From: Escherichia phage PSD2002
DNA length: 64,000 bases
Sequence record: OK335775.1
Strand: one strand, 5' to 3'
In this document: positions 1 through 64,000 of the stretch, in pieces
Numbering within the stretch: the first letter of the stretch is position 1
Layout of the letters: every line of letters begins with the position of its first letter
Translations under genes and position numbers: made by a program
The notes under the pieces: model-generated
What the model was told of the DNA's origin: nothing
Seen by the model: only the letters and a program-made list of their open reading frames with translations
Database searches by the model: none

Positions 1-134
1 GCATGCGGGTTGTTGCCATCACCTAATTGGTAATAAAGCTCATTGAAGTTGTTATTAATTTTAAGACCACCTGCACGCAGGTAATCACCGGACCCGTCAT
101 CAACAGCGGAACCTACTTTTAAGTCTTGTTTCAT
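1..134 (-). CDS. 10: baseplate wedge protein gp10, N-terminal 44 codons (gene continues beyond window start)
   Basis: Reverse-complement translation MKQDLKVGSAVDDGSGDYLRAGGLKINNNFNELYYQLGDG resembles the T4 gp10 N-terminus as I recall it; ATG at 132-134 overlaps the gp9 stop. Confidence 0.8.
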   Translation of the reverse strand, partial: MKQDLKVGSAVDDGSGDYLRAGGLKINNNFNELYYQLGDGNNPH

Positions 135-994
135 TATACTGGAACTCCAATAGTTTGGGTTTCTACGACCTTAATTGCAAGCCTCATAGGATTGACAGAA
201 GAAGCGGTCGCGATAATATAGTTTGATGTATCGAATTTAAAATCTAGGGAATAAATTTCGTCATCATCTGAAGTTTGTCCACGTTTAATAACAGCGTATT
301 CAGTGGAATAAATCTTTCTAGCTTGGTTGTCGATAAACACAAGGTATTCTGAAGCTTTGTAAATGGTTTCGTTGGCATTCACTGCCGTAACTAAAAGTTT
401 GACCAATGAATACTGACCGGAATAAACCACCGGAATATCACGAGCGACAGAAGATATATTATATGTCTTATTTAATGGAACTCGTTTATCACCAAACATA
501 CTTTCAATTGAATAATCCCATACTGCAACGCCGTTTGTATCCGATACACACCATAAAAGAACTCGTGTATAAGGTGTTACGATACGCAAAGTCGAAGTTG
601 AATGGCTTGCAAAAGTATCCAATATACGGATTTCAAGATAATTAGTGGAAGAAATACTCCCGTTAGAGTTGATAATCTCGATTCCTTCACCGACTGCACC
701 TTTTACAGTGGTTAATACGATAGAACCGGTAGAAGCATCGATATCTACCAAAGAGCCTAAATCAACTGAACTTGCTTGGTCCGTATCACCAAATTTTTGA
801 TAGTAGCCTGTAGCGTGTAATTTCTGACCTGTTAATTCGCCGGTTAAAGCAGTTTTACGTTGGTCACCGAAAGTATTATAAATGTTGTTTAAGTCAGTGT
901 TCAGTTTAACACCGCCGTCATAAAGAATGTCGCCGGTGCTGGCATTACCAATTTCACCGACGTCAATTAGTTCTTTACCAGTTTGCTTAATCAT
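134..994 (-). CDS. 9: baseplate wedge tail fiber connector gp9
   Basis: 286 aa; N-terminus ...LIDVGEIGNASTGDILYDGG... resembles T4 gp9 (288 aa); synteny 10-9-8-7-6. Confidence 0.85.
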   Translation of the reverse strand: MIKQTGKELIDVGEIGNASTGDILYDGGVKLNTDLNNIYNTFGDQRKTALTGELTGQKLHATGYYQKFGDTDQASSVDLGSLVDIDASTGSIVLTTVKGAVGEGIEIINSNGSISSTNYLEIRILDTFASHSTSTLRIVTPYTRVLLWCVSDTNGVAVWDYSIESMFGDKRVPLNKTYNISSVARDIPVVYSGQYSLVKLLVTAVNANETIYKASEYLVFIDNQARKIYSTEYAVIKRGQTSDDDEIYSLDFKFDTSNYIIATASSVNPMRLAIKVVETQTIGVPV

Positions 995-1024
995 AGGTAT
1001 GCCTCATTATTGATATACTGTATT

Positions 1025-1056
1025 TATTAAACCCCGAAAGGGCCTTGCGGCCCTTA
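1025..1056 (-). other. intercistronic tandem hairpins between genes 8 and 9
   Basis: On the minus-strand RNA: GGGCC-GCAA-GGCCC then CCC-UUUC-GGG followed by U-rich sequence. Confidence 0.4.
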
Positions 1057-2061
1057 TTAGAATTCGAAGATAATGTTAATTTCTTCTGTTTGGTCCATGG
1101 AACGAATAACCGGAGGACGGTTTTCCATATAAATCATTTCACCGGAATGGCGGGAGAGGTCTATAACATCATAGTACTCTTTTTCGGCTTTAATGATCGG
1201 ATCGGATGGGTGAGCTTTAGCTTCTAATGGATTAGAGATTATCGAAAGCTGTCTAAATCCTTTGTTACCAGGAAGACTAAATTCAGGGAAGTAAACTGAA
1301 TCTAAGAATGCTTTAAAACGAATGGTATTGCCTTTAATACGATAAATCAATCCATAATCGTCTTGCTGCCAAGTAAGGTTATTCTCGTATCCCCAACGTT
1401 CTGGGTCTTCAGCAATTTCTTCCGGCCATGGAACCACAATATATTCATTAGTGCAACGGTTGATACTTACATCAGGTGGAATCTCATACAAATATTCCCA
1501 GAGATATCCATCACCTGTATCAACCATACCTTCCGTATCGCCTTGTCCTGCAGGGGCTTTAACCGATTGTACGTTTGAAGTCCATTTACCACCAAGTTTA
1601 ATACACTCAGTTTTATTATCAAGGGACAAAATAGAACATGTACCCGATTCAGGAATATCTACACAACGATAAACCATCCACCCAGCGCCGACATCAGTAC
1701 GGTTTTGCGGCTGGCTGTTCGCCACTACAATTTCACCAATCTGGAAAGTAAATGGGTTAGGATAAGAGGTATCGCCCCAGTCTTTGCGCGGGACAACACA
1801 ATCCAACATGCTCTTATAAACCTTAACACAACCCATCATGTTTGTCCAGACGTCTTCTACGCCCTCAGAATCATCTACAGGATATGGTGGTGCAAAACCC
1901 GGGTCATTTTCGTTATCGGCCCATGGTCGGGCCCTTCCGAAAGATACATACATGGTGTTCTGGTCTTCACCATCACCTATTGTTCTGTAAAAGTTGTACA
2001 TTTTTTCCGTTCTAAATTTTGAAGTAACAATAGAACGATAAACTACTGTAGAATTAATCAT
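1057..2061 (-). CDS. 8: baseplate wedge subunit gp8
   Basis: 334 aa, same length as T4 gp8; position between gp9 and gp7; stop/start overlap with gp7. Confidence 0.8.
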   Translation of the reverse strand: MINSTVVYRSIVTSKFRTEKMYNFYRTIGDGEDQNTMYVSFGRARPWADNENDPGFAPPYPVDDSEGVEDVWTNMMGCVKVYKSMLDCVVPRKDWGDTSYPNPFTFQIGEIVVANSQPQNRTDVGAGWMVYRCVDIPESGTCSILSLDNKTECIKLGGKWTSNVQSVKAPAGQGDTEGMVDTGDGYLWEYLYEIPPDVSINRCTNEYIVVPWPEEIAEDPERWGYENNLTWQQDDYGLIYRIKGNTIRFKAFLDSVYFPEFSLPGNKGFRQLSIISNPLEAKAHPSDPIIKAEKEYYDVIDLSRHSGEMIYMENRPPVIRSMDQTEEINIIFEF

Positions 2062-5000
2062 TAATTTTTACCTGAGTTGGAACTTTAGGGTCTCTAGGAT
2101 TTCCAATACCGTCTTTAAGACGCTTATCAACCAGTGCACGCCAATTGGCAAAGGTCACCACACTTTGGTCAAACAATGGACTATGCTTTTTAATACGTTC
2201 GTGTGGTAATTGACCTTGGAATACAGAGAAATCATTTTCTGCATCATAATCGGCAGGAATATCAAACGGTTCTCCTGCTTTAGGTCCTACGTTGTACGTT
2301 GGAGCACCTGTACGAGGGTCTCGTTCTATATTACCATCAAAACCTATTACAGCAACTCTATCATACCATTCAGATGGCAAACCTGAGTCCCATTTATAGT
2401 TCTTAAGGATATTAATAATAGTTTCTGTATGTTTTAGCGTTAAACCTACGTTAACAAACATAGAAAGCAAAGTTATACCTACAAAGCCGAAACCTACTGG
2501 ATGAACAAATCTCAAAACATCGTTGCGGTAACGAGAGGTAGGGAGATTAGACTTAATAGTCATAACATAATAAGAACGGTTACGGTTGATATAGTCGATA
2601 TTGTTACTCAAAAGCTCTTTACCACGTACACCCCGAACAATCATACCCTTGAACGAAGTACGTTCAGATTTAATTTCCTGACCGACTATAAAACGACCTA
2701 AAAGGTTATGAATGGTTAAACGCCATTGCAGTTTACCTTGTTTATAGTTACGTTCAATATAAGTAACATTACTACGTCCTGTAGGAGTATAAATGGTTTG
2801 GCCGACAATATCTTCACTGATATTATCAGATTCTACGATGATATCATATTCGATAGAGTTCTTGGACTCGATATCAATTTCGACATCTTCGTTGTAAAGC
2901 AATTTAAACAGGAATTTATATGAAGCTTCGGTACCTTTAGTAGACCAAAAATCGCTTTGGCGCGCCTGGAAAAAACGAACAACTTCATCGCGTTTTTCCT
3001 TCGACAAATAGATATTACGCTTATAGATTTCTGACCACAAATATTCCCATGAATCTTCTTCACGTGGGTATTGGTTACGAATAAGATTCAACAAATTATT
3101 ATAGTGTGTACCAGAACCATCACTAATAAATTGGAGATAGTATTCACAGAATTTTTCAAAGTTAGAATCTTGAAGCAAATAACTATCTGGAATCATTTTA
3201 ACCAGTAAAGGCTGGAGGTCTGGGTCCTGCTCACCAACTTCCTCTTTAGGTTTCCATGGGATTTCATGTTCTTGGTTTTGCAATTCTGCCGTAAACATAA
3301 TTTCTTTAGGCTTCCAAATAACACGGACTTCATCACGCACGCGATAGTCAAATTCAAAATATCCAACCAATTCGCCTGTAGATTTGTGAATCATCATTCC
3401 GGAAGAATATTTCTTAAAGCCATTAAACTCTATATTAGGAGATGTGACTTTACAAAAACCTTTATTCCAAATCTCATGAACAATACGTTCAGGTGAAGAA
3501 CCACTGTTCAGGTCGATAATTTTCTGGTATAAAGCATCATTATAAACAACCATCGCATGGTCGCCAGTAGTAATCCATGAACGGGTTCCATCACGACGAG
3601 ACCAACTAAAGAATGGTTCGGCATAATAAGCCATACGCCCAGGTTTAAATTCTTTGAAATCGGATTTAGAGTTAGACCTAAAACTCATCATCAAATAATG
3701 TTTATCGTGAATCCATTGTTCATCTTTAACATATTTAACGGCGGAGGTGACAATTTCAGGGTATTCCAAAGGAAGCTCAGAATCAACCTCTACTTCATAT
3801 CTAAAGTTGCTTGAACTGAAAAATAATTCCTCTCCGTCGGTAGACATGCTGGTATATCCATGCTCTATACGACGACGTTCTTCTTCTGTGTTTCCAAATA
3901 CACGAGTCCATGTATCAGTTGAAGTGTCTAACCAATAAACACCTTTGGATTCAGAATCAACCACATTGGATTCGACCGTAGGGTCCATTTTTTCTTCTTT
4001 AACTTCACCTGTAATTAAAGCAAATGTATGGCCTTGGATAGAATCTAATTTATAACAAACAGCTTTAGGGTTCCCTGTGATAGTCGAATATCCGCTTTCA
4101 AATATCTTCTCTCCATAAGTCGGAGAACTAGGGTCGGTGTCTATAGGGGCTTCAGATGTTTTTGCTTTATAAACTCTGTCTCTACCGGCAACATAAATGA
4201 ATTCATCAGATGCGCACATGGCCTCGGCAATAGTAGAAATAGGTAAAGGAAGCTTTGCATATGAACCGAATATCTCAATTTCAAATGGAAGGTCGATATC
4301 GCTACCTATTTTAGCAAAAGTTACATCTTGGGAACTAAATCTAACGTCATCAGCAGACCAACGAATATCACTTGATTTACGTCCGTAAAATATTTGGTCA
4401 TAACCTAGAACATAAGTGGTCGTGTCGGTTTGGTAGTGTACCGTACGTGAAACAGGGTTACCTACTCGGTCATTAAACAAACGGATATAATGCCAGTTCT
4501 GCCCTTTATCATTAGAAACCTTAGCGGTACTTTGGAATCTTTCTAAAAGGTAAAGTACGCCACCGAGTTCCATTAAAATAGAACGTTTAGGGTCTTTACA
4601 AACCGCTTGGATGCTTCCTTGGATTTCATGGAAACGGTCAGCTTTTAAAACATAATTTGATATAGATGACAAATGCGAATATGCAGGGGTAAAGTTAAAA
4701 TCTTCACTCATCAAAGAAGCCATAATGGCGTCAGTATTAAAGTTCACATAATTCTGATTATTTTTTGTGAATTTTTCTTCAATAAATTTATTAGACAAAG
4801 TGAATTCGCGCATATGCTCAAATGTATATGCGTTGGTAGAGAAAGTTTCAAATTCTTCAGTGTAAACCCATTCGGACTGCTCAAACCCCTGGGCGGCCAC
4901 CGCAACTCGCATTTTATAAAATGAATTAGGAGAAATGAATGCCTCTTCAAACCATTCGTTATTAGGGGTGTAACCTAAATTTCTCCAAAATAATCTATCG

Positions 5001-5149
5001 TCGGGAATTTCTACACCCGCATCCTTCGTTTGGGCCAGTTCTACGAAATAATAGAAGTTGGCGCCTACGTCATCCCAAAGAATGCTCACATGGTTAGCCG
5101 AGAGTTTATCAATTCTCAGACTAGTAACATAAGGCGCTTGTACAGACAT
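2054..5149 (-). CDS. 7: baseplate wedge initiator gp7
   Basis: 1031 aa (T4 gp7 is 1032 aa); synteny. Confidence 0.85.
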   Translation of the reverse strand: MSVQAPYVTSLRIDKLSANHVSILWDDVGANFYYFVELAQTKDAGVEIPDDRLFWRNLGYTPNNEWFEEAFISPNSFYKMRVAVAAQGFEQSEWVYTEEFETFSTNAYTFEHMREFTLSNKFIEEKFTKNNQNYVNFNTDAIMASLMSEDFNFTPAYSHLSSISNYVLKADRFHEIQGSIQAVCKDPKRSILMELGGVLYLLERFQSTAKVSNDKGQNWHYIRLFNDRVGNPVSRTVHYQTDTTTYVLGYDQIFYGRKSSDIRWSADDVRFSSQDVTFAKIGSDIDLPFEIEIFGSYAKLPLPISTIAEAMCASDEFIYVAGRDRVYKAKTSEAPIDTDPSSPTYGEKIFESGYSTITGNPKAVCYKLDSIQGHTFALITGEVKEEKMDPTVESNVVDSESKGVYWLDTSTDTWTRVFGNTEEERRRIEHGYTSMSTDGEELFFSSSNFRYEVEVDSELPLEYPEIVTSAVKYVKDEQWIHDKHYLMMSFRSNSKSDFKEFKPGRMAYYAEPFFSWSRRDGTRSWITTGDHAMVVYNDALYQKIIDLNSGSSPERIVHEIWNKGFCKVTSPNIEFNGFKKYSSGMMIHKSTGELVGYFEFDYRVRDEVRVIWKPKEIMFTAELQNQEHEIPWKPKEEVGEQDPDLQPLLVKMIPDSYLLQDSNFEKFCEYYLQFISDGSGTHYNNLLNLIRNQYPREEDSWEYLWSEIYKRNIYLSKEKRDEVVRFFQARQSDFWSTKGTEASYKFLFKLLYNEDVEIDIESKNSIEYDIIVESDNISEDIVGQTIYTPTGRSNVTYIERNYKQGKLQWRLTIHNLLGRFIVGQEIKSERTSFKGMIVRGVRGKELLSNNIDYINRNRSYYVMTIKSNLPTSRYRNDVLRFVHPVGFGFVGITLLSMFVNVGLTLKHTETIINILKNYKWDSGLPSEWYDRVAVIGFDGNIERDPRTGAPTYNVGPKAGEPFDIPADYDAENDFSVFQGQLPHERIKKHSPLFDQSVVTFANWRALVDKRLKDGIGNPRDPKVPTQVKIND

Positions 5150-5176
5150 TAAATCTCCTTAAACCTCCGAAGAGGC

Positions 5177-7135
5177 TTATATTGTAATTGGTTCCAACTC
5201 TATAGTTGTGTACTGAGGACGAAGGTCATCTTCAAATACGATTAAAGAACCGTCTTTGGTAAAGATGTTGTCTTGGTCTGGCCCTGCATAAAGTTCAATA
5301 GACTGGACTTCAAAACGATCGGAAGTAAGGCCTATTGCGGCGATATCCCAGAAAATAAAGTCCGAGTAATAATCAATTTCGCCAATAACATAGTAGACCG
5401 ATTGGTCTGCAGGCGCTGCCATTTTATCAAAGTCATCTCCGGTGTAAGGTTGGATGTATTGGTTTTCAATTACATCGCCAGGTCGGAAAGGACCTATAAC
5501 CATTTTACCATCGCCTCGTTCGTCTTTATCTGTGGCAACAATACGTACGTTGTAAGATTTAACAACATCAGATACGTTTGTTGGGACGAACTCAAATTCA
5601 CTAGAAGTTACAGAACGGTTGGTGTATTGATTATAGTATTTAATACCCGCTTCAGGTGTTTTGAAGAAGTTTAATACCTCGCGAACCATTGTTACCGTAG
5701 CCGAAGAGCCAAGGATACTGTGGTCTGCATTATCAATATAAGTCAGCATTTTAGACTTGGCAAATCCGTGGTTGAATATTTCAACTTCGTTAATATAATA
5801 ACGGTCTATTTGGGAAAGGATTTGGGCCGTTAACCATTGTTCGGATTCCTGTAATTTGTTCAGTGCATATGAAACCTTAATTTTATGCTTCAAGAACAAG
5901 TAGTCAGGAGAAATAACCGAAGGGGTAATAGGTGCCAAGTTAAATTCTGAAAGATAATTTTGGATATCTTCGCGTTGAACCGCAGTCAAATACAATCCTG
6001 ATTTAGGTTTAATGGTAACAAAGGCATAACCTGGTTTATTTGGGTCTGTAAAGGTTTGTACTGCTTGTACAATAGAACCAAATCGCTCCGAAACGAATGT
6101 ATCATAATCTGTACCGGTTACAGCACGCATCTGGGCTTCACGTTTAACTACAGCAAGTTCACGAATACGTTCAATATCTTCAGGGTCACCACCACCGTCA
6201 GCACCTACATAATCCGGGTTTTCATCGTAGTTTTCTGTAATTTTTTCAACCGTAATATATGCCAAAGAATCCGCATAACTAAAGTCCACTGCCCCGTTAG
6301 CAACTTCACCATCTGTACGAAGGTATTCTATAACAATGGTAGCATCTTTAACAGGTTTTAAACCACCAATATAATTAGCTTCTAATACCCCACCTGCAAC
6401 TGATTTTTCAGCAACACCTTCACCAAAGAAGAATTCAGTATTACCATCTACGGTTTCACGCATATAGTAAATTGTTGATGTACTACCAGCATGAACCATG
6501 GATTTATTAGTCCAGTTAGTCCATTCTGCGCCATCGACATAAAGTTTAACTTCCTGTCTATCAATATCCGGGTCACGAATAAGAATAGGAGTTTTAGGGT
6601 CATACTTAAGTTCAGTACGGATAATACGACCTTGTGCTAAAGATACGATAGGAAGATATTGGTTATTAACATCACGTACGGCAATAACGTTTTCCGTGGT
6701 AACAAAAGAATACGGGTCTGCTGAAGTATCACGGGCATAGGCCAAGAATTTAGTACCACGTGGGATACGAATATTCTTTTCATTCAGGGCTTGGGTACAG
6801 GTCAACATGATACTTGTTTTGGCTGCTGATTTAGAACTTGGCAAATAGCCGTTATCCTGTGCAGCCTGGACGACGGAGGAACGCAAGTTAGCAGTACCGA
6901 TGAAAGATTCATATACCGCGGTATTAGCAAACTGCTGCATATACAGGGTGTTGTAAGCTAACATGTCAATCAGGATATTCATTCGCGAACCAACGAAATC
7001 GTAATCCTTAAATTCGTCCTGGCTAGAAAGCCAATCGATAATATTCTTTTTAATCTCTTCAAACGTAGCTCCCACAAATACTTTTGGGATAGCGTTAACG
7101 GTTCTTGTTAATTGGTAATTCGTAGGAGTAGCCAT
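5177..7135 (-). CDS. 6: baseplate wedge subunit gp6
   Basis: 652 aa (T4 gp6 is about 660 aa); synteny between gp7 and the gene 5 region. Confidence 0.85.
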   Translation of the reverse strand: MATPTNYQLTRTVNAIPKVFVGATFEEIKKNIIDWLSSQDEFKDYDFVGSRMNILIDMLAYNTLYMQQFANTAVYESFIGTANLRSSVVQAAQDNGYLPSSKSAAKTSIMLTCTQALNEKNIRIPRGTKFLAYARDTSADPYSFVTTENVIAVRDVNNQYLPIVSLAQGRIIRTELKYDPKTPILIRDPDIDRQEVKLYVDGAEWTNWTNKSMVHAGSTSTIYYMRETVDGNTEFFFGEGVAEKSVAGGVLEANYIGGLKPVKDATIVIEYLRTDGEVANGAVDFSYADSLAYITVEKITENYDENPDYVGADGGGDPEDIERIRELAVVKREAQMRAVTGTDYDTFVSERFGSIVQAVQTFTDPNKPGYAFVTIKPKSGLYLTAVQREDIQNYLSEFNLAPITPSVISPDYLFLKHKIKVSYALNKLQESEQWLTAQILSQIDRYYINEVEIFNHGFAKSKMLTYIDNADHSILGSSATVTMVREVLNFFKTPEAGIKYYNQYTNRSVTSSEFEFVPTNVSDVVKSYNVRIVATDKDERGDGKMVIGPFRPGDVIENQYIQPYTGDDFDKMAAPADQSVYYVIGEIDYYSDFIFWDIAAIGLTSDRFEVQSIELYAGPDQDNIFTKDGSLIVFEDDLRPQYTTIELEPITI

Positions 7136-7136
7136 T

Positions 7137-9224
7137 TTAATTCCTAGTAGGAGATTCTAAACAAGGTATGCAAATGGAAAGGGATGGAAATGCAATCGTT
7201 AAACCGAATATTCCCAGCATCTTATTAATCCATTGTACCACCTTACTTAAGGATAATGTTGATATTTGGTTATACATTGATTTGCACAAGTCTTTCATTG
7301 ACCTGGAACCATCAGTAAATTCGTGATATAAAGATTTTGCTTTAGTTACTGAGTTCTCGTATATAACCATGATATCATCTACAGTAGCTCCGAGCATACC
7401 GAGAAGTTCTTCCATTTGAGCCACAATAGGAAGTTTTTTGAATTCTTCTAAAGCCATATCTAATACATCAGAAACGGAGGTTTGACTTTCGGTAATAGAG
7501 TTCTTAATCTGATTATATTTATTCTTTAAAAGTTCGAGTGCAGCTTCAGCTTGTGCTAATGCGGCTTCCTTCTGAGCAGTTAGCTCGTCTGTAACTTTTT
7601 CGTACATTCCTGAAAGATATTGTTTAAATTCAATAGCTTGTTTTTGTACTTCTTGCTTTTTGAGCTTAATCTCATTCCACAGATTGAGTGCCTGGGTTTT
7701 AAGAGCCTCAATCATTGCATAAGCTTCGTCTATTTTCTGGTCTACCTTTTCCATAACCATTTGATAAACATCTGATGCTGTGAATCCTGGAAAGTTACCG
7801 CTCATTATCATGTCCAGTGGTTTAACTTGCTTCATCATTTCCTTGACCGCAGTAATAACGCTCCAAACTGGGTTCGGAACTATAGGAGGCATACTCCATA
7901 TTTGAGCGAGGTCTACACACAGTTTTGATAATGCAACACCAGCCATAAGCAATTGAGACCAGGCCCAGTCATACAAGTCTGTAATTGCATCAATAAGGTC
8001 ACGCGAATACATCTTGACGCGTTCAACCGAATAATCGTATGCAGACCCAATGGCAGAATAAATCGATTGGATGGTTTCTTCTAAATTAAAGTTTTTCCAT
8101 GCTTCTTTTAATTTCTGTACACCATCACCTGAAGTGCAGAGGTCTTCTAGGTCAATAGTCATGCCCATAATAGTAATCGAGGGTAAAAAGCTTTTAAGTA
8201 AGTCCCACCCACCGCCAACAATATCCAAGACCTGTGATATGGCATCTTTAAATGCAAGAAAAGCCATTTGCTGAACATATTGACACATAGCAACAGCTGA
8301 GTTGCCTAGCTCTTCCATTGCGACCGATAGCTTACTATAACCAGAATCGAAGAATTTTTCCCAATCGGTTCCACCAGATGATGGCCATCCAGGGAGCATA
8401 TCCCAATATAATTTGAATGAATTCCTAGATGTATTCCATGAAGCCATAATCGCATTGGTCAATCCGTTGTAAGGGAATTCCGCTGTAAAAGGAACACAGC
8501 TTATTGCCCTGGCTCGCCCGGTTATTTCTGGCGGTAAAGACCCGATGGATACCGGTCCCGGAATCGGAGTTCCTGGGATACTCATATCAACATCTAGATT
8601 TAATACCAGTCCAACATAAGTACAAGGTTTTGTCTCATAGTACTTCAAATAAGCCCTGCGGGAGTCACCAAGGCCGTTAAAGTTGACATACATATGATAA
8701 TCAGCCGTAACTGCAATCATCGTCCTGGGGTCCATTCTGGGGCCTTGTGATGTCCATACACCGCCACAGTTTTCGATGCGATACATATCATATTCAATAG
8801 ATGTTTTATACAATACAGATTTTGATAAATCAGCGCCGTACCAATCATTACCGGGCAAAAGAGTTGCACCAATCGATTCTACATAATTTTCTAAATCCAA
8901 TTGCGTAATAAAGAATATTCCGAGTTTAGCACACCAGATACCTTGACTTGTTCCATCTTCCGGTGGGGGAGGTGCAGGAAAAGTTTCGGACTTATTACCA
9001 AATGGATTTTGTGTGTATAAATGTGTAGCTAGTGGAATAATCTCGGTATCCCATTCAACGCCATTCCCAGGTTGAATAAAAGCACCTGTTGGGTTATATA
9101 ATTCCCATTTAACCCGGCGATATTCACCGGGTCCTACTGCGTCATCACAGGGACTTGTTACAGTCCCTACCACTTCATCAACTTTATCGTAGTAATTCAT
9201 ATTAACCGACCTGTACGTTGCCAC
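7137..9224 (-). CDS. large uncharacterised protein between gp5 and gp6 (695 aa; globular N-terminal two-thirds, C-terminal coiled coil and hydrophobic tail)
   Basis: Long ORF translationally coupled to gp5 (23-nt overlap) and gp6 (adjacent codons); occupies the slot where T4 has small genes 5.1-5.4; no motif I recognise. Confidence 0.7.
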   Translation of the reverse strand: MATYRSVNMNYYDKVDEVVGTVTSPCDDAVGPGEYRRVKWELYNPTGAFIQPGNGVEWDTEIIPLATHLYTQNPFGNKSETFPAPPPPEDGTSQGIWCAKLGIFFITQLDLENYVESIGATLLPGNDWYGADLSKSVLYKTSIEYDMYRIENCGGVWTSQGPRMDPRTMIAVTADYHMYVNFNGLGDSRRAYLKYYETKPCTYVGLVLNLDVDMSIPGTPIPGPVSIGSLPPEITGRARAISCVPFTAEFPYNGLTNAIMASWNTSRNSFKLYWDMLPGWPSSGGTDWEKFFDSGYSKLSVAMEELGNSAVAMCQYVQQMAFLAFKDAISQVLDIVGGGWDLLKSFLPSITIMGMTIDLEDLCTSGDGVQKLKEAWKNFNLEETIQSIYSAIGSAYDYSVERVKMYSRDLIDAITDLYDWAWSQLLMAGVALSKLCVDLAQIWSMPPIVPNPVWSVITAVKEMMKQVKPLDMIMSGNFPGFTASDVYQMVMEKVDQKIDEAYAMIEALKTQALNLWNEIKLKKQEVQKQAIEFKQYLSGMYEKVTDELTAQKEAALAQAEAALELLKNKYNQIKNSITESQTSVSDVLDMALEEFKKLPIVAQMEELLGMLGATVDDIMVIYENSVTKAKSLYHEFTDGSRSMKDLCKSMYNQISTLSLSKVVQWINKMLGIFGLTIAFPSLSICIPCLESPTRN

Positions 9225-10989
9225 CAGATACTTTAGCTAATGAACCGCCATCCATATGCACAGTATTTGATGCGTTTAAATTAATGTTCGTCGCTGCAAA
9301 ATTTAAATCTTGTTCGACATTTACATCCATATTTTGAGCATTGATTGTGGCCTTTTGTTTAACGCTTATATCTGCATTCTGGTTGACATTAACTGTTGTA
9401 TCTTTTTCAACCGTAATATATGCTTCTTGTTCAACAGTTATATCAGCAGTACCCATAATAACTATTTTAACATTTCCTTTAACAAGCAGAGTTCCATTAC
9501 CTTCTACAGTTTTGGTTTCATTCCCTCGAATATGAATGCTTTCAGACCCATCAGTTTGACGGCGCACGTTTGCCATATTATAATAGGTTTCATCGCCACC
9601 AACGTTGACTTTATTATTACCACCAACATAAGTATTTGAATCGCCTTGGGTCATATAATAACCATCGGCTACCGTCTTAGAAGTTTTACGTCCATCAGGA
9701 GCAACTTCTTCATAACTACCGGTAGGATGGATTAAACGGTATCGTTCTTGCCCTGGGGTATTATCGAATTCTTGGATATGCCCGCCTTCAGTTTGCATGG
9801 TTTGGACATATGGATATTCGCCTTTATAACTAGAATCAGGTTCTTTAAAAAGAATCCTTGTGTCTTCTGGAGTCCACGGGTCGGCAGGGTCTGAATTTGT
9901 AGGGGCCACAAAGGTTTGAATCATTCTATACGAACGGCCATTAAATGACCTTTCTTTAGGGGCCATAATACCATATGATTCCATGTTACCTGTGAGGATA
10001 ATCATTGACACCCTTGATGCGCGACCTTTAGTTTGGTTAAACCATACCGAATTACGGGCTTCTTCAAATGCCTTTTTATAATCGCCTATTAACATTGCAC
10101 TAAGCATTCCACGGAATTTAGCAAGCCCACCTAATCCCATTTGGAAAGCCATGTTTTCAAGAGCCATTTGTCTCGAACGGTTTTCTTTATTATAAACAGG
10201 ACCTACAACACTATGCAGGCCTATATCATTTTGGACTTTTTTAAGGTCGTCTTGGAATAATTTAGAAACCTCGTCCATTGATATTGCACCAGGGTTACCT
10301 TTAACTTCTCGTCCTACCTGATTAGATAATATTTTGTTTATTTGATTCATATCTCTAATAGGTTGTGGCGTAATAAGGTGACCTATACCTATAGTAGGAT
10401 AACCTTCGGTATCCCAATATACCTTCAGTCTAAGCCCTTCATCACGATGAAGCATGTTTTCTATTGTGAAATTAGGATTATCATCAGGCTTGACTTGGCT
10501 CAAATCCAAACCGTCTGGGTTAATACCTACATCGGTGTTTGCATCTTGTATTACGTTGGAAGTGGCATCATATCCAACTTCACCACCTCGGTTTAAAGCC
10601 GCGGCATCATTACCTAAATAAAGTGGGTATTGACCTGTCGGGTCGCTAAAACCTTCATTAGGATTAGCCTTTTGTCTTGAAGCGGAACCGTATGTACCAA
10701 GGACCAGTCCGTTTAATTTCCACTTATCAAGAAAATGCCCATAAACCTGTGTACCAGGAACCATACCGGTCATGGCGGTTTGAATACCTGAAACAGAGGC
10801 TGAAGATGTAGGCATTAATACCGACATCCATGGTAAATCTTCTGTACGAAGGCCTTTTACTGGACCTTGCACTTTTTCGTATGGATGCATGCCCCATACG
10901 CGCACGCGTACTCGGCCTTGTTGGAGTGGGTCCATTCGGTCTTCAACTACGCCGACGAACCAACTGACATTATCAGACATGTTAATCAT
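9202..10989 (-). CDS. 5: baseplate hub subunit and tail lysozyme gp5
   Basis: 595 aa; N-terminal OB region NVSWFVGVVEDRMDPLQQGRVRVRVWGMHP; lysozyme segment DEGLRLKVYWDTEGYPTIGIGHLI; C-terminal repetitive VxVxxN beta-helix. Confidence 0.9.
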   Translation of the reverse strand: MINMSDNVSWFVGVVEDRMDPLQQGRVRVRVWGMHPYEKVQGPVKGLRTEDLPWMSVLMPTSSASVSGIQTAMTGMVPGTQVYGHFLDKWKLNGLVLGTYGSASRQKANPNEGFSDPTGQYPLYLGNDAAALNRGGEVGYDATSNVIQDANTDVGINPDGLDLSQVKPDDNPNFTIENMLHRDEGLRLKVYWDTEGYPTIGIGHLITPQPIRDMNQINKILSNQVGREVKGNPGAISMDEVSKLFQDDLKKVQNDIGLHSVVGPVYNKENRSRQMALENMAFQMGLGGLAKFRGMLSAMLIGDYKKAFEEARNSVWFNQTKGRASRVSMIILTGNMESYGIMAPKERSFNGRSYRMIQTFVAPTNSDPADPWTPEDTRILFKEPDSSYKGEYPYVQTMQTEGGHIQEFDNTPGQERYRLIHPTGSYEEVAPDGRKTSKTVADGYYMTQGDSNTYVGGNNKVNVGGDETYYNMANVRRQTDGSESIHIRGNETKTVEGNGTLLVKGNVKIVIMGTADITVEQEAYITVEKDTTVNVNQNADISVKQKATINAQNMDVNVEQDLNFAATNINLNASNTVHMDGGSLAKVSGGNVQVG

Positions 10990-11591
10990 TAGAGGGCTTT
11001 CTCCATTTCTCTAATTAAAGCGGAAACAAAGGACTCGATGTCATTAGGGTCTATAATCTTTATTTCGCGCTTATATTCATTTTTACGAATGGCGTCCTCG
11101 TAAATATCTACTGCAGCCAAAGGACCTTCATATTGAGGATAACGTTTTTCTGTATCACCTTTATCGTACCAAGTATAAGGATTTTCCGGAGTATTTACTA
11201 GATTCCAGAATTTCTCACCCTTTTCATTGACATGATAAAGGACTTGGTTTCCGCCTGCAGTAGCATAACGTTGAATAGCTGCTTGATACGCAGATTCTTG
11301 GCCTGTAATCCAGCCGTAATAAGGGTCATATACGTTATTACACATCAATAAAACCCAATATAATTGCACGTTACCATAAAGTTGATGGGCTAATTCTTCT
11401 GGACGAGGGGCCCCACTGATATAATATGTTTTAAGTGTATAATTTTTAGCCACTTTATCAAAATATTCTTTATAGTTTCTAAATATATCAGTCATCGGTA
11501 CGCTCAGTACATCGGCATCAGTTAATGAGCCGGAATCTGGCTTGACTGTTTTTGATTCGTAATTTATAGGATCGAAAAATGAGAAGAGCAT
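10989..11591 (-). CDS. 53: baseplate wedge subunit gp53
   Basis: 200 aa (T4 gp53 is 196 aa); position upstream of gene 5; divergent late promoter immediately upstream. Confidence 0.75.
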   Translation of the reverse strand: MLFSFFDPINYESKTVKPDSGSLTDADVLSVPMTDIFRNYKEYFDKVAKNYTLKTYYISGAPRPEELAHQLYGNVQLYWVLLMCNNVYDPYYGWITGQESAYQAAIQRYATAGGNQVLYHVNEKGEKFWNLVNTPENPYTWYDKGDTEKRYPQYEGPLAAVDIYEDAIRKNEYKREIKIIDPNDIESFVSALIREMEKAL

Positions 11592-11603
11592 AGTGCCTCC
11601 GAG

Positions 11604-11611
11604 TATAAATA
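11604..11611 (+). promoter_or_regulatory. late promoter (TATAAATA) for gene 4
   Basis: Plus-strand TATAAATA 26 nt upstream of the gp4 ATG, followed by AAGGAGG. Confidence 0.6.
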
Positions 11612-11618
11612 ATATTAA

Positions 11619-11626
11619 TATTTATA
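11619..11626 (-). promoter_or_regulatory. late promoter (TATAAATA) for gene 53
   Basis: Minus-strand TATAAATA about 25 nt upstream of the gp53 ATG, followed by GGAGG. Confidence 0.6.
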
Positions 11627-11636
11627 AGGAGGCACT

Positions 11637-12086
11637 ATGGCCTACTCAGGGAAATTTAAACCTACAAACTTACAAAAATATAAAGGTGATTGGAAGAAAA
11701 TCCAATATCGTTCCTCTTGGGAAGCATGGCTTATGCGTTGGCTTGACAACCATCCTAATGTCGTCCAGTGGAACTCGGAAGAGGTTGTGATTCCATATTT
11801 TAGTAACGCTGATGGAAAGAAACGTCGGTATTTTATGGACTTCTGGGTGAAGTTCGACAATGGTCAACAATTCTTTTTCGAAGTCAAACCTTTTAAAGAG
11901 ACCCATCCTCCAGCGGCGCCTGCTAAAATGACTACAGCTGCTAAAAAGAGATATATCAACGAACATTATACATGGAGTGTAAATAAAGATAAATGGAAAG
12001 CTGCTAAAGCTACAGCAGATAAAATGGGAATTAATTTCAGATTGATTACCGAAAACTCACTGAAAAAATTAGGATGGAAAGGATGA
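11637..12086 (+). CDS. 4: head completion protein gp4
   Basis: 149 aa; [19 protein letters not shown]... resembles T4 gp4 as I recall it (about 150 aa); synteny 53/4/2/3/1. Confidence 0.8.
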
Positions 12087-12910
12087 GTATATTTTCTTAC
12101 ATCAACGAGGCTACTGAAACTACAAAAGGTTCCAAGCCTACTCGTTCAGAACAACAATGGATAACTTTAGGCGTTGAATATGCCAACGCTAAGGCTAAAG
12201 GTGTTTCGGCTAAGAAATTCGCTGAAGATAAAGGCATCAAGTATTCTAGCTTTACATCTGCGATGTCTCGATACTCGAGTCGAATTAAAACTGCTGTACA
12301 GGTTGAAAAACTTCAGAAGAAACCTGGCAATAAATTAACCAAAGCCGAACGTCAATTAATTTTGGTGAATAGTTTTAGAAAGAGTATTCGCGATAAGATT
12401 GCTAACGAAGGCGCTGCCGTAAACAATAAATCAGCTAAATGGTTTACAGAAACATTAAAGAAAGGAATTCGTGGACACCAGGTATCTAAACCGTCTCCTG
12501 GTAAGCTTTATGCTTATATCTATGATGCCAAACATAAGGATACCCTACCATACTGGGACAAATATCCTTTAATAATTTATCTTGGGTTAGGTAAGCATAA
12601 TTTAATGTACGGACTGAACTTACACTATATTCCACCTAAAGCACGTCAGCAATTTCTGGAAGAATTGCTGAAGCAATACGCGAGTACGCCTACCATTACG
12701 AACTCGACTAAATTAAAAATCGATTGGAGTAAGGTAAAAGGATTCGCTGGCGCCGACGTGATGATTAAGGCTTATATCCCTGGAAATATTAAGGGACCTT
12801 TAGTAGAGATAAAACCGTCTGATTGGGCTAATGTCGTAATGATGCCGCTCCAACAGTTCATGTCTAAAGGCAAGCGTTATTCAGCTCAGAAAGTATGGAA
12901 GAATTCATAA
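12083..12910 (+). CDS. 2: DNA end protector protein gp2
   Basis: 275 aa from the ATG overlapping the gp4 stop (ATGA); T4 gp2 is 274 aa; an alternative in-frame ATG lies at 12074. Confidence 0.7.
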
Positions 12911-12992
12911 TCTATTATCCCAGCCAGTTATTGAATGGAACAGACCTAGGACCATTATACACTGTCTGGGACTTAAGCAATATAGGAACCCT

Positions 12993-13583
12993 ATGAACGG
13001 TTTATTTAACCAAACTAACACTACTAACTTTATCTTAGAGGTTAGTGACGCAGGAATGACGCAGGCATTCAAATTGAACGTACAAGATGTAACACTACCG
13101 GGTATCCATATTCCGGTCTCAGACGTCCCGGGATCGACCCAGGGCATACATCGTGCTAAGCTGCCAGGTTCTACGGTAGAATTCGATCCATTGATTGTGA
13201 ACTTTCTTGTAGACCGTGAATTGAAATCATGGCTTGATGTTTATAAGTGGATGTTGTCATTAAACAACTATGTAACCCATGATTCAGAAGCCTGGCACCC
13301 TAAAGGACAACCGGAAGCTATCACCCTCCACATCCTTGATAACAACAAACAAAAAATCGTAATGAGCATTCATTACTACGGTGGTTGGCCATCTGACCTC
13401 TCGGAAATCCAGTACTCTTATAAAGAGGATTCTGACCCGGCGATAATCGCCACAGCAACATTCAACTTCAAATCGTTTGCTGTAGAAATAGATGGTACAA
13501 TAGTTACAGGTCGTCCACAAATTGATTCGTATGCCGAACAACGAGTGGCTCGTATGTCTATGCATCCATCTATGAGAAAATAA
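12993..13583 (+). CDS. 3: tail completion / sheath stabiliser protein gp3
   Basis: 196 aa ORF in the T4 gene 3 position between genes 2 and 1. Confidence 0.6.
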   Translation: MNGLFNQTNTTNFILEVSDAGMTQAFKLNVQDVTLPGIHIPVSDVPGSTQGIHRAKLPGSTVEFDPLIVNFLVDRELKSWLDVYKWMLSLNNYVTHDSEAWHPKGQPEAITLHILDNNKQKIVMSIHYYGGWPSDLSEIQYSYKEDSDPAIIATATFNFKSFAVEIDGTIVTGRPQIDSYAEQRVARMSMHPSMRK

Positions 13584-14333
13584 TGAAACTAATATCAATT
13601 GTAGGAATCAAACGTAGCGGTAAGGATACCGTTGCTAACTATGTAATCGAAAATATGGATTCGGTAAAATTTCAGCTCGCAGGTCCTATTAAAAAGTATC
13701 TGGCTGAAGCCTATGAATACATCTCTGATGACCCTGTATTCGACCGTAGTTACATGCCTAAACTAGATTTTAACTGTTTTGAAGGTATCGGTTACGACCG
13801 TGAAGAAATCCTTCCTTTAAAACCAGATGATGTGATTGATATCTTTGAACATGCTATTGTCAAACTGAATAATATCCTTCCTATTCCAGGAATTGATACC
13901 GTAACTACGTATCATTATGGTCCTACCATTCAATATCTGTCTGAAGAAACAAAAGACCAACTGTTTGAAGTAATAAATAAAAATAACAATTGGTCAGTAC
14001 GTCGTCTCATGCAGACCCTTGGGACTGATATTATTGTTAACCAATTTGATAAGATGTATTGGGTTAAGTTGTTCGCTTTAGACTATTTTGATAAAATATA
14101 CTCTGATGCGAAATACTATGTCGTACCTGATGTTCGTCAAACACACGAAATTGATTCGCTCAGAGCGATGGGTGCTACGATTATTCATGTAGTTCGCGCT
14201 GAAACCGGTCAAGTACAAGACTCGCACATCACTGAAGCGGGTCTACCAATTTTACCCGGTGACGTTGTTATTGAAAATAACGGCACTCTTTCTGAACTAT
14301 ACACCACTATTGATAAATTATTAGGAAATAAAA

Positions 14334-14341
<8 letters not shown>
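13583..14341 (+). CDS. 1: deoxynucleoside monophosphate kinase gp1
   Basis: P-loop SIVGIKRSGKDT; WSVRRLMQTLGTDIIVNQFDKMYWVKLFALDY closely resembles T4 gp1. Confidence 0.9.
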
Positions 14342-15034
<693 letters not shown>

Positions 15035-15041
15035 GAACAAA

Positions 15042-15371
15042 ATGAAAACATATAACGAATTTGTACAAACTGAAGCAATTAATGAAGTAGCCATCCCTAA
15101 ACCGGCTAAAGCTGACGGTACTGAGTACTACCATATTGAAACATCTTTTGATGCAGCTTCAGATATGGCTAACGGGCTTGGTGATTTCATCCGTCAAGCT
15201 AAGTCCGACCTGGCTAAATTTACAAAGACCCTTGATAAAGAGCAAAAGAAACCTTTCTCGGATCTGGCTAAAAAACTGGACGCGTTAAATGACAAGGTCT
15301 TTAAAGAAGTTTACCACGGTATGATTGGTCTTACCCGTGAATTCAATGCTGAAGTTAAAAAACTTCCCTAA
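15042..15371 (+). CDS. internal protein (IPI-position) with capsid-targeting N-terminus
   Basis: Starts MKTYNEFVQTE; T4 internal proteins begin MKTYQEFIAE (capsid targeting sequence); located after 57B as ipI is in T4. Confidence 0.65.
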   Translation: MKTYNEFVQTEAINEVAIPKPAKADGTEYYHIETSFDAASDMANGLGDFIRQAKSDLAKFTKTLDKEQKKPFSDLAKKLDALNDKVFKEVYHGMIGLTREFNAEVKKLP

Positions 15372-15380
15372 GTACAGATA

Positions 15381-15402
15381 AGGAGCCACAAAGCTCCTTT
15401 TT
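15381..15402 (+). terminator. rho-independent terminator
   Basis: AGGAGC-CACAAA-GCTCCT hairpin followed by TTTTT. Confidence 0.6.
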
Positions 15403-15419
15403 GTATCTAAACAAAAGGT

Positions 15420-15450
15420 GTTTACTTTCCTGGATAGCCGTGATACTATA
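15420..15450 (+). promoter_or_regulatory. T4-type early promoter cassette
   Basis: GTTTAC ... TGATACTATAGCCCTATCAA; one of at least 15 near-identical copies. Confidence 0.6.
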
Positions 15451-15486
15451 GCCCTATCAAAACAAACTAACCAAACGGAAATCAAA

Positions 15487-15711
15487 ATGAAAACTTATCA
15501 AGAATTTATTACCGAAGCTAAAAGACATGAAGATGAACTGCCAATTGTTACAAAAACCTTTGATGGCACACTGGCTGATTTTAAAAAAGTCCCTAGTGAT
15601 AAGCTTGCTAAATTGACTGGCTCTATCAATGAAAAAGGTGGCAAGGTCACATTTTCTGCTCAAGGCACTGCCAATCTTAAAAAACTTTTGAAAGCCGCAG
15701 GCGTAGAATAA
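15487..15711 (+). CDS. internal-protein-like protein
   Basis: Starts MKTYQEFITEAK; SD-like GGAAA upstream. Confidence 0.6.
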   Translation: MKTYQEFITEAKRHEDELPIVTKTFDGTLADFKKVPSDKLAKLTGSINEKGGKVTFSAQGTANLKKLLKAAGVE

Positions 15712-15712
15712 A

Positions 15713-15985
15713 ATGAAATCATACCAAGAATTTATCGCTGAATCTATTCTTAATGAAGAAGTAAAAATTAACAAATCTGTTAAGACCATGATTGATAATA
15801 TAAATCATCTCTATAACATCGATTTGACTAATCACGTAACTTTAGGCAATAAGCGAAACTTTTTTGTATTTGATACTTCAGAACTTGACCAGAATCAAAT
15901 TAACAATATTGAACGTTTTGCTAATGAAAAAGGGCTGCGCCACGAGACAGCCGGTTATAAAAAGTATGCAATTTATTTAAAATAA
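15713..15985 (+). CDS. internal-protein-like protein
   Basis: Starts MKSYQEFIAES. Confidence 0.55.
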   Translation: MKSYQEFIAESILNEEVKINKSVKTMIDNINHLYNIDLTNHVTLGNKRNFFVFDTSELDQNQINNIERFANEKGLRHETAGYKKYAIYLK

Positions 15986-15987
15986 TT

Positions 15988-16018
15988 GTTTACAACGGGC
16001 TTTAGCCGTGATACTATA
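15988..16018 (+). promoter_or_regulatory. T4-type early promoter cassette
   Basis: GTTTAC ... TGATACTATAGCCCTATCAAAACAAA, then conserved leader GAGTGAATGGAGAATAAAATG. Confidence 0.6.
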
Positions 16019-16053
16019 GCCCTATCAAAACAAATGAGTGAATGGAGAATAAA

Positions 16054-16239
16054 ATGAAACGTTGTGAATTAATTAGAAATGTTACTGCACTGGCCGCTGT
16101 TACTGCTTTTGGCTTTAGTATGTTTGCAGGATTCATGCTCGATATGCTTTCAACTTCCGAGAATATAATCTCTTTAGTAGTGGCATTTTTAATTGGTTCA
16201 ATTTCTTTTGTTATGGATAAAATCTCTAAAGGTGAGTAA
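16054..16239 (+). CDS. small membrane protein (61 aa)
   Basis: ATG after GGAGA; hydrophobic core VTALAAVTAFGFSMFAGFML and LVVAFLIGSISFV. Confidence 0.5.
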   Translation: MKRCELIRNVTALAAVTAFGFSMFAGFMLDMLSTSENIISLVVAFLIGSISFVMDKISKGE

Positions 16240-16240
16240 A

Positions 16241-16621
16241 ATGTATAAAGTGTATGCAGATTATCAGGCAAATCCATCTGAAAAACCAGATTGTCAAATT
16301 GGGTGGGCACACGACACCCTGCTTAAGGCGGTAGATAAAGCCCAGGAATTAGGGTATAGTTATGTGGATATTGTTCAACCCAATGGGACCGTTATTACAC
16401 TTGAAGAATTCAAGAATATCAAAACAAACTTTTTGCTCTTTGCGGGTGATAACTATTACCCTCGTGGCGGTTATGCCGACTTAATCGCAAAGGCCGCTAC
16501 TGAAGATGAACTGCGCGATATCATTAAAGAAAATGAGAATAACCCTCTTTACGGTTCTAATCGTTTTGACTGGTGGCAGATTGTTAATGCCAATACCCAT
16601 ACTATTGTAGACGAGGGTTAA
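16241..16621 (+). CDS. hypothetical protein
   Basis: ORF with AAAGGTGAG SD; start immediately after the stop of the upstream gene. Confidence 0.5.
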   Translation: MYKVYADYQANPSEKPDCQIGWAHDTLLKAVDKAQELGYSYVDIVQPNGTVITLEEFKNIKTNFLLFAGDNYYPRGGYADLIAKAATEDELRDIIKENENNPLYGSNRFDWWQIVNANTHTIVDEG

Positions 16622-16912
16622 ATGTTATACGTTAAGGTTACTAATCCAGAGAATGGATATAATTCAGACCAGGTTGCAGCAGAGCTACTGATTCGCAACT
16701 TTGGCAAAGGTGCTGTGCTTGATGTCCAACAGGTTAATATTGGTCGTAGTTCAAGCGACGTTAAACTAAAAGTTAACGGTCGCCGTTATAATTCTGTTAA
16801 CTTTACTTTCTACACCGCAACTGAAAACGGGTTGGTCGAATACGACATCTTTAAAAATCCTTTGAAGATTGCTTCTATTAAACTTGATTACATTAATATG
16901 TGGCCACAATGA
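16622..16912 (+). CDS. hypothetical protein
   Basis: 96-aa ORF, ATG overlaps the upstream stop (TAAATG). Confidence 0.5.
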   Translation: MLYVKVTNPENGYNSDQVAAELLIRNFGKGAVLDVQQVNIGRSSSDVKLKVNGRRYNSVNFTFYTATENGLVEYDIFKNPLKIASIKLDYINMWPQ

Positions 16913-17086
16913 ACCAAATTTGACCAGACTATTCCTAAAAATAGTAATATGCTTTAAGAGTAATGTGTTATTATTACTCTATCATTAATACCCTCTATTA
17001 CCAAAGGTTCTTCCCTCAAAGAACCTTTCATAATAGACAAGGTCTATTAATCAAACTTACTTTACTTAATTTTATTTGAGGTGTTT

Positions 17087-17353
17087 ATGTTAGTATTAAA
17101 ATTAGCTTTTTATGACCCGGCAACCAAGACAACAACAACCAAACGTTGTTCTATTTCATATGAATGTCAATTTGGTGAAGTTGAGACCGACGGCGGGCCC
17201 TTTATGGCAATTGCCGATAGCACATTCGCTAAACCAAAAATAATTCCACTAGTTAACGCTGCGGCTTATCTGGTTGCTCCTGAAGAAATGACTTATCACA
17301 CAATTCAGCACATGGCTAAAGATGATAATGCTCCTGCTGGATTTGTAGTTTAA
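17087..17353 (+). CDS. hypothetical protein
   Basis: 88-aa ORF with GAGGTG SD-like sequence upstream. Confidence 0.45.
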   Translation: MLVLKLAFYDPATKTTTTKRCSISYECQFGEVETDGGPFMAIADSTFAKPKIIPLVNAAAYLVAPEEMTYHTIQHMAKDDNAPAGFVV

Positions 17354-17358
17354 ATTAA

Positions 17359-17435
17359 GGCCCTGTAGCTCAATGGTTAGCAGCAGTCCCCTCATAAGGG
17401 AAAGGTTACCAGTTCAAATCTGGTCCGGGTCACCA
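17359..17435 (+). tRNA. tRNA, anticodon CAT (Met/Ile-lysidine type)
   Basis: Acceptor stem GGCCCTG/CCGGGTC, T-arm ACCAG-TTCAAAT-CTGGT, anticodon loop CTCATAA, encoded CCA. Confidence 0.75.
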
Positions 17436-17440
17436 ACTAT

Positions 17441-17515
17441 GTCCCGCTGGTGTAATGGATAGCATACGATCCTTCTAAGTTTGCGGTCCTGGTTCGATCC
17501 CAGGGCGGGATACCA
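17441..17515 (+). tRNA. tRNA-Arg (anticodon TCT)
   Basis: Acceptor GTCCCGC/GCGGGAT, T-arm CCTGG-TTCGATC-CCAGG, anticodon loop CTTCTAA, encoded CCA. Confidence 0.8.
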
Positions 17516-17754
17516 AATGAAGACTATTATATAGTCAAGCCGTCGTATGAAGACTGATTACCAGCATTCACCGGCGCAACAAACAAGAAACCGGGTCGCT
17601 ACCGGTAAGTCGTCGGACTGATGTTCCCTGAGTAAGGACTGGCATTAACAAATCTTTACGATCTGTTAACGTTCCCTTACATCACAGCAGAAACGGCGCA
17701 CCGAATTATCGATTCGAGGAAATATCTTTGCCGTAAGCCGAGTAGCGTTTTTGA

Positions 17755-17846
17755 CGGAACGTTCGGATATGGTCGAGATATGGCCTTTTAAAAATATTGA
17801 GTGGCGTCAACTACTTAATAACCGGGTTCGAATCCCGGCGTTTCGT
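17755..17846 (+). ncRNA. tRNA-like element (7-bp acceptor stem plus canonical T-arm, no encoded CCA); possible small stable RNA
   Basis: CGGAACG pairs with CGTTTCG; T-arm CCGGG-TTCGAAT-CCCGG; D and anticodon arms do not fold canonically; lies in a 600-bp ORF-free region. Confidence 0.35.
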
Positions 17847-17896
17847 ACAAACACTTGCCTAGCAGGTGGAACCCCGACAAGGTTACCCTAGGTTAA

Positions 17897-17927
17897 AGGC
17901 CCTTCCGAAAGGTTGGGCTTTTTTTGT
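17897..17927 (+). terminator. terminator-like hairpin with T-tract (repeat copy 1)
   Basis: AGGCCCTTCCGAAAGGTTGGGC followed by TTTTTTT; a near-identical copy lies at 18541. Confidence 0.5.
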
Positions 17928-17934
17928 ATAAATA
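17927..17934 (+). promoter_or_regulatory. late promoter (TATAAATA)
   Basis: TATAAATA about 27 nt upstream of the ATG at 17961. Confidence 0.5.
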
Positions 17935-17960
17935 TGTAGTAAACTAACTTAGGAAATAAT

Positions 17961-18425
17961 ATGAAAACTTACAATGAATTTTTGACTGAACAATCTAGTT
18001 CAGATGTAAAAGCCGCTGCTATTGCAGCAATTCAAGCAGGTAAATATTCTTACAAAGACGCCTCTGATGAAGAACGTTTCCGTTTTATTAAAGATTTTAA
18101 AGCCGAAGGTTTTACTAATGCTAATACTGTTAGCCGAGTTTTTAAAAGCCTAGCTGCATCAGGTGAATTGTTCCAGAAAGCTACAGGTAAAGCACCTGCG
18201 TCAAAAGCGGACCCTAAAGCCGCTCAAGAAAAAAATATCGCCAAAGGAATTATTTCTAAGTATGAAGCAATTCTTAAAGAGCTTTTAGTAATCAAAACAG
18301 AAGGCCAGAAACTGGCACGAGCACATAGCTTCAAAGATAATCCACATGCTCACGACTTAGAGTATGTTGAAGATATTCAGAAAATCATCAAAGACCGTAT
18401 CTGGTCTGCTAAACAAATCAAATAA
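17961..18425 (+). CDS. internal-protein-like protein
   Basis: Starts MKTYNEFLTEQ; 154 aa. Confidence 0.6.
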   Translation: MKTYNEFLTEQSSSDVKAAAIAAIQAGKYSYKDASDEERFRFIKDFKAEGFTNANTVSRVFKSLAASGELFQKATGKAPASKADPKAAQEKNIAKGIISKYEAILKELLVIKTEGQKLARAHSFKDNPHAHDLEYVEDIQKIIKDRIWSAKQIK

Positions 18426-18428
18426 CGA

Positions 18429-18449
18429 AAGCCCCAGATGGGGCTTTTT
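18429..18449 (+). terminator. rho-independent terminator
   Basis: GCCCC-AGAT-GGGGC followed by TTTTT. Confidence 0.65.
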
Positions 18450-18540
18450 GGTTAACTTAGAGAAATATATGAAACTTTTAAAATAAAGCTATGTTAGCCT
18501 TCCACATAAACCCATTCCGGTTCTACAAGAACTGATTCTA

Positions 18541-18568
18541 GGCCCTTCCGAAAGGTTGGGCCTTTTTT
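18541..18568 (+). terminator. terminator-like hairpin with T-tract (repeat copy 2)
   Basis: GGCCCTTCCGAAAGGTTGGGCC followed by TTTTTT. Confidence 0.5.
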
Positions 18569-18591
18569 GTTTCTAAAAAGTTTAAAAAGTT

Positions 18592-18620
18592 GTTTACACC
18601 TCCTTTAAACATGATACTAT
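18592..18620 (+). promoter_or_regulatory. T4-type early promoter cassette
   Basis: GTTTAC ... TGATACTATAGACCTATCAAAACAAC. Confidence 0.6.
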
Positions 18621-18655
18621 AGACCTATCAAAACAACAGAGTGAAGGAGAGTAAA

Positions 18656-18919
18656 ATGGATAATTATGGTGAATTGTTTAATTTCTTTATGAAATGCGTT
18701 CCGGAAGAATTTGGTGCTACAGTTAACGATATTAAAGTTATCGGTCCTGAACACCCGGTGTATGAAACCTATGCAGTAATGGGTAATGAAGATGGACAGT
18801 GGTATACAATTAAAGTTGTGATTAATATGTTCTCAGCTGAAGGTTACGCCAAATCGTCTACCAAAGTTTACCATGGTAATGATTTTGATGCAGAAAATTA
18901 TTTCAATAATATGAAATAA
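18656..18919 (+). CDS. hypothetical protein
   Basis: ATG preceded by AGGAGA; the ORF-track N-terminal extension starts at GTG inside the leader. Confidence 0.5.
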   Translation: MDNYGELFNFFMKCVPEEFGATVNDIKVIGPEHPVYETYAVMGNEDGQWYTIKVVINMFSAEGYAKSSTKVYHGNDFDAENYFNNMK

Positions 18920-18977
18920 AACGTTTACATGGGCTCATGATTAAGATATTATGAGCCCATAATTTGAGGAGAACATA

Positions 18978-19376
18978 ATGAATATCGAAGATAAAGAAAT
19001 GCAAGAGTTGTATAATTCATTAACACCTGAACAACAAAAATATGCCAAAGAACTAGAGAAAGCTCTTACTTTCAACTTGGCAAAAACTGATTGGGCCGCG
19101 ATGTATGAAGAAAAAACTAGATTAGAAATTGAAGCTGCTGAGAGAAATGAATGGGTTGTCGAAACCAAGATTTCTGATGGTGGTTGCTCTGTTGAGGTGT
19201 CAGCTGTAGTTAAAGGTACCCATGGCGAAAAATCATGGGGCTGGCATAATGAAGCAAACAAATGTATTGTTCTCTCAACGTCAAAAACTTATGGGCAAAG
19301 GGCTCCTGTATCCAAAGCTATTATTAAGCAAGCTCAATGGGAAGCCAATGAAATTTGCCTCGCAAAAATGAAATAA
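18978..19376 (+). CDS. hypothetical protein
   Basis: 132-aa ORF with TGAGGAG SD. Confidence 0.5.
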   Translation: MNIEDKEMQELYNSLTPEQQKYAKELEKALTFNLAKTDWAAMYEEKTRLEIEAAERNEWVVETKISDGGCSVEVSAVVKGTHGEKSWGWHNEANKCIVLSTSKTYGQRAPVSKAIIKQAQWEANEICLAKMK

Positions 19377-19380
19377 AAAT

Positions 19381-19410
19381 GTTTACAACCCTCAGAGGAC
19401 AGGGTATAAT
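19381..19410 (+). promoter_or_regulatory. early-type promoter with -10 TATAAT inside an inverted repeat
   Basis: GTTTAC ... GAGGAC-AGGGTATAAT-GTCCTC; a TATAAATC late-like box follows at 19423. Confidence 0.5.
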
Positions 19411-19452
19411 GTCCTCATGGATTATAAATCTTAATCAACTGAAGGAAATACT

Positions 19453-20046
19453 ATGAACACTTTAAAGAAAATCGTTGAATTCATCCGTTCTAAACTGGGT
19501 ACCGCAATGACTCAGAACCTGTCAATCGAAGACCAATACACCAAAGCGGCTTCTACCCTGATTGATAAAATCACTGAACTCCAGACTGCTCATGTTAAGT
19601 CTGTGAATGAAGAAAAACGTATTCGTGCTTTGGCTAATGAAAAAGACCAGCTCGCTGCTTCTAAAGAACGTGAAATTCGTAAACTGATTGCCGAAGGCTC
19701 TGATGTCCAGGTACATGCTAAACTCGGCCTCCTTTATCGTCGTACGGCTACTCAACTTCGTAAGAAAGCTGATGATTATGTTGAAATGCGTAATGAAATT
19801 AAACTGAAGGTTAAGGAACTTGATGACTCTCGTCAGGAACTGGCTGTTAAGCTCGAGTACATCCGTGAAACTCGTAATATGGCTGCCCTTGGTATTGCTA
19901 CTGCCGATGATGTTGTTGAAATCGCTGCACTGACTAAGATTGATATTGAAGACACCCTACTGCGTGTAGAAACGTTTAAAGGCCCACAAGTTGGAATGGA
20001 TACGACTTCTGCCGATATCGAAGACTACATTAATTCACTTAAGTAA
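19453..20046 (+). CDS. coiled-coil protein
   Basis: 197 aa; long heptad-like helical segments; no fold assignment made. Confidence 0.5.
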
Positions 20047-20054
20047 TGTTACCG

Positions 20055-20072
20055 GGAGACTTCGGTCTCCCT
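20055..20072 (+). other. UUCG-loop hairpin
   Basis: GGGAGAC-TTCG-GTCTCCC directly after the stop codon; weak T-tract. Confidence 0.4.
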
Positions 20073-20094
20073 ATTTGGAGGAGAGGAGAATATT

Positions 20095-20631
20095 ATGAGT
20101 TTATATGATAACCTTATATCAAATATTGATTGGTTTAAAAATAGTGGTCTTTCCCATGAAACCAATTCAGTTCTTTATAGAATTCGCCAAGACCTAGGCT
20201 ATTCAAACGATTTCTTAAGCAGAACATCTAGCCGTGGGCATACTACCAAATTACCCTTTATCTTTGCTTTAGCTGAGGACCTTTCTTTTGCAGATGCTTT
20301 AGAAATTATTGACCTTGAATTAGGTATACAACGTGTGGAGTTCGCTGGGCTACGCTATTCAGTATACTCTTTAAATGAACCAAGCGATTATAAACAGCTT
20401 GTTGATGCCGACGATGATTACCATTTAGTATGCTATTTGATGTTAGAAAATGGTGACCACTTTGGTATGGTCGACCGCCGCCCGAGTTATTCGGATATTA
20501 AAAATTACGATAAAGATGAGCTTATTATTTTAGCCAATGAGTATACATCAGAGATTCGTAAACAACAACGTAAACTTAATCGTTTTATTACTGAATGTCG
20601 CGAATACGCTAAAGAGGTTCAAAATGCATAA
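20095..20631 (+). CDS. hypothetical protein
   Basis: 178-aa ORF with GGAGGAGAGGAG SD region. Confidence 0.5.
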   Translation: MSLYDNLISNIDWFKNSGLSHETNSVLYRIRQDLGYSNDFLSRTSSRGHTTKLPFIFALAEDLSFADALEIIDLELGIQRVEFAGLRYSVYSLNEPSDYKQLVDADDDYHLVCYLMLENGDHFGMVDRRPSYSDIKNYDKDELIILANEYTSEIRKQQRKLNRFITECREYAKEVQNA

Positions 20632-20977
20632 GCCTAGTAAAACCGACCCTGGTTACGCATTAGCAGATTATGATATAGCTATTTCCTTATTCCTCGGCAT
20701 TGCTACTAGTATGACTGCAGGGATAATTGGATTTCTTGTCGGTGGGATTATTAATGGTATGCCTCGCCATCCGTTTGAAGATATGAGCCTTGCATGGATT
20801 TGGGTTCCGGCTTTAATAGGATTTTTTATCCCATGGGTCTTTGATATTGCCCAAACTAATAAAATAAACAAGCCACGTAAAAAGAGATATGCTTTAGCTA
20901 TGGCTAATTATAATGAGTATGTAAAACAAACTAAACGTAATGACCTTGAAACCTTTATTAAGGAATGTAAATCATGA
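20624..20977 (+). CDS. membrane protein (two predicted TM segments)
   Basis: ATG after AAAGAGG; hydrophobic segments ISLFLGIATSMTAGIIGFLVGGII and IWVPALIGFFIPWVF. Confidence 0.5.
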   Translation: MHKPSKTDPGYALADYDIAISLFLGIATSMTAGIIGFLVGGIINGMPRHPFEDMSLAWIWVPALIGFFIPWVFDIAQTNKINKPRKKRYALAMANYNEYVKQTKRNDLETFIKECKS

Positions 20978-21264
20978 ATAAAATTGAAATTGAAATCCCG
21001 GAACACAATGACGAGAAATCTGCAGAAAAGGCTATATATGCTCTTCTGAATAAAGCGAATACCATCGAATATGAATGTGAAGCTATTGCCGATAAGTATG
21101 GTATCCAATTCGGTACCGGTGGTTATGGTTCAGGCCGTACATATTATCCTGTCGGTTATGAATGCTCCCAGTGGTTTAAAGATGAAATTGAAAACAACGG
21201 CGGTGAAGTTGAAAACGGTGTCGTTACAGTTGGTGCTTGGGTCTCCTCTTCGGCAATGTGCTAA
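20974..21264 (+). CDS. small acidic protein, C-terminal WVSSSAMC (paralog 1 of 4)
   Basis: Tandem family sharing a W-x-x-S-S-x-x-C terminus; ATGA overlap with the upstream gene. Confidence 0.55.
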   Translation: MNKIEIEIPEHNDEKSAEKAIYALLNKANTIEYECEAIADKYGIQFGTGGYGSGRTYYPVGYECSQWFKDEIENNGGEVENGVVTVGAWVSSSAMC

Positions 21265-21273
21265 GGAAACGCT

Positions 21274-21555
21274 ATGATGAATGATTACCGTAAAAATAAA
21301 GAGCTGGCTGACGCAGTAAATGATATCCATAAAGCTATTCGTCGTGCCGAGGAAATTGCTAACAAATATGAGACTCATTTTAATATATACCCTGCTCGCG
21401 GTATGGGCGGTGACTATTATTCTCCTGGCGCCCTGAAAGCCGACCTTGCCCACTGGGAAGAATACGGTGAAGCTCAGTACGCTATTGTAAACCAACATGA
21501 TTACACTACCAGCCTAGAAAATGGTGGTTGGGTGTCCTCTTCTTCTGAATGTTAA
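21274..21555 (+). CDS. small acidic protein, C-terminal WVSSSSEC (paralog 2 of 4)
   Basis: Same family; SD AAGGAAA. Confidence 0.55.
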   Translation: MMNDYRKNKELADAVNDIHKAIRRAEEIANKYETHFNIYPARGMGGDYYSPGALKADLAHWEEYGEAQYAIVNQHDYTTSLENGGWVSSSSEC

Positions 21556-21564
21556 GGAAATAAA

Positions 21565-21777
21565 ATGACTATTGATGAAATTGAAAACCAAATCCGTGAA
21601 TTAGTACGTAAAGGCCAGTCTGTGGCTGACGAAACGGGTGAAGAGTTCCGTGTTTCTGGTCGTGGAGAATACATTTCTCCAAAGAACCCGGAATATGATG
21701 ATTACGAATGGGTCCGTGATGACTACGGTATTCCGGAAGGTGAAGGTTTCTGGTTTACATCCTCTATGTCTTGCTAA
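21565..21777 (+). CDS. small acidic protein, C-terminal WFTSSMSC (paralog 3 of 4)
   Basis: Same family; SD AAGGAAA. Confidence 0.5.
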   Translation: MTIDEIENQIRELVRKGQSVADETGEEFRVSGRGEYISPKNPEYDDYEWVRDDYGIPEGEGFWFTSSMSC

Positions 21778-21788
21778 GGTGATAAAAA

Positions 21789-22013
21789 ATGTCTGATATT
21801 AATGAATTAGAAAAAGCTGCACTTGAACTGGCTGCACTGTATAAGAAAGTAAAAGATATGGCTTCTGCTCAAAGTTTTGGTGTTGAGCTCGACGATTATG
21901 ACGGTGAAGTTCGTCTCGAAGATTGGCTGAATAGCTCGTGTTATGGCGAAGAAGCTGGTCGCACCTTCGTTGCTCAGGCCGATGGTAAAATCTGGTATCC
22001 GAGCTCATGCTAA
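21789..22013 (+). CDS. small acidic protein, C-terminal WYPSSC (paralog 4 of 4)
   Basis: Same family; SD AAGGTGA. Confidence 0.5.
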   Translation: MSDINELEKAALELAALYKKVKDMASAQSFGVELDDYDGEVRLEDWLNSSCYGEEAGRTFVAQADGKIWYPSSC

Positions 22014-22234
22014 AATTAAAGAAAAGATACATTCGTAAAATAAATGGTCTTCGCGATTATGCCAAAGGTTGGCCGTTAAGTATTATTATGGCTGATAGAC
22101 ACCCGCGTTATAATACTGAGATGACTTATTACAAAAAGTACGATTCATATTGTCGGTCTAAAGCAGGTCGTTTAGATGGTTCTTATGAAGACTATTTCGG
22201 TAAAAAACCTACTCGTATTTCGTTAGGAAAATAA
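22007..22234 (+). CDS. hypothetical basic protein
   Basis: 75-aa ORF overlapping the upstream stop. Confidence 0.4.
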   Translation: MLKLKKRYIRKINGLRDYAKGWPLSIIMADRHPRYNTEMTYYKKYDSYCRSKAGRLDGSYEDYFGKKPTRISLGK

Positions 22235-22264
22235 TTTAACCACATGGATGTGGTAGGAGGACTT

Positions 22265-22594
22265 ATGCATAAAGATTCAGTATTCAAATATCTTTTGAAA
22301 ACAAATAAAGAATTCTATATGAATGGACAGGCCTTCTTGTTCGTTCGTGGTAAACGTGAGATGTTTTACAAATGCGACCTCTCAATGCACCATCATATGT
22401 ATCACACCCGCGGTGAGCCTATACTGGGGTTCTCTGGTGACGAGACTAGACACATAGCTATGTACTACGACCATTTTAAGCTCAATGATTGTGGTGACAA
22501 CGCTTTGGTCTGGAATCCATCTTGGTGTCGTTGGGATACGGTAGACAACGATAAATTATTTTTAGAATATTGCAGAAGCGATGTACAACTCTAA
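22265..22594 (+). CDS. hypothetical protein
   Basis: ATG preceded by GTAGGAGG. Confidence 0.45.
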   Translation: MHKDSVFKYLLKTNKEFYMNGQAFLFVRGKREMFYKCDLSMHHHMYHTRGEPILGFSGDETRHIAMYYDHFKLNDCGDNALVWNPSWCRWDTVDNDKLFLEYCRSDVQL

Positions 22595-22637
22595 AAATAC
22601 GTGTTACTATTACCCTACACAAACATGAGGAGAACAT

Positions 22638-22877
22638 ATGTGGTATTACGCTCCGATGTCCGATAAGTCTAATGAACCGGTACGCATTACTCGCGCCAAG
22701 TTTAAAAAGATTTATGGCTTCTCTTATAAGAAGTCTGATTACGGTGTTCGTTTTGAAGATGCCCACTGTATCAATGACCCTTATGCTGAAGAAATCTCTA
22801 ATGAGATAATTCCTATCATTAAGAATAATTCTGATGATATGTGGGAATTGCATAACGATTACGTCGCTGAAATTTAA
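22638..22877 (+). CDS. hypothetical protein
   Basis: ATG after GAGGAGA; promoter-like TGTTACTAT box upstream. Confidence 0.45.
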   Translation: MWYYAPMSDKSNEPVRITRAKFKKIYGFSYKKSDYGVRFEDAHCINDPYAEEISNEIIPIIKNNSDDMWELHNDYVAEI

Positions 22878-22896
22878 GTTTACTGAGGAAAATATT

Positions 22897-23856
22897 ATGA
22901 TGTTAGTTATTGGTTCTCGTGCACTGCACCACGCTGGTTTGATTGAAAGTAAGCATATCGAAAATTCTGATTGGGATTTCATTGCCGACCAAGGCTCATG
23001 GAATCACTTTAAAGCACGTATGTTCGGCGCCCATGTACACGTTGACAATCCTGATGTCCAGGCTTTTAAATGCATGTACAACGGTAAAGAAACCTATTTT
23101 GAAGCATATATCGTTCGTGCTCTGACTAACGTACGAGAAATTACCGGCGAGCTTCAAGACGAAGATTTCACTTCAAGCTATCGTCTCCTGAAATATGCTG
23201 AAAATCATATTAAAAAGGACCGTCTTACTGGTTTCTATTGGGCCACCCTTGATATCTGTCTGGCTATCAAAACCTCTCATCGTTTCCTTAAGAATAATCC
23301 GTTCTTCTTGAAAACTATGTCACACATCAAATACCTTCGTAATAAAGGTATCACCCTTAACGAAGAACTCCAGGAAATTATGCTGCAACGTCAAAAAGAA
23401 ACGTTGAGCTATTCTCACCCTAAATTGGACGTAAACAAATCATCGTTCTTTAATGATACCATTTATACGCTGGACCATGACTCTATTCATGAAGCAGTGG
23501 CATTGGCAGGGCGCCCTGCATATACCTTTTATATGAAGGAAGGTTCTGAAGTCATGACCTCTCGTGAGAAGTTCGAGGCTTTGCCTGAAGCTATTAAACT
23601 GGCTGGTGTATATGAAGAAACTTGTGTCCTGGCACTAGAACGTTCACAGGTTCCTAATGACTTCAATATTTCACCATCATTAAGTTTTTATATGGCTCTT
23701 GAGAAAGTGTGTACCTCAATCACTTCAGGTTGGTTCCGCGAGTACGCCTGGGAAAACTACCAAGCTGTAGTGAATATGTATAAGACTTTAGGTGAAAACG
23801 ACTACATTGAACGGTTTAAGCGTAACCAACATTTAATTCGTCCTTTCGAAAAATAA
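22897..23856 (+). CDS. hypothetical protein (319 aa)
   Basis: ATG after TGAGGAAAA; N-terminal IGSRALHHAG...SDWDF faintly resembles a nucleotidyltransferase GS...D.D motif (weak). Confidence 0.5.
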   Translation: MMLVIGSRALHHAGLIESKHIENSDWDFIADQGSWNHFKARMFGAHVHVDNPDVQAFKCMYNGKETYFEAYIVRALTNVREITGELQDEDFTSSYRLLKYAENHIKKDRLTGFYWATLDICLAIKTSHRFLKNNPFFLKTMSHIKYLRNKGITLNEELQEIMLQRQKETLSYSHPKLDVNKSSFFNDTIYTLDHDSIHEAVALAGRPAYTFYMKEGSEVMTSREKFEALPEAIKLAGVYEETCVLALERSQVPNDFNISPSLSFYMALEKVCTSITSGWFREYAWENYQAVVNMYKTLGENDYIERFKRNQHLIRPFEK

Positions 23857-23868
23857 TTGCACAAAACA

Positions 23869-23897
23869 GTGTACAAGGTCTATAGGTGTGATACTAT
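23869..23897 (+). promoter_or_regulatory. T4-type early promoter cassette (variant -35 GTGTAC)
   Basis: GTGTAC ... TGATACTATAGACCTATCAAAACAAC plus conserved leader GAGTGAAATGGAGAATAAAATG. Confidence 0.55.
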
Positions 23898-23934
23898 AGA
23901 CCTATCAAAACAACAGAGTGAAATGGAGAATAAA

Positions 23935-24147
23935 ATGAAACTTTCTAACCAAGCAATCAACATGTTAAACGAAGTTCGTGCAGCTGGTGCTAAATGCCTG
24001 ATGGTTAACACTCGTGACGGTGACCTTCGTCAAGCATTTGGTGAATTGAAATCTGCTGACCTGGTTAAATGTTCAGTTGGTATTGGTAACGCACTTCGTG
24101 TATCCTTATCCCCTAAAGGTAAAATGTACTTTTTCAACAAAAAGTAA
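23935..24147 (+). CDS. hypothetical small protein
   Basis: ATG after GGAGAATAAA in the conserved leader. Confidence 0.45.
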   Translation: MKLSNQAINMLNEVRAAGAKCLMVNTRDGDLRQAFGELKSADLVKCSVGIGNALRVSLSPKGKMYFFNKK

Positions 24148-24161
24148 GTGAGGAAAATATT

Positions 24162-24848
24162 ATGAATAGTTCTAAAGTGTTTAATAGTCAAGCTCGTGCA
24201 GTAGGCGGTTTTGCTCATGCAATTAAAAACGACCAGATTAAAAACGAGCCTATGTTCTTTAACTGCGATTTGAATTTTGCTTTTGATAATGGCGGCCCAA
24301 TTACTCGTAGCTTTATCCAAAATCTTCCTGACGATTGGAAAGACTCGGATGTAGTATTTGATTCCCGTGTACACATGTTAATGCCTGGCTGGTACCCTGC
24401 AATTCCAGGCTTCCACCATGATGATGTACCACGCCCGGATATTCCGGTGGGTCAACACTTTATTACCGCAGGGCAACCTGATTATGATAATCCTCGATAC
24501 CATTCTGAACATATTCTTGGTCTTGTTAACGCTGATGTGTGTCCTACTCATTTTGCAACCGGAACTGCACAGTTCAGTCAGATTCCTGAAGGCGAACTTA
24601 TCTATCGCCAGTGGCATAAAGAAGTTCTGGAAAAAATTGAGTCCAATGAATTAACCAAGTGGAATGCTCCTGACCGCACGTTGCTCCAGTTTGATTGGCA
24701 GACATGGCATACAGGTTCTCGTGCAGTAAGTAATGGGTGGCGCTGGTTTGGTCGTGTGTCTCGTAATACAGACCGTGTTAAAAAGATTACAAATGAAATC
24801 CGCGTTAATGCTCAAGTATATCTGGAATTCCCTATGGAGGGCTGGTAA
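24162..24848 (+). CDS. hypothetical protein (228 aa)
   Basis: ORF with TGAGGAAAA SD; His/Asp-rich segment PGFHHDDVP; function unknown. Confidence 0.5.
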   Translation: MNSSKVFNSQARAVGGFAHAIKNDQIKNEPMFFNCDLNFAFDNGGPITRSFIQNLPDDWKDSDVVFDSRVHMLMPGWYPAIPGFHHDDVPRPDIPVGQHFITAGQPDYDNPRYHSEHILGLVNADVCPTHFATGTAQFSQIPEGELIYRQWHKEVLEKIESNELTKWNAPDRTLLQFDWQTWHTGSRAVSNGWRWFGRVSRNTDRVKKITNEIRVNAQVYLEFPMEGW

Positions 24849-25435
24849 TGGCCCTTTATGAACCTGGTTGTATGGGTATTGATACAAACTTCATCCGTCG
24901 GTCGGAAAATGCTGGAATTATTATCCCAAGTGGTGAGAATATGATTATTAAAAAGTCCTGGCGAAATATCGATGACGGTGATGAAGGAATTTCAGCCAGT
25001 ACAATAGATTGGTCAGGTTGTACTGCCGAAATGAAACAGCTTTTAATTGAGGAATATAAAATGGGCTATATCGTAAACGGCTGGCAAGCGGAACCACATA
25101 AAGAACAGACTCCAGACCCATTGATTTGTTATAGCAAAAAATACGGCTTCCGTGCCTGGAGTGATGAATACGACAAATTGGTGAGTTCTAGATTCTATGT
25201 TTGGATGGGTATATTATTTTTCCCACTCCTAGGGTTTTTCCTGACAACAGATAATGACCTGCCTATTTGTGTATTCGCTTCAGCGATGTCTGCTGCTATC
25301 TTAGGTCTTATCGCATCATTTTTATGGACCTCTGTTATCGAAGTACCTTTTCGTATTTCTAAAGTTAAAAAGGTATATGACGATATCACTAAGAAAAATA
25401 CATTAAACTCTTTTATTAAGGAATGCCGTAAATGA
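24848..25435 (+). CDS. membrane protein (N-terminal soluble domain, C-terminal two TM segments)
   Basis: TM segments FYVWMGILFFPLLGFFL and AILGLIASFLWTSVI; C-terminus FIKECRK paralogous to the 20624 gene. Confidence 0.5.
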   Translation: MALYEPGCMGIDTNFIRRSENAGIIIPSGENMIIKKSWRNIDDGDEGISASTIDWSGCTAEMKQLLIEEYKMGYIVNGWQAEPHKEQTPDPLICYSKKYGFRAWSDEYDKLVSSRFYVWMGILFFPLLGFFLTTDNDLPICVFASAMSAAILGLIASFLWTSVIEVPFRISKVKKVYDDITKKNTLNSFIKECRK

Positions 25436-25668
25436 GCATTGCAATTTATATTAAATCTGAGTCATGTGATTCTTATCTGTATTCCTATGATACCGGAACA
25501 TCAGAAGAGAAAATTAAAGAAGACTTAGAAAGCGATATGGATATGTTCTGTCCTATTGGTGACTATATGCTTCAAGTGTCTGATAGTGAAAGTCCATCAT
25601 CAGAAAATAGACTTCAAATTATTATGCAAGATATTTTTAAACAATCATGGGAACGAGACGATGAGTAA
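25432..25668 (+). CDS. small acidic protein
   Basis: 78 aa, rich in D/E/S; start and stop overlap the neighbouring genes. Confidence 0.4.
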   Translation: MSIAIYIKSESCDSYLYSYDTGTSEEKIKEDLESDMDMFCPIGDYMLQVSDSESPSSENRLQIIMQDIFKQSWERDDE

Positions 25669-26110
25669 GAAAGTGAAAGAACTATCTGCCGGTATTTTAT
25701 TCATGACCGTTGATAAAGAACTGGTCATGGGCCGTGTAACAGGCTCTCGTAATCCAGAGAATATGCGTCATAAATGGGACATTCCTAAGGGTCATGTCGA
25801 ACCAGGCGAAGAGCCTATTCAAGCGGCAATGCGCGAAACCGAAGAAGAGATTGGATTCACAGCATACGATCCTGCGTTCCTGAAAGACCTAGGTGAGTTC
25901 AAATATTCAAGCAATAAGAATCTACATCTGTTCTTATATACAGTGCCTGTGGAACACGAGCAGTTCAAGGATTGCAAATGTACGGCTTACCATACGTTCC
26001 CTGATGGTCGTACTATTCCTGAATTCGATGCTTTTGCCTTGATTAAACGGCCACAATGGGAATATGTCATGGGCCCGTCGATGTTTAAGGTTTTGGATTC
26101 ACTCTTTTGA
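25661..26110 (+). CDS. nudE: Nudix hydrolase NudE
   Basis: Nudix box GHVEPGEEPIQAAMRETEEEIGF; directly upstream of lysozyme e. Confidence 0.8.
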   Translation: MSKKVKELSAGILFMTVDKELVMGRVTGSRNPENMRHKWDIPKGHVEPGEEPIQAAMRETEEEIGFTAYDPAFLKDLGEFKYSSNKNLHLFLYTVPVEHEQFKDCKCTAYHTFPDGRTIPEFDAFALIKRPQWEYVMGPSMFKVLDSLF

Positions 26111-26137
26111 TATAAATACCTCCTATACTCAGGAGGT
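26111..26137 (+). promoter_or_regulatory. late promoter TATAAATA plus SD-sequestering hairpin upstream of gene e
   Basis: TATAAATA at 26111-26118; ACCTCCT (26118-26124) pairs with AGGAGGT (26131-26137), which contains the SD. Confidence 0.6.
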
Positions 26138-26140
26138 ATT

Positions 26141-26635
26141 ATGGATATTTTTGATATGTTACGTCAAGACGAAGGTCTTGATTTAAATCTTTATAAAGAC
26201 ACTGAAGGTTATTGGACTATTGGCATTGGCCAATTGATTACTAAGAACCCTTCTAAAGATGTTGCTCGTGCTGAACTTGATAAGCTTATGGGTCGAGTTT
26301 GTAATGGTCGTATTACTATGGCTGAAGCTGAACAACTCTTTAACCGATCGGTTGAAAATGCTCGTAGAGCTATTCTGCGTAATCCTAAATTGAAACCTGT
26401 TTATGATGTACTGGACGAAGTTCGTCGTTGTGCTTTAATTAACATGGTCTTCCAAATGGGTGAAGCAGGCGTAGCAGGGTTCACCAACTCTTTACGTATG
26501 CTCCAACAGAAACGTTGGAACGATGCGGCAGTTAACCTGGCTCAATCCCGTTGGTATAAACAAACTCCTAATCGTGCTAAGCGCGTGATTTCAACATTTA
26601 AAACAGGTACTTGGAAAGCATATGAAAACTTATAA
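26141..26635 (+). CDS. e: lysozyme (endolysin) E
   Basis: 164 aa; closely resembles T4 lysozyme, including E11, D20, T26 and [41 protein letters not shown]. Confidence 0.95.
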
Positions 26636-27020
26636 TGAATTTATCGCAGAGAATGTAATTCCTGCATCTAAAGAACTTTTGGCGATGTTTGAATCTGAAG
26701 AGTTCACTGAAGAACTGAATGAGAACTTGACCCAGGCCACTCCTCAGGTTATTCGCGTTCGTAATGCCCTTCAGACAGGCATGCAGGCTCGTGTATCTAA
26801 GACTATGAAGCTAGCATTCACCACTTCTAAAAATGAAGACTACGGTGATGGTATTGCAATGAACACTGGACAGTATTATGTTGAGTGGAATGGCGAAACC
26901 GGTACTGCTAAGATTCGCCAAACCAGAGCAGCGGGTGGTAAAATGTTGGACATTAAACTGAACGTTAAAGAGAAAGACGTCGCGGCTTTGTTCAAGAATT
27001 GGATGAAGACCCATAAATAA
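26622..27020 (+). CDS. internal protein (IPII/IPIII-like)
   Basis: Starts [12 protein letters not shown]; located between e and denV as ipIII/ipII are in T4. Confidence 0.6.
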
Positions 27021-27050
27021 GTTTACATCTCCTAGAATTGTGATAGTATA
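27021..27050 (+). promoter_or_regulatory. T4-type early promoter cassette
   Basis: GTTTAC ... TGATAGTATA. Confidence 0.5.
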
Positions 27051-27102
27051 TCTACAGTTACTTGAACAGACCAATTAAAATATTTACCTTTAAGGAACCC
27101 GT

Positions 27103-27699
27103 ATGAAAACGTATAAAGAATTTATCGCCGAAGCTTCTGTAGGAAAGGTCCAAGGCATTAATAAAGATGAGTGGACTTACAAAGGAAACGGCGTTGACAA
27201 CCCAGGAAACGGTTTTGACGCTAAAACAGCTCCTATTGAACGGTACTTGGCTACAAAAGCTTCCGACTTTAAAGCTTTCGCCTGGGAAGGACTTCGCTGG
27301 CGTAACGACCTAAATATTGAAGCTGATGGACTTAAATTTGCCCATATCCAAGATGTTGTTGCTAGTAACTTGGACGCAGCTTTTGTTAAAGCTGACGGTG
27401 ACCTTCGTCGCTGGAATTTAAAACTGTTCTCTAAACAGAAAGGCCCGGTGTTTGTACCTAAAGCAGGTAAATGGACTATTGATAATAAATTGGCTAAAGC
27501 AGTTAACTTCGCCGGTCTTGAATTTGCCAAGCATAAATCCGCATGGAAAGGTCTTGATGCAATGACTTTCCGTAAAGAATTTGCTGATGTTATGGTTAAA
27601 GGCGGCTTTAAGGCAGAGATAGATACCTCTAAAGGTACGTTTAAAGACGCTAATATTCAGTACGCTTACGCCGTTGCTAATGCAGCCCGTGGTAATTAA
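27103..27699 (+). CDS. internal protein (IPIII-like)
   Basis: Starts MKTYKEFIAEASVGKV; 198 aa (T4 IPIII is about 194 aa). Confidence 0.6.
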   Translation: MKTYKEFIAEASVGKVQGINKDEWTYKGNGVDNPGNGFDAKTAPIERYLATKASDFKAFAWEGLRWRNDLNIEADGLKFAHIQDVVASNLDAAFVKADGDLRRWNLKLFSKQKGPVFVPKAGKWTIDNKLAKAVNFAGLEFAKHKSAWKGLDAMTFRKEFADVMVKGGFKAEIDTSKGTFKDANIQYAYAVANAARGN

Positions 27700-27723
27700 T
27701 AAAGCCTATACTTGATAAAAGTT

Positions 27724-27774
27724 GTTTACATCTCCTGTAGTCATGATACTATAGACCTATCAACTACAGGAGAT
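27724..27774 (+). promoter_or_regulatory. early promoter / stem-loop cassette (PeSL-like) upstream of denV
   Basis: GTTTAC (27724) ... TGATACTAT (27744); inverted repeat ATCTCCTGTAG (27730-27740) / CTACAGGAGAT (27764-27774) encloses the -10 and sequesters the SD. Confidence 0.6.
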
Positions 27775-27779
27775 TAAAA

Positions 27780-28196
27780 ATGACTCGTATCAACCTTACC
27801 TTAGTATCTGAATTGGCTGACCAACACTTAATGGCTGAATATCGTGAATTACCACGTGTTTTCGGTGCAGTTCGTAAGCATGTTGCTAATGGTAAACGTG
27901 TCCGTGATTTCAAAATCAGTCCTACTTTTATCCTTGGTACAGGTCATGTTACATTCTTTTACGATAAGCTTGAATTTTTACGTAAGCGACAAATTGAGCT
28001 TATAGCCGAATGTTTAAAACGTGGTTTTAATATCAAGGATACTACGGTCCAGGACATTAGTGATATTCCTCAGGAATTCCGTGGCGACTATACTCCACAC
28101 GAAGCTTCTATTGCTATATCTCAGGCCCGTTTGGACGAAAAAATTGCACAACGCCCTACCTGGTACAAACATTATGGTAAGGCGATTTATGCATAA
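27780..28196 (+). CDS. denV: endonuclease V (pyrimidine dimer DNA glycosylase)
   Basis: 138 aa; closely resembles T4 DenV from the N-terminal [31 protein letters not shown] onward. Confidence 0.95.
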
Positions 28197-28337
28197 GGGA
28201 GCAACCTGGACCTCATAATTCAGTGAGGGACTCCCGCCAACCTGTAATAAGGTCGAGCCCAAGTGCGGTAATGGGTAAATGCAGAAAGGGACGAATTATG
28301 TGCCAAGGAATGGCCCACAACTTAAAAAGAGACAATT

Positions 28338-28883
28338 ATGAAAACGTTTTTAACCGGTAGTTATCTATCCCTGATGAATGCTTTTGCAAACCATTCTGAT
28401 GCTAGAGTAGAACACATTTGTAATAGTGGGTTTTATGTACCCGATTCACAAACCCTGTTTAAAGAATGCTGCACCTTAAAACTTGATGGTGGGCGCCAAT
28501 CCGGTAAAACTAAAGCAGTATCCATTTTTGCGTCTGATTGGTTAGCTGATGGCGGCTCTATTGTTATTTTGTCTAATTGCGCCGCGTATGCTAATGTTTC
28601 GGCTACTGCAATCCGAAAGGAATATTTTAATAACCATACAGAAAGTATTAAGTATCGTTTGTACACTGATTCTGTTCGTAGTTTTATTGGTAATACTGCA
28701 TGCAAATTCCGTGGATTATCGCTTTCACGTGTTCTGTATATAATTGATGAGCCTGTTAAAACACCCGATATGGATAAGATTTATGATGCCCATATAAAGG
28801 CGGTGCAACATTGCTGTCATGCATCATGTGTCGAAACCAATCAAACTGCACGTCCTCTGTTCTTTGTGATAGGAATGCAATGA
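28338..28883 (+). CDS. P-loop NTPase-like protein
   Basis: Walker A-like GGRQSGKT and Walker B-like LYIIDEP. Confidence 0.5.
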   Translation: MKTFLTGSYLSLMNAFANHSDARVEHICNSGFYVPDSQTLFKECCTLKLDGGRQSGKTKAVSIFASDWLADGGSIVILSNCAAYANVSATAIRKEYFNNHTESIKYRLYTDSVRSFIGNTACKFRGLSLSRVLYIIDEPVKTPDMDKIYDAHIKAVQHCCHASCVETNQTARPLFFVIGMQ

Positions 28884-29176
28884 TGACTGATGAAGAACTT
28901 TTTGAGTTCTGTTATTTCTCACGTAAGGTCCGAAGAGAGGACCTTACTGCAAATTTCGAGTATGCTTATTTCTATCCATTAGAATATGTATTCATGACAG
29001 GCCCCTTTAAGGGCTCTCGTTTTAGATGTCATGCACCAAGCATCCGATTAATGAAACAGGTTCCTTACTTTACTCTGGAATTTATTTCTGGGCCGTGTAA
29101 GGGTATTATCACTCGCAGTCTCTTAACTTATGACCAAGAGATTCATATGATTTCTGACTGGAAAAAATATGTCTAA
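28880..29176 (+). CDS. hypothetical protein
   Basis: ATGA overlap with the upstream stop. Confidence 0.4.
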   Translation: MMTDEELFEFCYFSRKVRREDLTANFEYAYFYPLEYVFMTGPFKGSRFRCHAPSIRLMKQVPYFTLEFISGPCKGIITRSLLTYDQEIHMISDWKKYV

Positions 29177-29387
29177 ATTGACAATTGAAGGCTCTGATGA
29201 AGCTCTGAAAAGATTTGTTGAATGGTTTAATGGACCAGGTGAACAAGACTTTCTGGAAGTCTGGGATGGCGGTCGGTGGAACGGTAAAGAAATGATTTAC
29301 CCGACTACCTATATCTCCGTGCAAGGTTGGACTGAAGGCCTTCGTTTGGTAGAATATGATATCGCAACTGGCGAGGAAGTGAAATGA
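29169..29387 (+). CDS. hypothetical protein
   Basis: 72-aa ORF translationally coupled to its neighbours. Confidence 0.4.
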   Translation: MSKLTIEGSDEALKRFVEWFNGPGEQDFLEVWDGGRWNGKEMIYPTTYISVQGWTEGLRLVEYDIATGEEVK

Positions 29388-29662
29388 TTGAAGATATAAA
29401 GGGTTATAAACCACATACCGACGATAAAATCGGTAAAGTGAATGCTATTAAAGATGCCGAAATTCGGTTAGGGCTGATGTTTAAAGCTCTGGAAGAAGAA
29501 CATGTTACTCATTATATGAACTTAGATACCGAAGAGGTTTCTGAACAAGAACTAGACCAGGCTCATGAACGCATCACCCAGATTCGTAATGCAATTGACC
29601 GTCTGAAAGAAGCAAGCATGTGGGCGTGTCGCTCTGTGTTCCAACCGGAAGAAAAGTACTAA
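29384..29662 (+). CDS. hypothetical protein
   Basis: 92-aa ORF with ATGA overlap. Confidence 0.4.
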   Translation: MIEDIKGYKPHTDDKIGKVNAIKDAEIRLGLMFKALEEEHVTHYMNLDTEEVSEQELDQAHERITQIRNAIDRLKEASMWACRSVFQPEEKY

Positions 29663-29668
29663 AGAGCA

Positions 29669-29719
29669 GTTTACATCTCCTGTAGACGTGGTACTATAGA
29701 CCTATCAACTACAGGAGAT
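29669..29719 (+). promoter_or_regulatory. early promoter / stem-loop cassette (PeSL-like)
   Basis: GTTTAC ... TGGTACTATAGACCTATCAA; inverted repeat ATCTCCTGTAG / CTACAGGAGAT identical to the denV cassette. Confidence 0.6.
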
Positions 29720-29725
29720 TACAAA

Positions 29726-30184
29726 ATGTCAGAAATTAATTCAGAAGTATTCATCCGCCGCAACAAATTACGTCGTCAGTTCGAAACCGAATTCCGCGAA
29801 CTGAACACGTCCATCAAAAAAGCCGCCGTTAAGAGCGGAGTCCCGGCCTTCTTTATTAAGTACTCTAATCACTTGTTGGACCGTGCTATCCAACGTGAAA
29901 TCGACGAAAAATACGTTTTTGCTTTATTCAAGCAACTCCATAACCATGTTAAAGAAATCCATGAATTTTTAATCCAGGAACCTCTGCCTGATGTAGAATC
30001 CGAAATTGTCCCTGGTAAAGTGTATCGTCCATTGCGTCTCGAAATTACCGATAAAACCTTATGGCTAGGTATGACCGTAGACCGTAAACATCCTGATAAA
30101 GGATATTCCCTTAAATGTCGTATGGCATTTGTTAACTCTAAACGTTTAGAAGGTAAAACCAGCACGAAAGTAATTTACTTGTGA
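29726..30184 (+). CDS. hypothetical protein
   Basis: 152-aa ORF downstream of the cassette. Confidence 0.45.
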   Translation: MSEINSEVFIRRNKLRRQFETEFRELNTSIKKAAVKSGVPAFFIKYSNHLLDRAIQREIDEKYVFALFKQLHNHVKEIHEFLIQEPLPDVESEIVPGKVYRPLRLEITDKTLWLGMTVDRKHPDKGYSLKCRMAFVNSKRLEGKTSTKVIYL

Positions 30185-30191
30185 GGACAGT

Positions 30192-30938
30192 ATGGAAACT
30201 ATAAAATATCCATATGACTACTATAAAATAATAAATGACGCCTTATCTAGGGATACACCTAATGATGCCTATACAGAAAAGCACCATATAATACCGAGTT
30301 GCGTTGGTGGTCCTGACACTCAAGACAATTTAGTTGAGCTTTATGCTGACGAACATTATTTGGCCCATATGTATCTAGCCAAAGCTAATCCAAACCACTA
30401 TGGGTTGAATTTTGCTTGGCTAAATATGAGCTCTACTTCAAATTCAAAACAAAGGTCTTATTTTGTAGATTCTGAAAATTATAAGTTGGCTAAAGAATCA
30501 TTTTCAAAATTGCAATCTATTAATAAAATTTTATTTTTCTCTAAAAAGGAAAATAGGGCTGCTCATTCAATGGCTTTAATAAAGTATTTTGAAAAGGAAG
30601 GCTCTAAAGAACGGCTCAAAGAAATTTTAAATTCGCCAAAAGTAAAAGCTAAAATGTCTGAAAAACGGGTTAAGTATTTTGAAAATCCTGAAAATAGACA
30701 AAAATTTAAAGCCATACAAAATTCTAAAGAAACTATAGAAAGGAAAAAAGCCTCTTTGCGGAAATCCCCTATATGGCATGAACCGATGTATTCACAATTA
30801 TATAAATTATGGGTAGATAATAATAAACTCAAGTGTGGAAGATTTAGTAAAATCGCAATTAAGAACGGCTTCCCTAATGTAGATTACCGAGGACTTATTG
30901 ATTATGATTTTTCTAAAAAAAACTTAAATATTCTTTAA
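30192..30938 (+). CDS. freestanding HNH homing endonuclease
   Basis: HNH motif EKHHIIPSCVGGPDTQDNLVELYADEHYLAHM; C-terminal basic module shared with the endonuclease at 53672. Confidence 0.7.
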   Translation: METIKYPYDYYKIINDALSRDTPNDAYTEKHHIIPSCVGGPDTQDNLVELYADEHYLAHMYLAKANPNHYGLNFAWLNMSSTSNSKQRSYFVDSENYKLAKESFSKLQSINKILFFSKKENRAAHSMALIKYFEKEGSKERLKEILNSPKVKAKMSEKRVKYFENPENRQKFKAIQNSKETIERKKASLRKSPIWHEPMYSQLYKLWVDNNKLKCGRFSKIAIKNGFPNVDYRGLIDYDFSKKNLNIL

Positions 30939-30940
30939 TA

Positions 30941-31462
30941 GTGGCTATTATGTGTGGTTCGTTTTCTGTAAGTGCAGCAGAACCCGTATTTACAGAAACC
31001 CAGCTTGATAATTTACATTATGCGTATGCTTTCGGTGAACAATACCAAAAGTCGGGAAAGTTCAAAGAAAACCCTAATCAAAAAGGATTAGGATATATTA
31101 TGGCCGGATTACTATGGCAGGAATCATCCGCCGGAATTAATCAGGGTTTAAATAAAGATAAGCACCATGCTTATGGCATGTTCCAAAATTACTTGCCTAC
31201 TTTAAGAAGTCGTGTTCAACAGGTAGGTTGGAAGATGTCTGATAAAGAAATAATTCGTATGGTCCAAAAACGACAGAACAGTGCCTCTTGGGCCTACATT
31301 GAACTGTCTTATTGGATTGATGTTCACAAAGGTGACCTGAGAAAAGCGATTGCTTCTTATAATGCGGGCTGGAACGTCAAAGTAGGCAGTAAATATGCTT
31401 CTGAAGTTCTAGAAAAGGCCAATTATCTAAAATCTAAAAAGATGTTTGAGGCGGTATATTAA
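30941..31462 (+). CDS. lytic transglycosylase-like (SLT domain) protein
   Basis: GLLWQESS ... GMFQ ... ASYNAG resemble SLT motifs (ES, GLMQ, AYNAG); hydrophobic N-terminus. Confidence 0.5.
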   Translation: MAIMCGSFSVSAAEPVFTETQLDNLHYAYAFGEQYQKSGKFKENPNQKGLGYIMAGLLWQESSAGINQGLNKDKHHAYGMFQNYLPTLRSRVQQVGWKMSDKEIIRMVQKRQNSASWAYIELSYWIDVHKGDLRKAIASYNAGWNVKVGSKYASEVLEKANYLKSKKMFEAVY

Positions 31463-31819
31463 ATGATTAAGCAGATGACTATAGCGCTTATGTTGATTGC
31501 TCCGGGAGTATTAGCGTCACAAGTTTATGATAGTAATAATTCAATTGTCGAGTATGCTACCCGTACAGCAAAAGATTATTGTCATCCGAGTAATACTGAA
31601 TGCATTATCGAATTCAGTTCAAAAATCACGGCTGCTTTTAAAGATGGGCAGAACGACGTAGAGCATCGACGAATGAAAGAGAAAACTCTTTCTAAAAGAT
31701 ACGAGCAACGTCTAAACGTTACTGAATGTATTCCATCTGATAAAAAGTACAAAGAAATGTGCGCGTCTATGGTAGACAGACTCGTTGACTCGTACAACCG
31801 AGGATTAAACTCTAAATGA
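31463..31819 (+). CDS. secreted/periplasmic small protein
   Basis: Signal-peptide-like N-terminus MIKQMTIALMLIAPGVLASQ. Confidence 0.45.
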   Translation: MIKQMTIALMLIAPGVLASQVYDSNNSIVEYATRTAKDYCHPSNTECIIEFSSKITAAFKDGQNDVEHRRMKEKTLSKRYEQRLNVTECIPSDKKYKEMCASMVDRLVDSYNRGLNSK

Positions 31820-32283
31820 TTATTGATTATATTAAGGGCGATATTGTCGCCCTGTTTCTTCAAGGTAATAATGTTGCACACGGGTGCAACTGTTTCCATA
31901 CAATGGGTTCAGGTGTAGCCGGACAATTGGCTAAGGCTTATCCACCTATTCTCGCTATCGATAAAACAACTTGTTTAGGTGATTTGGCAAAACTTGGCAC
32001 GTTTACTCAAGCTACAGGTAATAATGGCCAAATTTGCTATAATTTATATACCCAATACGAACCGGGCCCTAATCTTGATTACGGTGCTTTAGTAAACTGT
32101 ATGATAGAATTAAACCGTACCGCAAAGGGTCTTTTGTTTAAACCAAGAATTTATATCCCTCGTATCGGTTGTGGTATTGCTGGTGGTGATTGGGACAAGG
32201 TTTATCAATTGATTAATTTGTTTACTCCTGATATTAATTTAGTGGTGGTAGATTATGAAAGCCCATTACCCGCATCCGTTTGA
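31816..32283 (+). CDS. macro-domain protein (ADP-ribose binding / processing)
   Basis: GDIVALFL...NVAHGCNCFHTMGSGVAGQL and PRIGCGIAGGDW match macro-domain signature blocks. Confidence 0.6.
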   Translation: MIIDYIKGDIVALFLQGNNVAHGCNCFHTMGSGVAGQLAKAYPPILAIDKTTCLGDLAKLGTFTQATGNNGQICYNLYTQYEPGPNLDYGALVNCMIELNRTAKGLLFKPRIYIPRIGCGIAGGDWDKVYQLINLFTPDINLVVVDYESPLPASV

Positions 32284-32467
32284 CCCTAAAAATAAAGCGG
32301 AAATTATTCGACACTGGTCCGAAACCCGAGTAACTAAATGCCCTATAAAAAGTCAACACAACACCGATAAATGGTATATCGGTGAATATGTTGAATATAC
32401 TTTTATAGATAAAAATAAACGTAAGCAGCATGTAGAAGAATATTGCTTAAAGGTACAATGGTTATGA
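32255..32467 (+). CDS. hypothetical protein
   Basis: 70-aa ORF overlapping the macro gene end. Confidence 0.35.
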   Translation: MKAHYPHPFDPKNKAEIIRHWSETRVTKCPIKSQHNTDKWYIGEYVEYTFIDKNKRKQHVEEYCLKVQWL

Positions 32468-32649
32468 GCCTGAGTAAAGAACAGAAAGATAAATTGTTTG
32501 AGCTTATCCATGAACTTCTAGATGAGCATGCAGAAGCAAATTCTTTTTATGATGAATATGGCCCTATAGATGCCGAACACCAGGAAGAATTTGCTAATCG
32601 ATTTGATGAGAAAGAAAATGAATTAATTGCTTATGTAAATAGTCTTTAA
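32464..32649 (+). CDS. small acidic protein
   Basis: ATGA overlap; 61 aa, D/E-rich. Confidence 0.35.
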   Translation: MSLSKEQKDKLFELIHELLDEHAEANSFYDEYGPIDAEHQEEFANRFDEKENELIAYVNSL

Positions 32650-32658
32650 GAAGGTAAT

Positions 32659-33231
32659 ATGGCTCAACTTTATTTTCACTATGCGGCGATGAATTCTGGG
32701 AAGACCGCTTCATTGCTAACAGCGGCTCATAACTACAAAGAACGCGGTATGGGCGTACTCCTTTTAAAGCCTGCGATAGACAATAGAGAATCAAGCCATA
32801 GCATTTCGTCTCGTATAGGGATTAGTCAAGAGGCTAATGCCGTGACTCCGGATATGGACCTATACGAGTTCTATCGTTGGGCTGAATCTCAAAAAGATAT
32901 CCACTGTGTATTTGTGGATGAAGCACAGTTCTTAGAACCTGCACAGATAAAACAACTGGCAAAGATAGTAGACAATTATAATGTTCCGGTTATGTGCTAT
33001 GGGCTAAGAACTGATTTTCAGGGTAAACTGTTTCCTGGCTCTGCTGAATTACTCGCTACGGCAGATAAACTCGTTGAGTACAAAGGTGTGTGCCATTGTG
33101 GCCGTAAAGCTACTATGACTGCTAGGGTCCAGGATGGTATCGCAATTAAGGACGGCGCCCAAGTTTCTATAGGTGGCAACGATTCTTACGTGTCATTGTG
33201 CAGGAAGCACTGGATAGAAATAACGAGTTGA
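32659..33231 (+). CDS. tk: thymidine kinase
   Basis: P-loop AAMNSGKTASLL; DIHCVFVDEAQFL; Zn-ribbon VCHCGRKATMTAR ... SLCRKHW; closely resembles T4 Tk. Confidence 0.9.
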   Translation: MAQLYFHYAAMNSGKTASLLTAAHNYKERGMGVLLLKPAIDNRESSHSISSRIGISQEANAVTPDMDLYEFYRWAESQKDIHCVFVDEAQFLEPAQIKQLAKIVDNYNVPVMCYGLRTDFQGKLFPGSAELLATADKLVEYKGVCHCGRKATMTARVQDGIAIKDGAQVSIGGNDSYVSLCRKHWIEITS

Positions 33232-33238
33232 GGGTATT

Positions 33239-33517
33239 ATGGACCTAAATTCAAAGATTTTAATTCTAGCGTTCGCTGTGGCTATTTCTTATATTGTTCT
33301 TTCGCCTATCATGGATGATGTGGCTTACAAAAGAGAGATAGAGGTTGTAGCAGCGACGTATAATGCTAATAATAAAGAATGTCCTAATAAAAATGGGATG
33401 GATTTAATTAAAGCGCATTATATGCTTTCCATTAACTCGCCTATACAGAGGAATTGGGTTGAATATAATTTTAACGACGTGTTCTATTCTTATTGTCGTA
33501 AGCTTAAAAAGCTATAA
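33239..33517 (+). CDS. small membrane/secreted protein
   Basis: N-terminal hydrophobic segment ILILAFAVAISYIVL. Confidence 0.4.
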   Translation: MDLNSKILILAFAVAISYIVLSPIMDDVAYKREIEVVAATYNANNKECPNKNGMDLIKAHYMLSINSPIQRNWVEYNFNDVFYSYCRKLKKL

Positions 33518-33609
33518 ATAATAATACTAACCGTAGAGCTTTAGCTTTTGGTAATCGCTATCGGTTAAGGCCGAAAGGCAAATAGTATAAAACAACAAAG
33601 GACTTTTGT

Positions 33610-33903
33610 ATGGATATTTTCCGTACAGCGGCTTGTATCCTTATGGCGGGATGTTTAAGCCCTACAGTTTCACTAGCAAATAATACTCACGATAAATTGA
33701 TGGATGCATTTGCTAGTAGTGCGATGCCTGTTTATGCGCAAATGAGTAGACCTAGCATAAAGGCCTCCGAAGACTATTGGGCCTATGTTACGGCTTCCTG
33801 GAAGATTTCAAGTTGTCAGACTGTAGAAACATGCTCAATTGAAGGTCGTGCCATCGGAGAGCGTTATGTAAAACTAATGAAGGTGGAAGATGAAGTTCAA
33901 TGA
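33610..33903 (+). CDS. small secreted protein
   Basis: Signal-peptide-like AACILMAGCLSPTVSLA. Confidence 0.4.
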   Translation: MDIFRTAACILMAGCLSPTVSLANNTHDKLMDAFASSAMPVYAQMSRPSIKASEDYWAYVTASWKISSCQTVETCSIEGRAIGERYVKLMKVEDEVQ

Positions 33904-34273
33904 TTTCGTACCCGGTCGAGGGTCTGAAGTGGATTCTTATATTGGTTGGCTACTGGTTTCTTTAGCCTATTTTAAGTCAGCCCATTTAGAAACCAAAAGC
34001 TATGCAAGACACAAAGCATATGACTTCTATTATGTAGAAGTTCAAGGACCGCTGGACCAATTTAGTGAGCAATATCTTGGATTCAGTGGCAAAGAATATA
34101 AAGCATCATTACCGTCTGCTTCAGACTTGCCTAAGGACCCGGTAGATTTTCTTGATGAGCTTCTTAAAGCATCTGATAAAATCTATGATACCCTTCCTAA
34201 GGCCATCCAGTCGACTTTGGACGATATCACTGGTGTCTTTTACCAGACTAAGTATTTGTTGACGTTAGAATAA
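33890..34273 (+). CDS. hypothetical protein
   Basis: 127-aa ORF. Confidence 0.4.
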   Translation: MKFNDFVPGRGSEVDSYIGWLLVSLAYFKSAHLETKSYARHKAYDFYYVEVQGPLDQFSEQYLGFSGKEYKASLPSASDLPKDPVDFLDELLKASDKIYDTLPKAIQSTLDDITGVFYQTKYLLTLE

Positions 34274-34278
34274 TCAAA

Positions 34279-34304
34279 GGTCTCACTTCGGTGGGACCTT
34301 TTTT
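34279..34304 (+). terminator. rho-independent terminator
   Basis: GGTCTCAC-TTCG-GTGGGACC followed by TTTTTT. Confidence 0.7.
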
Positions 34305-34313
34305 CGTTTAGGT

Positions 34314-34342
34314 GTTTACATCCTCTAGGAACATGATACTAT
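34314..34342 (+). promoter_or_regulatory. T4-type early promoter cassette
   Basis: GTTTAC ... TGATACTATAGACCTATCAACTAATGAGGAGAA. Confidence 0.6.
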
Positions 34343-34370
34343 AGACCTATCAACTAATGAGGAGAACAAA

Positions 34371-34607
34371 ATGAAACTTACAAGTACTACGGTTTCATTA
34401 GAATATGAAATCAACGGTCGTATCCTTGAGATTAAGATATTCGACGACCGAAGTATCTTTGCCGATTATCGAGGATACAGAATTCGTCTAGAAAAGGACG
34501 AGCTCAAGGAACCCTGGCTCCTTAAAGACACATTAAAGGGTTGTGGATGTAAACTGAATACAGCCCAGGCCCAAGAATTAATTTCTACTATCAACAAATA
34601 CTGGTGA
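34371..34607 (+). CDS. hypothetical protein
   Basis: 78-aa ORF after GAGGAGAACAAA. Confidence 0.4.
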   Translation: MKLTSTTVSLEYEINGRILEIKIFDDRSIFADYRGYRIRLEKDELKEPWLLKDTLKGCGCKLNTAQAQELISTINKYW

Positions 34608-34611
34608 TATT

Positions 34612-34794
34612 ATGTTAACTACTGAACAGATTGAACAAATCCTTAAACTAGCTACTGCTATTGAACGTGATTCTTATGATAGTGCAGTAGAACATTGCGA
34701 AGGCTATTCATATTCCGGAATAGAGCAGTGTAAACGAGATTTGGCTAATTCTAAAGCGGCCTTGGTTGAGTATCTGAATGGGTTGAAAGCCTAA
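34612..34794 (+). CDS. hypothetical protein
   Basis: 60-aa ORF. Confidence 0.35.
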   Translation: MLTTEQIEQILKLATAIERDSYDSAVEHCEGYSYSGIEQCKRDLANSKAALVEYLNGLKA

Positions 34795-34819
34795 TGGCTG
34801 TCGGCATAGGAGCATGAAG

Positions 34820-34915
34820 ATGATTTATTACTTAGAACCCTGGGCTTGGTCAACAATGATTATAGGCCCTATTTTAATCGGTTTATTCTTTTCATGGTTA
34901 GCGAGGAAATTGTAA
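34820..34915 (+). CDS. hydrophobic micro-protein (31 aa)
   Basis: Below the ORF-track size cutoff; ATAGGAG SD; MIYYLEPWAWSTMIIGPILIGLFFSWLARKL; stop abuts the next ATG. Confidence 0.35.
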   Translation: MIYYLEPWAWSTMIIGPILIGLFFSWLARKL

Positions 34916-35113
34916 ATGTTATACGATCCAAATGGTTGTTCTGAAGATGGTGTGATTGCCCTTTTAGCAGATGTTGAAGAATCTGACGATGACGTCTTTG
35001 TTAAAGATTGGGAAGAAAAAGGTGGAATTACGCTCCAACAAGAAAATGATATGATTTGTCTGAATGCAGACCAAGTCGAAGAGCTTTATAGTATTTTAAA
35101 ACATAACCGTTGA
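34916..35113 (+). CDS. small acidic protein
   Basis: 65 aa, D/E-rich. Confidence 0.35.
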   Translation: MLYDPNGCSEDGVIALLADVEESDDDVFVKDWEEKGGITLQQENDMICLNADQVEELYSILKHNR

Positions 35114-35123
35114 GGAATAGAAA

Positions 35124-35684
35124 ATGATTATTGAAACAACTGAATTGTTTGGCGAACTGTCCGCTGAAGTAGTTAATAACGCAATTGAGCTTTCACAAGA
35201 AGACGATAAAATCGTACTGACTATCGCTGATATTAAACCGCTTTATGATTTAATGGTTTTAGATAGACACGATTATCTTAACGGTCGACATAGCGCTCCT
35301 ATCGATATCAATGATGGTGTGTTTGCCTATATCTATAAAAATGAAACTGGGTTTAATCTGGAAAATGGTATTGAATGTCTGAGCATCAGCGATTCTGATA
35401 AATTCTTTGATTGTATTTTCAAACTGTTCCAGGAAGAATGCAAGCCAGAAGTTGAATGGAAAGTCCCAGGTCAAGATGCACTGATTCGTTCTAGTGAAAC
35501 GTTTGAAGGCGATGAAGAGGAATTAGATTATAATACTGAACTGACTGTGCTTCAACATCAGGGTCGTGATTTGCTATCCTTGACCCAAAGACACGATGGT
35601 GAAAGTGAAGTGGTATTTACTAAGGATGAGCTCAAAGCTTTAGTCTCTTATCTGAACTCTGTTATCCCAACTATGAACTCTTAA
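35124..35684 (+). CDS. acidic protein (186 aa)
   Basis: ORF with GAGGAATAGAAA SD; strongly acidic. Confidence 0.45.
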   Translation: MIIETTELFGELSAEVVNNAIELSQEDDKIVLTIADIKPLYDLMVLDRHDYLNGRHSAPIDINDGVFAYIYKNETGFNLENGIECLSISDSDKFFDCIFKLFQEECKPEVEWKVPGQDALIRSSETFEGDEEELDYNTELTVLQHQGRDLLSLTQRHDGESEVVFTKDELKALVSYLNSVIPTMNS

Positions 35685-35694
35685 GGAAAATATT

Positions 35695-36147
35695 ATGATT
35701 ATCAATGCAAACTCTTGGCACGTTAAATTACACGACCGTTTTTATGACCGTCATTCTCGACCACACTCTTTGTGTGCTTACTTCTGGAAAATGGTTTGGG
35801 CTTGTTTTGCTTGTGCTGTTGTTGCAGGTAGTACGCTTTTTGGATTAACTGTTGCAGGTGTTGGTGTATTAGAGCATTTCTTTGTATTAAGTACCCCTGT
35901 TCTGTTGAGTCTAGGGTTTGTTTTAGGATTGGTTGCAATAGCTCTTATTATTGCGCTATCCATTGGTTTGGCATTCGGTGTGATGAATTTACACTCATGG
36001 TATGATTTACGTAAAGAAGAAAAGGAATGGCAACTAATTAAAGCTAAACGTGAAGGAAAGGAAATTAAAGAAAACATTGTTATCCAATATATCAAAGCTC
36101 GTAAATCTAAGGTCTGTCCGGTAATCCATTTTGAGGCGAAGAAATGA
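35695..36147 (+). CDS. membrane protein
   Basis: Hydrophobic segments MVWACFACAVVAGSTLFGLTVAGVGV and LLSLGFVLGLVAIALIIALSIGLAFGV. Confidence 0.45.
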   Translation: MIINANSWHVKLHDRFYDRHSRPHSLCAYFWKMVWACFACAVVAGSTLFGLTVAGVGVLEHFFVLSTPVLLSLGFVLGLVAIALIIALSIGLAFGVMNLHSWYDLRKEEKEWQLIKAKREGKEIKENIVIQYIKARKSKVCPVIHFEAKK

Positions 36148-37154
36148 GAACAGTTGTTAAGGGCTACTTCGGTAGCCACCTTTATGGAACAAGTACTCCG
36201 GAATCTGATGTCGATTTTAAAGAAATCTTTGTTCCGCATCCGCGTGATATTCTGTTAGGTACGGCTATGAACCATACCAACCTGAACACGAATAACACTG
36301 CTTCCAAAAACACTAAAGATGATGTTGACCATGAGCTTTATAGCCTGAAATATTTCTTTAAACTGGCTGCTGATGGCGAAACCGTTGCTCTGGATATGCT
36401 CCACACTCCACCTGAACTGGTGGTTAAATCTGATTTACCTGATGTATGGAAATTTATCCAAGACAATCGTTCTCGGTTCTATACGACTAACATGAAAGCC
36501 TATTTAGGGTATGTCCGTAAGCAAGCTTCTAAATATGGTGTTAAAGGTTCTCGTCTGGCTGCTCTGCGTGGTGTACTGGCTATTGTTAACCAGATTCCTG
36601 AACAGTGGGTCGACTATCAAGAAGGAATCCCTGATAGACTTCGTCGTACTAAGGTAGAAGATATCAAACATCGACTCCCTGAAAACGAATTCTGTGAATG
36701 GGTATTCCATAACCATGAGAAAACAGGCCCTCAAACGTTCTATACTGTTCTTGGACGTAAGTACCAAACTACTTTATCTTTAATCGAGCTCAAGCAATCT
36801 CTGAATAAGCTCGATGCGGAATATGGTGAACGGGCCCGTAAAGCTGAAGCTAACGAAGGTATTGACTGGAAAGCTCTGAGCCATGCTTATCGCGCAGGGT
36901 ATCAATTGTTGGAAATCTACCAAACAGGCGACCTGGTGTTCCCATTGCGCGAAGCCTCTATCATTAAGCTGATTAAAGCCGGTGAATTACCATTTAAAGA
37001 AGTTCAAGAACTTCTTGAAGATACTGTTGATTTGGTTGAAGTCCTAGCCATCCAGGCATCTAAGAACGGTATGCCTGAGAAGGTAGACATGAAGTTCTGG
37101 GACAAGTTCGTTGAAGAGGTATACCTCGACAACCACAACTCGTATTATAAATGA
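36144..37154 (+). CDS. Pol-beta superfamily nucleotidyltransferase-domain protein
   Basis: N-terminal GS-x10-DVD motif (YFGSHLYGTSTPESDVDF); C-terminal helical region. Confidence 0.55.
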   Translation: MRTVVKGYFGSHLYGTSTPESDVDFKEIFVPHPRDILLGTAMNHTNLNTNNTASKNTKDDVDHELYSLKYFFKLAADGETVALDMLHTPPELVVKSDLPDVWKFIQDNRSRFYTTNMKAYLGYVRKQASKYGVKGSRLAALRGVLAIVNQIPEQWVDYQEGIPDRLRRTKVEDIKHRLPENEFCEWVFHNHEKTGPQTFYTVLGRKYQTTLSLIELKQSLNKLDAEYGERARKAEANEGIDWKALSHAYRAGYQLLEIYQTGDLVFPLREASIIKLIKAGELPFKEVQELLEDTVDLVEVLAIQASKNGMPEKVDMKFWDKFVEEVYLDNHNSYYK

Positions 37155-37159
37155 TAAAA

Positions 37160-37178
37160 GGCCTTCGGGCCTTTTTTT
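37160..37178 (+). terminator. rho-independent terminator
   Basis: GGCC-TTCG-GGCC followed by TTTTTTT. Confidence 0.7.
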
Positions 37179-37197
37179 GGGTTTAGTGCAAAAAAGA

Positions 37198-37227
37198 GTT
37201 TACACTCTCGTAGAGCATGTTATTATG
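37198..37227 (+). promoter_or_regulatory. T4-type early promoter cassette
   Basis: GTTTAC ... TGTTATTATGGACCTATCAAA plus conserved leader GAGTGAAATGGAGAATATAATG. Confidence 0.55.
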
Positions 37228-37263
37228 GACCTATCAAATCTACTGAGTGAAATGGAGAATATA

Positions 37264-38244
37264 ATGTTAACTATCAAAATCAACAAAGGTATCTATCGCG
37301 GTAATGTAATCTCTGGTACGTTCATGAGTTCAGGTAAAACCTGGTTCCCTAATAAAATTCATGAATCCGAAGCTCACCTAGGTGATGGCAAGGTATTCGT
37401 ACAGATTGATGGTGTTGAACGTGGTGTATGGGTGTTCAAATGTGATATCGAAACCGAAGGTGCTGGAGCTCCTGCAATGGTTACTGAATCCGCTGAAGAA
37501 ATGAAACATCGCATTAACAAACGTTTTAAAGTAATGAACATGATGACTAATGGAATCATCGATGGTAAAATTCGTTCCCTTATCATCTCTGGTGCCGCAG
37601 GTATTGGTAAAACGTATTCTTTGGATAAAGCATTACAGAATGCCCACGAAAATGAAACTATCGAATATAAATCAATCAACGGAAAGATTAGTGGAATCGG
37701 CCTTTACGAGCAGCTTTGGAATAACCGCGGCCCTAATAGTGTTCTTCTTATTGATGATGTTGATGTATTCTCTGATATGGATATCCTGAACCTGTTAAAA
37801 GCAGCATTGGATACTGGTGAAAAACGTAAGGTGTGCTGGAGCACTTCAAGTTCTTATCTTGATGATAAAAATATCGATAAAGAATTTGAGTATGAAGGCA
37901 CCATCGTGTTCATCACCAACGTTGATATCGACCGTGAATTAGAGCGTGGAACTAAACTTGCTCCACACCTCCAGGCTTTAGTATCTCGTTCAGTTTACTT
38001 AGACCTCGGAGTTCACTCTAACGAAGAGATTATGGTCCGTGTTGAAGACGTTATCCTGTCCACTGATATGATGCAAAATCGAGGTCTGACTGATGCTGAG
38101 ACTTATCAAGCACTGTCCTGGATGAAGGCTAATGTATCTCGTCTTCGTAACGTATCATTACGTACAGCTCTTTATCTGGCTGACTTCATTGCCACCGATA
38201 AAAATGACTGGAGCGAAATCGCTGAAGTTACACTTCTGAAATAA
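37264..38244 (+). CDS. AAA+/P-loop ATPase
   Basis: Walker A GAAGIGKT, Walker B LLIDDVD; start chosen at the ATG after GGAGAATATA. Confidence 0.6.
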   Translation: MLTIKINKGIYRGNVISGTFMSSGKTWFPNKIHESEAHLGDGKVFVQIDGVERGVWVFKCDIETEGAGAPAMVTESAEEMKHRINKRFKVMNMMTNGIIDGKIRSLIISGAAGIGKTYSLDKALQNAHENETIEYKSINGKISGIGLYEQLWNNRGPNSVLLIDDVDVFSDMDILNLLKAALDTGEKRKVCWSTSSSYLDDKNIDKEFEYEGTIVFITNVDIDRELERGTKLAPHLQALVSRSVYLDLGVHSNEEIMVRVEDVILSTDMMQNRGLTDAETYQALSWMKANVSRLRNVSLRTALYLADFIATDKNDWSEIAEVTLLK

Positions 38245-38254
38245 AGGTGAAATT

Positions 38255-38596
38255 ATGTTTGAACAATTTATTTACAATCTTTATAAAGCAGGTCAGACTT
38301 TTTCCAAAGCTATGAAACAGTCTGTTGAAGACTATATTAATGAGTGTAGTACTAAGTTTTCTGAGAAATTCTATAAAAATCCGTGTAGTGGAGGAGACTT
38401 CAGGAGACTGCGCTTGGCCGTTAACACCCAGGCCTTAATAAATCTAGACCGCAAGCAGGTAAAGTTGGCAGGCGACTTCCGAGGTGAACTCTGCGCCATC
38501 AGGAATGAATATCGCATTCGTATTGAACATCAACGGAAAGAGAACACCCAATCAGCGTGGTTTAGTGGTCAAGCCGGTGAAAAAAGTTTCTATTAG
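38255..38596 (+). CDS. hypothetical protein
   Basis: 113-aa ORF. Confidence 0.4.
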   Translation: MFEQFIYNLYKAGQTFSKAMKQSVEDYINECSTKFSEKFYKNPCSGGDFRRLRLAVNTQALINLDRKQVKLAGDFRGELCAIRNEYRIRIEHQRKENTQSAWFSGQAGEKSFY

Positions 38597-38598
38597 TT

Positions 38599-38649
38599 GT
38601 TTACATCTCCAGTAGAAATGATACTATAGACCTATCAACTACTGGAGGT
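38599..38649 (+). promoter_or_regulatory. early promoter / stem-loop cassette (PeSL-like)
   Basis: GTTTAC ... TGATACTATAGACCTATCAA; inverted repeat ATCTCCAGTAG / CTACTGGAGGT encloses the -10. Confidence 0.6.
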
Positions 38650-38653
38650 TAAC

Positions 38654-39178
38654 ATGAACGCTAAAGATATTTTTTCACTCATCAATTATAACAATGGTAA
38701 TTTCAAATCCGAAAAACAAAGCAAGTTCTTTAACGACGTTGCTTGTGGTAATGAGATTACTGTATCTGGAGGAGAGATTTACAAAAGCCGTTGGAACTGG
38801 ATTGTTGTCATCGATTCAGTCGGTATTGTAGAGCTCTATAAAAACACTAACAAAAAACGTACTCTTCACTGGAGTCGTGAAACCAATCAAGCTTATCAAG
38901 CTGAACGTAACAAACGTTTAATGCCTACCGAATCTGACCTGGCAAACGTTAAATCTGATATCGCTTATTTCGATAATCTGATTGCTGAACAACAAGCTGT
39001 TATTGATAAGTTTGACGAAATCAAAGCTTGTAAAGAGATTCCTGAATTCATGCGGGAATCAGTAAACGAACAGTACGCCCTCACTTCAGGTCGTATCGAG
39101 CAGTACAAATCACAACGAGCTGAACGCCAAGCTCTGCTTCAGAAATTTGAAGAGCGTTTAAAGACGGTTCTCGCATAA
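38654..39178 (+). CDS. hypothetical protein with C-terminal coiled coil
   Basis: 174-aa ORF. Confidence 0.45.
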   Translation: MNAKDIFSLINYNNGNFKSEKQSKFFNDVACGNEITVSGGEIYKSRWNWIVVIDSVGIVELYKNTNKKRTLHWSRETNQAYQAERNKRLMPTESDLANVKSDIAYFDNLIAEQQAVIDKFDEIKACKEIPEFMRESVNEQYALTSGRIEQYKSQRAERQALLQKFEERLKTVLA

Positions 39179-39180
39179 AC

Positions 39181-39203
39181 GCTTTATACCAAGGATGGTA
39201 TAA
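39181..39203 (+). promoter_or_regulatory. possible middle-type promoter (MotA-box-like GCTTTA plus TATAAT)
   Basis: GCTTTA followed 12 nt later by TATAAT; tentative. Confidence 0.3.
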
Positions 39204-39241
39204 TGGTTCTAGGTTCTTAATTACTTACTGAGGAAATTATT

Positions 39242-40081
39242 ATGTCACAGGCAATTAATCAAATTCGTTCTGAAGTTAAAAAAGTTGTTAAATTCGGACG
39301 TATTCCGAGTTCTAAAGAAGTGGTTGAAAAGGTTTTGGCCATGATGTGGGAAAAGTTTGAAGTTTGTATTTCTGTAGATGAATTCACTAAAATCTTTGAC
39401 AAGACTAGGATGTTTACGTTAGAAGACCGAGTCATGAAATCTCTTCACAGGGCAGGTATGTTGACTCGTGCTAACGCCAGAATTATTCTTAGAAATTATA
39501 ACAAAGGCTATGACCTCTATGGTCGTTTAATCCCGGCGATGTCATTTGATGAAGTTGTTAAAGACCTTCGTACTAACCAACGACGTTTACTAGCACTGGG
39601 TGCTCGTCTAGCTTTAGGTAAAGATAAGCAAATGCCATTTAAGACTAATGGTTCAGGCGATTGGATTATCTTTAATATTGTCAACCAACCAGGTAACGAA
39701 AACGAGTATCTTACTTCAACTTTTAGTGGTTGTCAATATGACAACTGGAAATTCCATCTTCGATTGGCTTTGTCCGAACTCGAACGTAGCGGTATTCTTA
39801 CCTTCGATAATGTTAATACCAGTACAGGCTGGCGTATTAAACTTGTTAAGCCGGGTAATGAAGTTAAGAGTCATTCAGAAGCTCCTAAACCGGAACCTGT
39901 ACCAGTGCGCAGCAATGAGAAACATCAAGCCCAGATTGAGTATTTTAGCAATTTGCTTACTTGCTTGAATGTTACAATTCAGCAACAAGATGATGAGATT
40001 TTCCGACTCTCTGGTCTGAATGCTAAAGCCAAGGCTGAACGCCAGAAATATATCGATATCCTAAATCTTCTTAAGGATTAA
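39242..40081 (+). CDS. hypothetical protein with Pro-rich linker and C-terminal coiled coil
   Basis: 279 aa; SD TGAGGAAA. Confidence 0.5.
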   Translation: MSQAINQIRSEVKKVVKFGRIPSSKEVVEKVLAMMWEKFEVCISVDEFTKIFDKTRMFTLEDRVMKSLHRAGMLTRANARIILRNYNKGYDLYGRLIPAMSFDEVVKDLRTNQRRLLALGARLALGKDKQMPFKTNGSGDWIIFNIVNQPGNENEYLTSTFSGCQYDNWKFHLRLALSELERSGILTFDNVNTSTGWRIKLVKPGNEVKSHSEAPKPEPVPVRSNEKHQAQIEYFSNLLTCLNVTIQQQDDEIFRLSGLNAKAKAERQKYIDILNLLKD

Positions 40082-40082
40082 T

Positions 40083-40298
40083 ATGGCTACTTTAATTATT
40101 GGTTCTATTTTTGGATACCTTGTGATAGGATTCATTACTACTGTATTAATCCACAAATTTGACAGCTGTTTTGAAAAAGGTGATGAGTATGATGCAGTGT
40201 TCACTACTCTCGCCTGGCCTATATTCTGGGTTACAGGTATTGTTCTGGCTATAGTGTGGCCTATGGCTAAATTCTATAAAAAATTATTTGGACTTTAA
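40083..40298 (+). CDS. small membrane protein
   Basis: 71 aa with two hydrophobic segments. Confidence 0.4.
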   Translation: MATLIIGSIFGYLVIGFITTVLIHKFDSCFEKGDEYDAVFTTLAWPIFWVTGIVLAIVWPMAKFYKKLFGL

Positions 40299-40299
40299 T

Positions 40300-41169
40300 A
40301 TGAACATTAAAACACGTAAAGAATATTCCCGATATGATTTTGGTGTAACCAAGCGTATCGCTATCGATCGGCTGGCAGACTTTGGCCATATTTGTAATGG
40401 TAATTATACTTATGGTGTAGGTCGTAAAGGGACTTATATTAGTTCTTTAAATGATTATTGCCGAAGCCCAGCCCACCTGTTTGGTGCAACACTACGAGCT
40501 AATATCAAAGACCTCTTGGCTACTGCAGGACGTATTTCTACGGTTCCTGTCAATATCAAGAATATTAATTTTACGGCTCGTAACCTAGTCATTAATATTC
40601 TGCCTGACGGTATTCAAGTTCGTTTCCGTCCTACCTCAAAAGGTAATAAGGCCCTTCGTGAAGCATTCGAAACCTTATTCAGAGAGGCAATGACCCGTAT
40701 TAAGGCAGTAGAATCATATAAAGTTACAACCGATGAATATGCTGATTGTTTTGAGCGGGCTGATGCAGTGTATTTTAATGTTAAACTAACTCGTGAATAT
40801 CTTTTGTCTTATGCCCCTTATCAATCCCAACAAAAGGACCCACAAATGGAACGTCGTATCTCTGCAGTATCATGTGACAGTGTAGGCCAGTATGCGGCCT
40901 ATGACAAATTCAAAACCACTGCGGTGCCTAGTCCATTCAATTCCGAACCTTATCATTGGAAAATTAAACCTGATAATTCTTTGGTTGTTACTAACCCTAC
41001 GATGAAACCTATCGAGAAGTATCATGAGGACCACCTCCAGGAATCAATCCACCGTTTAAACGGCCAGATCGAAGATGAGAAAAAGAGTATTCAAGACGTA
41101 TTGATTCGCATCAAGAACATGGAAATCCAGCGTGACAAGCTTAGCGCGGCAGTATTAGCTCTAAAATAA
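40300..41169 (+). CDS. hypothetical protein with C-terminal coiled coil
   Basis: Start chosen at the second in-frame ATG (an alternative ATG at 40288 lies inside the upstream gene). Confidence 0.5.
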   Translation: MNIKTRKEYSRYDFGVTKRIAIDRLADFGHICNGNYTYGVGRKGTYISSLNDYCRSPAHLFGATLRANIKDLLATAGRISTVPVNIKNINFTARNLVINILPDGIQVRFRPTSKGNKALREAFETLFREAMTRIKAVESYKVTTDEYADCFERADAVYFNVKLTREYLLSYAPYQSQQKDPQMERRISAVSCDSVGQYAAYDKFKTTAVPSPFNSEPYHWKIKPDNSLVVTNPTMKPIEKYHEDHLQESIHRLNGQIEDEKKSIQDVLIRIKNMEIQRDKLSAAVLALK

Positions 41170-41170
41170 T

Positions 41171-41200
41171 GTTTACATCCAAGGACGGATGGAGTATAAT
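41171..41200 (+). promoter_or_regulatory. T4-type early promoter
   Basis: GTTTAC ... GGAGTATAAT. Confidence 0.55.
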
Positions 41201-41227
41201 CTTTTTAAATCTACTGAGGAGAATATC

Positions 41228-42238
41228 ATGACTCGTACTGAATACATCAATGCCTTTACTACGTATATCACTACCAACACCCCTCCGTTAACCCCATACG
41301 AGGTAATAGTTTCTAATATCAATAAATGGGTCGACCAAATTGATGATGCATTATCGCGCTGTTTCAAAGCTGAAATCGAAAAGATTGCAGGCCGTTTGTG
41401 CATTCATGATATCATTAAAACATTTAAAGGTTCTCGACTGCTTTCGCGCCTGGTCAATAAGGACATCCTTTCTGAGTTCGGTAAAGAGAAATATCCAGGT
41501 TCCAACCGTGTTGTTAGCTACAAATGGTTTGGTGATACCATAAAAGGTTATATCAAAATTAAAGGTATGGACCCTAATAGTTTATTTCCGCAACGTTGGG
41601 TTAGCGAATTCAAGGCTAACTCTGCATTAATTCTCAAAGCGGCCTCTAAAACTATAGTTTCCGGTGATTGTCGTACTATTCACCCGATGGCTAATTGCAT
41701 GATTAAAACAAATAGTTATAAAGGAAAAGCTATTATTTCTGTTATTTGGTCACCTAATAGGAAACCTAAAGATGATGTGGAAGTTGTAAAGTATCAAGAT
41801 ATTGCTTACGATACCTTGAATACTATCGAACAAGCTTTAGCTCTGATGGATACCGTAGAGAAATATGAGACCCAAGAAGTTAAACACCACTTAGGCTGGA
41901 AAGGATATGAAGTCTTAGTAACAGTCCGTGAAATCAAATGTACCGTTCCAAAAACTGATGCTGAAATTTACCAAGAAAAATGTGAGGAAATTGTGAACAC
42001 TGATAAAGAGCCTGCTACATTAGAAGACTTGATTAACGACTTGAACAGCCCTATCATGGCCCCTACACCAATTACTAAATCCAAGTTACCGGAAGTCGTT
42101 GCCTTGGAAAAAGCGTATAAAGATGCCCTTGCTATTAACAAAAAACTGACTGGCCAATATACCGCCGCCAAGAAACTTTGGGAAGAGTCTACCAATCGTT
42201 TAGACCGTCTTGAACAGGCTCTGGGGCTGCTGAAATGA
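41228..42238 (+). CDS. hypothetical protein with C-terminal coiled coil
   Basis: ATG after TGAGGAGAATATC. Confidence 0.5.
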   Translation: MTRTEYINAFTTYITTNTPPLTPYEVIVSNINKWVDQIDDALSRCFKAEIEKIAGRLCIHDIIKTFKGSRLLSRLVNKDILSEFGKEKYPGSNRVVSYKWFGDTIKGYIKIKGMDPNSLFPQRWVSEFKANSALILKAASKTIVSGDCRTIHPMANCMIKTNSYKGKAIISVIWSPNRKPKDDVEVVKYQDIAYDTLNTIEQALALMDTVEKYETQEVKHHLGWKGYEVLVTVREIKCTVPKTDAEIYQEKCEEIVNTDKEPATLEDLINDLNSPIMAPTPITKSKLPEVVALEKAYKDALAINKKLTGQYTAAKKLWEESTNRLDRLEQALGLLK

Positions 42239-42546
42239 AACAACGTTTAGCTGAAGATATTGCTTCAGCATCTAATACTGGTTTATTGAAATTTATTAAA
42301 GCCGAGGATGTTGAAGCTGAATTGGTTGGTAAAATTCATGGTTGTGATGATTATGGTGATGCCGTTAATTGGGATGCTGTAATGGCTATGGTCGCACGAC
42401 GAGAACAAGCTTCTAAGAATGTTCCTAACTGTCCTAAGTGCGGCACAGAACAGGTTCAATTGGTCCATTGGCAGACTAGTAATCTTCGTTACAAATGCCG
42501 CCATTGTAAACACCGATTTGAGCGAGACGAAAATGGCAAAGCGTAA
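42235..42546 (+). CDS. zinc-ribbon protein
   Basis: CPKCG ... CRHCKHRF four-cysteine motif. Confidence 0.45.
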
Positions 42547-42769
42547 AGAATATGTAGAGGCTGCCGATAAGGCGGTCCACGAACTTACCCTAGCTTATTA
42601 TAAAGAGCATGGTAAATTCCCAGACAGTTATTCAGTTTTAAAATCTGCTTTAACTCGCTCGTATAATAATATACTATCTGATGTGTATAATTTAAAATAT
42701 GAGCACATGGAAAAATATGGAACAGAACTCGACCGTTCTGAAGCATTCAAACAAATATTAGGAATTTAA
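42533..42769 (+). CDS. hypothetical protein
   Basis: 78 aa from the internal ATG; overlaps the upstream gene end. Confidence 0.4.
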
Positions 42770-42770
42770 A

Positions 42771-43034
42771 ATGTTTAAAGTTTATGGTTATGATTCAAAT
42801 ATTCACCGTTGTGTTTTCTGCGATAATGCCAAACGTCTGCTTGATGTTAAGAAACAATCTTACGAATTCATTAACGTGATGCCGGAAAAAGGCGTATTTG
42901 ATGATGAGAAGATTGCTGAACTCTTGACTGCTCTTGGACGTGAATCTCAGGTAGGTTTGACTATGCCTCAGGTATTTGCTCCTGATGGAAGTCATATTGG
43001 TGGCTTTGACCAACTGCGAGCATACTTCAAATGA
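42771..43034 (+). CDS. nrdC: phage thioredoxin/glutaredoxin NrdC
   Basis: 87 aa; closely resembles T4 NrdC (MFKVYGYDSNIH.C..CDNAKRLL ... GLTMPQVFAPDGSHIGGFDQLR). Confidence 0.9.
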   Translation: MFKVYGYDSNIHRCVFCDNAKRLLDVKKQSYEFINVMPEKGVFDDEKIAELLTALGRESQVGLTMPQVFAPDGSHIGGFDQLRAYFK

Positions 43035-43192
43035 TTGAATTATTGTTGGTTGTTTTGTATCTTATCATCGGTATTGGTTATGCTAAGACCCTAGCTAAAT
43101 TAGATGATTCAGGTGACTTTTGTTGGTGGTTGACGTCTATGATTTGTTGGCCTTTATTTCTGGTTGGTGCTTCATTCTGGAACTTCAAATGA
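43031..43192 (+). CDS. small membrane protein (53 aa) flanked by 19-bp direct repeats
   Basis: ATGA overlap with the nrdC stop; hydrophobic; ACTTCAAATGATTGAATTA occurs at 43024 and 43182. Confidence 0.4.
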   Translation: MIELLLVVLYLIIGIGYAKTLAKLDDSGDFCWWLTSMICWPLFLVGASFWNFK

Positions 43193-43497
43193 TTGAATTA
43201 AACGAACAAACCATTTTTCTAGGTGATGGTACCGAAGATGACCTGGAATATAAACTATACGAATATATGGTTTGGTTAGCCAAAGCAGAAGGTATTGACT
43301 TTGTTGTAGCCCATCCATATGGCGAGAACACCGTTGTAATCGGTGGTACTGCTTATGAAGTCCAATGGCAATACGTTGGGCTTGAATCTGAAGAATTTGA
43401 AGAAGATGAACACGGCGATTGGCATCCAGTCGGCCCTTGGTACTGGGAACACGGTGAACCTGATTTTGAAGTAAGTAGTTGGTGGTGTGACCGTTAA
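43189..43497 (+). CDS. hypothetical acidic protein
   Basis: Start at the repeated ATGATTGAATTA junction. Confidence 0.45.
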   Translation: MIELNEQTIFLGDGTEDDLEYKLYEYMVWLAKAEGIDFVVAHPYGENTVVIGGTAYEVQWQYVGLESEEFEEDEHGDWHPVGPWYWEHGEPDFEVSSWWCDR

Positions 43498-43619
43498 GCC
43501 ATGGTATACCGCTCGATGGGAAACTGTCGAGCCAGAGGAACCTGTTTACAACGATTCCGAAATAGAGTATAATGAACCTTCAAACAATGATTTAATTGAT
43601 ATGGAGTTTGGGTTTTACT

Positions 43620-43796
43620 ATGAAAACTGAATTGATTTATACCGAAAAGTTAAACGGTGGTAAGGTCTGGAAACTTCTTATTAAAGGAAGTCCTACTGAT
43701 CAGTTTATGGCCACTTGTGTAGGGTTATACACCCATCCTACTAAAAAGATGATTCGTCAATTTAAACGTTTGCATCGTTCATTCTATGGGGTCTGA
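43620..43796 (+). CDS. hypothetical small protein
   Basis: 58 aa; weak SD. Confidence 0.3.
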   Translation: MKTELIYTEKLNGGKVWKLLIKGSPTDQFMATCVGLYTHPTKKMIRQFKRLHRSFYGV

Positions 43797-43797
43797 T

Positions 43798-43890
43798 ATG
43801 GAGGCTCTTATTACGGTATTTTGGGTAGGAGTTGTTTTATTCGGATTGTTGTTAGTGCTAAGTTACACTGCTAAACTATTAGGATATTAA
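43798..43890 (+). CDS. hydrophobic micro-protein (30 aa)
   Basis: MEALITVFWVGVVLFGLLLVLSYTAKLLGY; overlaps the upstream stop; below the ORF-track cutoff. Confidence 0.3.
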   Translation: MEALITVFWVGVVLFGLLLVLSYTAKLLGY

Positions 43891-43925
43891 TAAATACCCT
43901 TATCTAATAATGGTAAGGGTTTATT

Positions 43926-44399
43926 ATGTTGTTGACCGGCAAATTATACAAAGAAGAAAAACAAAAACTTTATGATGCACAATGTGGTAAGTGTTTGATT
44001 TGTAAACGTGAATTAAACCCTGATGTTCAAAGTAACCACCTTGACCACGACCATGAATTGAACGGGCCAAAAGCCGGTAAGGTTCGTGGTTTACTATGTA
44101 ACCTGTGCAATGCTGCAGAAGGACAAATGAAGCATAAGTTCAACCGTTCTGGTCTTAAAGGTCAAAACGTTGACTACCTCGAATGGTTAGAGAATTTGCT
44201 GGTCTATCTGAAAGCTGATTATACTGAAAACAATATTCATCCTAATTTCGTTCCTGATAAAACCAAAGAGTTCAGCAGGTTAGGTAAGGAAGAAATGATT
44301 GCTGAAATGCTTTCACATGGAATGACTTATAATGAATCTGACACTAAGAAACAAATGGTCGATTCATTTAAAAAACAACTGAGGAAATCGCTTAAATGA
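43926..44399 (+). CDS. 49: endonuclease VII (Holliday junction resolvase) gp49
   Basis: 157 aa; closely resembles T4 EndoVII (MLLTGKLYKEEKQK ... NHLDHDHELNGPKAGKVRGLLCNLCNAAEG). Confidence 0.95.
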   Translation: MLLTGKLYKEEKQKLYDAQCGKCLICKRELNPDVQSNHLDHDHELNGPKAGKVRGLLCNLCNAAEGQMKHKFNRSGLKGQNVDYLEWLENLLVYLKADYTENNIHPNFVPDKTKEFSRLGKEEMIAEMLSHGMTYNESDTKKQMVDSFKKQLRKSLK

Positions 44400-44493
44400 T
44401 TAATTTTTATGCCTTAACCGAATCCATGAATGATATTATCCGGCGCATGGGTGTTGAGTATCCTGCTCAATGGTTATTTGTTGTAACTAATAC

Positions 44494-44721
44494 GTGGACT
44501 ATCGTATGAACAAATTTCGTAATGCTGTTTCCGATATCCTGGCCAATATTACATTTGCCTTGTTTATCGTGTGCCTTTTAATCCTGGTCATCCCGTTTGG
44601 ATTACTGTTTGTTATTATCGGTGCCCTGAGTACTGAAAAAGGTCTTGAAGGGTCTGAGTTCGAAAAACGAATCCAGTCTGTTCATGGTGTTATTTCTAAA
44701 ATGATGAAGGTGAAAGAATGA
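44494..44721 (+). CDS. small membrane protein
   Basis: TM segment ITFALFIVCLLILVIPFGLLFVIIGAL. Confidence 0.4.
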   Translation: MDYRMNKFRNAVSDILANITFALFIVCLLILVIPFGLLFVIIGALSTEKGLEGSEFEKRIQSVHGVISKMMKVKE

Positions 44722-45014
44722 AACGTTTTGAAGAATATGTAGCTTTGAATTGGACCGCTTGGGACAAGTTTGGTGATGATTGGTACTTCCATGACTGTGA
44801 CCTGAACCCGGAATTCTTTAAAGGTAAGGAAGACGACCTCAAGGACATCTATGCTCTGTCAGAGATTCATGGTATTAAACCTACTGTCTATTTCTCTTTT
44901 GATGATACTGGGTTCCTTGTACAGGTTTACGTTCCATACGGAACTAATGAAGACGAAGTTCTAAAAACCTGGGACTACCAAGGAGTTATTTCCTGTGGAC
45001 CAAAAGTTAACTAA
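44718..45014 (+). CDS. hypothetical protein
   Basis: 98-aa ORF. Confidence 0.4.
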   Translation: MKRFEEYVALNWTAWDKFGDDWYFHDCDLNPEFFKGKEDDLKDIYALSEIHGIKPTVYFSFDDTGFLVQVYVPYGTNEDEVLKTWDYQGVISCGPKVN

Positions 45015-45312
45015 AATTGAGATTTACGGTATCCCTGAGACAGTCATGCGCTGTCCAGGGTGCATTGCTGTTCTATCGCTCCTAAATTCCCTTTCTATCC
45101 CACATACTTTCTATCCTGTGATTAACCAGACGCCGTCAGGCGCAGTATATGACAAGCCTCTTATAGTATCATTGGCCAAACGTGCAGGCTTCAAGAGCTT
45201 AGCGATACGCTATCCTGTCATATTTGTCGATAATAAGAAAATAGAAAATATTCCTGCCTTCAAATCGCTTTTGATTGAACTTGGTTATGACCGAGATTTA
45301 ATTGAAGATTAG
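44995..45312 (+). CDS. glutaredoxin-like protein (nrdH position)
   Basis: CPGC motif; lies between gene 49 and gene 55 where T4 has nrdH/nrdG/nrdD; no nrdD- or nrdG-sized ORF here. Confidence 0.4.
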   Translation: MDQKLTKIEIYGIPETVMRCPGCIAVLSLLNSLSIPHTFYPVINQTPSGAVYDKPLIVSLAKRAGFKSLAIRYPVIFVDNKKIENIPAFKSLLIELGYDRDLIED

Positions 45313-45366
45313 TGTTTACTTCCTCTCCTCACGTGTTATAGTCTATCCTATCAACACATGAGGAGA
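45313..45366 (+). promoter_or_regulatory. early promoter / stem-loop cassette (PeSL-like)
   Basis: GTTTAC ... TGTTATAGTCTATCCTATCAA; inverted repeat TCTCCTCACGTG / CACATGAGGAGA. Confidence 0.55.
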
Positions 45367-45371
45367 ACATT

Positions 45372-45554
45372 ATGACTATCCAAGATAAAGAAATTAAAGT
45401 CGACCAGTATTATTCAGTAAATGGCTACCCTGTTCAAGTAACAAAGGTAACAAATCTCGATGTATGGTATCAACCTTTGACTCACCCTGATGCTCCATTG
45501 ATGGTGTGCGACCGTTCTTTATTTTGTTCAGTAGCAAAGGAAATTAAATCATGA
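45372..45554 (+). CDS. hypothetical protein
   Basis: 60-aa ORF. Confidence 0.35.
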   Translation: MTIQDKEIKVDQYYSVNGYPVQVTKVTNLDVWYQPLTHPDAPLMVCDRSLFCSVAKEIKS

Positions 45555-45805
45555 GTCTGAAATTACATTCAATGAAAAATATCATTACCCTTAATCTGGA
45601 TGATGAGCGCCTGATTTTTCTCACTGTCACTGATAAGAATATTGAAATCGCCAACGGCCCGAAAACTTATTGCTGTCCTGTTAAGAATTGGAAACGTGTA
45701 ACATTTCTTACTCTGGCTGAACGCCTGAAAGATATTAAGTTAGATTTGGATGTCAAAGATGTCCAATACATTAAAAATCTTATTGGATACAAACTGCTGA
45801 GGTAA
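45551..45805 (+). CDS. hypothetical protein
   Basis: 84-aa ORF. Confidence 0.4.
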   Translation: MSLKLHSMKNIITLNLDDERLIFLTVTDKNIEIANGPKTYCCPVKNWKRVTFLTLAERLKDIKLDLDVKDVQYIKNLIGYKLLR

Positions 45806-45807
45806 CT

Positions 45808-46101
45808 ATGGGTAAAACTATCCGTCGTAAAGAATTGTCTGTAAAAGATTTTTATTATTCCGGACGCCGTAAAGCACCTGACGGCGTAAGTCAGGATTTG
45901 GTTGAAGAAAATATCTTCCGTTCTGACAAGTGGAAACGTATGCGCGGTGTTGATTCTGAAGTTAAGAACGAAATGAACCGCCAGCTTCGTAAAGAAGTGA
46001 GAAAGCTGAAAAAAGATGTTTACAATGACGATGAACCTGATTACAATACTTCTCATCAAGTTGCAAAACGTAAATCAAACGAGTGCTATCGTTACAGCTG
46101 A
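45808..46101 (+). CDS. basic protein
   Basis: 97 aa, K/R-rich. Confidence 0.4.
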   Translation: MGKTIRRKELSVKDFYYSGRRKAPDGVSQDLVEENIFRSDKWKRMRGVDSEVKNEMNRQLRKEVRKLKKDVYNDDEPDYNTSHQVAKRKSNECYRYS

Positions 46102-46108
46102 GGAAAAT

Positions 46109-46240
46109 ATGAATATTAAACGAATGCTTTTTAAGCAAGGGTTATATACTTTAAATGTTACTCCAAAAGGCGATACAACCAAGTGGTCAGTAAATGACTG
46201 GGTTAAATTCATTGATGAAAACGGTAACTGGAAAATTTAA
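46109..46240 (+). CDS. hypothetical small protein (43 aa)
   Basis: ATG after TGAGGAAAAT. Confidence 0.3.
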   Translation: MNIKRMLFKQGLYTLNVTPKGDTTKWSVNDWVKFIDENGNWKI

Positions 46241-46441
46241 ATGAACCCTGAATCTAAATTATCACAGCGAATCGCCGAATCTCGTCGTCAGTTCTTTGAA
46301 AATATGATAGCCCAAGGTATTGATGACGAAGTTTTTCTGAACTGGTTTTGGAATCACAAATATTCAAGTTGCTCAGGTGCTTTGTTAATTTCCGCAGCAA
46401 TGATGTACGAAGGTTGGAAAGGCGCCAAAGCACAAAAATAG
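46241..46441 (+). CDS. hypothetical protein
   Basis: 66-aa ORF. Confidence 0.35.
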   Translation: MNPESKLSQRIAESRRQFFENMIAQGIDDEVFLNWFWNHKYSSCSGALLISAAMMYEGWKGAKAQK

Positions 46442-46470
46442 TTTACAAACTCTTGGGACCAGAGTATAAT
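46441..46470 (+). promoter_or_regulatory. early-type promoter with -10 inside an inverted repeat
   Basis: GTTTAC ... GGACC-AGAGTATAAT-GGTCC; TATAAATT late-like box at 46483. Confidence 0.5.
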
Positions 46471-46508
46471 GGTCCTACGGATTATAAATTTTAACTGAGG
46501 AAATTATT

Positions 46509-46838
46509 ATGTCACAAGCTATTAAAAACGTACTGAACTCTTTCGCTTTCGATAAAGTAAATGAACTGATGAATACAGGTTTTGTGACTCCTGAAATTCT
46601 CGACCAATGGGTTGCTGAACTGTTACCAATCATGCACTCTAAAGACCAGAAAATTGGTAAGAATGGTATTCGTGAAATCCTGGTTCAATATATCCTTGAT
46701 GAATTCGATGTCGCTGCCTTTGGTGTCGAATCCAAAGCTTGGCACCCAGGTGAAATCACGGATAAAACTATCCGTCGTATGAAAAACCAACGTAAGAAAA
46801 AATTCGTTGACCTGAAAATTGTTAAGGCAGCGAAATGA
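46509..46838 (+). CDS. hypothetical protein
   Basis: ATG after TGAGGAAATTATT; N-terminus MSQAI shared with the gene at 39242. Confidence 0.45.
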   Translation: MSQAIKNVLNSFAFDKVNELMNTGFVTPEILDQWVAELLPIMHSKDQKIGKNGIREILVQYILDEFDVAAFGVESKAWHPGEITDKTIRRMKNQRKKKFVDLKIVKAAK

Positions 46839-47101
46839 TTAAAATAAAACTCTCTAATTACGATAAAAACTTGGAAATGATTGCTATGAAAGAAGAACTC
46901 TTGAATGATGTCCGCTTTACAGGTTATGCAGTTCAATTTAATGGTGATGGGACTCTCCAGATTGAGGGTGACCACTTTATCATCGAATACGAATTTAAAC
47001 AGTATTGGCTGTATGCAAAAGATGAGGTTGGCGGTGTTGATTACGTCGACGAGTTCGATAACCTAGATGATGCCTTGGAAGGAGCTCGATTCCTACAATG
47101 A
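46835..47101 (+). CDS. hypothetical protein
   Basis: 88-aa ORF. Confidence 0.4.
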   Translation: MIKIKLSNYDKNLEMIAMKEELLNDVRFTGYAVQFNGDGTLQIEGDHFIIEYEFKQYWLYAKDEVGGVDYVDEFDNLDDALEGARFLQ

Positions 47102-47361
47102 AACCCATATCCACCACCCTCGCCTACGAAGGTCTCGGATTTTTCTTAATAGATAACTGTATGGATGTTGAGTTTGTTTGTGGTGAGACTTCTTTAGTAT
47201 GGAAGTCTCATATTTCCAAATACAACCATCGTGAATATCCAAGTCTTTTTAAAGAATTTTGTGGATATATGTCTGAACACGGGTGTACTGATACAATTTC
47301 TTATTCCGAGTTCACACAAATCCTTGAAACAGTATTTCAGGCTTATTGCTTACTCCGTTGA
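47098..47361 (+). CDS. hypothetical protein
   Basis: 87-aa ORF. Confidence 0.4.
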   Translation: MKPISTTLAYEGLGFFLIDNCMDVEFVCGETSLVWKSHISKYNHREYPSLFKEFCGYMSEHGCTDTISYSEFTQILETVFQAYCLLR

Positions 47362-47362
47362 T

Positions 47363-47396
47363 GCTTTAAAAGGGTCTTCAAATACTATGATATAAT
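47363..47396 (+). promoter_or_regulatory. possible middle promoter (MotA-box-like TGCTTTA) upstream of gene 55
   Basis: ATGCTTTAAAA followed by TACTAT / TATAAT elements; tentative. Confidence 0.35.
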
Positions 47397-47427
47397 AGAC
47401 CTATGATTTGAGTTATCTGAGGTAACA

Positions 47428-47985
47428 ATGACCGAAATTAAACTGACTAAAAATAACTATGTAAATAATAAGGAGCTTCTGAAAGCTATTACCCAATGGA
47501 AAACAGAGCTCAGAGAAAATACCGATCCTAATAAAATAGTTCGCCAGAACGACGTTATTGGCTTGGCTATTATGCTCATTGCTGAAGGACTAAGTAAACG
47601 TTTCAACTTCTCAGGGTATACCCAATCCTGGAAGCAAGAAATGATTGCTGATGGAATCGAAGCTTCTATTAAAGGTCTTCACAACTTCGACGAAACAAAA
47701 TACGACAACCCACATGCATATATCACTATGGCTTGTTTTAATGCCTTCGTTCAGCGTATCAAAAAAGAACGTAAAGAAATGGCAAAGAAATATAGCTACT
47801 TCGTCCATAATGTCTATGACAGTAATGATGACGACATGGTAGGTATTGCAGATGAAACCTTTATCCAAGATATCTACGACAAAATGACTCAGTATGAAAC
47901 CTCTTTAACTAAAGCACCAGGGTCTGATAAGAGTGCCGAACCTAAAGTCGGTGAACTGGATTTTTTATATGGAACATCAGATTAA
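47428..47985 (+). CDS. 55: late-transcription sigma factor gp55
   Basis: 185 aa; closely resembles T4 gp55 (NYVNNKELL ... [55 protein letters not shown]). Confidence 0.9.
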
Positions 47986-48199
47986 TATCACTCCACTTTT
48001 AGATGGAATGGAAGACTTCGAAGCACTCCCTTATTTTATTAAATTGATATTACGGGATGTTAAAGGTCTTCCTATTGATATTGACCCACTTAACGTCAGG
48101 AATATTGAATTCACTTCTCCTGACAATAACGTAGATTACCGTTATCATGTTGAGAACGCTAATTTCTACTTCACTATTGAATTGACTCCAAAGGATTAA
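47969..48199 (+). CDS. hypothetical protein
   Basis: 76 aa from the internal ATG overlapping the gp55 end. Confidence 0.4.
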
Positions 48200-48200
48200 T

Positions 48201-48512
48201 ATGCAAAGCCATGACATTTCTCAATTGACTGATGAGCAAATTGAAGAAGCCCAGCAACGTTTAGAAGAGCACAATATTAAAGAAGCTAATTCTCAAGCGG
48301 CTAAGATTCTTAAGAAGAATGCTCGTGAAATCCGTCGTTTAAATCTCCATGCCCAAGGCGCTGTACTTGAAAACAACTTTGAAGCATATAAGTACGCTTT
48401 AATTAAATTACGTGGTATTTACCGTCAACCTGTTACTGATGAACTTGTTCAATTGATGTGGGAATCTACCCGCAAACAAATTTGGGAAATCGTCAATGGC
48501 TCTAGTAAATAA
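48201..48512 (+). CDS. hypothetical protein
   Basis: 103-aa ORF. Confidence 0.4.
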   Translation: MQSHDISQLTDEQIEEAQQRLEEHNIKEANSQAAKILKKNAREIRRLNLHAQGAVLENNFEAYKYALIKLRGIYRQPVTDELVQLMWESTRKQIWEIVNGSSK

Positions 48513-48696
48513 ACCCTTTAAACGGCTTCTTATTGGAGCCGCCTTTAGACTTCGCTCATACGGTAATATCTGTATTAAGCAGTCCGAAACCGAATACAAA
48601 ATGGTCGGCCAGTATTCCGATGGAATTTTTCGGATTGAGCCCGTAGCCAAGGTTTGGGTAGATTCTCATCAACTTAAGAAATGGTGGCAGAGATGA
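48496..48696 (+). CDS. hypothetical protein
   Basis: 66-aa ORF. Confidence 0.3.
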   Translation: MALVNKPFKRLLIGAAFRLRSYGNICIKQSETEYKMVGQYSDGIFRIEPVAKVWVDSHQLKKWWQR

Positions 48697-48754
48697 TAAC
48701 ATGGACTGCAGGCTAATGAATGACGAATACGAAAAAGTTTAAGAGGTTGTATGA

Positions 48755-48928
48755 ATGACGAATTCGATGGATTTTGATAAGATTAAATCTGACAAAAATG
48801 AGATGATACTTCAATTTGAAGCCGCTCGTATTAAAGCAGAAAATGAAGGTACTATTACCTATAAGCCTATCAAGTTCAGGTCTAATCACGAACCTCTGTA
48901 CGGTGTATTAGTTGGTAAAGGAGCTTAG
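48755..48928 (+). CDS. hypothetical small protein (57 aa)
   Basis: Below the ORF-track cutoff; SD GAGG; followed by a terminator. Confidence 0.35.
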   Translation: MTNSMDFDKIKSDKNEMILQFEAARIKAENEGTITYKPIKFRSNHEPLYGVLVGKGA

Positions 48929-48939
48929 GCTCCTTTTTT
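48920..48939 (+). terminator. rho-independent terminator
   Basis: GGAGC-TTAG-GCTCC followed by TTTTTT. Confidence 0.65.
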
Positions 48940-48982
48940 GCTTTATATTTGGATGATAAAATGAACCAACTGAGGAGAACAT

Positions 48983-49126
48983 ATGGAACTACTTTTAGGA
49001 TATGTCGTGTTATTCATGGCATTCTACACATTCACACGAGCTTGTTGGATAGGATTCTTTTCCACTCCTGACGGGTTCATTTCAATAATTTTATTTTGCA
49101 TTGCAATAACGGCGCTTGGCTTATGA
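48983..49126 (+). CDS. small membrane protein (47 aa)
   Basis: SD TGAGGAGAACAT; hydrophobic; stop overlaps the gp47 start. Confidence 0.35.
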   Translation: MELLLGYVVLFMAFYTFTRACWIGFFSTPDGFISIILFCIAITALGL

Positions 49127-50145
49127 AAATATTAAACACAGGTGACTGGCACCTTGGAGTGAAGGCCGATGATGTGTGGGTACAAAATATCCAACGTCAA
49201 GGTATCCAAGACGCTATTAATTATTCTAAAGCAAATGGCATTACTGTGTGGATTCAATACGGTGATATCTTTGACGTTCGTAAAGCAATTACCCATAAGT
49301 GTATGGAATTCGCTCGCGAAATCTCCGATTTGCTTAAAGCCAACGGCATTACCATGTATACGGTCGTTGGTAACCATGATATGCACTACAAAAACACATT
49401 GACTCCGAACGCTGCTTCTGAAGTTCTGGGTAAATATGACCATATCAAGGTTATTGAGAAACCTACTACTGTTAATTTTGATGGCACTGAAATTGATTTG
49501 ATTCCATGGATGTGTGAAGAAAACACGACCGATATCATGGACCATATCAAAAATACCACAGCAGATTTCTGTATTGGCCACTGGGAATTAAATGGTTTCT
49601 ATTTCTATAAAGGAATGAAATCACATGGTTTAGAACCTGATTTCCTTAAGAAGTATAAGCAAGTATGGTCTGGTCACTTCCACACCATTTCTGATGCAGC
49701 AAACGTTAAGTATATTGGTACGCCATGGACCCTGACTGCTGGTGATGAGAACGACCCTCGCGGCTTCTGGATTTTCGATACAGAAACTCATAAGATGGAT
49801 TTTGTCATCAATGAAACCTGTTGGCACCGTAAGATTCATTATCCAAATGCGACTATCGATTACAAAGATTTTACAAATATCGCAGTTCGTGTTATAGTCG
49901 ATAAAATCGATGATGGCCTTACTAAGTTCGAATCTGAACTTGAAAAGGTTGTCCACTCTTTACGTATTGTGTCTAAGGTAGATAACAGCGTTGATATCGA
50001 TGATTCTGAAGAGGAAGATGAAGTTAAGTCCCTCTTGGATATGATGTATGATTATATCGATGCCCTTCCTGATGGCCACACTGAAGACGATGTTAAAGCC
50101 CTTAAGACTATGGCTGCACAACTTTATAATGAGGTTACACGATGA
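49123..50145 (+). CDS. 47: recombination endonuclease subunit gp47 (Mre11-like)
   Basis: Closely resembles T4 gp47 (MKILN.GDWHLGVK ... WIQYGDIFDVRKAITHK ... VGNHD). Confidence 0.9.
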   Translation: MKILNTGDWHLGVKADDVWVQNIQRQGIQDAINYSKANGITVWIQYGDIFDVRKAITHKCMEFAREISDLLKANGITMYTVVGNHDMHYKNTLTPNAASEVLGKYDHIKVIEKPTTVNFDGTEIDLIPWMCEENTTDIMDHIKNTTADFCIGHWELNGFYFYKGMKSHGLEPDFLKKYKQVWSGHFHTISDAANVKYIGTPWTLTAGDENDPRGFWIFDTETHKMDFVINETCWHRKIHYPNATIDYKDFTNIAVRVIVDKIDDGLTKFESELEKVVHSLRIVSKVDNSVDIDDSEEEDEVKSLLDMMYDYIDALPDGHTEDDVKALKTMAAQLYNEVTR

Positions 50146-50405
50146 CTTTAGATGAATTCAAAAAATCAGGCCTTGAACTAGAACACGACTGTATCGTTAT
50201 TGATGACGATAACCAAACGAATATCATTAAGTTCTGGTTTGAAGCCGTGAGCACTCGCGATACCAACGAGCTTATTAAAGTTTATGTTGCTACCGATTGG
50301 GCTGTGGAATTTAGCTTTAATGTAATGGTAGATGATACTCCAGAAACATTAATCCATATGGCTGAATCATGCATCAAGGATGCTTATAATGATGAAAATG
50401 TATAA
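50142..50405 (+). CDS. small acidic protein
   Basis: 87-aa ORF between genes 47 and 46. Confidence 0.45.
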   Translation: MTLDEFKKSGLELEHDCIVIDDDNQTNIIKFWFEAVSTRDTNELIKVYVATDWAVEFSFNVMVDDTPETLIHMAESCIKDAYNDENV

Positions 50406-50604
50406 ACATGATTTTCATATTGGCGATGGCCGGTTCGGTAATGTAGAATGGGACGTGGATGGTTCTTGGTATACCGGAACTATGTATGCCACTTCTGAAT
50501 ATTCTGAAGGTGTTTCATGGGCCATGGAACTTGACGACGTGTTTGCTTCTTCCGAAGAAATGCTAGAATATGTTGAACAAACAATTCGTGAGAACAATAC
50601 ATGA
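50380..50604 (+). CDS. small acidic protein (start uncertain)
   Basis: ORF overlapping the upstream gene end; alternative ATG at 50398. Confidence 0.35.
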   Translation: MLIMMKMYKHDFHIGDGRFGNVEWDVDGSWYTGTMYATSEYSEGVSWAMELDDVFASSEEMLEYVEQTIRENNT

Positions 50605-52283
50605 AAACGTTTAAGTTAAAGAAAGTAACGTATAAAAATATTATGTCTGTAGGCCAGCAACCTATTACAATCCAACTTGATAAGGTCCAAAAGACCTTAG
50701 TCACCGGTAAAAATGGCGCTGGGAAATCTACGTTCCTTGAAGCGGTAACATTTGCTCTGTTTGGTAAGCCTTTTCGTGATGTTAAGAAAGGGCAATTAAT
50801 TAACTCAAGTAACAAGAAAGACCTTTTGGTCGAACTGTGGATGGAATATGATGGCAAAGAATACTATATCAAACGCGGGCAAAAACCCAACGTTTTTGAA
50901 ATCTCTTGTGGCGGTGAACGTCTTGATGAATCTGCCAGCAGTAAAGACTTCCAAGCAGAATTTGAACAGCTTATCGGAATGTCATATGCCAGTTTCAAAC
51001 AGATTGTCGTACTTGGTACAGCAGGGTATACCCCTTTCATGGGTTTGTCGACCCCTGCGCGCCGAAAGCTTGTGGAAGACCTGTTAGAGGTTTCTGTATT
51101 AGCGGATATGGACAAGTTGAACAAATCTTTGATTCGTGAGACTAATAGCCAAATCCAGGTAATCGACGTTAAACAGGATTCTATTACCCAGCAAATTAAA
51201 ATTTATAATGACAACGAAGAACGTCAGCGTAAATTATCCGGCGAGAACGCAGCACGTCTACAGTTAATGTACGATGAGCTAGTTAAAGAAGCCAGGACTG
51301 CGAAGGGCAATATAGAAAAACTGACTGATGAATTACTCAATGTCATCGTCGATGATGACCCTAGCAACTCTATGAGTGACCTGAGCAATAAAGGATTTGC
51401 AATCAAGAATGATATGGCAACCTTTACTAAGGTCGTGAAATTATACGAAACCGGTGGTAGTTGTCCTACATGTATGCAAGGATTGGAAGAACATGGAAAC
51501 ATCCTTACTAAAATTAAGGATAAGAACTTTGAGCTTCAAAAATCTTTGGATAAGATTAATGAGCAGTACCAAGAACTCAAGCTCATTAAGGACCAAGTAA
51601 CCGAACAACGTAATAAAGCGCTGGCTATTAAATCTCAGATAGCTACTCATAAGCAACAAGCCATTACTGCCGTAGAGAAAGCTAAAAAAGTTAAAGTATT
51701 AATCGACCAAGCAGCTGCTGAGTTCGTAAGTAATGCCGAAGAGATTGCCGCGCTTCAAGCAGAGCTTGATAAAATCGTCTCTACCAAATCGTCCTTGGTA
51801 ATGGAAAAATATCATCGTGGAATTCTGACAGAAATGTTGAAGGACACAGGTATTAAAGGTTCCATTATTAAGAAATACATTCCTATCTTTAATAAGCAGA
51901 TAAATTCTTATTTGAAGATTATGGAAGCGGACTACGTCTTTACACTAGACGAAGAGTTCAATGAGACGATTAAATCACGTGGACGTGAAGACTTTAGTTA
52001 TGCTTCATTTTCACAGGGTGAGAAAGCACGTATTGATATCGCACTACTTTTTACATGGCGCGATATTGCTTCTAAGGTATCAGGTGTTAATATCAGCACG
52101 TTAATTCTTGATGAGGTATTTGACAGTGCTACTGACGCTGAAGGCGTTAAGACCATTGCAACCATCTTGAATAGCCTTGAGGATACGAACGTGTTCATTA
52201 TCTCTCACCGAGACCATGACCCACAAGCTTATGGCCAACATCTTCAAATGAAGAAAGTTGGACGATTCACGGTGATGGAATGA
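50601..52283 (+). CDS. 46: recombination endonuclease subunit gp46 (Rad50-like ATPase)
   Basis: 560 aa; Walker A GKNGAGKST; long central coiled coil; C-terminal LILDEVFD. Confidence 0.9.
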   Translation: MKTFKLKKVTYKNIMSVGQQPITIQLDKVQKTLVTGKNGAGKSTFLEAVTFALFGKPFRDVKKGQLINSSNKKDLLVELWMEYDGKEYYIKRGQKPNVFEISCGGERLDESASSKDFQAEFEQLIGMSYASFKQIVVLGTAGYTPFMGLSTPARRKLVEDLLEVSVLADMDKLNKSLIRETNSQIQVIDVKQDSITQQIKIYNDNEERQRKLSGENAARLQLMYDELVKEARTAKGNIEKLTDELLNVIVDDDPSNSMSDLSNKGFAIKNDMATFTKVVKLYETGGSCPTCMQGLEEHGNILTKIKDKNFELQKSLDKINEQYQELKLIKDQVTEQRNKALAIKSQIATHKQQAITAVEKAKKVKVLIDQAAAEFVSNAEEIAALQAELDKIVSTKSSLVMEKYHRGILTEMLKDTGIKGSIIKKYIPIFNKQINSYLKIMEADYVFTLDEEFNETIKSRGREDFSYASFSQGEKARIDIALLFTWRDIASKVSGVNISTLILDEVFDSATDAEGVKTIATILNSLEDTNVFIISHRDHDPQAYGQHLQMKKVGRFTVME

Positions 52284-52471
52284 GTGATTTTATAACAGGC
52301 CAGCATTTGTTGGCCGTTCCTGAACTAAAGCGGTATGTTTTAGTTAATAACTTCTCTGGAGACGAACATCTTGTTACTGAAGATTATCTCCGAAATGCTT
52401 TTAAGTCAGAGTATGATAGAATCATGTCGAACAGGAATCCTGCCTGGTTCGTTTATGAATACTTTGATTAA
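52280..52471 (+). CDS. hypothetical protein
   Basis: 63 aa, ATGA overlap with the gp46 stop. Confidence 0.4.
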   Translation: MSDFITGQHLLAVPELKRYVLVNNFSGDEHLVTEDYLRNAFKSEYDRIMSNRNPAWFVYEYFD

Positions 52472-52531
52472 ATTAAGTGCTTTAAAATATTGATTTATAA
52501 TACATCTACCAACCAAATGAGAGAAAATATT

Positions 52532-52945
52532 ATGTTTGCTAACGCTATTACTGTTAAAGATATCCAAGTTAAAACCATTCGTACTGATTCCAACCCACAT
52601 AATCAAAACCGTATCCGTAAATCATGGGTACTGAATATTGATACCGACTCTGCACGTCGTCTGCAGTCTCTTCCACAAGAAACTAAGTTCATGCTCTACA
52701 GTATCATTGATAACGACGTATCCGATAAGTGGGTAGAAATTATGCGTCGCCACTATAATGATTCACTGGCCGCAGGTGCTAAACTGGTTATCGACCGTGA
52801 TGGTTCTGAACGTCTCGAAGATGATTATTGTGTAGATTTTGACGAACAACTGCTTGAAGCTGGTGCTATTGTTGCTTCCCAGATTCCAGAGTATATTGAA
52901 TCTCTGCCTGAATCCATTCGTAAACAAATGATCGTTATTGCTTAA
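52532..52945 (+). CDS. rpbA: RNA polymerase binding protein RpbA
   Basis: 137-aa ORF between genes 46 and 45, as rpbA is in T4. Confidence 0.55.
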   Translation: MFANAITVKDIQVKTIRTDSNPHNQNRIRKSWVLNIDTDSARRLQSLPQETKFMLYSIIDNDVSDKWVEIMRRHYNDSLAAGAKLVIDRDGSERLEDDYCVDFDEQLLEAGAIVASQIPEYIESLPESIRKQMIVIA

Positions 52946-52973
52946 TTAATTTTTGACTTGATAAGGAAACATT

Positions 52974-53672
52974 ATGAAATTCTCTAAAGAAACTCTGAAC
53001 ATTCTGAAAAACTTCTCCGGTATTAACCCAGGTATCATGCTTAAACCTGGTAACACTATTCTAACTCGTTCAGTAACGGGTGCAAGTTATGGTGAAGCTA
53101 CTGTAAATGACACCTTTGATATCGAAGCCGCAATCTACGACCTGAACGGCTTCTTAAGTATTCTGTCATTGGTATCTGAAAGTGCTGAAGTTTCGGTAAG
53201 TGAAGACCAAACCACTTTAATTATTAAAGACCAACGTTCAACTATTAAGTGGCCTATTGCCGACCCAAGCACAATTGCATTCCCAAGCAAAGCTATTCCA
53301 TTCCCGGTGGCTGAAGTTATTTTTGACCTTAAAGCCGAAGATTACCAGCAGTTGATGCGTGTGTCCTCTGGACTGAGTATTGATACATTTGCTATTACTG
53401 TAGACAATGGTAAAATTGTAATCAATGGCTACAAACAAGTTGATGATAAGGACCTGGCCCGTCCATTGTATTCCTTAGTGGTTGCAGACCATGATGGCCC
53501 TGAATTCAAATTCATTATCAACAAAACTAATATGAAAATGATGCCTGCCGATTACCATGTATTGTTATGGGCCCGTGGTGAAGGCCAGGACGCTCGTTTC
53601 GCAGCCAAGTTTGAAGGTTCACAAGCTTCTTATGTATTGGCTATGGAAGCAGGCTCAAGCCACTCGTTCTAA
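52974..53672 (+). CDS. 45: sliding clamp gp45
   Basis: 232 aa; N-terminus resembles T4 gp45 (LKNF..IN.GIMLK ... AIYDLNGFL.ILSLV). Confidence 0.9.
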   Translation: MKFSKETLNILKNFSGINPGIMLKPGNTILTRSVTGASYGEATVNDTFDIEAAIYDLNGFLSILSLVSESAEVSVSEDQTTLIIKDQRSTIKWPIADPSTIAFPSKAIPFPVAEVIFDLKAEDYQQLMRVSSGLSIDTFAITVDNGKIVINGYKQVDDKDLARPLYSLVVADHDGPEFKFIINKTNMKMMPADYHVLLWARGEGQDARFAAKFEGSQASYVLAMEAGSSHSF

Positions 53673-54250
53673 TGTATATATGTTATCATAATACGATAAC
53701 CAACACTAAAACCAAGTGTGTCTATCATTATTTTGGTAGACACCGTGTTACTGCTGAAGAATACTACGGTACAGGTAAGTTTGTTAAGAAATGCAAACGA
53801 GAAAATGCTATTACTCCAGGTCTTTGGGAGTTTTGTGTTGAAGTTATCCATACAGTGGATACGTTTAAAGAAGCCAAGATTATTGAAGAAGAGCTTGTTA
53901 AAGAAGGCATATCAAAATATGGTATCCTTTGTGTTAATAAGAATCCTGGTGGTGATGGCGGTGTGGATTACCACACCGAAGAATCTAAACGTAAAATGTC
54001 AGAAACTAGAACAGGAAAATCAAGAATATTTTCCGAAAGTCATAAAGAAAATTTAAGTAAACGAGCCAGAAAATACTCTGATGTTTGGTCCGAACCTGTA
54101 TATTCAAATCTTAAAACCATTTGGCTGGAAACAGGTATGTTAAAACGCGGACGGTTTAGTACGCTTTTACAAAAATATGGGTATAATTATTCTGCGAATG
54201 AATTGAATAAAATTGTTAAACATTTTAATGAGGAAAATAATAATGAGTAA
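53672..54250 (+). CDS. GIY-YIG-like (seg-type) homing endonuclease inserted between genes 45 and 44
   Basis: N-terminal YICY ... VYHYFG (degenerate GIY-x10-YIG); C-terminal basic module similar to the HNH endonuclease at 30192; T4 has no gene between 45 and 44. Confidence 0.5.
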   Translation: MYICYHNTITNTKTKCVYHYFGRHRVTAEEYYGTGKFVKKCKRENAITPGLWEFCVEVIHTVDTFKEAKIIEEELVKEGISKYGILCVNKNPGGDGGVDYHTEESKRKMSETRTGKSRIFSESHKENLSKRARKYSDVWSEPVYSNLKTIWLETGMLKRGRFSTLLQKYGYNYSANELNKIVKHFNEENNNE

Positions 54251-55220
54251 AGTAGTAAATGGTTTAACTATTAATGAAAACGACTTCATGTGGGAACAGA
54301 AATATCGTCCAGGTACTTTATCTGAGTGTATTCTGCCTGCGCATGATAAAGAAACCCTCCAAGCCATTGTTGATAAGGGCCTAATCCCTAACATTATCCT
54401 AGTCTCTGCTTCACCAGGTACAGGTAAAACTACCGTAGCTAAAGCATTGTGTGCTGATACAAATTCAGACATGTTGTTTGTTAACGGTTCTGACTGCCGT
54501 ATTGATTTCGTTCGTAATGAACTTACTCGTTTTGCATCTTCCAAATCTATCGAAGGTAAGCGTAAGGTAATTGTTATCGACGAATTCGACCGCGCCGGTG
54601 TTGCTGAAGCTCAACGTCACCTTCGTTCGTTCTTAGAAGCCTATTCCTCAAACTGTTCTGTAATTATTACAGCAAACAATATTGATGGTATTATCGGCCC
54701 ACTTCAATCCCGTTGTCGTGTTATTAAATTTGGTGAAGCCACTCCGGCCGACCAAACATCCATGATGAAAGAAATGATTCATCGTGCTGTAGCAATCTGT
54801 AAAAACGAAAATATCGAAGTCGAAGACCTTAAAGTTATTGCTGCCTTAGTTAAACAAAACTTTCCTGACTTCCGTAAAACAGTTAACCAACTGGACCGTT
54901 ACTCATCCAGTGGTAAAATCGATACAGGCATTTTGAGTATTGTAATGAATACCAATTCGCCTATCGATGAAGTAGTGGCTGCACTTAAAGATAAAAACTT
55001 TAAAGAACTCCGTGCATTAGCTCCACGTCATGTCAACGATTATTCCAACTTTATTATGTCGCTGGCTAACGAACTCTATGGTAAATTGCCTGGGCCAAGC
55101 ATTGTTAGAATGTACGAAATTGTCGGTGAAAATAACCAATACCACGGTATTGCGGCTAACCCAGAAATTCACATGACTTATCTGTTCATCCAACTTGCTC
55201 TGGAGCTCCAATGGCTATAA
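54243..55220 (+). CDS. 44: clamp loader large subunit gp44
   Basis: Closely resembles T4 gp44 (EQKYRP ... SPSPGTGKTTVAKAL ... VIVIDEFDR); start at the ATG overlapping the upstream stop. Confidence 0.9.
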   Translation: MSKVVNGLTINENDFMWEQKYRPGTLSECILPAHDKETLQAIVDKGLIPNIILVSASPGTGKTTVAKALCADTNSDMLFVNGSDCRIDFVRNELTRFASSKSIEGKRKVIVIDEFDRAGVAEAQRHLRSFLEAYSSNCSVIITANNIDGIIGPLQSRCRVIKFGEATPADQTSMMKEMIHRAVAICKNENIEVEDLKVIAALVKQNFPDFRKTVNQLDRYSSSGKIDTGILSIVMNTNSPIDEVVAALKDKNFKELRALAPRHVNDYSNFIMSLANELYGKLPGPSIVRMYEIVGENNQYHGIAANPEIHMTYLFIQLALELQWL

Positions 55221-55783
55221 GTCTTTTTGATGATGACGTTGAACTGAACGAACATGAAGTTGCTTGGAAATCACGTAACGACGCTGCAATTCAAGCCTTG
55301 GCCGATTCATTTAAAGAAAAGGCTGAAAACGAACTGTTCGCCATTATGAACGATATCACATATGGTAAGAACCAACGTAACTTGGCTCAGTCGGAAAACT
55401 ACAATCAATTTTGGCTCGATAATAGTTTGAGCCAACATGTGGATTGTATTATGCAGGCTGCAATGGTTAACTGTCTGAAACTTGATGACCAAAGTCATTT
55501 CAACTATCTTTTACACGCTGTTCCTAAGGGTAAGAGGTTTGGTAAATGGGCTAAGGCCCATGATGATGAAGTTAGTGTAGTTTTTATTACTCGTTTATTG
55601 ATGAAATACCATTCAATTAATAATGATGACGCTTATCGTTATCTCGAGACTTATAAAATTAAAGGCCATCTTCCGGCAGTGCTTAAGAAGATGAAAGGGT
55701 TGGTTACGGACGAATTCCTGAAATCCGTAACTAAAAATGTTAAAGAACAAAAAGACTTGAAAAAGAAAGCATTGGAATGGTAA
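55211..55783 (+). CDS. 62: clamp loader small subunit gp62
   Basis: 190 aa (T4 gp62 is 187 aa); position between 44 and regA. Confidence 0.8.
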   Translation: MAISLFDDDVELNEHEVAWKSRNDAAIQALADSFKEKAENELFAIMNDITYGKNQRNLAQSENYNQFWLDNSLSQHVDCIMQAAMVNCLKLDDQSHFNYLLHAVPKGKRFGKWAKAHDDEVSVVFITRLLMKYHSINNDDAYRYLETYKIKGHLPAVLKKMKGLVTDEFLKSVTKNVKEQKDLKKKALEW

Positions 55784-55789
55784 ATTAAA

Positions 55790-56152
55790 ATGATTGAAAT
55801 TACTCTGAAACAACCTGAAGACTTCTTGAAAGTGAAAGAGACCCTAACTCGTATGGGTATCGCTAATAATAAAGAAAAGAAACTATATCAATCCTGCCAC
55901 ATTCTGCAAAAGCAAGGGCTATACTATATCGTCCACTTTAAAGAGATGTTGCGTATGGATGGCCGCCAAGTTGATATCGATGGTGAAGACTACCAACGTC
56001 GTGATTCAATTGCCCAGCTTCTTAAGGAGTGGGGACTGATTGATATCGTAGACGACTCTGAACTGTTCGAAATCACCAATAACTTCCGTGTCATTTCCTT
56101 TAAGCAGAAAAATGACTGGGAACTACTGTCTAAGTACACCATTGGTAATTAA
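55790..56152 (+). CDS. regA: translational repressor RegA
   Basis: Closely resembles T4 RegA (MIEITLK.PEDFLKVKETLTRMGIANNK ... LYQSCHILQK.GLYYIVHFKEMLRMDGRQV). Confidence 0.85.
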   Translation: MIEITLKQPEDFLKVKETLTRMGIANNKEKKLYQSCHILQKQGLYYIVHFKEMLRMDGRQVDIDGEDYQRRDSIAQLLKEWGLIDIVDDSELFEITNNFRVISFKQKNDWELLSKYTIGN

Positions 56153-56153
56153 T

Positions 56154-56369
56154 ATGATTCTTGAAATTGAAACGTGTGAACGTCTTAAAGAGGTATACGG
56201 ACTTTCTCCAACTCAAACTGTTTTTGACCTTTCCGAAGAGCTCCAAATAGAATTTCAAAAGGACCTCCATAAGTTATTACATCCCGGACAGCAAGTCTTC
56301 CAGGCTATGATTAGAACTAAAGACGAATATGGCAATCCATCCATTAAACGTTTTACAATAGAAATTTAA
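56154..56369 (+). CDS. hypothetical protein
   Basis: 71-aa ORF between regA and gene 43. Confidence 0.45.
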   Translation: MILEIETCERLKEVYGLSPTQTVFDLSEELQIEFQKDLHKLLHPGQQVFQAMIRTKDEYGNPSIKRFTIEI

Positions 56370-56374
56370 GCAAA

Positions 56375-56393
56375 GGGACTTCGGTCCCTTTTT
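56375..56393 (+). terminator. UUCG hairpin with T-tract upstream of gene 43
   Basis: GGGAC-TTCG-GTCCC followed by TTTTT. Confidence 0.55.
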
Positions 56394-56451
56394 GGAGTAT
56401 AATAATTCATCAACAAACAAAAGACAATCACTCGTCTATAAAGGAAATGAA

Positions 56452-58159
56452 ATGCAAGAATTCTATTTGACAGTCGAACAAATCGGTGATAATATTCTCG
56501 AACGTTACATCGATAAAAATGGTAACGAACGTAGTCGTGAAGTTCCATACAAGCCTACAATGTTTATGCATGCTAATCCAGAGCAAGCCGTAAAATACAT
56601 TGATATCTATGGTAAGGGTTGTGTTAAGAAAGAATTCGATTCTATGCGTGATGCATCCCAATGGATGAAACGTATGGATGATATGGGTCTCGAAGCCCTG
56701 GGTATGGACGACTATAAATTAGCCTATTTGTCTGATACCTATCGTAAAGAAATCAAATATGATTCTTCTAAGATTCGTATTGCTAACTTCGACATCGAGG
56801 TAACATCTCCTGATGGATTCCCTGAACCAGCTCAGGCTAAACATCCTATCGATGCCATTACCCACTACGACTCGATTGACGATAAATTCTATGTATTCGA
56901 CCTTTTAGTTTCGCCTTATGGTACTGTTGAAGAGTGGTCGATTAAAATCGCTGAGAAACTCCAAGACGAAGGTGGTGACGAAGTTCCACAGGAAATCATT
57001 GACAAAATCGTTTATCTTCCGTTTAATTCTGAAGAAGAAATGATGCTTGAGTACTTGAATTTCTGGCAACAGAAAACTCCTGTGATTTTGACTGGATGGA
57101 ACGTTGAGTCGTTTGACGTACCGTACGTTTATAACCGTCTGAAAAATCTGTTCGGTGAGAACACTGCTAAGCGATTAAGCCCACATCGTAAAACTCGCGT
57201 TAAAGTTATTGAGAACATGTACGGTGCTCGTGAAATCATTACATTGTTCGGTATCTCTGTTCTGGATTATATCGACCTTTATAAAAAATTCAGCTTCACC
57301 AACCAGCCTTCTTATTCTCTGGATTATGTTTCTGAATATGAATTGAAAGTGGGTAAGTTGAAATATGATGGTCCAATCTCTAAGTTACGTGAGACGAACC
57401 ACCAACGATATATTTCCTATAACATTATCGACGTATATCGTGTTGTGCAAATTGATATGAAACGCCAGTTCATTCTTCTGAGTTTGGACATGGGTTATTA
57501 TGCCAAGATGCAGATTCAGTCGGTGTTCAGTCCAATTAAGACTTGGGACGCTATTATCTTTAATAGCCTTAAAGAACAAGGCAAGGTAATTCCACAAGCT
57601 CGTTCGCACGTGGTCCAACCTTATCCTGGCGCTTTCGTTAAGGAACCGATTCCTAACGCTTACAAATACGTAATGAGTTTCGACCTTACATCTCTGTACC
57701 CGAGTATCATTCGACAAGTGAATATAAGCCCAGAGACCATCGCAGGGACATTCGCTAACGCACCGATACATGAATATATTGCTGGAACTGCTCAGCGTCC
57801 TAGCGACACCTACAGTTGCTCTCCTAACGGCATGATGTATTATAAAGACCGTGAAGGTGTGATTCCTACAGAAATCACCAAGGTATTCTTGCAGCGTAAA
57901 GAACATAAAGGTTATATGCTTGCAGCTCAACGTAATGGTGAGTTAATTAAAGAAGCATTGGAAAATCCTAATCCCTCAGTTGATAGTCCACTGGATATCG
58001 ATTATCGTTTTGACTTCTCCGACGAAATCAAAGCCCAGATTAAAGCACTGTCAGCGCCTTCTTTAAGAGAAATGTTGAAGAAAGCCGAGCTCACTGAAGT
58101 TGCAGGTAACACTGCTCAGATTAACCGTAAGTTGCTTATCAACAGCCTGTATGGTGCGT
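56452..58159 (+). CDS. 43: DNA polymerase gp43, exon 1 (N-terminal exonuclease domain and start of polymerase domain)
   Basis: Starts MQEFYLTVEQIGDNILERYIDKNGNE after AAAGGAAA; ends ...NRKLLINSLYGAL; the unspliced frame hits TAA at 58168-58170. Confidence 0.85.
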
Positions 58160-58389
58160 TAACCAAATAACTCGGCGCACTTTAAACTATGTGAATTCAG
58201 GGAACATCTCTAGTAGACAATCCTGAGCGAAGCCTCTATGAGGAACGTGCAACGACTATCCGAAAGGAGTACACCCAAGTGGGTGGAAGCGCATAGCATC
58301 GAAAGATGATGATATAGTCTGCTCTGCATGGCGACATGCAGCTGGATATAATTCCGGGCTGAGCTTAACGACCTCAGTTGAACACCGTG
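58160..58389 (+). ncRNA. putative self-splicing group I intron (ORF-less, 230 nt) in gene 43
   Basis: Exon GUGCGU pairs with intron GCGCAC (58175-58180) with U.G at the splice site; GACUA (58254) and UAGUC (58315) form a P7-like pairing; terminal G at 58389; splicing restores GAL-GNVWFRYYD. Confidence 0.65.
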
Positions 58390-59393
58390 TGGGTAACGTC
58401 TGGTTCCGCTACTATGATTTGCGTAATGCAACTGCAATCACACTGTTCGGTCAAATGGCCCTCCAATGGATTGAACGTAAGGTTAACGAATATCTGAATA
58501 GCGTGTGTAAAACTGAAAACCAGAAGTTCGTGCTCTATGGTGATACTGACTCCATTTATGTTAAGGCAGATGCAATCATCAATAAAGTAGGCGAAGATAA
58601 ATTTCGTGACACTAACCACTGGGTCGACTTCTTAGATAAATTTGCACGTGAACGTATGGAACCAGCTATTGATGCAGGCTTCCGTGAGATGTGCGAGTAT
58701 ATGAACAACAAACAGCACTTGATGTTCATGGACCGAGAAGCTATCGCAGGTCCTCCACTTGGTTCTAAAGGTCTTGGTGGATTCTGGACAGGCAAGAAAC
58801 GTTATGCACTGAACGTTTGGGACATGGAAGGTACTCGTTATGCCGAACCGCACTTGAAAATCATGGGCCTTGAAACTCAGAAATCAAGTACACCTAAAGC
58901 AGTTCAGAAAGCTCTGAAGGAATGTATCCGTCGTATGCTTCAGGAAGGCGAGGCATCTTTGCAAGAATATTTCAAACAGTTTAATAAGGAATTTAACGAA
59001 CTCAACTATGTAAGCATTGCAGCAGTATCCAGTGCTAACAACATCGAGAAATATAATGAAGGTGGATTCCCGGGTTCTAAATGTCCATACCACATCAAAG
59101 GTTGCTTAGCTTACATGCGTGCTTCTGCAGGTGATTTGACTATGCCTCGTATCGTTGATGGTGAAAAGGTATATGTACTGCCACTTAAAGAAGGCAACCC
59201 GTTTGGTGAAGCTTGTATGGCATGGCCGTCAGGTATTGAACTTCCGGTTCAGATTCGTGACCAAGTCCTCCGTTGGATGGACTACAACGTACTGTTCCAA
59301 AAGACCTTTATCAAGCCTCTGACCGGTTTTACTGAGTCTGCTAAAATCGACTACGAGAAAAAAGCAACATTATTTGATATGTTCGACTTTTAA
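58390..59393 (+). CDS. 43: DNA polymerase gp43, exon 2 (C-terminal polymerase domain)
   Basis: GNVWFRYYDLRNATAI ... YGDTDSIYV (polymerase motif C) ... SLFDMFDF; no SD upstream of the in-frame GTG. Confidence 0.85.
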
Positions 59394-59395
59394 GT

Positions 59396-59425
59396 GTTTA
59401 CATACCACAAGGAACGTGGTAGTAT
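59396..59425 (+). promoter_or_regulatory. T4-type early promoter cassette
   Basis: GTTTAC ... TGGTAGTATCCTTCCTATCAA. Confidence 0.55.
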
Positions 59426-59455
59426 CCTTCCTATCAACTACATGAGGAAATTACA

Positions 59456-59692
59456 ATGGAAGCTTTAATCGTTAGTGCTGGTGTTTTAGGATTTGGTTCT
59501 CTGGTTATTATGTTCATCGGTTACTTTTTACCATGGATTCTGGCTCTTCTACGAGGCACTCGTAGTAATGTCGGAATTTTCTTCCTAAACCTTCTGTTAG
59601 GATGGACTATGATTGGTTGGGTAGTGGCTTTAATCTGGGCTATCGTCGCTGAACGTAAATCAAATGCACAAATCATTATTGTTAAGCAATGA
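59456..59692 (+). CDS. imm: superinfection immunity membrane protein Imm-like
   Basis: 78-aa two-TM protein immediately downstream of gene 43, as imm is in T4. Confidence 0.55.
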   Translation: MEALIVSAGVLGFGSLVIMFIGYFLPWILALLRGTRSNVGIFFLNLLLGWTMIGWVVALIWAIVAERKSNAQIIIVKQ

Positions 59693-59826
59693 AAATAATT
59701 ATTTTATTTCTTATAATGACTGCCTTTACCATTTATTGGGCAGTGGCAATTCCACCAATGATTCCGACACTAATCATCGGATGGATTATTCTTATAGCAC
59801 AAATTAAGTATAACTGTTTTAATTGA
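59689..59826 (+). CDS. small membrane protein (45 aa)
   Basis: ATGA overlap with the imm stop; MKIIILFLIMTAFTIYWAVAIPPMIPTLIIGWIILIA. Confidence 0.35.
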   Translation: MKIIILFLIMTAFTIYWAVAIPPMIPTLIIGWIILIAQIKYNCFN

Positions 59827-59833
59827 GGATATT

Positions 59834-60334
59834 ATGAAAAAGTTAATTATCGCAATGAGTATGCTCCTATCAGGTTGCGCGGTCCAATATGGTGATGCAG
59901 TTTCGGCCGATGAAGTTGGTAAAGCTCGTATCGCAGCTGAACAGAAACAATTCGATGGCGAAATGAAATTCCGTGCAGGTTCTGGACTTGTGTACACCCG
60001 AGCTAATAATCAATGCGGTAATAACTGTGCAAAATATGCTCAACGAGAAATCGAATTCCAACGTGAACAAGAGTCCAAGCGTGAAGCGGTACTAGCCAAA
60101 CACCAGGCAGAAATGAAGCGTCAAGATGATTTGTACAAAAAGCAGAAACTGTATGCGATGTGCGTAAACCATATCAATCTACAGATTTCCATCCACGAGG
60201 CTCGTTATTACGAAATGCTCGAAACCGAGAGCTTCGGTAAAGCTCGTGATTATAAGAAACAAATCAATAAGCTCAAGACCAAAGCACTGGCGGCAATAGA
60301 ACAGTGTATTGAAATCGGTAAAGATAAGATTTAA
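59834..60334 (+). CDS. lipoprotein
   Basis: Signal peptide with lipobox LLSGC; charged helical mature domain. Confidence 0.55.
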   Translation: MKKLIIAMSMLLSGCAVQYGDAVSADEVGKARIAAEQKQFDGEMKFRAGSGLVYTRANNQCGNNCAKYAQREIEFQREQESKREAVLAKHQAEMKRQDDLYKKQKLYAMCVNHINLQISIHEARYYEMLETESFGKARDYKKQINKLKTKALAAIEQCIEIGKDKI

Positions 60335-60394
60335 GCAATACCAATTTATTAAAAATAGTGTATAATGTACCTACATTCACTTGAGGAACAGATA

Positions 60395-62068
60395 ATGAAA
60401 AAGGTTGTTATTTTAGGCGCGGGTCTTGGCTCACGGTTGTATCCAATTACCAACGAAATCCCGAAGGTACTGGTTAACTACAAACAACATACTGTATTAA
60501 AACATTTGTATGATTTGTATAGTAACCAATCAGATGAAATTATTCTGGTTATTCACAGCAAATTTAACGACCTCGTTAAAGGCTATATTAAATCCATTAA
60601 CATGATTAATAGTGATAAGCCTAAATTCACTATTCGTAACGTAGATGTGGCCAATGGTTCTGCTCATGCTATTGATTGCATTGCTGAAGATATCATTGGG
60701 CACAACGTCTTGTTTAACTGGTGTGATATTATTCCTGAAGGGCATAAAGTTGAGTGGGATAACGACTACTGTTATACCTATGGGACTGACTGTCGTTTTA
60801 CATTTGAAGAGCCATACTTGCGCGAAATTGGCACAGGTGGTGGTGTAGTTGGTTTGTATCAGGTTGCTAATTGGGCAGGTTTCAACCGTTCTAATTATGG
60901 CGAAGACCTGGCCGACAACCTGGATTCGATGGTCCATTTGACCGAACGTAAGCTGGACTTTGTGGTTGATGTCGGTGACAAATTGAAACTGGCTAAGGCC
61001 CATGAAGATTCTGAAATTAACCGTGAATTTAATAAATTAGAGTTCACTGAGAATCTGGCTATTAAAGTACCAACTAACGAATTGGGTAAAGAAATCCAAT
61101 CTAAAGAAATCAATTGGTATAATTCTATTGATTCTGAATTTGTTCCGAGCATTGTAGACTTTGCTCCAGGTGAATTCATTAAAATGGAACGTATCTTTGG
61201 TCGTACCATGGCAGATGCCTACCGGTTTATGGCTAAAGAAACTAAAGTCCTCATGGTTTATAAGGTCATTAGTGCATTACGTTCATTCGGTGGAACTATT
61301 GATAACCCATCTGATGAGCAATGGTATTCTGATGTTAAGAAAGAAGTACTAGATAAGGTCCTTATTCGTAATGCATCAATTTCTGGTCTGATTGAAGGCT
61401 TTGCTCCACAAGGTATTACCCATGTTAACGACTTCAAGGTAGGCGACCCTGAAAAACTTCTTCGCCATGCACTAGAAATTCTGTCTGAACATAAAGAACC
61501 GTACCAACTTATTCATGGTGACCCGCACTACAGTAATATTATGCTGTCGGACGAAGGTGATATTAAAATCATCGACCCACGTGGTTATTTTGGTAATAGT
61601 TCTAAAGGCCCTGCGATTTATGATGAAGCTAAGGTGCTTTATTCTATCGATGGTTATGACAAATTTAACTCCGACCCTCTATGGGGTGGCTTAACTCGTA
61701 ACGGAACTCGAGTATTCGTTGATATTGAAAAGGTTATGCCTTTAGATGATATTCCAATGTGTACATTTAAGCACAAGCTCTGGATTGCCGTTATCTGGAT
61801 GGCATTAGCAGGTTACTTTAAGAATAATCCTCTGAAAGCTCTAGGTGCTTATTACAACGGTCTATACCAACTGAGTGTGCTGCTGAAGCGGCATCCTCGT
61901 AAGCGTAAGCTTATTACAGGTGAATTTGTCGATGAAGTTCGTGACCCTATCACGGCTCAAATTATCACTCGTTGTCCTGATAAGTGGGTTTTGCTTGACC
62001 AGGAAACTGGTGTAAAATATAAACCTACAGGTTCTACTGAACTCCACAAACAATGGAAGAAAATTTAA
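60395..62068 (+). CDS. bifunctional sugar-1-phosphate nucleotidyltransferase / anomeric sugar kinase (APH-ChoK fold)
   Basis: N-terminal ILGAGLGSRLYPITNEIPKVLV (sugar nucleotidyltransferase G-x-G-x-R signature); C-terminal LIHGDPHYSNIML ... IKIIDPRG (aminoglycoside/choline kinase-type catalytic loop). Confidence 0.65.
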   Translation: MKKVVILGAGLGSRLYPITNEIPKVLVNYKQHTVLKHLYDLYSNQSDEIILVIHSKFNDLVKGYIKSINMINSDKPKFTIRNVDVANGSAHAIDCIAEDIIGHNVLFNWCDIIPEGHKVEWDNDYCYTYGTDCRFTFEEPYLREIGTGGGVVGLYQVANWAGFNRSNYGEDLADNLDSMVHLTERKLDFVVDVGDKLKLAKAHEDSEINREFNKLEFTENLAIKVPTNELGKEIQSKEINWYNSIDSEFVPSIVDFAPGEFIKMERIFGRTMADAYRFMAKETKVLMVYKVISALRSFGGTIDNPSDEQWYSDVKKEVLDKVLIRNASISGLIEGFAPQGITHVNDFKVGDPEKLLRHALEILSEHKEPYQLIHGDPHYSNIMLSDEGDIKIIDPRGYFGNSSKGPAIYDEAKVLYSIDGYDKFNSDPLWGGLTRNGTRVFVDIEKVMPLDDIPMCTFKHKLWIAVIWMALAGYFKNNPLKALGAYYNGLYQLSVLLKRHPRKRKLITGEFVDEVRDPITAQIITRCPDKWVLLDQETGVKYKPTGSTELHKQWKKI

Positions 62069-62451
62069 TGTCGCATCGAGTAGAAAATAAGCCCCATTTA
62101 TGTTTTGACATCGATAATACAATCACGGTTTGGAACCACGACCGTGATTATGAAAACTTTAAACCGGACACCGAAATGGTGTCCATGATTAATAAGCTTT
62201 ATGATGAAGGCCATGAGATTACATTGTTCACTGCTCGTGGTATGACTTCATGTGGCCCTGGTCGAATCTTGGTTGAAGTAGTTCCTGCATTAGTTAAGAA
62301 CCTTGAAAAGATTGGTTTGAAATACCATAATTTGCTTACACATAAGCCGAGTTATACTTTTATCATCGATGACCGAGCAATCCGTCCTGACCACTTTAAA
62401 GAAATGGTTCGTGAAGGAACTCTTGAAACCTATAAGGCATATCATCCGTGA
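62068..62451 (+). CDS. HAD-superfamily phosphatase
   Basis: Motif I LCFDIDNTIT (DxDxT); start overlaps the upstream stop (TAATG). Confidence 0.6.
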   Translation: MSHRVENKPHLCFDIDNTITVWNHDRDYENFKPDTEMVSMINKLYDEGHEITLFTARGMTSCGPGRILVEVVPALVKNLEKIGLKYHNLLTHKPSYTFIIDDRAIRPDHFKEMVREGTLETYKAYHP

Positions 62452-62984
62452 AACCAAAAATCATTATTATCGACGGCCCGGATAATTCCGGGAAGTCTGC
62501 TTTAATTGAATCACTTTTATCTGATAAGAAATATCGTCTTATCGATTTCCCTAAAAAGATTAATGGCAAATGCATTTCATTAGGGACCGATAATGACAAG
62601 GCTTTAGTCGAGACGTTGTATAAGTTTTTAGACCCTAATTTCGTTTACATCCTTGACCGTGGTTATCCAAGTAATATTGTTTACTCAGGATTCCTTCGTG
62701 GTGAAATGGACCCTTATGTGGAACTAGCAGATTGGATTGATTTCAAAAAAGAATTCAATATCATTGAGATTATTTTAACCCGTAATCCGTTGGATGAAGA
62801 CTTTGAAGATGACCTTATTAAATTAACCAAAGATGAGTTCAATCTAACTATCCGGCAATATGAAACATGTTTTGAAAACGTGTTTAAAATCTTAAATCAC
62901 GACGGCCATAATAACTTGCTTAACGTCGATATGGTAGAATTAAAACGTCTGAATGAATATATTGAAAATAAGGTGAATAAATGA
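62448..62984 (+). CDS. P-loop (deoxy)nucleotide/nucleoside kinase-like protein
   Basis: IIIIDGPDNSGKSALIESL resembles thymidylate/dNMP kinase P-loops; GTG start overlapping the upstream stop. Confidence 0.5.
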   Translation: MKPKIIIIDGPDNSGKSALIESLLSDKKYRLIDFPKKINGKCISLGTDNDKALVETLYKFLDPNFVYILDRGYPSNIVYSGFLRGEMDPYVELADWIDFKKEFNIIEIILTRNPLDEDFEDDLIKLTKDEFNLTIRQYETCFENVFKILNHDGHNNLLNVDMVELKRLNEYIENKVNK

Positions 62985-63679
62985 AACACATTACCGCTGT
63001 TAGTTTTGAAAACGCGTTTAAGCAAATGAACGAAGAAATCCTGGAAGCTCCACAGTTTGCAGTTGATTCTCGTATCGGCCGTTGTTATGAAATTGGTTCT
63101 GCTTCGGTAGAAGTACTGGATGCAAGCACCTATAAATTCACCGACCCTCGTATTAATCGTATCAACTACGATTATGCCGAATCTTTCTGGAAATTTATGA
63201 TTTCTGGTGGTACTGACGCCGCCGAAGCATTTAAGGAATACCCTAATGTTGCTAAGTTCATTGATAAGCCGAAAAGTGACGTATTGCCTGCAAACTTCAA
63301 CACTTTCTATGGACCTCGAATTGTGGCCCAACTCCCAGCCCTACTTAAAGAGCTTAAAGAGAAGCCTAACTCGCGAAGAGTTGTGTTCCAAATTCTCCAA
63401 GAACAAGACCAAGCCCTCCTTGATTCTGACGAATCCCTAGAATATCCATGTACCGATTCGGTAACATATTATATTCGTGATGGACGTCTGTACGCACATA
63501 CTCATATGCGTTCACAGAACTGTGCTATCGTTATGCAGCTGGATTTCTATCTGCAGGGTAAACTGATGGCCTTTATTGCTGAACAGTGTGGTGTTGGTCT
63601 GGGTACATATTCCCATACTATGGTTAGTGCACACGTATTTGAACGTGATTTTGACTACGTTCGAGGATTCCTGAAATGA
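62981..63679 (+). CDS. 42: dCMP hydroxymethylase-like (thymidylate synthase fold) gp42 homolog
   Basis: 232 aa; EYPCTDSVTYYIRDGRLYAHTHMRSQN resembles the catalytic-Cys region of T4 gp42 / thymidylate synthase as I recall it; position downstream of imm. Confidence 0.6.
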   Translation: MKHITAVSFENAFKQMNEEILEAPQFAVDSRIGRCYEIGSASVEVLDASTYKFTDPRINRINYDYAESFWKFMISGGTDAAEAFKEYPNVAKFIDKPKSDVLPANFNTFYGPRIVAQLPALLKELKEKPNSRRVVFQILQEQDQALLDSDESLEYPCTDSVTYYIRDGRLYAHTHMRSQNCAIVMQLDFYLQGKLMAFIAEQCGVGLGTYSHTMVSAHVFERDFDYVRGFLK

Positions 63680-64000
63680 GCCTGTTTATCGTTCCTATTT
63701 TCAGTATGCGTAGTTACGAAACAGGTGAATATGCCGTCCTTAAGGACGGTAATTTTCAACTCCATTTAAACCGTGCTCGCCCAGGTGATTATCTGGCTTA
63801 TCCTAGAAATTCGAGCGATATCAAAGAATGTATTGAATTGTTTCCTGAACTGAATTTCGTACCACTTTGGTATAAAGAAAATGCTTATGAAACTCGTAAA
63901 CATTTTTGGTCTGAAAATGAGTTCGTCGTTGATTCATTAATCGAATACTACGACTGCTCAGGATTAGTAACCGATATCACAGGTTATGATGGTGCTCAGA
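63676..64000 (+). CDS. hypothetical protein, N-terminal 108 codons (possible DNA glycosyltransferase in the beta-gt position; runs past window end)
   Basis: ATGA overlap with the gp42 stop; open to the window edge; functional guess from synteny only. Confidence 0.4.
   Translation, partial: MSLFIVPIFSMRSYETGEYAVLKDGNFQLHLNRARPGDYLAYPRNSSDIKECIELFPELNFVPLWYKENAYETRKHFWSENEFVVDSLIEYYDCSGLVTDITGYDGAQ

Follow-up and report, generated by a model that had tools for sequence, protein, structure and literature searches.

An HNH and a GIY-YIG homing endonuclease of Escherichia phage PSD2002 with related C-terminal three-helix modules

Two freestanding endonuclease genes were analysed in a stretch of 64,000 nucleotides of Escherichia phage PSD2002 DNA (sequence record OK335775.1), referred to as the window. 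The reading that we prefer, with a probability of roughly 0.8, is that they are independent homing endonuclease genes of Dhakavirus, one MobD-like with an HNH nuclease and the other Seg-type with a GIY-YIG nuclease, and that their tails are common by old domain shuffling. In each protein an N-terminal nuclease would be joined through a basic linker to a C-terminal domain of ~52 aa with three predicted helices; the linker would be NUMOD3-like in the Seg-type protein (hereafter seg), and that of the HNH protein would consist of helical repeats rich in Lys. The DNA identity of the window to Bp7, IME08, MX01, IME540 and others is 91–99%; on the basis of these identities and the corresponding annotations, from which the gene names were taken, the window was assigned to a Dhakavirus (JS98/Bp7-like) genome, i.e. 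a T4-type coliphage, and the gene orders were established. These are vs.4, regB, HNH ORF, vs.1, vs at ~30 kb and rpbA, 45, seg ORF, 44, 62 at ~53 kb. Both ORFs were found where the original prediction had placed them (30192–30938, 248 aa, and 53672–54250, 192 aa). A third copy of the module or further endonuclease genes were not found within the 64-kb window. The features are as follows.

29726..30184, + strand: regB, host gene upstream of the HNH gene
30192..30938, + strand: MobD-like HNH homing endonuclease gene, freestanding, 248 aa, between regB and vs.1
30270..30377, + strand: HNH catalytic motif, aa 27–62, YTEKHHIIPSCVGGPDTQDNLVELYADEHYLAHMYL (maturase/McrA alignment, sub-threshold Pfam HNH match, model)
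30471..30755, + strand: Lys-rich helical linker of the HNH protein, aa 94–188, net charge +13
30759..30920, + strand: shared C-terminal module with three predicted helices, copy 1, HNH aa 190–243
30915..30922, + strand: A8 homopolymer run, 3' end of the HNH gene
30941..31462, + strand: vs.1, host gene downstream of the HNH gene
52974..53672, + strand: gene 45 (sliding clamp)
53672..54250, + strand: Seg-type GIY-YIG homing endonuclease gene, freestanding, 192 aa, between genes 45 and 44
53672..53962, + strand: GIY-YIG nuclease domain, seg aa 1–97
53972..54019, + strand: NUMOD3-like segment, seg aa 101–116, HTEESKRKMSETRTGK (sub-threshold Pfam NUMOD3 match)
54071..54241, + strand: shared C-terminal module with three predicted helices, copy 2, seg aa 134–190
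54243..55220, + strand: gene 44 (clamp loader)

The HNH ORF contains EKHHIIPSCVGGPDTQDNLVELYADEHYLAH, which aligns with the HNH motifs of group II intron maturase and McrA. The residues HH31-32, N46, H55 and H59 are present, and the last three are invariant among the aligned relatives. The match to Pfam HNH (E 0.011, 16.3 bits) stays below the gathering cut-off of 21.4, as is also the case for the T4 MobD-like protein P0065, and PHROG 655 ('homing endonuclease') is matched at 4e-36. T4 MobD is the closest relative from a characterised genome, with an alignment that takes in nuclease and tail alike (37% identity over 217 aa, E 8e-34); matches to other T4 Mob proteins were obtained at 2e-23 (MobE), 4e-12 (MobB) and 2e-9 (MobC). 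The HNH motif, the Lys-rich helical linker and the C-terminal module are common to MobD and the HNH ORF, whereas the insertion sites differ (nrdC.11/mobD.1 for MobD and regB/vs.1 here). The HNH gene was present in 4 of the 207 related phage records, every time between regB and vs.1. In the AF2 model of the protein (pLDDT 90.8), a beta-beta-alpha unit (E29-32, E47-50, H52-65) is followed by six linker helices and three terminal helices. The linker helices are predicted at high confidence and contain repeated P-x-x-x-K-type segments, which may represent NUMOD3-like repeats; Pfam NUMOD models gave no match in this linker.

The seg ORF is less readily recognized. Pfam GIY-YIG and SegE_GIY-YIG did not match at E≤1 and a phmmer search against PDB sequences gave no match, and PHROG 314 ('homing endonuclease') is matched at 9e-17. 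Alignment of the seg relatives revealed conservation of Y5, Y20, G22, Y31, G33, G35, E72 and N89, of which E72 and N89 are invariant. The segments 'YICY' (Y5) and 'YHYFG' (Y20, G22) align to GIY and YVG of I-TevI, and hhalign of seg against I-TevI (83% probability, E 8e-6) pairs E72 with the catalytic E75 and N89 with N90. The catalytic Arg27 of I-TevI falls in a gap of this profile alignment, with R23, R25 and K36 nearby; the stretch holding Arg27 is absent from the seg ORF and its aligned relatives, and appears to be lacking in the active T4 Seg enzymes too (N-termini compared by eye). The AF2 model of the seg protein (pLDDT 82.9, rising to ~90 for the N-terminal part) follows the expected order beta-beta-alpha-beta-alpha and shows the three-stranded sheet flanked by helices that is typical of the I-TevI fold, and the I-TevI catalytic domain is the best solved fold match of the nuclease model. 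A Foldseek search of viral models (BFVD) yielded Seg-like endonucleases, with T4 SegF (UniProt P04523) among the best. Motifs, profile match and predicted fold thus agree on the GIY-YIG fold that had been proposed for the 53672 ORF, despite the silence of Pfam. The two nuclease domains accordingly belong to different superfamilies, as anticipated: HNH motif and MobD homology on one side, GIY-YIG motifs and the I-TevI match on the other.

The seg protein is 100% identical to EpBp7_0082 of Bp7, which is annotated 'unknown', and the MX01 orthologue is named 'Homing endonuclease' in UniProt. The gene was found in 8 of 203 related records, always between 45 and 44, in Dhakavirus and Gaprivervirus; protein identity at this junction is 100% with Bp7, 78% with MX01 and 60% with VR20 (Gaprivervirus, another genus). 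T4 SegF and SegA are built likewise, with the same module placed C-terminally behind a Seg-type GIY-YIG domain and a basic linker; they are freestanding and reside as promoter-less cassettes among essential genes (PMC2988022). At gene 56, SegF brings about both marker exclusion and intronless homing. Identity to these T4 enzymes is only ~21% (E 9e-7), the insertion site is different, the seg protein is shorter (192 aa), and its module is nearer to HNH-attached modules than to that of SegF.

The distribution of the module was determined by profile searches. In the six-frame translated T4 genome (1428 ORFs) the module HMM found exactly MobD (HNH, E 1.6e-10) and SegF (1.7e-6) and SegA (both GIY-YIG), and the other T4 endonucleases are without the module. 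The sharing between GIY-YIG and HNH enzymes is therefore not special to PSD2002. Word-indexed homologue searches found few relatives (4 and 18), and 1.84 billion cluster representatives had to be searched exhaustively by profile; this yielded 50 metagenomic proteins at E≤1e-3, two of which were set aside as spurious. The combined set from all searches comprises 57 module-bearing proteins. Sorting of the nuclease type by regex gave 24 Seg-type GIY-YIG, 10 Mob-type HNH and 11 proteins of a second HNH subtype ('HHILPK...'); the 12 unclassified ones are, by eye, mostly GIY-YIG or HNH enzymes too, or fragments thereof. Of the seemingly stand-alone module proteins, one (P0054) was traced. Its ORF directly follows and overlaps an ORF for GIY-YIG plus module on a T4-like contig, so that a split endonuclease is more likely here than an independent protein. 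In 21 of 68 cases the module has its nearest neighbour on the other nuclease superfamily, and beyond its orthologues the closest relatives of the seg module are attached to HNH proteins. The 57 module proteins across GIY-YIG and HNH enzymes and the fraction of cross-superfamily neighbours indicate that the module has been shuffled repeatedly, in agreement with the idea of shuffled nuclease-associated modules in the original prediction.

The module is ~52 aa long and is predicted in both proteins to form three helices in a helix-turn-helix pattern, with an A-x3-G signature of that type in helices 2 and 3. The models of both modules retrieved the same set of homeodomain/Myb-like DNA-binding domains, and the top matches are DNA-bound structures. 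The consensus is W..ydeLy.lW...PK.g.F.tia..nGYp.....y..lv..Fn (in its longer form RKS..W..YDELY.LW..NNKPK.G.F.TIA..NGYP.....Y..LV..FN). The conserved residues belong mostly to the hydrophobic core, and specificity contacts are hypothetical. The module is not a curated NUMOD domain: at E≤10 no Pfam model matched either module or any module-only protein, and no NCBIfam model matches the module. The sole NUMOD hit, NUMOD3 at E 0.0059 and 17.0 bits (gathering cut-off 20.4), lies in the seg ORF, ahead of the module. A relation to the helix-turn-helix of I-TevI (NUMOD1) was considered as well and discarded, as hhalign against the I-TevI C-terminus gave nothing. The module would rather be related to the 'nuclease-associated modular' DNA-binding domains as an uncurated family.

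On the strength of the fold predictions the module probably binds DNA. The alternative is that it serves a protein–protein or regulatory function, for example docking to a factor of phage replication or recombination, and that several families of endonucleases have adopted it for that purpose. This would accommodate the hydrophobic nature of the most conserved positions, the likeness of the module in enzymes that reside at quite different sites, and its charge: the earlier description of the two C-terminal segments as basic fits only in part, the net charge of the module being +6 in the HNH protein but only +2 in seg. The A-x3-G pattern and the DNA-bound homeodomain and Myb proteins among the top matches of both models argue against it. 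Moreover, the module occurs in one to three copies per protein, often in tandem, and such tandems after basic linkers fit the beads-on-a-string design of these enzymes (PMC2988022, PMC10448857); none of the results suggested a partner protein. We consider the protein-interaction role improbable. With DNA binding as the preferred function, a more specific proposal can be made, which we put forward tentatively and at somewhat less than even odds. The module of ~52 aa may represent a homeodomain-like class of DNA-binding domain associated with nucleases that has not been described before; it would be largely confined to homing endonucleases of T4-like phages and swapped repeatedly, as tandems of one to three, between Seg-type GIY-YIG enzymes and two HNH subfamilies. 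If so, the landing sites of freestanding endonucleases could be set by this module, as a compact recognition unit open to recombination, and the elements at 45/44 and regB/vs.1 would count as unnamed members of the Seg and Mob families, each with a new target site.

The insertion between genes 45 and 44 is absent from T4, as had been pointed out, and also from most relatives. In T4 the two genes are separated by a spacer of only 50 nt, and neither 45/44 nor regB/vs.1 holds an endonuclease gene. The endonuclease-free 45/44 allele of IME08 has a 55-nt spacer with a GC hairpin and TATAAT, as in T4, which is replaced in the window. Here, the TAA stop of gene 45 overlaps the seg ATG (TAATG), and the last seg codons (..NEENNNE*) overlie the Shine-Dalgarno sequence and ATG of gene 44 (AATGAGGAAAATAATAATGAGTAA). 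In all carrier alleles gene 44 starts with M-S/A-K/T-V-V/I-N-G-L-T-I/V-N-E-N/S-D-F versus M-L-T-V-N-N-N-E-F in IME08, i.e. with six extra codons and many substitutions. At the other locus, the regB TGA stop falls within the Shine-Dalgarno sequence GAGGA that serves the HNH gene (TGAGGA), and the 5' end of vs.1 (signal-peptide region, ~80 nt) has diverged from the endonuclease-free allele (Bp7 alignment). Searches for promoters of their own (sigma-70-like, T4 late TATAAATA, MotA box) and for terminators of both genes gave nothing above background; in this respect the genes resemble T4 segC, F, G and mobA, C, D, E, which are promoter-less cassettes (PMC2988022).

The A8 run at 30915–30922 is unique to the HNH allele of the window, with A7 in four relatives. 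The extra A extends the HNH tail to 248 aa versus 244 and puts the vs.1 start ATG at 30904 out of frame. The run is either a real frameshift of the vs.1 start or a homopolymer sequencing error.

Both ORFs might also be decaying or domesticated remnants that have ceased homing, with the shared tail as a relic. The seg ORF is short compared with the full-length T4 Seg enzymes (205–224 aa), both nuclease domains score under the Pfam thresholds, the frameshift by the A8 run affects the 3' end of the HNH allele, and in the relative vB_EcoM_005 a 112-nt deletion fuses seg to gene 44. Yet dN/dS across alleles is 0.12–0.22 for the seg gene and 0.04–0.07 for the HNH gene; by this measure both are under purifying selection, and both therefore encode proteins under selection. 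Furthermore, the catalytic motif residues are intact, two genera share the seg gene, with 60–100% identity, at one and the same junction, and the rewriting of the junctions is typical of active elements. Decay is, in our view, slightly less probable still than a protein-interaction role of the module, and we retain the reading of two selected homing endonuclease genes.

The relationship between the two tails was assessed by pairwise and profile comparisons. BLASTP aligned HNH 163–227 with seg 100–171 (33% identity over 72 aa, E=4e-9) and aligned nothing in the N-termini. The Smith-Waterman score of 104 was not reached in any of 2000 shuffles (mean 36.1, sd 6.1, max 70), which corresponds to z ~11. 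For a non-circular test, each C-terminal HMM was built from one family alone. The HMM from the C-termini of seg's own relatives found the HNH ORF at E=2e-7 among the 635 six-frame ORFs of the window; the reverse search with the HNH family found the seg ORF at 3e-8, the next best matches being >0.2. The motif quoted in the original prediction, W-H/S-EP-M/V-YS-Q/N-L ... LK-C/R-GRFS, is literally present (...SPIWHEPMYSQLYKLWVDNNKLKCGRFSKIAIKNGF in HNH and ...SDVWSEPVYSNLKTIWLETGMLKRGRFSTLLQKYGY in seg). The similarity of the C-termini that had been noticed is thus significant on formal alignment, and by these criteria the two segments are homologous.

In contrast, the two module-coding stretches show a DNA identity of only 45%. 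At third codon positions the figure is 32%, roughly the level expected by chance in AT-rich DNA. The exchange of the module is therefore dated by this divergence as old, with no recent transfer between the two copies of the window. Recent gene conversion between both endonuclease genes of this genome was rejected as very improbable on these numbers; the seg allele of the window and the HNH gene both have 'EP-x-YS-x-L' where the closest seg relatives (P0001–P0003) show a two-residue gap, but the same stretch is also present in the unrelated T4 SegF, P0024 and P0026. A chance or compositional match of two Lys-rich tails, conceivable insofar as both are K-, N- and E-rich and the aligned core is short (~35–50 aa), has a negligible probability and is ruled out by the shuffles, the composition-adjusted BLASTP, the family-specific HMMs that single out each other alone, and the restriction of the module profile to three endonucleases in T4.

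The architecture has precedents. Phage GIY-YIG and HNH endonucleases are known to have small DNA-binding modules in common (PMC2988022, PMC1564403), and the Seg and Mob families have 'beads-on-a-string' DNA-binding regions, drive intronless homing and marker exclusion, and are in many cases promoter-less cassettes (PMC2988022, PMC1564403, PMC2330249, PMC10448857). I-TevI, I-HmuI and the NUMOD concept follow the same design, with an N-terminal nuclease tethered to small modules that recur across catalytic families (PMC2988022, PMC1564403). Like the NUMOD domains, the module described here recurs C-terminal to both GIY-YIG and HNH nucleases, but its three-helix form matches none of the NUMOD1-4 Pfam models. 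The seg ORF has the nuclease fold of I-TevI in addition to a weak NUMOD3 match; unlike I-TevI and I-HmuI, the enzymes studied here are encoded by freestanding genes rather than within introns and show no evident zinc finger. The same tandem repetition and cross-family exchange of a small DNA-binding domain was reported for phage homing endonucleases such as T5orf172 (Barth et al. 2023, PMC10448857); the domains in that study are Zn-finger (CapR/DUF723) or AP2, whereas the module here is all-helical and helix-turn-helix-like. We found no paper on this module or on a 45/44 endonuclease; earlier SegF/NUMOD literature might describe the module.

A mechanism can be proposed from the Seg/Mob and I-TevI literature (PMC2988022, PMC2330249), the endonucleases themselves being known from sequence and models. 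Both genes would be expressed via host-gene transcripts, seg by translational coupling to gene 45 and the HNH gene from the Shine-Dalgarno sequence that overlaps the regB stop. Module and linker would anchor the enzyme on a long degenerate site at or near the empty junction of an endonuclease-free co-infecting phage, where the tethered nuclease would cut nearby, GIY-YIG making a double-strand break and HNH a nick. Recombinational repair would then copy the endonuclease gene together with flanking markers into the recipient. The carrier may escape cutting through rewriting of the junction and of the codons with which the downstream gene, 44 or vs.1, begins; such an immunity mark is to be expected if the target adjoins the insertion, since the carrier must be immune.

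The general principle of mix-and-match phage homing endonucleases has long been known and the established picture is unchanged. The newness is modest: two unnamed Seg/Mob members at junctions that are empty in T4, and a module family that is missing from the domain libraries. Two freestanding homing endonucleases are added to the Seg/Mob repertoire, and the seg gene sits in a core replication operon. The module, which current domain libraries miss, links T4 MobD, SegA and SegF with many metagenomic endonucleases. Its recognition would allow better annotation, as the copies in Bp7, MX01 and VR20 were deposited as 'unknown' or 'hypothetical'. It would also offer a handle for predicting the targets of these endonucleases, and possibly another small DNA-binding part for engineered nucleases.

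The GIY-YIG homing endonuclease gene between genes 45 and 44 (seg, 53672-54250) was compared with its counterpart in the related phage MX01 (L010) over positions 52974-54250 of the window. The seg genes showed a dS of 0.85 (78% amino acid identity), whereas the adjoining gene 45, encoding the sliding clamp, was far less diverged (dS 0.33), indicating that the history of the endonuclease allele differs from that of its flank. This separate history could reflect either recombination at the junction or independent acquisition. The left seg junction also differs by lineage: the Gaprivervirus VR20 (L009 1463-1500) has kept the hairpin 3' of gene 45 (GGGGCTTCGGCCCC) and its seg gene has a Shine-Dalgarno sequence of its own (GGAG), whereas the Dhakavirus seg gene lacks a Shine-Dalgarno sequence and its ATG overlaps the stop codon of gene 45. 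Judged from these sequences, the mode of seg translation probably differs between the two genera as well. The right junction is identical in VR20 and Dhakavirus.

At this right end, gene 44 (clamp loader) keeps a T4-like translation-initiation sequence, which lies within the seg coding sequence; in T4, RegA acts at this site. The Bp7 record places the gene 44 start at the ATG in AATGAGG (window 54228; region 54228-54245). Comparison with T4 (AATGAGGAAATTATG) instead makes this ATG part of the Shine-Dalgarno region and places the true start at ATG 54243, which matches the MX01 annotation.

The C-terminal module common to the seg and HNH proteins was also found in tandem, in a T4-like Logan contig (SRR23468731_21050):

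L014 2363-3606: P0054 and the GIY-YIG ORF upstream of it

P0054 consists of three module copies and nothing else. The 213-aa ORF directly upstream, overlapping it by 4 nt, comprises GIY-YIG, NUMOD3 and one module; the two ORFs probably represent a single four-module endonuclease, split by a stop or frameshift. P0027 and P0034 are further module-only proteins.

Around the HNH gene (30192-30938, between regB and vs.1), two differences between the window and its relatives were observed:

Window 30915-30922: A-run, within the region 30904-30952 (HNH 3' end and vs.1 start)
L002 663-872 (IME540) and L012 263-472 (FB): additional 210-nt ORF in the vs.4/regB interval

The run is A8 in the window and A7 in four relatives with the same HNH gene (IME540, 04086, FB and NC-G). 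In the A7 alleles vs.1 starts at ATG 30904, within the HNH 3' end, and its product begins with the signal-like MIFLKKLKYSLIAAIMCGSF. With A8 the HNH protein is four residues longer and ATG 30904 is out of frame for vs.1, which could then start only at GTG 30941 or ATG 30950, yielding a truncated N-terminus and lacking a Shine-Dalgarno sequence. A8 is either a homopolymer sequencing error or a real frameshift. The 210-nt ORF, present in IME540 and FB and absent from the window and Bp7, is a further small presence/absence polymorphism adjoining the HNH insertion.

In Escherichia phage vB_EcoM_005 (L017), a 112-nt deletion corresponding to window 54141-54252 takes out the start of gene 44 together with the latter half of the module, joining seg residues 1-156 to the gp44 clamp loader in a single reading frame. 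The resulting 478-aa protein is annotated as clamp loader. If the deletion is real, a GIY-YIG nuclease domain would be fused to an essential replication protein.

Follow-up and report, generated by a model that had tools for sequence, protein, structure and literature searches.

The tk.4 Locus of Escherichia Phage PSD2002

The window analysed here is a 64,000-nucleotide stretch of DNA from Escherichia phage PSD2002 (sequence record OK335775.1). A gene for a small macrodomain protein lies within it between two neighbours, and the following features were assigned:

31463–31819, + strand: vs, valyl-tRNA synthetase modifier, upstream neighbour (PHROG 1256, E 3.8e-34; annotation in Bp7, WG01 and T4)
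31800–31804, + strand: candidate Shine-Dalgarno sequence GAGGA, 11 nt 5' of the ATG, read from the sequence
31816–31819, + strand: ATGA, overlap of the tk.4 start codon and the vs stop codon, read from the sequence
31816–32283, + strand: tk.4 (adfM) coding sequence, 155 aa plus stop, single-domain macrodomain protein (open reading frame, Pfam, PHROG 335, match to T4 Tk.4, AlphaFold2 model)
31876–31926, + strand: residues 21–37, AHGCNCFHTMGSGVAGQ, Gly-rich stretch assigned by alignment as the phosphate-binding loop
32053–32055, + strand: Gln80 codon CAA, at the catalytic-Lys position of DarG (K80) and TARG1 (K84) and corresponding to SCO6735 Gln85
32158–32193, + strand: residues 115–126, PRIGCGIAGGDW, second substrate-binding (diphosphate/distal ribose) loop, assigned by alignment and conservation
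32255–32467, + strand: tk.3 (DUF7202), downstream neighbour (Pfam DUF7202, E 6.6e-37, residues 1–70 of 70)

The open reading frame list and its translation give tk.4 155 codons, an ATG start, a TGA stop and boundaries at exactly 31816 and 32283 on the + strand. The original prediction had described a 155-aa frame with three signature blocks at this position, and all of them are present in the translation, as KGDIVAL (residues 7–13), NVAHGCNCFHTMGSGVAGQL (residues 19–38) and IGCGIAGGDW (residues 117–126). The Pfam Macro match, the match to PHROG 335 and the many homologs, the best of which reach E 1e-97 in the protein collection, indicate that tk.4 is not a chance reading frame. Stop codons are abundant on the reverse strand of the gene, and two antisense frames at 31582–31899 and 32234–32431 are unsupported and were taken as spurious.

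Because its spacing to the tk.4 ATG is rather long, the GAGGA sequence is regarded as a candidate ribosome-binding signal only. The 4-nt overlap between vs and tk.4 is also found in Bp7, WG01, and T4, and suggests that the two genes are translationally coupled within one operon. A promoter scan around tk.4 revealed no convincing promoter of its own, and a hairpin at 31835–31853 returned by the terminator scan lies within the coding sequence and is probably due to chance.

PSD2002 Encodes the Dhakavirus Ortholog of T4 tk.4

Between positions 29000 and 35000 the window is 94–97% identical to the genomes of the Dhakavirus phages IME540, WG01, Bp7, and PSD9, which are T4-family Straboviridae. The PSD2002 protein aligns with T4 Tk.4 over 155 of 155 aa without large gaps (54% identity, E 3e-63), and both belong to PHROG 335, which matches the PSD2002 protein with E 1.8e-67. 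The gene order regB–vs.1–vs–tk.4–tk.3–tk.2–tk–…–rI is common to T4 and PSD2002, and its segment from vs to tk is identical across T4, Bp7, WG01, and PSD2002. In Bp7 and WG01 the ortholog is annotated as tk.4, "phosphatase," and "similar to bacteriophage T4 Tk.4." The vs gene provides synteny context and has no functional link to tk.4.

The T4 and PSD2002 proteins are alike in their length of 155 aa, in their position between vs and tk.3, and in the invariant residues H22, N25, and Q80. They differ in the second loop, which reads GCGIAGGDW in PSD2002 and GAGIGKGNW in T4. The tk.3 start overlaps the final 29 nt of tk.4 in PSD2002, as it does in Bp7 and WG01, whereas the overlap is 4 nt in T4. 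The gene at 31816–32283 is the Dhakavirus ortholog of T4 tk.4 (adfM). The original prediction had thus assigned the correct class, a phage macro-domain protein, but had not recognised the gene as the named and conserved tk.4, which is already described and for which reversal of DarT modification is already a hypothesis in the literature.

Tk.4 Adopts a Macro Fold

Profile search, structure prediction, and fold search agree with the earlier macro-domain call. The profile comparison that had been proposed as a check gave 33.8 bits against Pfam Macro (PF01661; E 3.6e-8, profile positions 2–117 of 118), above the gathering score of 22 bits, so that the assignment to a macro fold stands. The structure prediction proposed alongside it, an AlphaFold2 model built from a 65-sequence family alignment, reached a pLDDT of 93.2 and a pTM of 0.88. 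Its strands and helices alternate as expected, and the model and the Foldseek comparison both display the three-layer α/β/α arrangement of macrodomains. Against the PDB, Foldseek returned 132 matches at E ≤ 1e-3, and the best 50 of these are natural macrodomains or designed OSH55-series hydrolases (TMq 0.62–0.76). The top matches are all ALC1-class hydrolases, the natural ones being TARG1, Poa1p, BT1257, DarG, and SCO6735 (TM 0.69–0.76); among them, cleavage of thymidine-linked ADP-ribose is established for TARG1, DarG, and SCO6735 (PMC9411070; PMC13036486).

The nearest solved structures by sequence are Bacteroides BT1257, Streptomyces SCO6735, yeast Poa1p, DarG, and human TARG1. A profile of the 65-sequence Tk.4 family matches BT1257 with E 2e-19, TARG1 with 2.6e-17, SCO6735 with 1.7e-16, Poa1p with 7.7e-15, and DarG with 1.9e-11. 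PSD2002 Tk.4 is a macrodomain, and the conservation of its binding-loop motifs makes it a putative ADP-ribose-binding protein.

A Glutamine Occupies the Catalytic Lysine Position

Profile and multiple alignments place T79-Q80 of PSD2002 Tk.4 opposite T83-K84 of TARG1, T-K80 of DarG, and G-Q85 of SCO6735. Q80 is invariant in all 117 collected homologs, in 80 of 80 homologs from bacterial genomes, which were found with a scan pattern that left Q80 out, and in all 6 of the distant phage homologs, which come from other virus families. In the first loop, H22 and N25 align with SCO6735 H24 and N27, and N25 also corresponds to N23 of PhiKZ AdfM. H22, G23, N25, G33, and A35 are invariant in 116–117 of the 117 homologs, and P115, G118, and G120 of the second loop are invariant in the same set. 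A122, present in 107 of the 117, stands at the position of the catalytic Asp125 of TARG1. D49 and Y78 are invariant residues specific to the Tk.4 family. The most fitting description of the Tk.4 family is that of a sister clade inside the ALC1/TARG1-like class, with Tk.4 as a protein that would work like SCO6735 or DarG while being a member of neither family.

Tk.4 as a Probable Anti-DarT2 Factor

The functional evidence comes from T4. A HIDEN-SEQ transposon screen of T4 on a host with DarTG2 gave tk.4 as its only significant hit, and a clean tk.4 knockout is sensitive to DarTG2; the gene was renamed adfM, for anti-DarT factor Macrodomain (bioRxiv 10.1101/2025.11.20.689424). A further factor had been predicted, since T4 without adfA and adfN is still resistant to DarTG2 (PMC11825919). 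The authors of the T4 study go only as far as to say that an enzymatic removal of the ADP-ribose on DNA "seems likely" (bioRxiv 10.1101/2025.11.20.689424). The Tk.4 protein of T2 has been detected in infected cells. As a peripheral observation, ArcZ contacts tk.4 mRNA in T2, and the protein level is unchanged.

Phage T5 serves as the DarTG2-sensitive control in these studies (bioRxiv 10.1101/2025.11.20.689424; PMC11825919). A search of its unique 111.6 kb with PSD2002 Tk.4, T4 Tk.4, PhiKZ gp104, Mycobacterium tuberculosis (Mtb) DarG, SCO6735, and a Demerecviridae homolog found no macrodomain homolog, the best tblastn match having E 0.69 and the family HMM scoring 7.8 bits with filters off. This is as an anti-DarT2 role predicts, although as a single case it weighs little. 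The T5.105 protein, annotated "Sir2," was considered as a hidden macrodomain and rejected: it carries a HAD-like DxDGV motif and has no macro similarity.

We put at about three in four the probability that tk.4/adfM encodes a stand-alone ALC1/TARG1-class macrodomain that most likely serves in counter-defence by hydrolysing the ADP-ribosyl-thymidine made by DarT2 on phage DNA. We hypothesize that Tk.4 would be made during infection from the regB–vs.1–vs–tk.4–tk operon, while host DarT2 attaches ADP-ribose to thymidines of single-stranded phage DNA at TNTC motifs and thereby blocks replication. The ADP-ribose would be held between the Gly-rich loops MGSGVAG and GCGIAGG, and hydrolysis of the N-glycosidic bond between ribose and thymine would release free ADP-ribose and leave intact DNA. 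The chemistry would probably differ from the lysine-dependent reaction in DarG and TARG1, because Gln80 replaces the lysine as in SCO6735. In that enzyme, Q85A and Q85E are inactive, H24, N27, and K34 were mutated in the same study, and the authors propose that Gln orients the substrate in a water-mediated mechanism (PMC9411070); Gln80 may similarly orient the substrate so that an activated water can attack it. By analogy with SCO6735, we infer that PSD2002 Tk.4 hydrolyses ADP-ribosyl-thymidine by such a Gln-type mechanism.

Several points count against this reading. Tk.4 has neither the lysine of DarG and TARG1 nor the mobile loop and the K34 and K89 residues that are tied to DNA activity in SCO6735, and its scores on DarG models are far too low for a DarG. 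The T4 data come from a preprint, and the PSD2002 ortholog is only 54% identical to the T4 protein. Protection also need not be enzymatic, since catalytically dead SCO6735 Q85A still inhibits DarT in vitro by binding, more strongly than DarG or TARG1 mutants (PMC9411070), and AdfA and AdfB are direct DarT inhibitors (PMC13309987). Tk.4 could by the same token bind DarT2 or ADP-ribosylated DNA and act as a stoichiometric block, like AdfA and AdfB. We consider this quite improbable: the active-site residues are strictly invariant in phage and bacterial homologs, including those of bacteria in which the clustering of neighbours at 80 loci shows no recurrent DarT-like partner, which argues for selection on catalysis, and the 155-aa, single-domain PSD2002 protein has no equivalent of the C-terminal DarT-binding domain of DarG.

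For the function of the protein, the original prediction had offered both reversal of DarT-type DNA ADP-ribosylation and the processing of ADP-ribose-derived signals, and had named Thoeris hosts among its proposed checks. The former is supported by the DarTG2 sensitivity of the T4 knockout; for the latter, the literature search found no support. That Tk.4 acts on the gcADPR or His-ADPR signals of Thoeris, or reverses the marks set by the phage's own Alt, ModA, and ModB, appears very improbable. The macrodomains of type II Thoeris effectors do bind His-ADPR, and T4-family phages carry ADP-ribosyltransferases of their own. However, the literature search found no phage macrodomain of the Tk.4 family tied to Thoeris, and the anti-Thoeris factors known so far work as sponges. 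The T4 ADP-ribosyltransferases modify arginine, and an arginine-specific macrodomain is reported as a special case among hydrolases. Between 29 and 34.5 kb of the PSD2002 window there is also no genomic linkage to Thoeris or to Alt/Mod.

The gene is labelled "phosphatase" or "hypothetical protein" in thousands of phage genomes, while the best current evidence marks it as an anti-DarTG2 counter-defence factor. Better annotation of tk.4 would help to predict phage host range on DarTG-carrying E. coli, Klebsiella, and Salmonella.

Distribution, Origin, and Breadth of Substrate

By tblastn, 2,736 of the 50,697 phage records searched contain a Tk.4 homolog, with carriers that include Straboviridae, Felixounavirus, Pakpunavirus, Ackermannviridae, and Vibrio Thalassavirus. 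A scan of bacterial genomes, one per species, found at least 500 loci with Tk.4-type proteins of up to 44% identity, among others in Rhodobacteraceae, Undibacterium, Desulfobacterales, Verrucomicrobiota, and Bacteroidota. The bacterial frames are mostly about 150 aa and single-domain. When the neighbouring frames at 80 of these loci were clustered, no family recurred in more than 9, and those that did recur resemble lineage-specific housekeeping synteny. The lack of a widely shared neighbour argues for the capture of a stand-alone hydrolase and against descent from a DarTG operon. An orphan antitoxin was rejected on the same ground, as no partner emerged from the clustering.

The same solitary setting of the bacterial homologs, without a toxin partner, also suits another explanation, namely that Tk.4 is a generalist ADP-ribose eraser or a metabolite-processing enzyme for which the anti-DarT2 effect is one activity among several, or a side activity. 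Its substrates might include ADP-ribose-1''-phosphate, O-acetyl-ADP-ribose, Glu/Asp-linked protein ADP-ribose, or uracil-linked ADP-ribose on RNA. Database labels read "phosphatase," "Poa1p-like," and "O-acetyl-ADP-ribose deacetylase," Poa1p is among the best fold matches, and a 2022 comparative-genomics survey held that phage Macro domains mostly target soluble ADP-ribose derivatives. SCO6735 acts on protein ADP-ribosylation too (PMC9411070; PMC13036486), and uracil-linked ADP-ribose on RNA is cleaved by SCO6735, DarG, and TARG1 alike (PMC13036486). In addition, NAD-salvage genes (nicotinate phosphoribosyltransferase and PRPP synthetase) adjoin the homolog in Pakpunavirus EM and Vibrio phage BBMuffin, which counts against the anti-DarT2 reading by hinting at a metabolite substrate. 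However, the labels come from motif similarity and not from assays, the T4 entry reading "contains A1pp phosphatase motif"; no NAD-salvage linkage is seen in the PSD2002 window; and DarTG2 sensitivity is the only known phenotype of a Tk.4 ortholog. We therefore regard a generalist role as unlikely to be the better account, and note that it is compatible with an anti-DarT2 role, the two not being exclusive.

A wider proposal can be offered tentatively, and we would not expect it to hold in full. Tk.4-type proteins may form a very widespread and distinct Gln-type, short-loop clade, with family-specific invariant D49, N76, Y78, and Q80, that phages took from stand-alone bacterial housekeeping hydrolases and not from DarG antitoxins. 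Relative to PhiKZ gp104, this would make them a second, convergent origin of AdfM with lysine-independent chemistry, possibly able to erase several base-linked marks (on thymine in DNA and uracil in RNA) made by more than one toxin.

Comparison With Known ADP-Ribosyl Hydrolases

SCO6735 and BT1257, Gln-type ALC1-like macrodomains, are the best sequence matches among solved structures, at only 26–27% identity. They resemble Tk.4 in having Gln as the residue at the catalytic position, in the His and the Asn within AHxCN, in the GCGxAGGxW loop, and in their occurrence as stand-alone genes. SCO6735, with Gln85, cleaves the ADP-ribosyl-thymidine DNA made by DarT more efficiently than DarG or TARG1 and protects cells from DarT (Hlousek-Kasun et al., 2022; PMC9411070). 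However, the extended mobile loop of the SCO6735 type, about five residues longer than in DarG and TARG1, is absent from PSD2002 Tk.4, in which 8 residues lie between Q80 and Y89, whereas the loop of SCO6735 has 13 and that of BT1257 has 14; a length of 11 is found in most of the bacterial Tk.4-type homologs. The DNA-contacting lysines of SCO6735 are likewise without counterpart in PSD2002 Tk.4, where S32 takes the place of K34 and the segment around K89 is deleted. The predicted pI is 5.5 for PSD2002 Tk.4, 9.7 for SCO6735, 5.05 for PhiKZ AdfM, and 5.9 as the median of the Tk.4 family. As a test of DNA binding, net charge proved uninformative, since the proven PhiKZ enzyme is equally acidic, and the acidity of Tk.4 is thus no argument against activity on DNA.

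TARG1 (OARD1) is the top Foldseek match (TM 0.75–0.76) and has a mobile loop of the same short length, but PSD2002 Tk.4 has Gln80 and Ala122 where TARG1 has its Lys84/Asp125 dyad. For Poa1p (TMq 0.73–0.75), the sequence similarity covers only the N-terminal half, residues 3–44 with a single sequence and 3–89 with the profile. The DarG macrodomain is alike in fold class (TM 0.69–0.70) and in presumed substrate, DarT2-modified thymidine, but PSD2002 Tk.4 lacks both the catalytic K80 and the C-terminal DarT-binding domain of DarG, and no darT gene lies next to it as one does next to DarG. On the NCBIfam DarG model NF048014, which has a cut-off of 250 bits, PhiKZ gp104 as positive control scored 137.8 bits over the same macro region, T4 Tk.4 30.3, and PSD2002 Tk.4 24.3; the PADLOC DarG model gave 132.9, 36.0, and 30.2 bits, respectively. 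The Gln in place of Lys and these scores of 24–30 bits rule out DarG membership for PSD2002 Tk.4.

AdfN, the NADAR anti-DarTG1 factor of T4, follows the same strategy of erasing the DNA mark of the toxin instead of inhibiting the toxin itself (PMC11825919). Its NADAR fold is unrelated to that of Tk.4, however, and it removes only the guanine-linked ADP-ribose made by DarT1, with no action on DarTG2 (PMC11825919).

PhiKZ gp104, also called AdfM, strips DarT2-installed ADP-ribose off a DNA oligonucleotide in vitro (Morgan et al., Cell Rep 2026, PMC13309987). It protects against DarTG2, and N23A lowers its activity (PMC13309987). Like Tk.4, gp104 is a single phage macrodomain of similar size, and its N23 is the equivalent of N25. 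In contrast to Tk.4 with its Gln, gp104 is of the DarG type, with E 9e-25 to Mtb DarG and the catalytic-Lys motif FPTK, and its identity to the Tk.4 family is 18% (hhalign probability 96.7%). The two proteins were probably recruited independently and then named alike. The invariance of Q80 and the DarG scores divide AdfM into two subfamilies, a Lys-type (PhiKZ) and a Gln-type (Tk.4). That one name covers two subfamilies with presumably different mechanisms matters for the design of catalytic mutants and for any transfer of PhiKZ biochemistry to T4-like phages.

Architecture of the tk.4 Transcription Unit

The macrodomain gene tk.4 lies within a run of genes extending from regB to rI, along which four features stand out:

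30192-30938, + strand: HNH homing endonuclease ORF, 248 aa (PHROG 655, E 4.4e-36)
31835-31853, + strand: terminator-like hairpin, 8 bp, GC-rich (AGGGCGATATTGTCGCCCT), followed by a T-rich stretch
32255-32283, + strand: 29-nt overlap of the tk.4 3' end with tk.3
34276-34301, + strand: strong intrinsic-terminator-like hairpin, 11 bp, with a tetraloop and T-run

The 11-bp hairpin is located 3' of the rI.-1/DUF5856 gene and plausibly marks the end of a regB-to-rI transcription unit that includes tk.4. The 8-bp one sits within the tk.4 coding sequence, spanning the KGDIVAL codons, and is probably a chance occurrence, although an influence on the start of translation or on its coupling is conceivable. 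At its other end tk.4 runs into tk.3 (DUF7202, residues 1-70 of 70 matched). Confidence in the structure model is low (pLDDT ~47) solely in the Tk.4 tail that falls within this overlap, ESPLPASV. The 29-nt overlap is also present in the related Dhakavirus genomes Bp7 and WG01, whereas in T4 it is only 4 nt.

The HNH ORF, for which a Pfam search returned no match, is positioned as an insertion separating regB from vs.1. Dhakavirus IME540 carries a copy, and Bp7 and WG01 are without it, with coverage of this stretch in the latter two only ~86%. Because the GTG start of vs.1 (30941) lies directly 3' of the HNH ORF, and the encoded N-terminus is unlike the Bp7 leader MKKVLATLLL..., the 5' end of vs.1 may have been remodelled by the insertion.

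Macrodomain Genes in Other Phages

Nicotinate phosphoribosyltransferase and ribose-phosphate pyrophosphokinase are enzymes of NAD+ salvage or reconstitution. In two unrelated phages, a Tk.4-type macro gene directly adjoins such genes: the former in Pseudomonas phage EM (L084:1-1980; L-numbered coordinates are internal to each retrieved stretch), and both in Vibrio phage BBMuffin (L088:632-3414). This proximity suggests some connection of ADP-ribose release with NAD+ regeneration. The macro gene of Geobacillus virus E3 (L089:510-1953), annotated "Appr-1-p processing-like protein," adjoins GP184, a "toxin-antitoxin-like protein," making a phage-borne toxin/macro pair possible.

Some other phage homologs have additional regions joined to the macrodomain: ~100 aa C-terminal to the macrodomain in Salmonella phage D1-2 (L085:1495-2280), ~90 aa N-terminal in Escherichia phage VivaForever (L086:1222-1956), and an acidic ~45 aa C-terminal in Klebsiella phage Magnus (L087:1438-2043).

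Annotation and Nomenclature

Phage T5 gene T5.105 (L091:7588-8094) is annotated "Sir2 (NAD-dependent deacetylase)" and lies ~300 nt downstream of T5.102, a Sir2-annotated gene. Its sequence opens with a HAD-phosphatase-like motif (FLDIDGVLN), and macro similarity was not found in it. The RefSeq product name looks wrong.

The name AdfM has been coined twice independently, for T4 Tk.4 (bioRxiv 10.1101/2025.11.20.689424) and for PhiKZ gp104 (PMC13309987). Judged by sequence comparison, the two proteins belong to separate macrodomain subfamilies (18% identity), T4 Tk.4 being Gln-type and SCO6735-like, whereas PhiKZ gp104 is Lys-type and DarG-like.

Follow-up and report, generated by a model that had tools for sequence, protein, structure and literature searches.

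Heptad-rich tails and probable remote paralogy in the nrdC.8-nrdC.4 block of a T4-like Dhakavirus

Among NrdC.3, NrdC.4, NrdC.5, NrdC.6 and NrdC.8 of phage T4, a published function exists only for NrdC.5, which counteracts the SIR2 defence Dsr1: with T4 nrdC.5 supplied on a plasmid, a T4 deletion clone plates again on E. coli carrying ECOR17 dsr1 (Srikant et al., eLife 2022; PMC9391042). The phage protein DSAD1 inhibits the SIR2 defence DSR2 of Bacillus, and as a phage protein blocking a SIR2-type NADase defence it is a functional analogue of the NrdC.5 lineage, although DSAD1 acts on Bacillus DSR2 and NrdC.5 against E. coli Dsr1. The databases keep NrdC.3, NrdC.4 and NrdC.6 as separate families, with PF26897 on 29 NrdC.4 homologs and PF26899 on 103 NrdC.6 homologs, and our literature search found no paper on a mutual relationship or a common tail of these three families. 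Here, we analyze the corresponding locus of Escherichia phage PSD2002 (OK335775.1) within a stretch of 64,000 nt, referred to as the window.

The nrdC.8-nrdC.4 block of the window genome

The window belongs to a Dhakavirus (T4-like) genome; at the DNA level it is 98% identical to phage IME540 and 97% identical to the Dhakavirus Bp7. Its locus matches the T4 nrdC cluster gene by gene with conserved gene order and corresponds to the nrdC.8-nrdC.4 block, a set of early accessory genes. The gene-order comparison also shows that Dhakavirus is without NrdC.3, which is absent from the window genome. The coordinates and starts of the four genes, all on the plus strand, were confirmed (Table 1), and the N-termini of homologs are consistent with the starts at 40300 and 41228. 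The position of the promoter candidate at 41172-41200 favours the nrdC.4 start at 41228 over one at 41189, and the start at 41228 has a GAGGAG ribosome-binding site. The 71-aa ORF lying as a by-stander between the paralogs probably encodes a membrane protein; its position is conserved across Dhakavirus and Gaprivervirus-type loci, and family searches with it gave no family match.

Table 1. Features of the locus, with coordinates in the window
Feature	Coordinates	Strand	Description
Promoter candidate 5' of nrdC.8, sigma70-like (T4 early-type)	38600..38627	+	TTTACA-16-TACTAT, 9/12 matches, TG extension; consensus match only
NrdC.8 ortholog, 174 aa	38654..39178	+	69% identical to T4 NrdC.8; matches phrog_2274
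NrdC.8 C-terminal heptad-like segment, residues 147-174	39092..39175	+	RIEQYKSQRAERQALLQKFEERLKTVLA; exceeds 95% of whole-protein shuffles; rank 2/84
NrdC.6 ortholog, 279 aa	39242..40081	+	47% identical to T4 NrdC.6
NrdC.6 Pro-rich linker	39881..39907	+	APKPEPVPV; translation
NrdC.6 tail, residues 224-279	39911..40078	+	ends ...YIDILNLLKD; AlphaFold2, heptad analysis
Hydrophobic small ORF, 71 aa	40083..40298	+	by-stander between paralogs
NrdC.5-like protein, 289 aa	40300..41169	+	full-length member of Pfam DUF7235, E 5e-115
NrdC.5-like linker	40813..41010	+	ends in conserved NPTMKP junction; pLDDT <50 for residues 172-244; translation
NrdC.5-like tail, 52 aa	41011..41166	+	ends ...KLSAAVLALK; single AlphaFold2 helix 238-288
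Promoter candidate 5' of nrdC.4, sigma70-like	41172..41200	+	TTTACA-17-TATAAT, 11/12 matches; region's best
NrdC.4 ortholog, 336 aa	41228..42238	+	44% identical to T4 NrdC.4 full-length, E 5e-85
NrdC.4 Pro-rich linker	42062..42100	+	PTPITKSKLPEVV; translation
NrdC.4 tail, 45 aa	42101..42235	+	ends ...LEQALGLLK; continuous 3-4 spacing; a/d residues LYANLYAWSLLLL

The genes at 41228 and 39242 encode clear orthologs of T4 NrdC.4 and NrdC.6. The 40300 protein and T4 NrdC.5 (likewise DUF7235, E 5e-126) occupy the same gene-order position and have in common the junction motif NP[TS][ML]KP[IV]EK[YW]H and the tail end, but they are only 25% identical over 300 aa (E 5e-18), and the T4 protein has ~45 extra N-terminal residues.

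NrdC.8 of the window and T4 NrdC.8 have a common architecture, in which the C-terminal half (residues 92-174, nt 38927-39175) is helical and comes after a conserved N-domain of ~90 aa, and a homolog carries PF26901 (Phage_T4_Y05D). The globular N-domain and the helical half are present in all 46 diverse relatives examined. The N-domain is widespread: it recurs in 51 diverse representatives of clusters, where the helical tails vary, and the tail sequence is not conserved over the wider family. In hhalign, NrdC.8 scores at null level against the NrdC.3-NrdC.6 families. Judged by its sequence, NrdC.8 is a separate family (PF26901), unrelated to the NrdC.3-NrdC.6 group and with its own poorly conserved helical region. 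The placing of NrdC.8 among 'nucleotide reductases' in a 2026 paper is unsupported by sequence.

Heptad-rich tails and their mutual similarity

A sequence-only reading of the locus had proposed that the four neighbouring genes end in heptad-rich tails, and this holds: by heptad score of the C-terminal 28-mer, they rank 1, 2, 5 and 6 among 84 non-overlapping window ORFs, NrdC.5-like being first, NrdC.8 second and NrdC.4 fifth (scores of the four, 9.4, 8.6, 6.8 and 6.75; background mean 3.99, sd 2.07). It is unlikely that four consecutive genes fall in the top 6 of 84 by chance (estimates, ~8e-6 for a fixed set and <1e-3 for any run of four). Whole-protein shuffles place NrdC.8 (p 0.01), NrdC.6 (p 0.02) and NrdC.5-like (p 0.005) above the 95th percentile, and the NrdC.4 tail not above it (p 0.14). 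Within-tail shuffles of hydrophobic a/d occupancy give p values of 0.006 for NrdC.4 (occupancy 0.85 vs 0.28 elsewhere), 0.012 for NrdC.5-like, 0.057 for NrdC.6 and a weak 0.18 for NrdC.8. These heptad tests are home-made and give conflicting results for individual tails, each of which passes at least one of three tests and never all three.

All four proteins end in long, charged, heptad-compatible helices, with one or two Gly in every tail. A parallel-dimer coiled coil classically combines Ile at a with Leu at d. In the tails, as in GCN4-type parallel coiled coils, hydrophobic residues keep a continuous 3-4 spacing through 6-7 heptads and the remaining positions are charged, and the NrdC.5-like tail carries Ile at most a positions and Leu at most d positions, as GCN4-type zippers do. 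Unlike in these zippers, the core of NrdC.4 includes Tyr, Trp, Asn, Ser and Ala, that of NrdC.8 includes two Arg, and the NrdC.6 tail has a Gly-containing break. In the AlphaFold2 model, the NrdC.6 tail consists of helices 224-255 and 261-278 interrupted at SGLNA, and it may form a helical hairpin instead of a coiled coil. The Pro-rich linkers described earlier for the 39242 and 41228 genes are indeed present ahead of the tails. PVPVRSNEK is almost invariant across the NrdC.6 family, in which residues 208-225 of the window protein have an AlphaFold2 pLDDT <50. The NrdC.5-like protein has a Pro-rich stretch as well (VTNPTMKP, 40987-41010), and its residues W220, N232, K236 and P237 are invariant.

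The claim that the tails are similar stands for three genes, as alignment reveals a real but weak mutual similarity between the NrdC.6, NrdC.5-like and NrdC.4 tails, and it falls for the gene at 38654, as the NrdC.8 tail shows no similarity to the other three in the anchored profile comparison. The three tails have the end motif L-x-x-A-[LIV]-x-x-L-K at the C-terminus or one residue off; it was defined post hoc and is limited to these three among 260 window ORFs. The C-terminal heptad register is identical across the NrdC.3-NrdC.6 families, and aligning the terminal Lys gives the best or a top-3 score of 43 shifts for all six pairs (free-shuffle p 0.0002-0.01); at the best anchored shift, LLK of NrdC.6 falls opposite the LK that ends both NrdC.3 and NrdC.4. 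With heptad-preserving shuffles the similarity is marginal (p 0.014-0.15), and therefore much of it is common register and not specific sequence.

The resemblance could be generic: small early proteins of phages would often contain long amphipathic helices, the register and the Leu-Lys end would be convergent or coincidental, and the tails would have no common function. The marginal p values and the post hoc motif fit such an origin, as do the absence of significant tail-HMM cross-matches among the four window proteins, the weak coiled-coil matches of the tails in PDB sequences (SMC, E 0.21; MARVELD2, E 0.32) and the likewise high C-terminal heptad scores of ORFs 20095-20631 and 59834-60334. 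We nevertheless regard it as unlikely, given the ranks of the four genes, the anchored shifts, the end-to-end match of the NrdC.5-like tail HMM to the T4 NrdC.3 tail (E 0.007), and the alignment of Pfam DUF7235 residues 258-307 (of 307) to NrdC.3 259-308. Within families, tail conservation also equals or exceeds that of the remainder of each protein (0.78 vs 0.67 in NrdC.4; strong in NrdC.6) and extends to surface (non-core) positions.

Relationships among the NrdC.3-NrdC.6 families

Profile alignments, Foldseek cross-matches and the C-terminus-anchored tails indicate that NrdC.6, NrdC.5-like, NrdC.4 and T4 NrdC.3 are probably paralogs over their full length, though remote ones. In hhalign, NrdC.3 aligns with NrdC.4 at a probability of 97.6% (E 4e-12; residues 2-308 vs 1-336), and the P values are 9e-4 for NrdC.3/NrdC.5-like, 2e-3 for NrdC.3/NrdC.6 and 2.6e-3 for NrdC.4/NrdC.5-like. 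All four alignments are colinear and run to the C-termini, with scores of 29-88 vs 11-23 for ten reversed-profile controls; because the family alignments are shallow (Neff ~2), the probabilities are 11-23% except for NrdC.3-NrdC.4. T4 NrdC.3 links the NrdC.4, NrdC.5 and NrdC.6 families in profile space: the direct NrdC.4-NrdC.6 and NrdC.5-NrdC.6 scores are at control level, and NrdC.6 is joined to the group via NrdC.3, Foldseek and the tail only. By blastp, T4 NrdC.3 matches window NrdC.4 with E 3e-7 and window NrdC.6 with E 0.018. In addition, phrog_26858 matches the 40300 and 41228 proteins alike, and a motif defined post hoc, MD[VT]VE[KSN][YF]/IKAVESY, occurs in NrdC.3, NrdC.4 and NrdC.5 and, among 635 six-frame window ORFs, only in NrdC.4 and NrdC.5-like.

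The AlphaFold2 models of NrdC.5-like (moderate confidence, pLDDT 62) and NrdC.6 (pLDDT 78.6) have a common order of helix, beta-hairpin, helix, beta-hairpin, disordered linker and long helix. NrdC.5-like comprises an alpha/beta N-domain (14-170), a predicted disordered linker (172-237) and the tail helix, and NrdC.6 a helical N-region (3-123), a beta-beta-alpha-beta-beta unit (144-202), the linker and the tail. In a Foldseek search of BFVD, the two models match the same T4-like phage proteins, from IME523 (E 6.5e-9 for NrdC.5-like and 1.4e-7 for NrdC.6), PM2 (1.4e-5 and 7.7e-7), fHe-Yen9-01 (1.4e-4 and 1.3e-3) and PS2 (3.6e-4 and 1.2e-2); the NrdC.5-like model also matches Sf25 NrdC.6 (E 0.02, probability 0.91). 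The layout common to the group is probably as follows: the N-region is helical and variable, the core (a helix plus beta-beta-alpha-beta-beta) is conserved, the linker is flexible and either Pro-rich or disordered, and the tail is an amphipathic helix of 45-55 aa that closes with the end motif L-x-x-A-[LIV]-x-x-L-K in one heptad register.

These results bear on the earlier proposal that the N-terminal domains are unrelated, which survives for NrdC.8 and fails for the other three genes: these look like full-length paralogs in the profile comparisons, and the models of the 39242 and 40300 proteins match the same BFVD entries. Domain shuffling, by which unrelated effector domains would each have gained one and the same oligomerisation or targeting module at the C-terminus, draws on the common end motif and register, the separate Pfam and PHROGs families, the lack of any significant match when the four window proteins are compared with each other by blastp, and NrdC.8, whose truly unrelated N-domain also precedes a helical tail. 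We consider it quite unlikely: the alignments are colinear over the full length, the proteins have a central motif and a secondary-structure order in common, both models match the same full-length proteins, the NrdC.8 tail is unlike the others, and no tail-sized DNA repeat points to recent module transfer. Since the three genes and NrdC.3 appear to be full-length paralogs with a common layout, their tails look inherited by common descent.

Proposed function of the tailed paralogs

The orthology and architecture of the proteins, the heptad character of their tails, the signals of paralogy and the anti-Dsr1 phenotype published for NrdC.5 are established, and with moderate confidence we favour a reading in which the tandem early paralogs derive from one ancestral gene and oligomerise through their tails, with NrdC.8 unrelated. 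The three window genes and T4 NrdC.3 would be its diverged tandem copies, with proteins made early from sigma70-type promoters. A coiled coil formed by the tail would assemble each protein into a dimer or oligomer, and the Ile-a/Leu-d pattern of NrdC.5-like fits a classical parallel dimer. The flexible linker would then let at least two diverged N-domains bind an oligomeric host target directly and with avidity.

That the tails instead hetero-associate, the paralogs forming a mixed complex or docking on a common host or phage partner and not homo-oligomers, is the least probable alternative, since the common register and end motif, the adjacent and co-directional genes downstream of early-type promoter candidates, the conserved non-core positions suggestive of a specific interface and the NrdC.4 core, atypical of a stable homodimer, are set against a paralog content that differs between genera (no NrdC.3 in Dhakavirus, NrdC.5 with only 25% identity between genera) and therefore argues against an obligate fixed complex, and against the rescue of the Dsr1 phenotype by plasmid NrdC.5 alone, in which the infecting phage may still supply other paralogs.

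For the favoured reading of oligomerising paralogs, the target pathway of the NrdC.5 lineage would be the SIR2 NADase defence Dsr1, and the other paralogs could plausibly neutralise further host factors or defences. The term 'effectors', applied earlier to these proteins, is plausible in that T4 NrdC.5, of the family to which the 40300 gene belongs, counters Dsr1 (PMC9391042). By analogy with T4 NrdC.5, the NrdC.5-like protein and its paralogs may likewise act against host defences, and the locus is probably an anti-defence array.

Gene content and conservation of the nrdC.8-nrdC.4 region

Over its 3.6 kb, the region shares 98% identity with Enterobacteria phage vB_EcoM_IME540 and 97% with Escherichia phage Bp7 (classified as Straboviridae, Tevenvirinae, Dhakavirus), and it matches 590 T4-like phage records. 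The identities of its genes follow from comparison with the annotated T4 genome and from all-against-all blastp. The coordinates and start codons of the four genes whose tails are considered here are correct, and the starts of the NrdC.5-like and NrdC.4 genes are further backed by homolog N-termini. The NrdC.4 start is supported as well by a GAGGAG ribosome-binding site and by the best sigma70-like promoter candidate in the region, at 41172-41200.

Genes of the region and their T4 counterparts, as identified by blastp
Gene	Coordinates	Relation to T4
NrdC.8 ortholog	38654-39178	69% identity to T4 protein
NrdC.6 ortholog	39242-40081	47% identity to T4 NrdC.6, E 3e-36
71-aa hydrophobic ORF	40083-40298	without T4 ortholog
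NrdC.5 ortholog, distant	40300-41169	25% identity to T4 NrdC.5 over 300 aa, E 5e-18
NrdC.4 ortholog	41228-42238	44% identity to T4 NrdC.4, 344 columns, full length, E 5e-85

A gene-order table of 19 loci places the NrdC.5-like gene as T4 nrdC.5, between nrdC.6 and nrdC.4. The order C9-C8-C6-tm-C5-C4-C2 is conserved in Dhakavirus and Gaprivervirus-type loci, and C8-C7-C6-C5-C4-C3-C2 in Tequatrovirus loci. The NrdC.5-like protein scores 384.5 bits (cut-off 30) against the Pfam DUF7235 HMM, with residues 1-289 aligned on profile positions 9-307; T4 NrdC.5 scores 420.6 bits, and both are full-length members. With a local copy of Pfam, DUF7235 was the only match among the genes of the region, the others being in neighbouring genes, and an NCBIfam search of the region's ORFs returned no match. 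PF26897 is present on 29/29 NrdC.4 homologs, and NrdC.6 homologs carry PF26899. The NrdC.6 family alignment contains the invariant motifs NYNKGYDLYGR, NQRRLLALGARLA and DDEIFRL, together with a conserved tail in the non-T4 Tequatrovirus orthologs. These orthologs are 296 aa long and end in ...EELNISIQQYDDEIFRLSGLSSKAKSEREKLIKIVDLLKS; the T4 reference NrdC.6 (12067-12894 of the T4 locus, 275 aa) ends in ...EELIFLFNNMMMKFSDYLD, and its tail was probably removed by a frameshift.

The 71-aa ORF probably has two transmembrane segments and lies between the NrdC.6 and NrdC.5-like genes in Dhakavirus and Gaprivervirus-type loci. It is unrelated to the T4 membrane protein NrdC.7, which is encoded between NrdC.8 and NrdC.6. 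Two enzyme genes lie upstream of the block (36144-38244). NrdC.11 is an RlaP-type nucleotidyltransferase (Pfam E 2e-11); NrdC.10 is an AAA/STAND-like ATPase that may have an HTH at its C-terminus. Between the two genes, at 37156-37175, is a strong GC-rich hairpin that is followed on both strands by a T-run.

Heptad character and mutual similarity of the C-terminal tails

The sequence-only reading had described these genes as encoding consecutive proteins with unrelated N-terminal domains and similar C-terminal coiled-coil tails. We gauged heptad character by three home-made measures. Ranked by the best heptad score of a C-terminal 28-mer, the four genes take places 1, 2, 5 and 6 among 84 non-overlapping ORFs of the window; ranks 3 and 4 belong to the ORFs at 20095-20631 and 59834-60334. 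Shuffling of whole proteins gives significance for the NrdC.8, NrdC.6 and NrdC.5-like tails (p 0.005-0.02) but not for NrdC.4 (p 0.14). When only the tail is shuffled, hydrophobic occupancy of positions a and d reaches significance in NrdC.4 (p 0.006) and NrdC.5-like (p 0.012); it is marginal in NrdC.6 (p 0.057) and weak in NrdC.8 (p 0.18). A coiled coil would call for heptad periodicity across at least 4 heptads free of helix breakers. Each tail passes at least one of the shuffle tests and none passes all, and each contains one or two Gly residues. The AlphaFold2 models show the NrdC.5-like tail as one 51-residue helix (238-288) and the NrdC.6 tail as two helices (224-255 and 261-278) with SGLNA between them, in both cases after a low-confidence linker. 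Ranks, shuffles and modelled helices together bear out four heptad-like C-terminal tails, for which 'coiled coil' describes a propensity only and no proven assembly.

The Pro-rich linkers read from the NrdC.6 and NrdC.4 genes agree exactly with our translations, and the NrdC.5-like protein has a comparable junction, VTNPTMKP. The NrdC.5-like linker (40813-41010), which AlphaFold2 renders as disordered, contains the invariant residues W220, N232, K236 and P237, and the equally invariant EYLLSYAPYQ begins just upstream of 40813, before the linker. Together, these residues and EYLLSYAPYQ make short linear binding motifs a likelier reading than a passive spacer.

To compare the tails with each other, a tail HMM of each family was run against all 635 six-frame ORFs of the window and the T4 proteins. 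No tail HMM, including that of NrdC.6, which was contaminated by truncated members, found another tail among the 635 ORFs, and the sole cross-match joined the NrdC.5 tail HMM end-to-end with the tail of T4 NrdC.3 (E 0.007). Pfam DUF7235, too, has its last 50 positions aligned with the 50 C-terminal residues of NrdC.3 (E 0.18). In ungapped profile comparisons anchored at the C-terminus, the shift that aligns the terminal Lys residues is the best or in the top three of 43 for the six pairs among NrdC.3, NrdC.4, NrdC.5 and NrdC.6, with p 0.0002-0.01 under free column shuffles and p 0.014-0.15 under shuffles that preserve heptad position. Because p rises when heptad position is preserved, the signal is mostly a register that the tails share, fixed at the C-terminus, with a short end motif added. 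There the best registers coincide (d Leu, g Ala/Ile, a Leu/Ile/Val, d Leu, e Lys/Asn, end), NrdC.6 having one residue more than the shared end. The NrdC.3-.6 tails fit the end motif L-x-x-A-[LIV]-x-x-L-[KN] in a single heptad register and the window NrdC.8 does not; a post hoc regex, [LIVMY]xx[AIS][LIV]xxL[KN]x{0,1}$, is matched by 3/260 window ORFs, namely NrdC.6, NrdC.5-like and NrdC.4. The proposed similarity of the tails therefore holds weakly for these three proteins, by register and end motif, but not for NrdC.8, whose tail shows no such similarity to those of NrdC.3-.6 in the anchored comparison (p >0.07). The large share of the signal that lies in heptad register is what generic or convergent amphipathic tails with no common role would give; within each family, tail conservation equals or exceeds that of the rest of the protein, non-core positions included, and we regard this explanation as unlikely, if the best placed of the alternatives.

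Relationship of NrdC.3, NrdC.4, NrdC.5 and NrdC.6

Blastp among the four window proteins gives nothing significant in any pair, which is what a tail shuffled as a domain onto unrelated N-terminal domains would leave behind. With T4 NrdC.3 as query, blastp gives E 3e-7 against the window NrdC.4 and E 0.018 against the window NrdC.6. We compared profiles built from family alignments and fetched loci with hhalign. T4 NrdC.3 and NrdC.4 match over their full length (probability 97.6%, E 4e-12), and colinear alignments reaching the C-termini connect NrdC.3 with NrdC.5-like (P 9e-4), NrdC.3 with NrdC.6 (P 2e-3) and NrdC.4 with NrdC.5-like (P 2.6e-3). These four pairs score 29-88, compared with 11-23 for ten reversed-profile controls, and the NrdC.4-NrdC.6 and NrdC.5-NrdC.6 comparisons stay at control level. 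The NrdC.5-like and NrdC.4 proteins are matched alike by phrog_26858, and a central motif recognised post hoc (MD[VT]VE[KSN][YF] or IKAVESY) is common to NrdC.3, NrdC.4 and NrdC.5 and, among window ORFs, confined to the same two proteins.

The AlphaFold2 models of NrdC.5-like and NrdC.6 contain the same elements in the same order: long helix, beta-hairpin, helix, beta-hairpin, disordered linker and tail helix. Foldseek searches of BFVD match both to the same uncharacterised 300-370 aa proteins of other T4-like phages (Enterobacter IME523, Pectobacterium PM2, Yersinia fHe-Yen9-01 and Serratia PS2; E 6.5e-9 to 1e-2), and the NrdC.5-like model also matches NrdC.6 of Shigella phage Sf25 (probability 0.91). 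The fHe-Yen9-01 match is, judged by length, gp111 (16382-17323, 313 aa, tail ...AFIRALTALDAI), which seems a distant member of the NrdC.3-.6 scaffold family and whose gene adjoins a NrdC.10 homolog, at T4's NrdC.11 position. In the same phage, gp94 (9459-10337, 292 aa) ends in ...LQESLRTLK; the HMMs of NrdC.6, NrdC.3 and NrdC.4 all match it in the corresponding helix, and it seems another distant member.

Profiles, motif, models and Foldseek matches thus argue that the N-terminal domains of NrdC.6, NrdC.5-like and NrdC.4 are probably not unrelated. We conclude with moderate confidence that the three are diverged tandem paralogs that inherited the tail along with the remaining protein. Recent gene conversion or module transfer of the tail was rejected because the DNA direct repeats of the region include none of tail size, and domain shuffling as a whole appears improbable, somewhat more so than generic tails. 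Viral-contig searches yielded only 2 close loci for T4 NrdC.3 and 13 for the NrdC.6 alignment, a diversity too low to deepen the profiles. In Sf25 NrdC.6 (378 aa), ~80 aa comprising the beta-beta-alpha-beta-beta region and the beginning of the tail are duplicated internally in tandem (columns 198-280 of the NrdC.6 alignment).

NrdC.8 was rejected as a further member of the group: its hhalign comparisons are at control level, its anchored tail p value exceeds 0.07 and its N-domain is different. That N-domain (the FKSEKQ...GV motif region, residues 3 to ~90) was found in 51 diverse cluster representatives, one homolog being annotated as Pfam PF26901 Phage_T4_Y05D, and is followed by a heptad-like, non-conserved helical half in 46/46 relatives scored (those of 140-280 aa). 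NrdC.8 (window 39167-39175, ...KTVLA) and its T4 ortholog share a nonpolar -VLA-COOH end which, purely speculatively, recalls ssrA-like ends recognised by ClpX.

Function, annotation and possible roles

The four genes belong to known T4 families and are orthologs of long-known T4 early genes, of which only nrdC.5 has a phenotype. Plasmid-borne expression of T4 nrdC.5, an early, non-essential gene, lets a T4 deletion clone plate again on MG1655 with ECOR17 dsr1; disrupting dsr1 in ECOR17 likewise restores plating (PMC9391042). Dsr1, a defence with a SIR2 domain, is presumed to deplete NAD+. Counteraction of Dsr1 is the only DUF7235 activity on record and belongs to T4 NrdC.5 (PMC9391042), to which the window protein is only 25% identical. 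Our literature search on nrdC.2-.11, DUF7235 and Dsr1 inhibitors found only this eLife 2022 result and incidental mentions. PDB sequence and profile searches with all four proteins gave only coiled-coil or chance matches (E >0.2); neither a solved structure nor a known fold corresponds to these proteins, and the PADLOC defence-system HMMs matched none of the five ORFs.

Many GenBank and UniRef orthologs of NrdC.3-.8 are labelled thioredoxin, and a 2026 DRT1 paper groups T4 nrdC.8 among 'nucleotide reductases' (PMC13275509). A thioredoxin or glutaredoxin identity was rejected: there is no thioredoxin Pfam match at E<=0.01, no CxxC in the four sequences, and the predicted folds differ. Because the domain and the motif are absent, we read these labels as an artefact of name transfer from the 'nrdC.x' gene names, and both the thioredoxin annotation and the reductase description of nrdC.8 are due for correction.

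In the mechanism we propose, the proteins would be expressed early from sigma70-type promoters and the tail would oligomerise. The NrdC.5-like tail has Ile at a and Leu at d, a pattern that fits a parallel dimer by classical coiled-coil rules. The flexible linker would permit multivalent binding of an oligomeric host target, and each paralog would take its specificity from its own diverged N-domain. NrdC.5 is 25% identical between genera, compared with 44-72% for its neighbours, and NrdC.3 is either absent or found in about three classes (at least 90%, about 60% and about 56% identical to its T4 counterpart), a divergence pattern that fits a putative arms-race locus. We tentatively propose that NrdC.3, NrdC.4, NrdC.5 and NrdC.6 form an unrecognised, Straboviridae-wide modular counter-defence superfamily, in which a fast-diversifying N-terminal recognition domain is presented in at least two copies through a conserved coiled coil and flexible linker, each member neutralising an oligomeric host immune sensor of its own, of which Dsr1 would be the first known example. 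The shared register and end motif would also suit paralogs that hetero-associate or dock on a common partner; we give that alternative the least credence of the three.

The suggestion of effectors sharing a tail was half right: the tails are real, and the N-domains of three genes are probably related, with NrdC.8 standing apart. The new point is that the proteins are probably paralogs with a common scaffold, which ties three uncharacterised ones to the single known anti-defence member. The gain for phage biology is incremental and adds no new system type. If the superfamily proposal is true, NrdC.3, NrdC.4 and NrdC.6 would be ready candidates for new anti-defence activities, as would their relatives in Yersinia, Klebsiella, Serratia and Acinetobacter T4-like phages. 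If these proteins are one paralog family, databases should connect DUF7235, PF26897 and PF26899, the tail would offer an experimental handle, and the NrdC.5 result could be turned into hypotheses to test on three more T4 genes and on their many relatives in other T4-like phages.

Follow-up and report, generated by a model that had tools for sequence, protein, structure and literature searches.

In phage T4, the end-points of rII deletions reportedly lie at short direct repeats, in work by Pribnow et al. in 1981 and by Singer and Westlye in 1988. Deletions of small nonessential T4 ORFs were described by Mosig et al. in 1998, who reported a GGGC motif, at least as their work is relayed in a later study (PMC2839356). 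A second class of variation in the hyperplastic regions of T4-type phages is formed by promoter-early stem-loop (PeSL) cassettes, which are small ORFans that are present or absent between near-identical phages and carry a short repeated motif on both sides; these motifs are proposed sites of homologous recombination, through which a cassette would be excised as a mini-circle and re-inserted with its neighbors left intact (PMC2839356; PMC4122927).

Here we analyze a comparable locus in Escherichia phage PSD2002, for which the whole stretch of DNA that was analyzed (64 kb; hereafter the window) carries a 53-aa mini-gene between nrdC and a homolog of T4 gene 49.3, bounded by two copies of a direct repeat (J1 and J2). 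Like the PeSL cassettes, the mini-gene is a small, repeat-bounded ORF of unknown function whose presence varies among phages. It differs from them in that there is no intergenic DNA at all, in that the motif is a coding stop-start overlap that carries no regulatory signals and apparently relies on translational coupling, and in that the motif occurs at the nrdC slot alone, without dispersed copies. Membership of the PeSL class as defined by Arbiol 2010 (PMC2839356) is rejected because the junctions have neither a convincing promoter nor a stem-loop: a consensus scan found a weak 9/12 sigma-70-like match at J1 only (43006–43035) and none at J2, and 76-nt folds around J1 and J2 revealed no stable stem-loop (z = −0.09 and +1.16 versus shuffles), the repeat element being A/U-rich and unstructured.

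The locus also resembles the T4 short-repeat deletions, with one copy retained, a precise product, repeats of ~10–20 nt and loss of small nonessential ORFs. However, the states of this slot are natural polymorphisms of isolates rather than laboratory mutants, its repeats lie exactly on gene boundaries so that every product is a functional operon, and the GGGC motif of Mosig is absent from them. With integron cassettes, transposon TSDs and MITEs it shares a promoterless single-ORF unit, direct repeats and a fixed slot downstream of a resident gene, but the slot has no integrase, transposase, attC-like structure or terminal inverted repeats. Insertion of a transposon or MITE is rejected on the grounds that the ends of 43043–43181 carry no inverted repeats and that the insert encodes only the 53-aa hairpin described below; no free-standing HNH or GIY-YIG gene was found among the ORFs of 42771–43926. 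The nearest parallel in concept is PeSL ORFan shuffling, and in mechanism it is deletion or unequal exchange between short direct repeats; the difference is that the repeated motif is a coding stop-start overlap and each product is still a coupled operon. In the literature searched, whose coverage is incomplete and which is weak evidence to that extent, we found no description of the nrdC–49.3 slot or of stop-start junction repeats.

The repeated junction and its gene context

The repeat is the 19-mer ACTTCAAATGATTGAATTA, present in the 64-kb window as two exact copies at 43024–43042 (J1) and 43182–43200 (J2) with a spacing of 158 nt, as claimed in the preliminary description, which had placed exact 19-bp repeats at both gene junctions. 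No third copy occurs anywhere in the window at ≤3 mismatches, and the flanks of the two copies show no likeness outside the 19 nt on either side. Both copies read ACTTCAA-ATGA-TTGAATTA on the + strand. At J1 the nrdC stop TGA (43032–43034) overlaps the mini-gene ATG at 43031, the terminal nrdC codons TAC TTC AAA TGA forming the left half of the copy, and at J2 the mini-gene stop (43190–43192) overlaps the 49.3 ATG at 43189. The 139 nt between the repeats (43043–43181) have no start codon and no stop codon of their own. Mini-gene and 49.3 share the N-terminus MIEL, again in agreement with the earlier claim, and the C-terminal ends of nrdC and the mini-gene are YFK-stop (within RAYFK-stop) and NFK-stop (within WNFK-stop), respectively. 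Among the −7 to +12 contexts of all 33 + strand ATGA-coupled junctions in the window (528 pairs), J1/J2 scores 19/19 and the runner-up among the other 527 pairs scores 15/19. Shuffled sequences searched at ≤3 mismatches yielded a mean of 0.08 matches each, with ≥2 matches in 1/100 shuffles. The repeat pair is real and not due to chance.

The region is 93–97% identical to the Dhakavirus phages JS98, IME08, QL01, WG01, IME341, and PSD9, all T4-type coliphages, and gene identities were taken from the annotation of relatives at this level of identity. By that annotation the gene order is nrdC, an unnamed small ORF, 49.3, small ORFs related to 49.1 and pin, and gene 49 (endonuclease VII; 43926–44399). 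nrdC (42771..43034, + strand, 87 aa) specifies a phage thioredoxin/glutaredoxin that is labeled NrdC thioredoxin in IME08, JS98, and QL01 and aligns with T4 NrdC. The unnamed ORF is the mini-gene (43031..43192, + strand; MIELLLVVLYLIIGIGYAKTLAKLDDSGDFCWWLTSMICWPLFLVGASFWNFK), whose 53-aa product is predicted to form a two-helix membrane hairpin. The 49.3 homolog (43189..43497, + strand) encodes 102 aa of unknown function (PHROG 4203, E = 5e-47), and its label is carried by homologs in IME08, JS98, QL01, and T4.

Upstream of nrdC, a consensus scan located a sigma-70-like match, TTAAAA-18-TATAAT (10/12; 42638..42667, + strand), which is a candidate start for an nrdC–mini–49.3 transcript. The first terminator-like site downstream of the slot is a stem-loop upstream of gene 49 (43896..43920, + strand) that is conserved in all aligned relatives, and, by reading, any Shine-Dalgarno-like sequence is weak at best within 20 nt ahead of each ATGA-overlap ATG. 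Given the upstream promoter match, the lack of an earlier terminator and the weak Shine-Dalgarno sequences, the three genes from nrdC to 49.3 probably share a transcript, and translation of the mini-gene would proceed by termination-reinitiation, most likely through coupling to nrdC on an early transcript.

Slot states among related phages

We searched a phage collection with a synthetic precise-excision query made of nrdC, one 19-mer, and 49.3. It aligns uninterrupted with CUA3 (94.7%), MX01 and AnYang (93.8%), JS10 (93.3%), and T4 (82%), in all of which a single junction copy links nrdC to 49.3 with nothing in between; these phages supply the empty site predicted for relatives without the insert. 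The span between the flanks was then scored on the 60 best matches, which represent ~46 distinct phages, with each state verified at the sequence level. Among these matches, the slot is empty in 4 phages (span 569 nt), holds the mini-gene only, in a 53- or 55-aa form, in 14 (726–733 nt; for example the window, PSD9, and QL01), holds only a 58-aa "RB69 orf092c-like" gene in 4 (742 nt; NC-G, CLB_P2, dhabil, and Ec2-ASingh), combines the mini-gene with a 22-nt orf092c-like remnant of the VR7 type in at least 2 (754–759 nt), and holds both genes in ~22 (900–918 nt; for example JS98, IME08, and SP18). Between JS98 (both) and JS10 (none), the 900 nt on each side of the slot align without gaps at 97% identity, leaving the 343-nt slot content as the only indel. 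The mini-gene is thereby an ORFan that is bounded by the motif on both sides and missing from a near-identical phage, and, as in an indel between direct repeats, J1 and J2 match at 19/19 in the window and alleles without the segment carry a single copy.

The junctions themselves account for these states to the nucleotide. When both genes are present, the junction between nrdC and the mini-gene (J1) reads ATTTCAA-ATGA-TTGAATTA, that between the mini-gene and orf092c-like (J2) reads ACTTCAA-ATGA-CYGAATTT, and that between orf092c-like and 49.3 (J3) reads TGGAATT-ATGA-TTGAATTA. All other slot states are exact, in-frame, coupling-preserving joins of two among these three: the NC-G junction (ATTTCAAATGACCGAATTT) is J1-left plus J2-right, the JS10 and CUA3 junction is J1 × J3 via a common 12-nt ATGATTGAATTA, and the second junction of the window is J2-left plus J3-right. 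As a composite, the window 19-mer combines the likeness of the nrdC tail to the mini-gene tail, in its left 11 nt, with the identity of the mini-gene head and the 49.3 head, in its right 12 nt, and only the absence of orf092c-like brings the two halves together. Its perfection rests on a synonymous nrdC Tyr codon, TAC in the window and PSD9, where J1 is exact, versus TAT in QL01 and other relatives (ATTTCAAATGATTGAATTA, 18/19); dhaeg scores 16/19. Some of the inferred crossovers would have used very short or imperfect homology: losing orf092c-like would have relied on the 4 nt of ATGA, or on a 10/12 match, and losing both genes on 12 nt.

The nrdC and 49.3 trees mix the slot states: the empty-site phage JS10 is paired with JS98, which has both genes, dhaeg (mini-gene only) is grouped with NC-G and CLB_P2 (orf092c-like only), and, in the nrdC tree, the empty-site phages MX01 and AnYang are neighbors of the clade formed by the window and PSD9. 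Such scatter would fit either recurrent events or alleles spread via flanks that are >90% identical. Beyond these close relatives, F48 carries nrdC, mini-gene, orf092c-like, and 49.3, fully ATGA-coupled, with junction contexts only 6–12/19 alike, EcS1 carries nrdC, mini-gene, and 49.3 with contexts 9/19 alike, and the junctions of X20, which has the arrangement as well, are also dissimilar; the genes can thus be arranged in this way without the repeat. The preliminary description had regarded the same arrangement without repeats as an argument against its reading, and these phages, together with dhaeg at 16/19, provide such a case in part.

The mini-gene, its neighbors and the gene order are thus ancient, and since the mini-gene is syntenic with nrdC in distant genera, recent insertion is not the best reading. 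For the empty sites in the lineage of the window, loss would be the simpler account, and loss has probably been commoner than gain. Of the earlier proposal that the mini-gene is a cassette inserted by recombination, what is supported is the cassette, which begins and ends at the junction repeat and has empty sites in relatives; a recent insertion, in the form proposed, is not supported.

Insertion with junction duplication does nevertheless seem to occur at the nrdC tail, as judged from Mosigvirus genomes. In APCEc01 the order is nrdC, the 49.3 homolog, an 18-nt spacer, and a 118-aa protein whose N-terminal half is orf092c-like. A 21-nt direct repeat (CTGCGAGAAWATTTTAAATGA, 20/21) stands on both sides of the 49.3 homolog; copy 1 is the final nrdC codons (LREYFK-stop) and copy 2 is noncoding spacer that gives the ATG of the next gene. 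In many other Mosigviruses the match begins at the first base of copy 2, abutting the thioredoxin gene, and in mar005P1, which has an empty site, the junction between nrdC and the 118-aa gene equals the predicted crossover product at 144/145 nt. Because this fossil of nrdC codons lies in noncoding DNA, beyond coding constraint, Mosigvirus 49.3 would have entered the nrdC/orf118 junction and duplicated it. Short-repeat deletion likewise appears to be active in the nrdC–49.3 region: in Vettismorki, an in-frame deletion between two copies of CCAGGTAGA has cut 49.3 down to 27 codons, and in VR7 the 22-nt stump of orf092c-like persists. VR7 also has an HNH gene after 49.3, and endonuclease-stimulated recombination may occur near the slot in some relatives.

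The mini-gene family and other micro-ORFs

Conservation of sequence and position marks the 53-aa ORF as a real gene. The PHROG 6756 profile matches it over its full length (E = 1.2e-29; residues 1–53 versus profile positions 1–55 of 56), and tblastn detected it in 79 phage records, adjacent downstream to nrdC in every record examined. Across ten Dhakavirus and Gaprivervirus copies pN/pS is ~0.2, and 9/16 variable sites are third codon positions. The family is narrow: a HMMER scan of 1.84e9 representative proteins recovered only 11 clusters (50% identity), and a word-indexed protein search returned five near-identical clusters only, with uninformative names, one of which ("ATPase") is evidently a mislabel. 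Members are nrdC-adjacent in Dhakavirus, Gaprivervirus, Kagamiyamavirus, and Marfavirus and lie one small ORF further downstream in Winklervirus; across these five genera, at 40–55% protein identity, the next gene is 49.3, or orf092c-like and then 49.3. Homologs at 51–53% identity include those of Kagamiyamavirus EcS1 and Winklervirus X20, Kc304, and Vettismorki, and Klebsiella Marfavirus F48 has a more distant member. Twelve family representatives share the invariant residues Y10, G14, I15, G16, K19, W40, P41, W50, N51, and F52, and the mini-gene shows the family core of G-I-G-[YCT]-x-K and W-P ... [FV]-W-N-F together with a position downstream of nrdC. In JS98 and IME08 the mini-gene is unannotated and is partly covered by an out-of-frame TTG N-terminal over-extension of the orf092c-like call. 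A variant N-terminus in the IME08 type, where tblastn hits span aa 18–53 only, was considered and dismissed, as the DNA shows the gene to be intact, at 55 aa, with two codons inserted.

AlphaFold on the family alignment predicts helices at residues 2–24 and 30–50, with a kink at P41 (pLDDT 86), that is, a helical hairpin. Hydropathy agrees, with peaks at residues 6–13 and 39–44 that define two hydrophobic stretches on either side of a charged loop, and the mini-protein is predicted to insert into the inner membrane as a hairpin. No profile of known function matches it, Pfam DUF5504 being sub-threshold (16.2 bits versus 27). As a short, hydrophobic, two-helix, nonessential protein in same-strand clusters matching the T4 early regions it resembles Imm; however, there is no detectable sequence relationship, PHROG 6756 is its sole PHROG match, and the true imm homolog of the window is a separate gene (59456–59692, PHROG 1039). 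The mini-gene is old and under purifying selection, yet dispensable, given that viable natural phages lack it. Our best guess at its role is a conditionally useful accessory factor that modulates the host envelope or membrane.

Two proposals for the origin of the mini-gene were rejected. Its tail is not a recent copy of the nrdC tail, as WNF is invariant and the next K nearly so in members at 36–58% identity. Birth by a junction-spanning tandem duplication finds no support either: there is no likeness beyond the 19 nt, and distant members lack the MIE start. As a very ancient event, either origin is conceivable but unsupported.

The preliminary description had also pointed to other hydrophobic micro-ORFs in the window, with Shine-Dalgarno sequences and coupled starts, and this remark was largely right. 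ORFs 34814–34915, 48983–49126, and 59689–59826 match PHROG 12165, 6693, and 3610, respectively, the last of them joining the upstream imm homolog by an ATGA overlap. A further micro-ORF (43786..43890, + strand; 34 aa, or 30 aa from the ATG at 43798), situated upstream of the gene 49 stem-loop, has no PHROG match, yet is conserved in three phages. It represents an 85-nt presence/absence polymorphism, present at 93–97% in MX01, IME08, and IME341 and absent from QL01, JS98, JS10, CUA3, AnYang, IME540, NC-G, dhaeg, and VR7.

Explanations for the repeat and their meaning

We consider it likely that the repeat represents the coupling junctions flanking an accessory gene in a variable nrdC–49.3 slot, whose states arise by junction–junction recombination. 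The repeated unit would be the translational-coupling junction, in which TTC AAA TGA overlaps ATG ATT GAA TTA on both sides of the mini-gene. At its fullest the slot would present three related ATGA junctions (nrdC/mini-gene, mini-gene/orf092c-like, and orf092c-like/49.3), and any pair of these would be able to recombine by crossover or unequal exchange, removing whole ORFs or, in reverse, adding them. The products would be in frame and stop-start coupled and would need no promoter, yielding the states none, mini-gene, orf092c-like, and both. The window would then be in the mini-gene-only state, where absence of orf092c-like leaves a junction of mini-gene tail and 49.3 head that is 18–19/19 identical to the nrdC/mini-gene junction. 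On this evidence the repeats are better read as substrates or scars of recurrent junction recombination than as the footprint of a single insertion.

A bolder and rather doubtful proposal is that the nrdC stop-start overlap acts as a portable recombination site that moves promoterless coupled ORFs (the mini-gene, orf092c-like, and 49.3). Each cassette would travel with one junction copy, possibly as a circular intermediate, and the nrdC-tail fossil of Mosigvirus would be the footprint of such an insertion. If true, this would be a coding-sequence counterpart of PeSL and integron cassettes, with insertions that are in frame and expressed at once.

Three rivals to recurrent junction recombination can be weighed. 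A recent gain, in which an empty nrdC/49.3 junction acquired the mini-gene and duplicated the 19-mer via a circular intermediate or unequal exchange, is in our judgment improbable. It draws on the empty sites of close relatives, with MX01 and AnYang next to the window and PSD9 in the nrdC tree, on the junction-duplicating insertion of 49.3 at the Mosigvirus nrdC tail, and on the perfect repeat in the window and PSD9. However, in five genera the mini-gene lies in synteny with nrdC, at 40–55% identity, and both of its terminal motifs, the M-I/V-E start and the WNF(K) end, are old. J2 is accounted for equally well if the commoner "both" state lost orf092c-like, the perfection of the repeat comes down to one synonymous site (QL01, 18/19), and acquisition from a mini-gene-bearing relative would need only flank homology and not the junction.

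T4 RegA operators overlap the start codons of early genes, and the 19 nt could by analogy be an mRNA cis-element, either a RegA-type repressor site or a re-initiation context, that is kept by selection. The repeat spans −7 to +12 around both AUGs and is A/U-rich and unstructured, as for an initiation or coupling region. We nonetheless regard this as very improbable: no third copy is found in the 64 kb at ≤3 mismatches, relatives keep the same genes with 16/19 (dhaeg), 9/19 (EcS1), or 6–12/19 (F48), phages with both genes have a different junction after the mini-gene, and selection on an operator leaves the noncoding Mosigvirus fossil and the exact recombinant products unexplained. Coincidence is hardly credible, for although FK-stop, M-I-E-L and the mandatory ATGA, with AT-rich codons and common terminal residues, narrow the sequence space and force some likeness (junction pairs at 14–15/19 do occur in the window), 19/19 stands against a maximum of 15/19 in 527 other pairs and a shuffle mean of 0.08, and natural indel alleles terminate exactly at the junction sequences.

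Recurrent recombination between coupling junctions does not overturn current views, since gene flux at short repeats is expected in T4 hyperplastic regions. To a specialist, the four-state slot and the Mosigvirus fossil will be neat and unsurprising, a fairly ordinary case of accessory-gene shuffling. The analysis does flag a conserved family of 53–55-aa membrane proteins that has gone unannotated in JS98 and IME08, and near-isogenic natural pairs such as JS98/JS10 could be used for asking what such micro-proteins do. If our reading is true, the PeSL idea would extend from intergenic regulatory motifs to coding junctions, and the slot would show, at single-nucleotide resolution, how T4-type phages add and drop tiny genes within coupled operons with expression kept intact.

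The mini-gene and other occupants of the nrdC slot

The mini-gene is intact yet unannotated in the records of phages JS98 (positions 1501-1662 of its locus) and IME08 (2297-2464), where the orf092c-like annotation has a TTG start and an out-of-frame N-terminal extension that traverses the mini-gene. One member of the mini-protein family is named 'ATPase' in another source. In Esco_phi_B-01 (OP292222.1, 101151-101876), the slot spans 726 nt rather than 727 nt, and the tblastn match to the mini-protein is limited to residues 20-53, at 100% identity; together, the shorter span and the partial match suggest a 1-nt frameshift, with a pseudogene and a sequencing error as the two options.

In VR7, a 22-nt spacer (2429-2450 of the locus) separates the mini-gene from 49.3. 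This spacer is a remnant of the orf092c-like 3′ end (...aatttatggcggaattATGA) and represents a distinct, imprecise loss of the orf092c-like cassette. Phages TH15, TH57, and VR25 have the same slot span as VR7. The Winklervirus loci (L010, L011, and L012) carry an additional small ORF between nrdC and the mini-gene (~1344-1508), which is another occupant of the nrdC slot. Its annotation gives it 54 aa, a GTG start and an overlap with nrdC; a product of ~26 aa from the internal ATG is more plausible.

Repeats around and within 49.3

A 21-nt direct repeat of the nrdC tail (20/21) lies on both sides of the 49.3 homologue in the Mosigvirus APCEc01 (1151-1171 and 1466-1486 of its locus), and the second copy lies in spacer that codes for no protein. 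49.3 is absent from many Mosigviruses, whose junction is exactly the predicted single-copy form (144/145 nt), with the single-copy nrdC-tail junction located at 901-921 of the mar005P1 locus. In Erwinia phage Vettismorki, an in-frame deletion has reduced the 49.3 homologue to 27 codons (~1661-1744, compared with 1661-1957 in the X20 locus). This deletion falls between two copies of CCAGGTAGA (QVD codons), of which one remains.

Small ORFs near imm and upstream of gene 49

The imm homologue and the ORF that follows it occupy window 59456-59826 (PHROG 1039, superinfection immunity, then PHROG 3610). The latter, a hydrophobic ORF of 45 aa, comes directly after imm with an ATGA overlap at 59689 and is followed in turn by a lipoprotein-like ORF (59834-60334; MKKLIIAMSMLLSGC...).

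Another hydrophobic ORF, of 30-34 aa and without a PHROG family, has the RB32-ORF078c-like gene on one side and the gene 49 stem-loop on the other (window 43786-43890). It corresponds to an 85-nt indel among relatives, being found in the window, IME08, MX01, and IME341 and missing from QL01, JS98, JS10, CUA3, AnYang, IME540, NC-G, dhaeg, and VR7. The stretch from 49.3 to gene 49 (window 43497-43926 and the matching parts of L001-L020, the loci of relatives) is itself a mosaic among these phages, its variable genes including 49.2, 49.1, pin-like genes, an HNH endonuclease (VR7), and other small ORFs. Over the downstream 900 nt, identity falls to 65-69%, with many gaps, when the window is compared with PSD9 or MX01.
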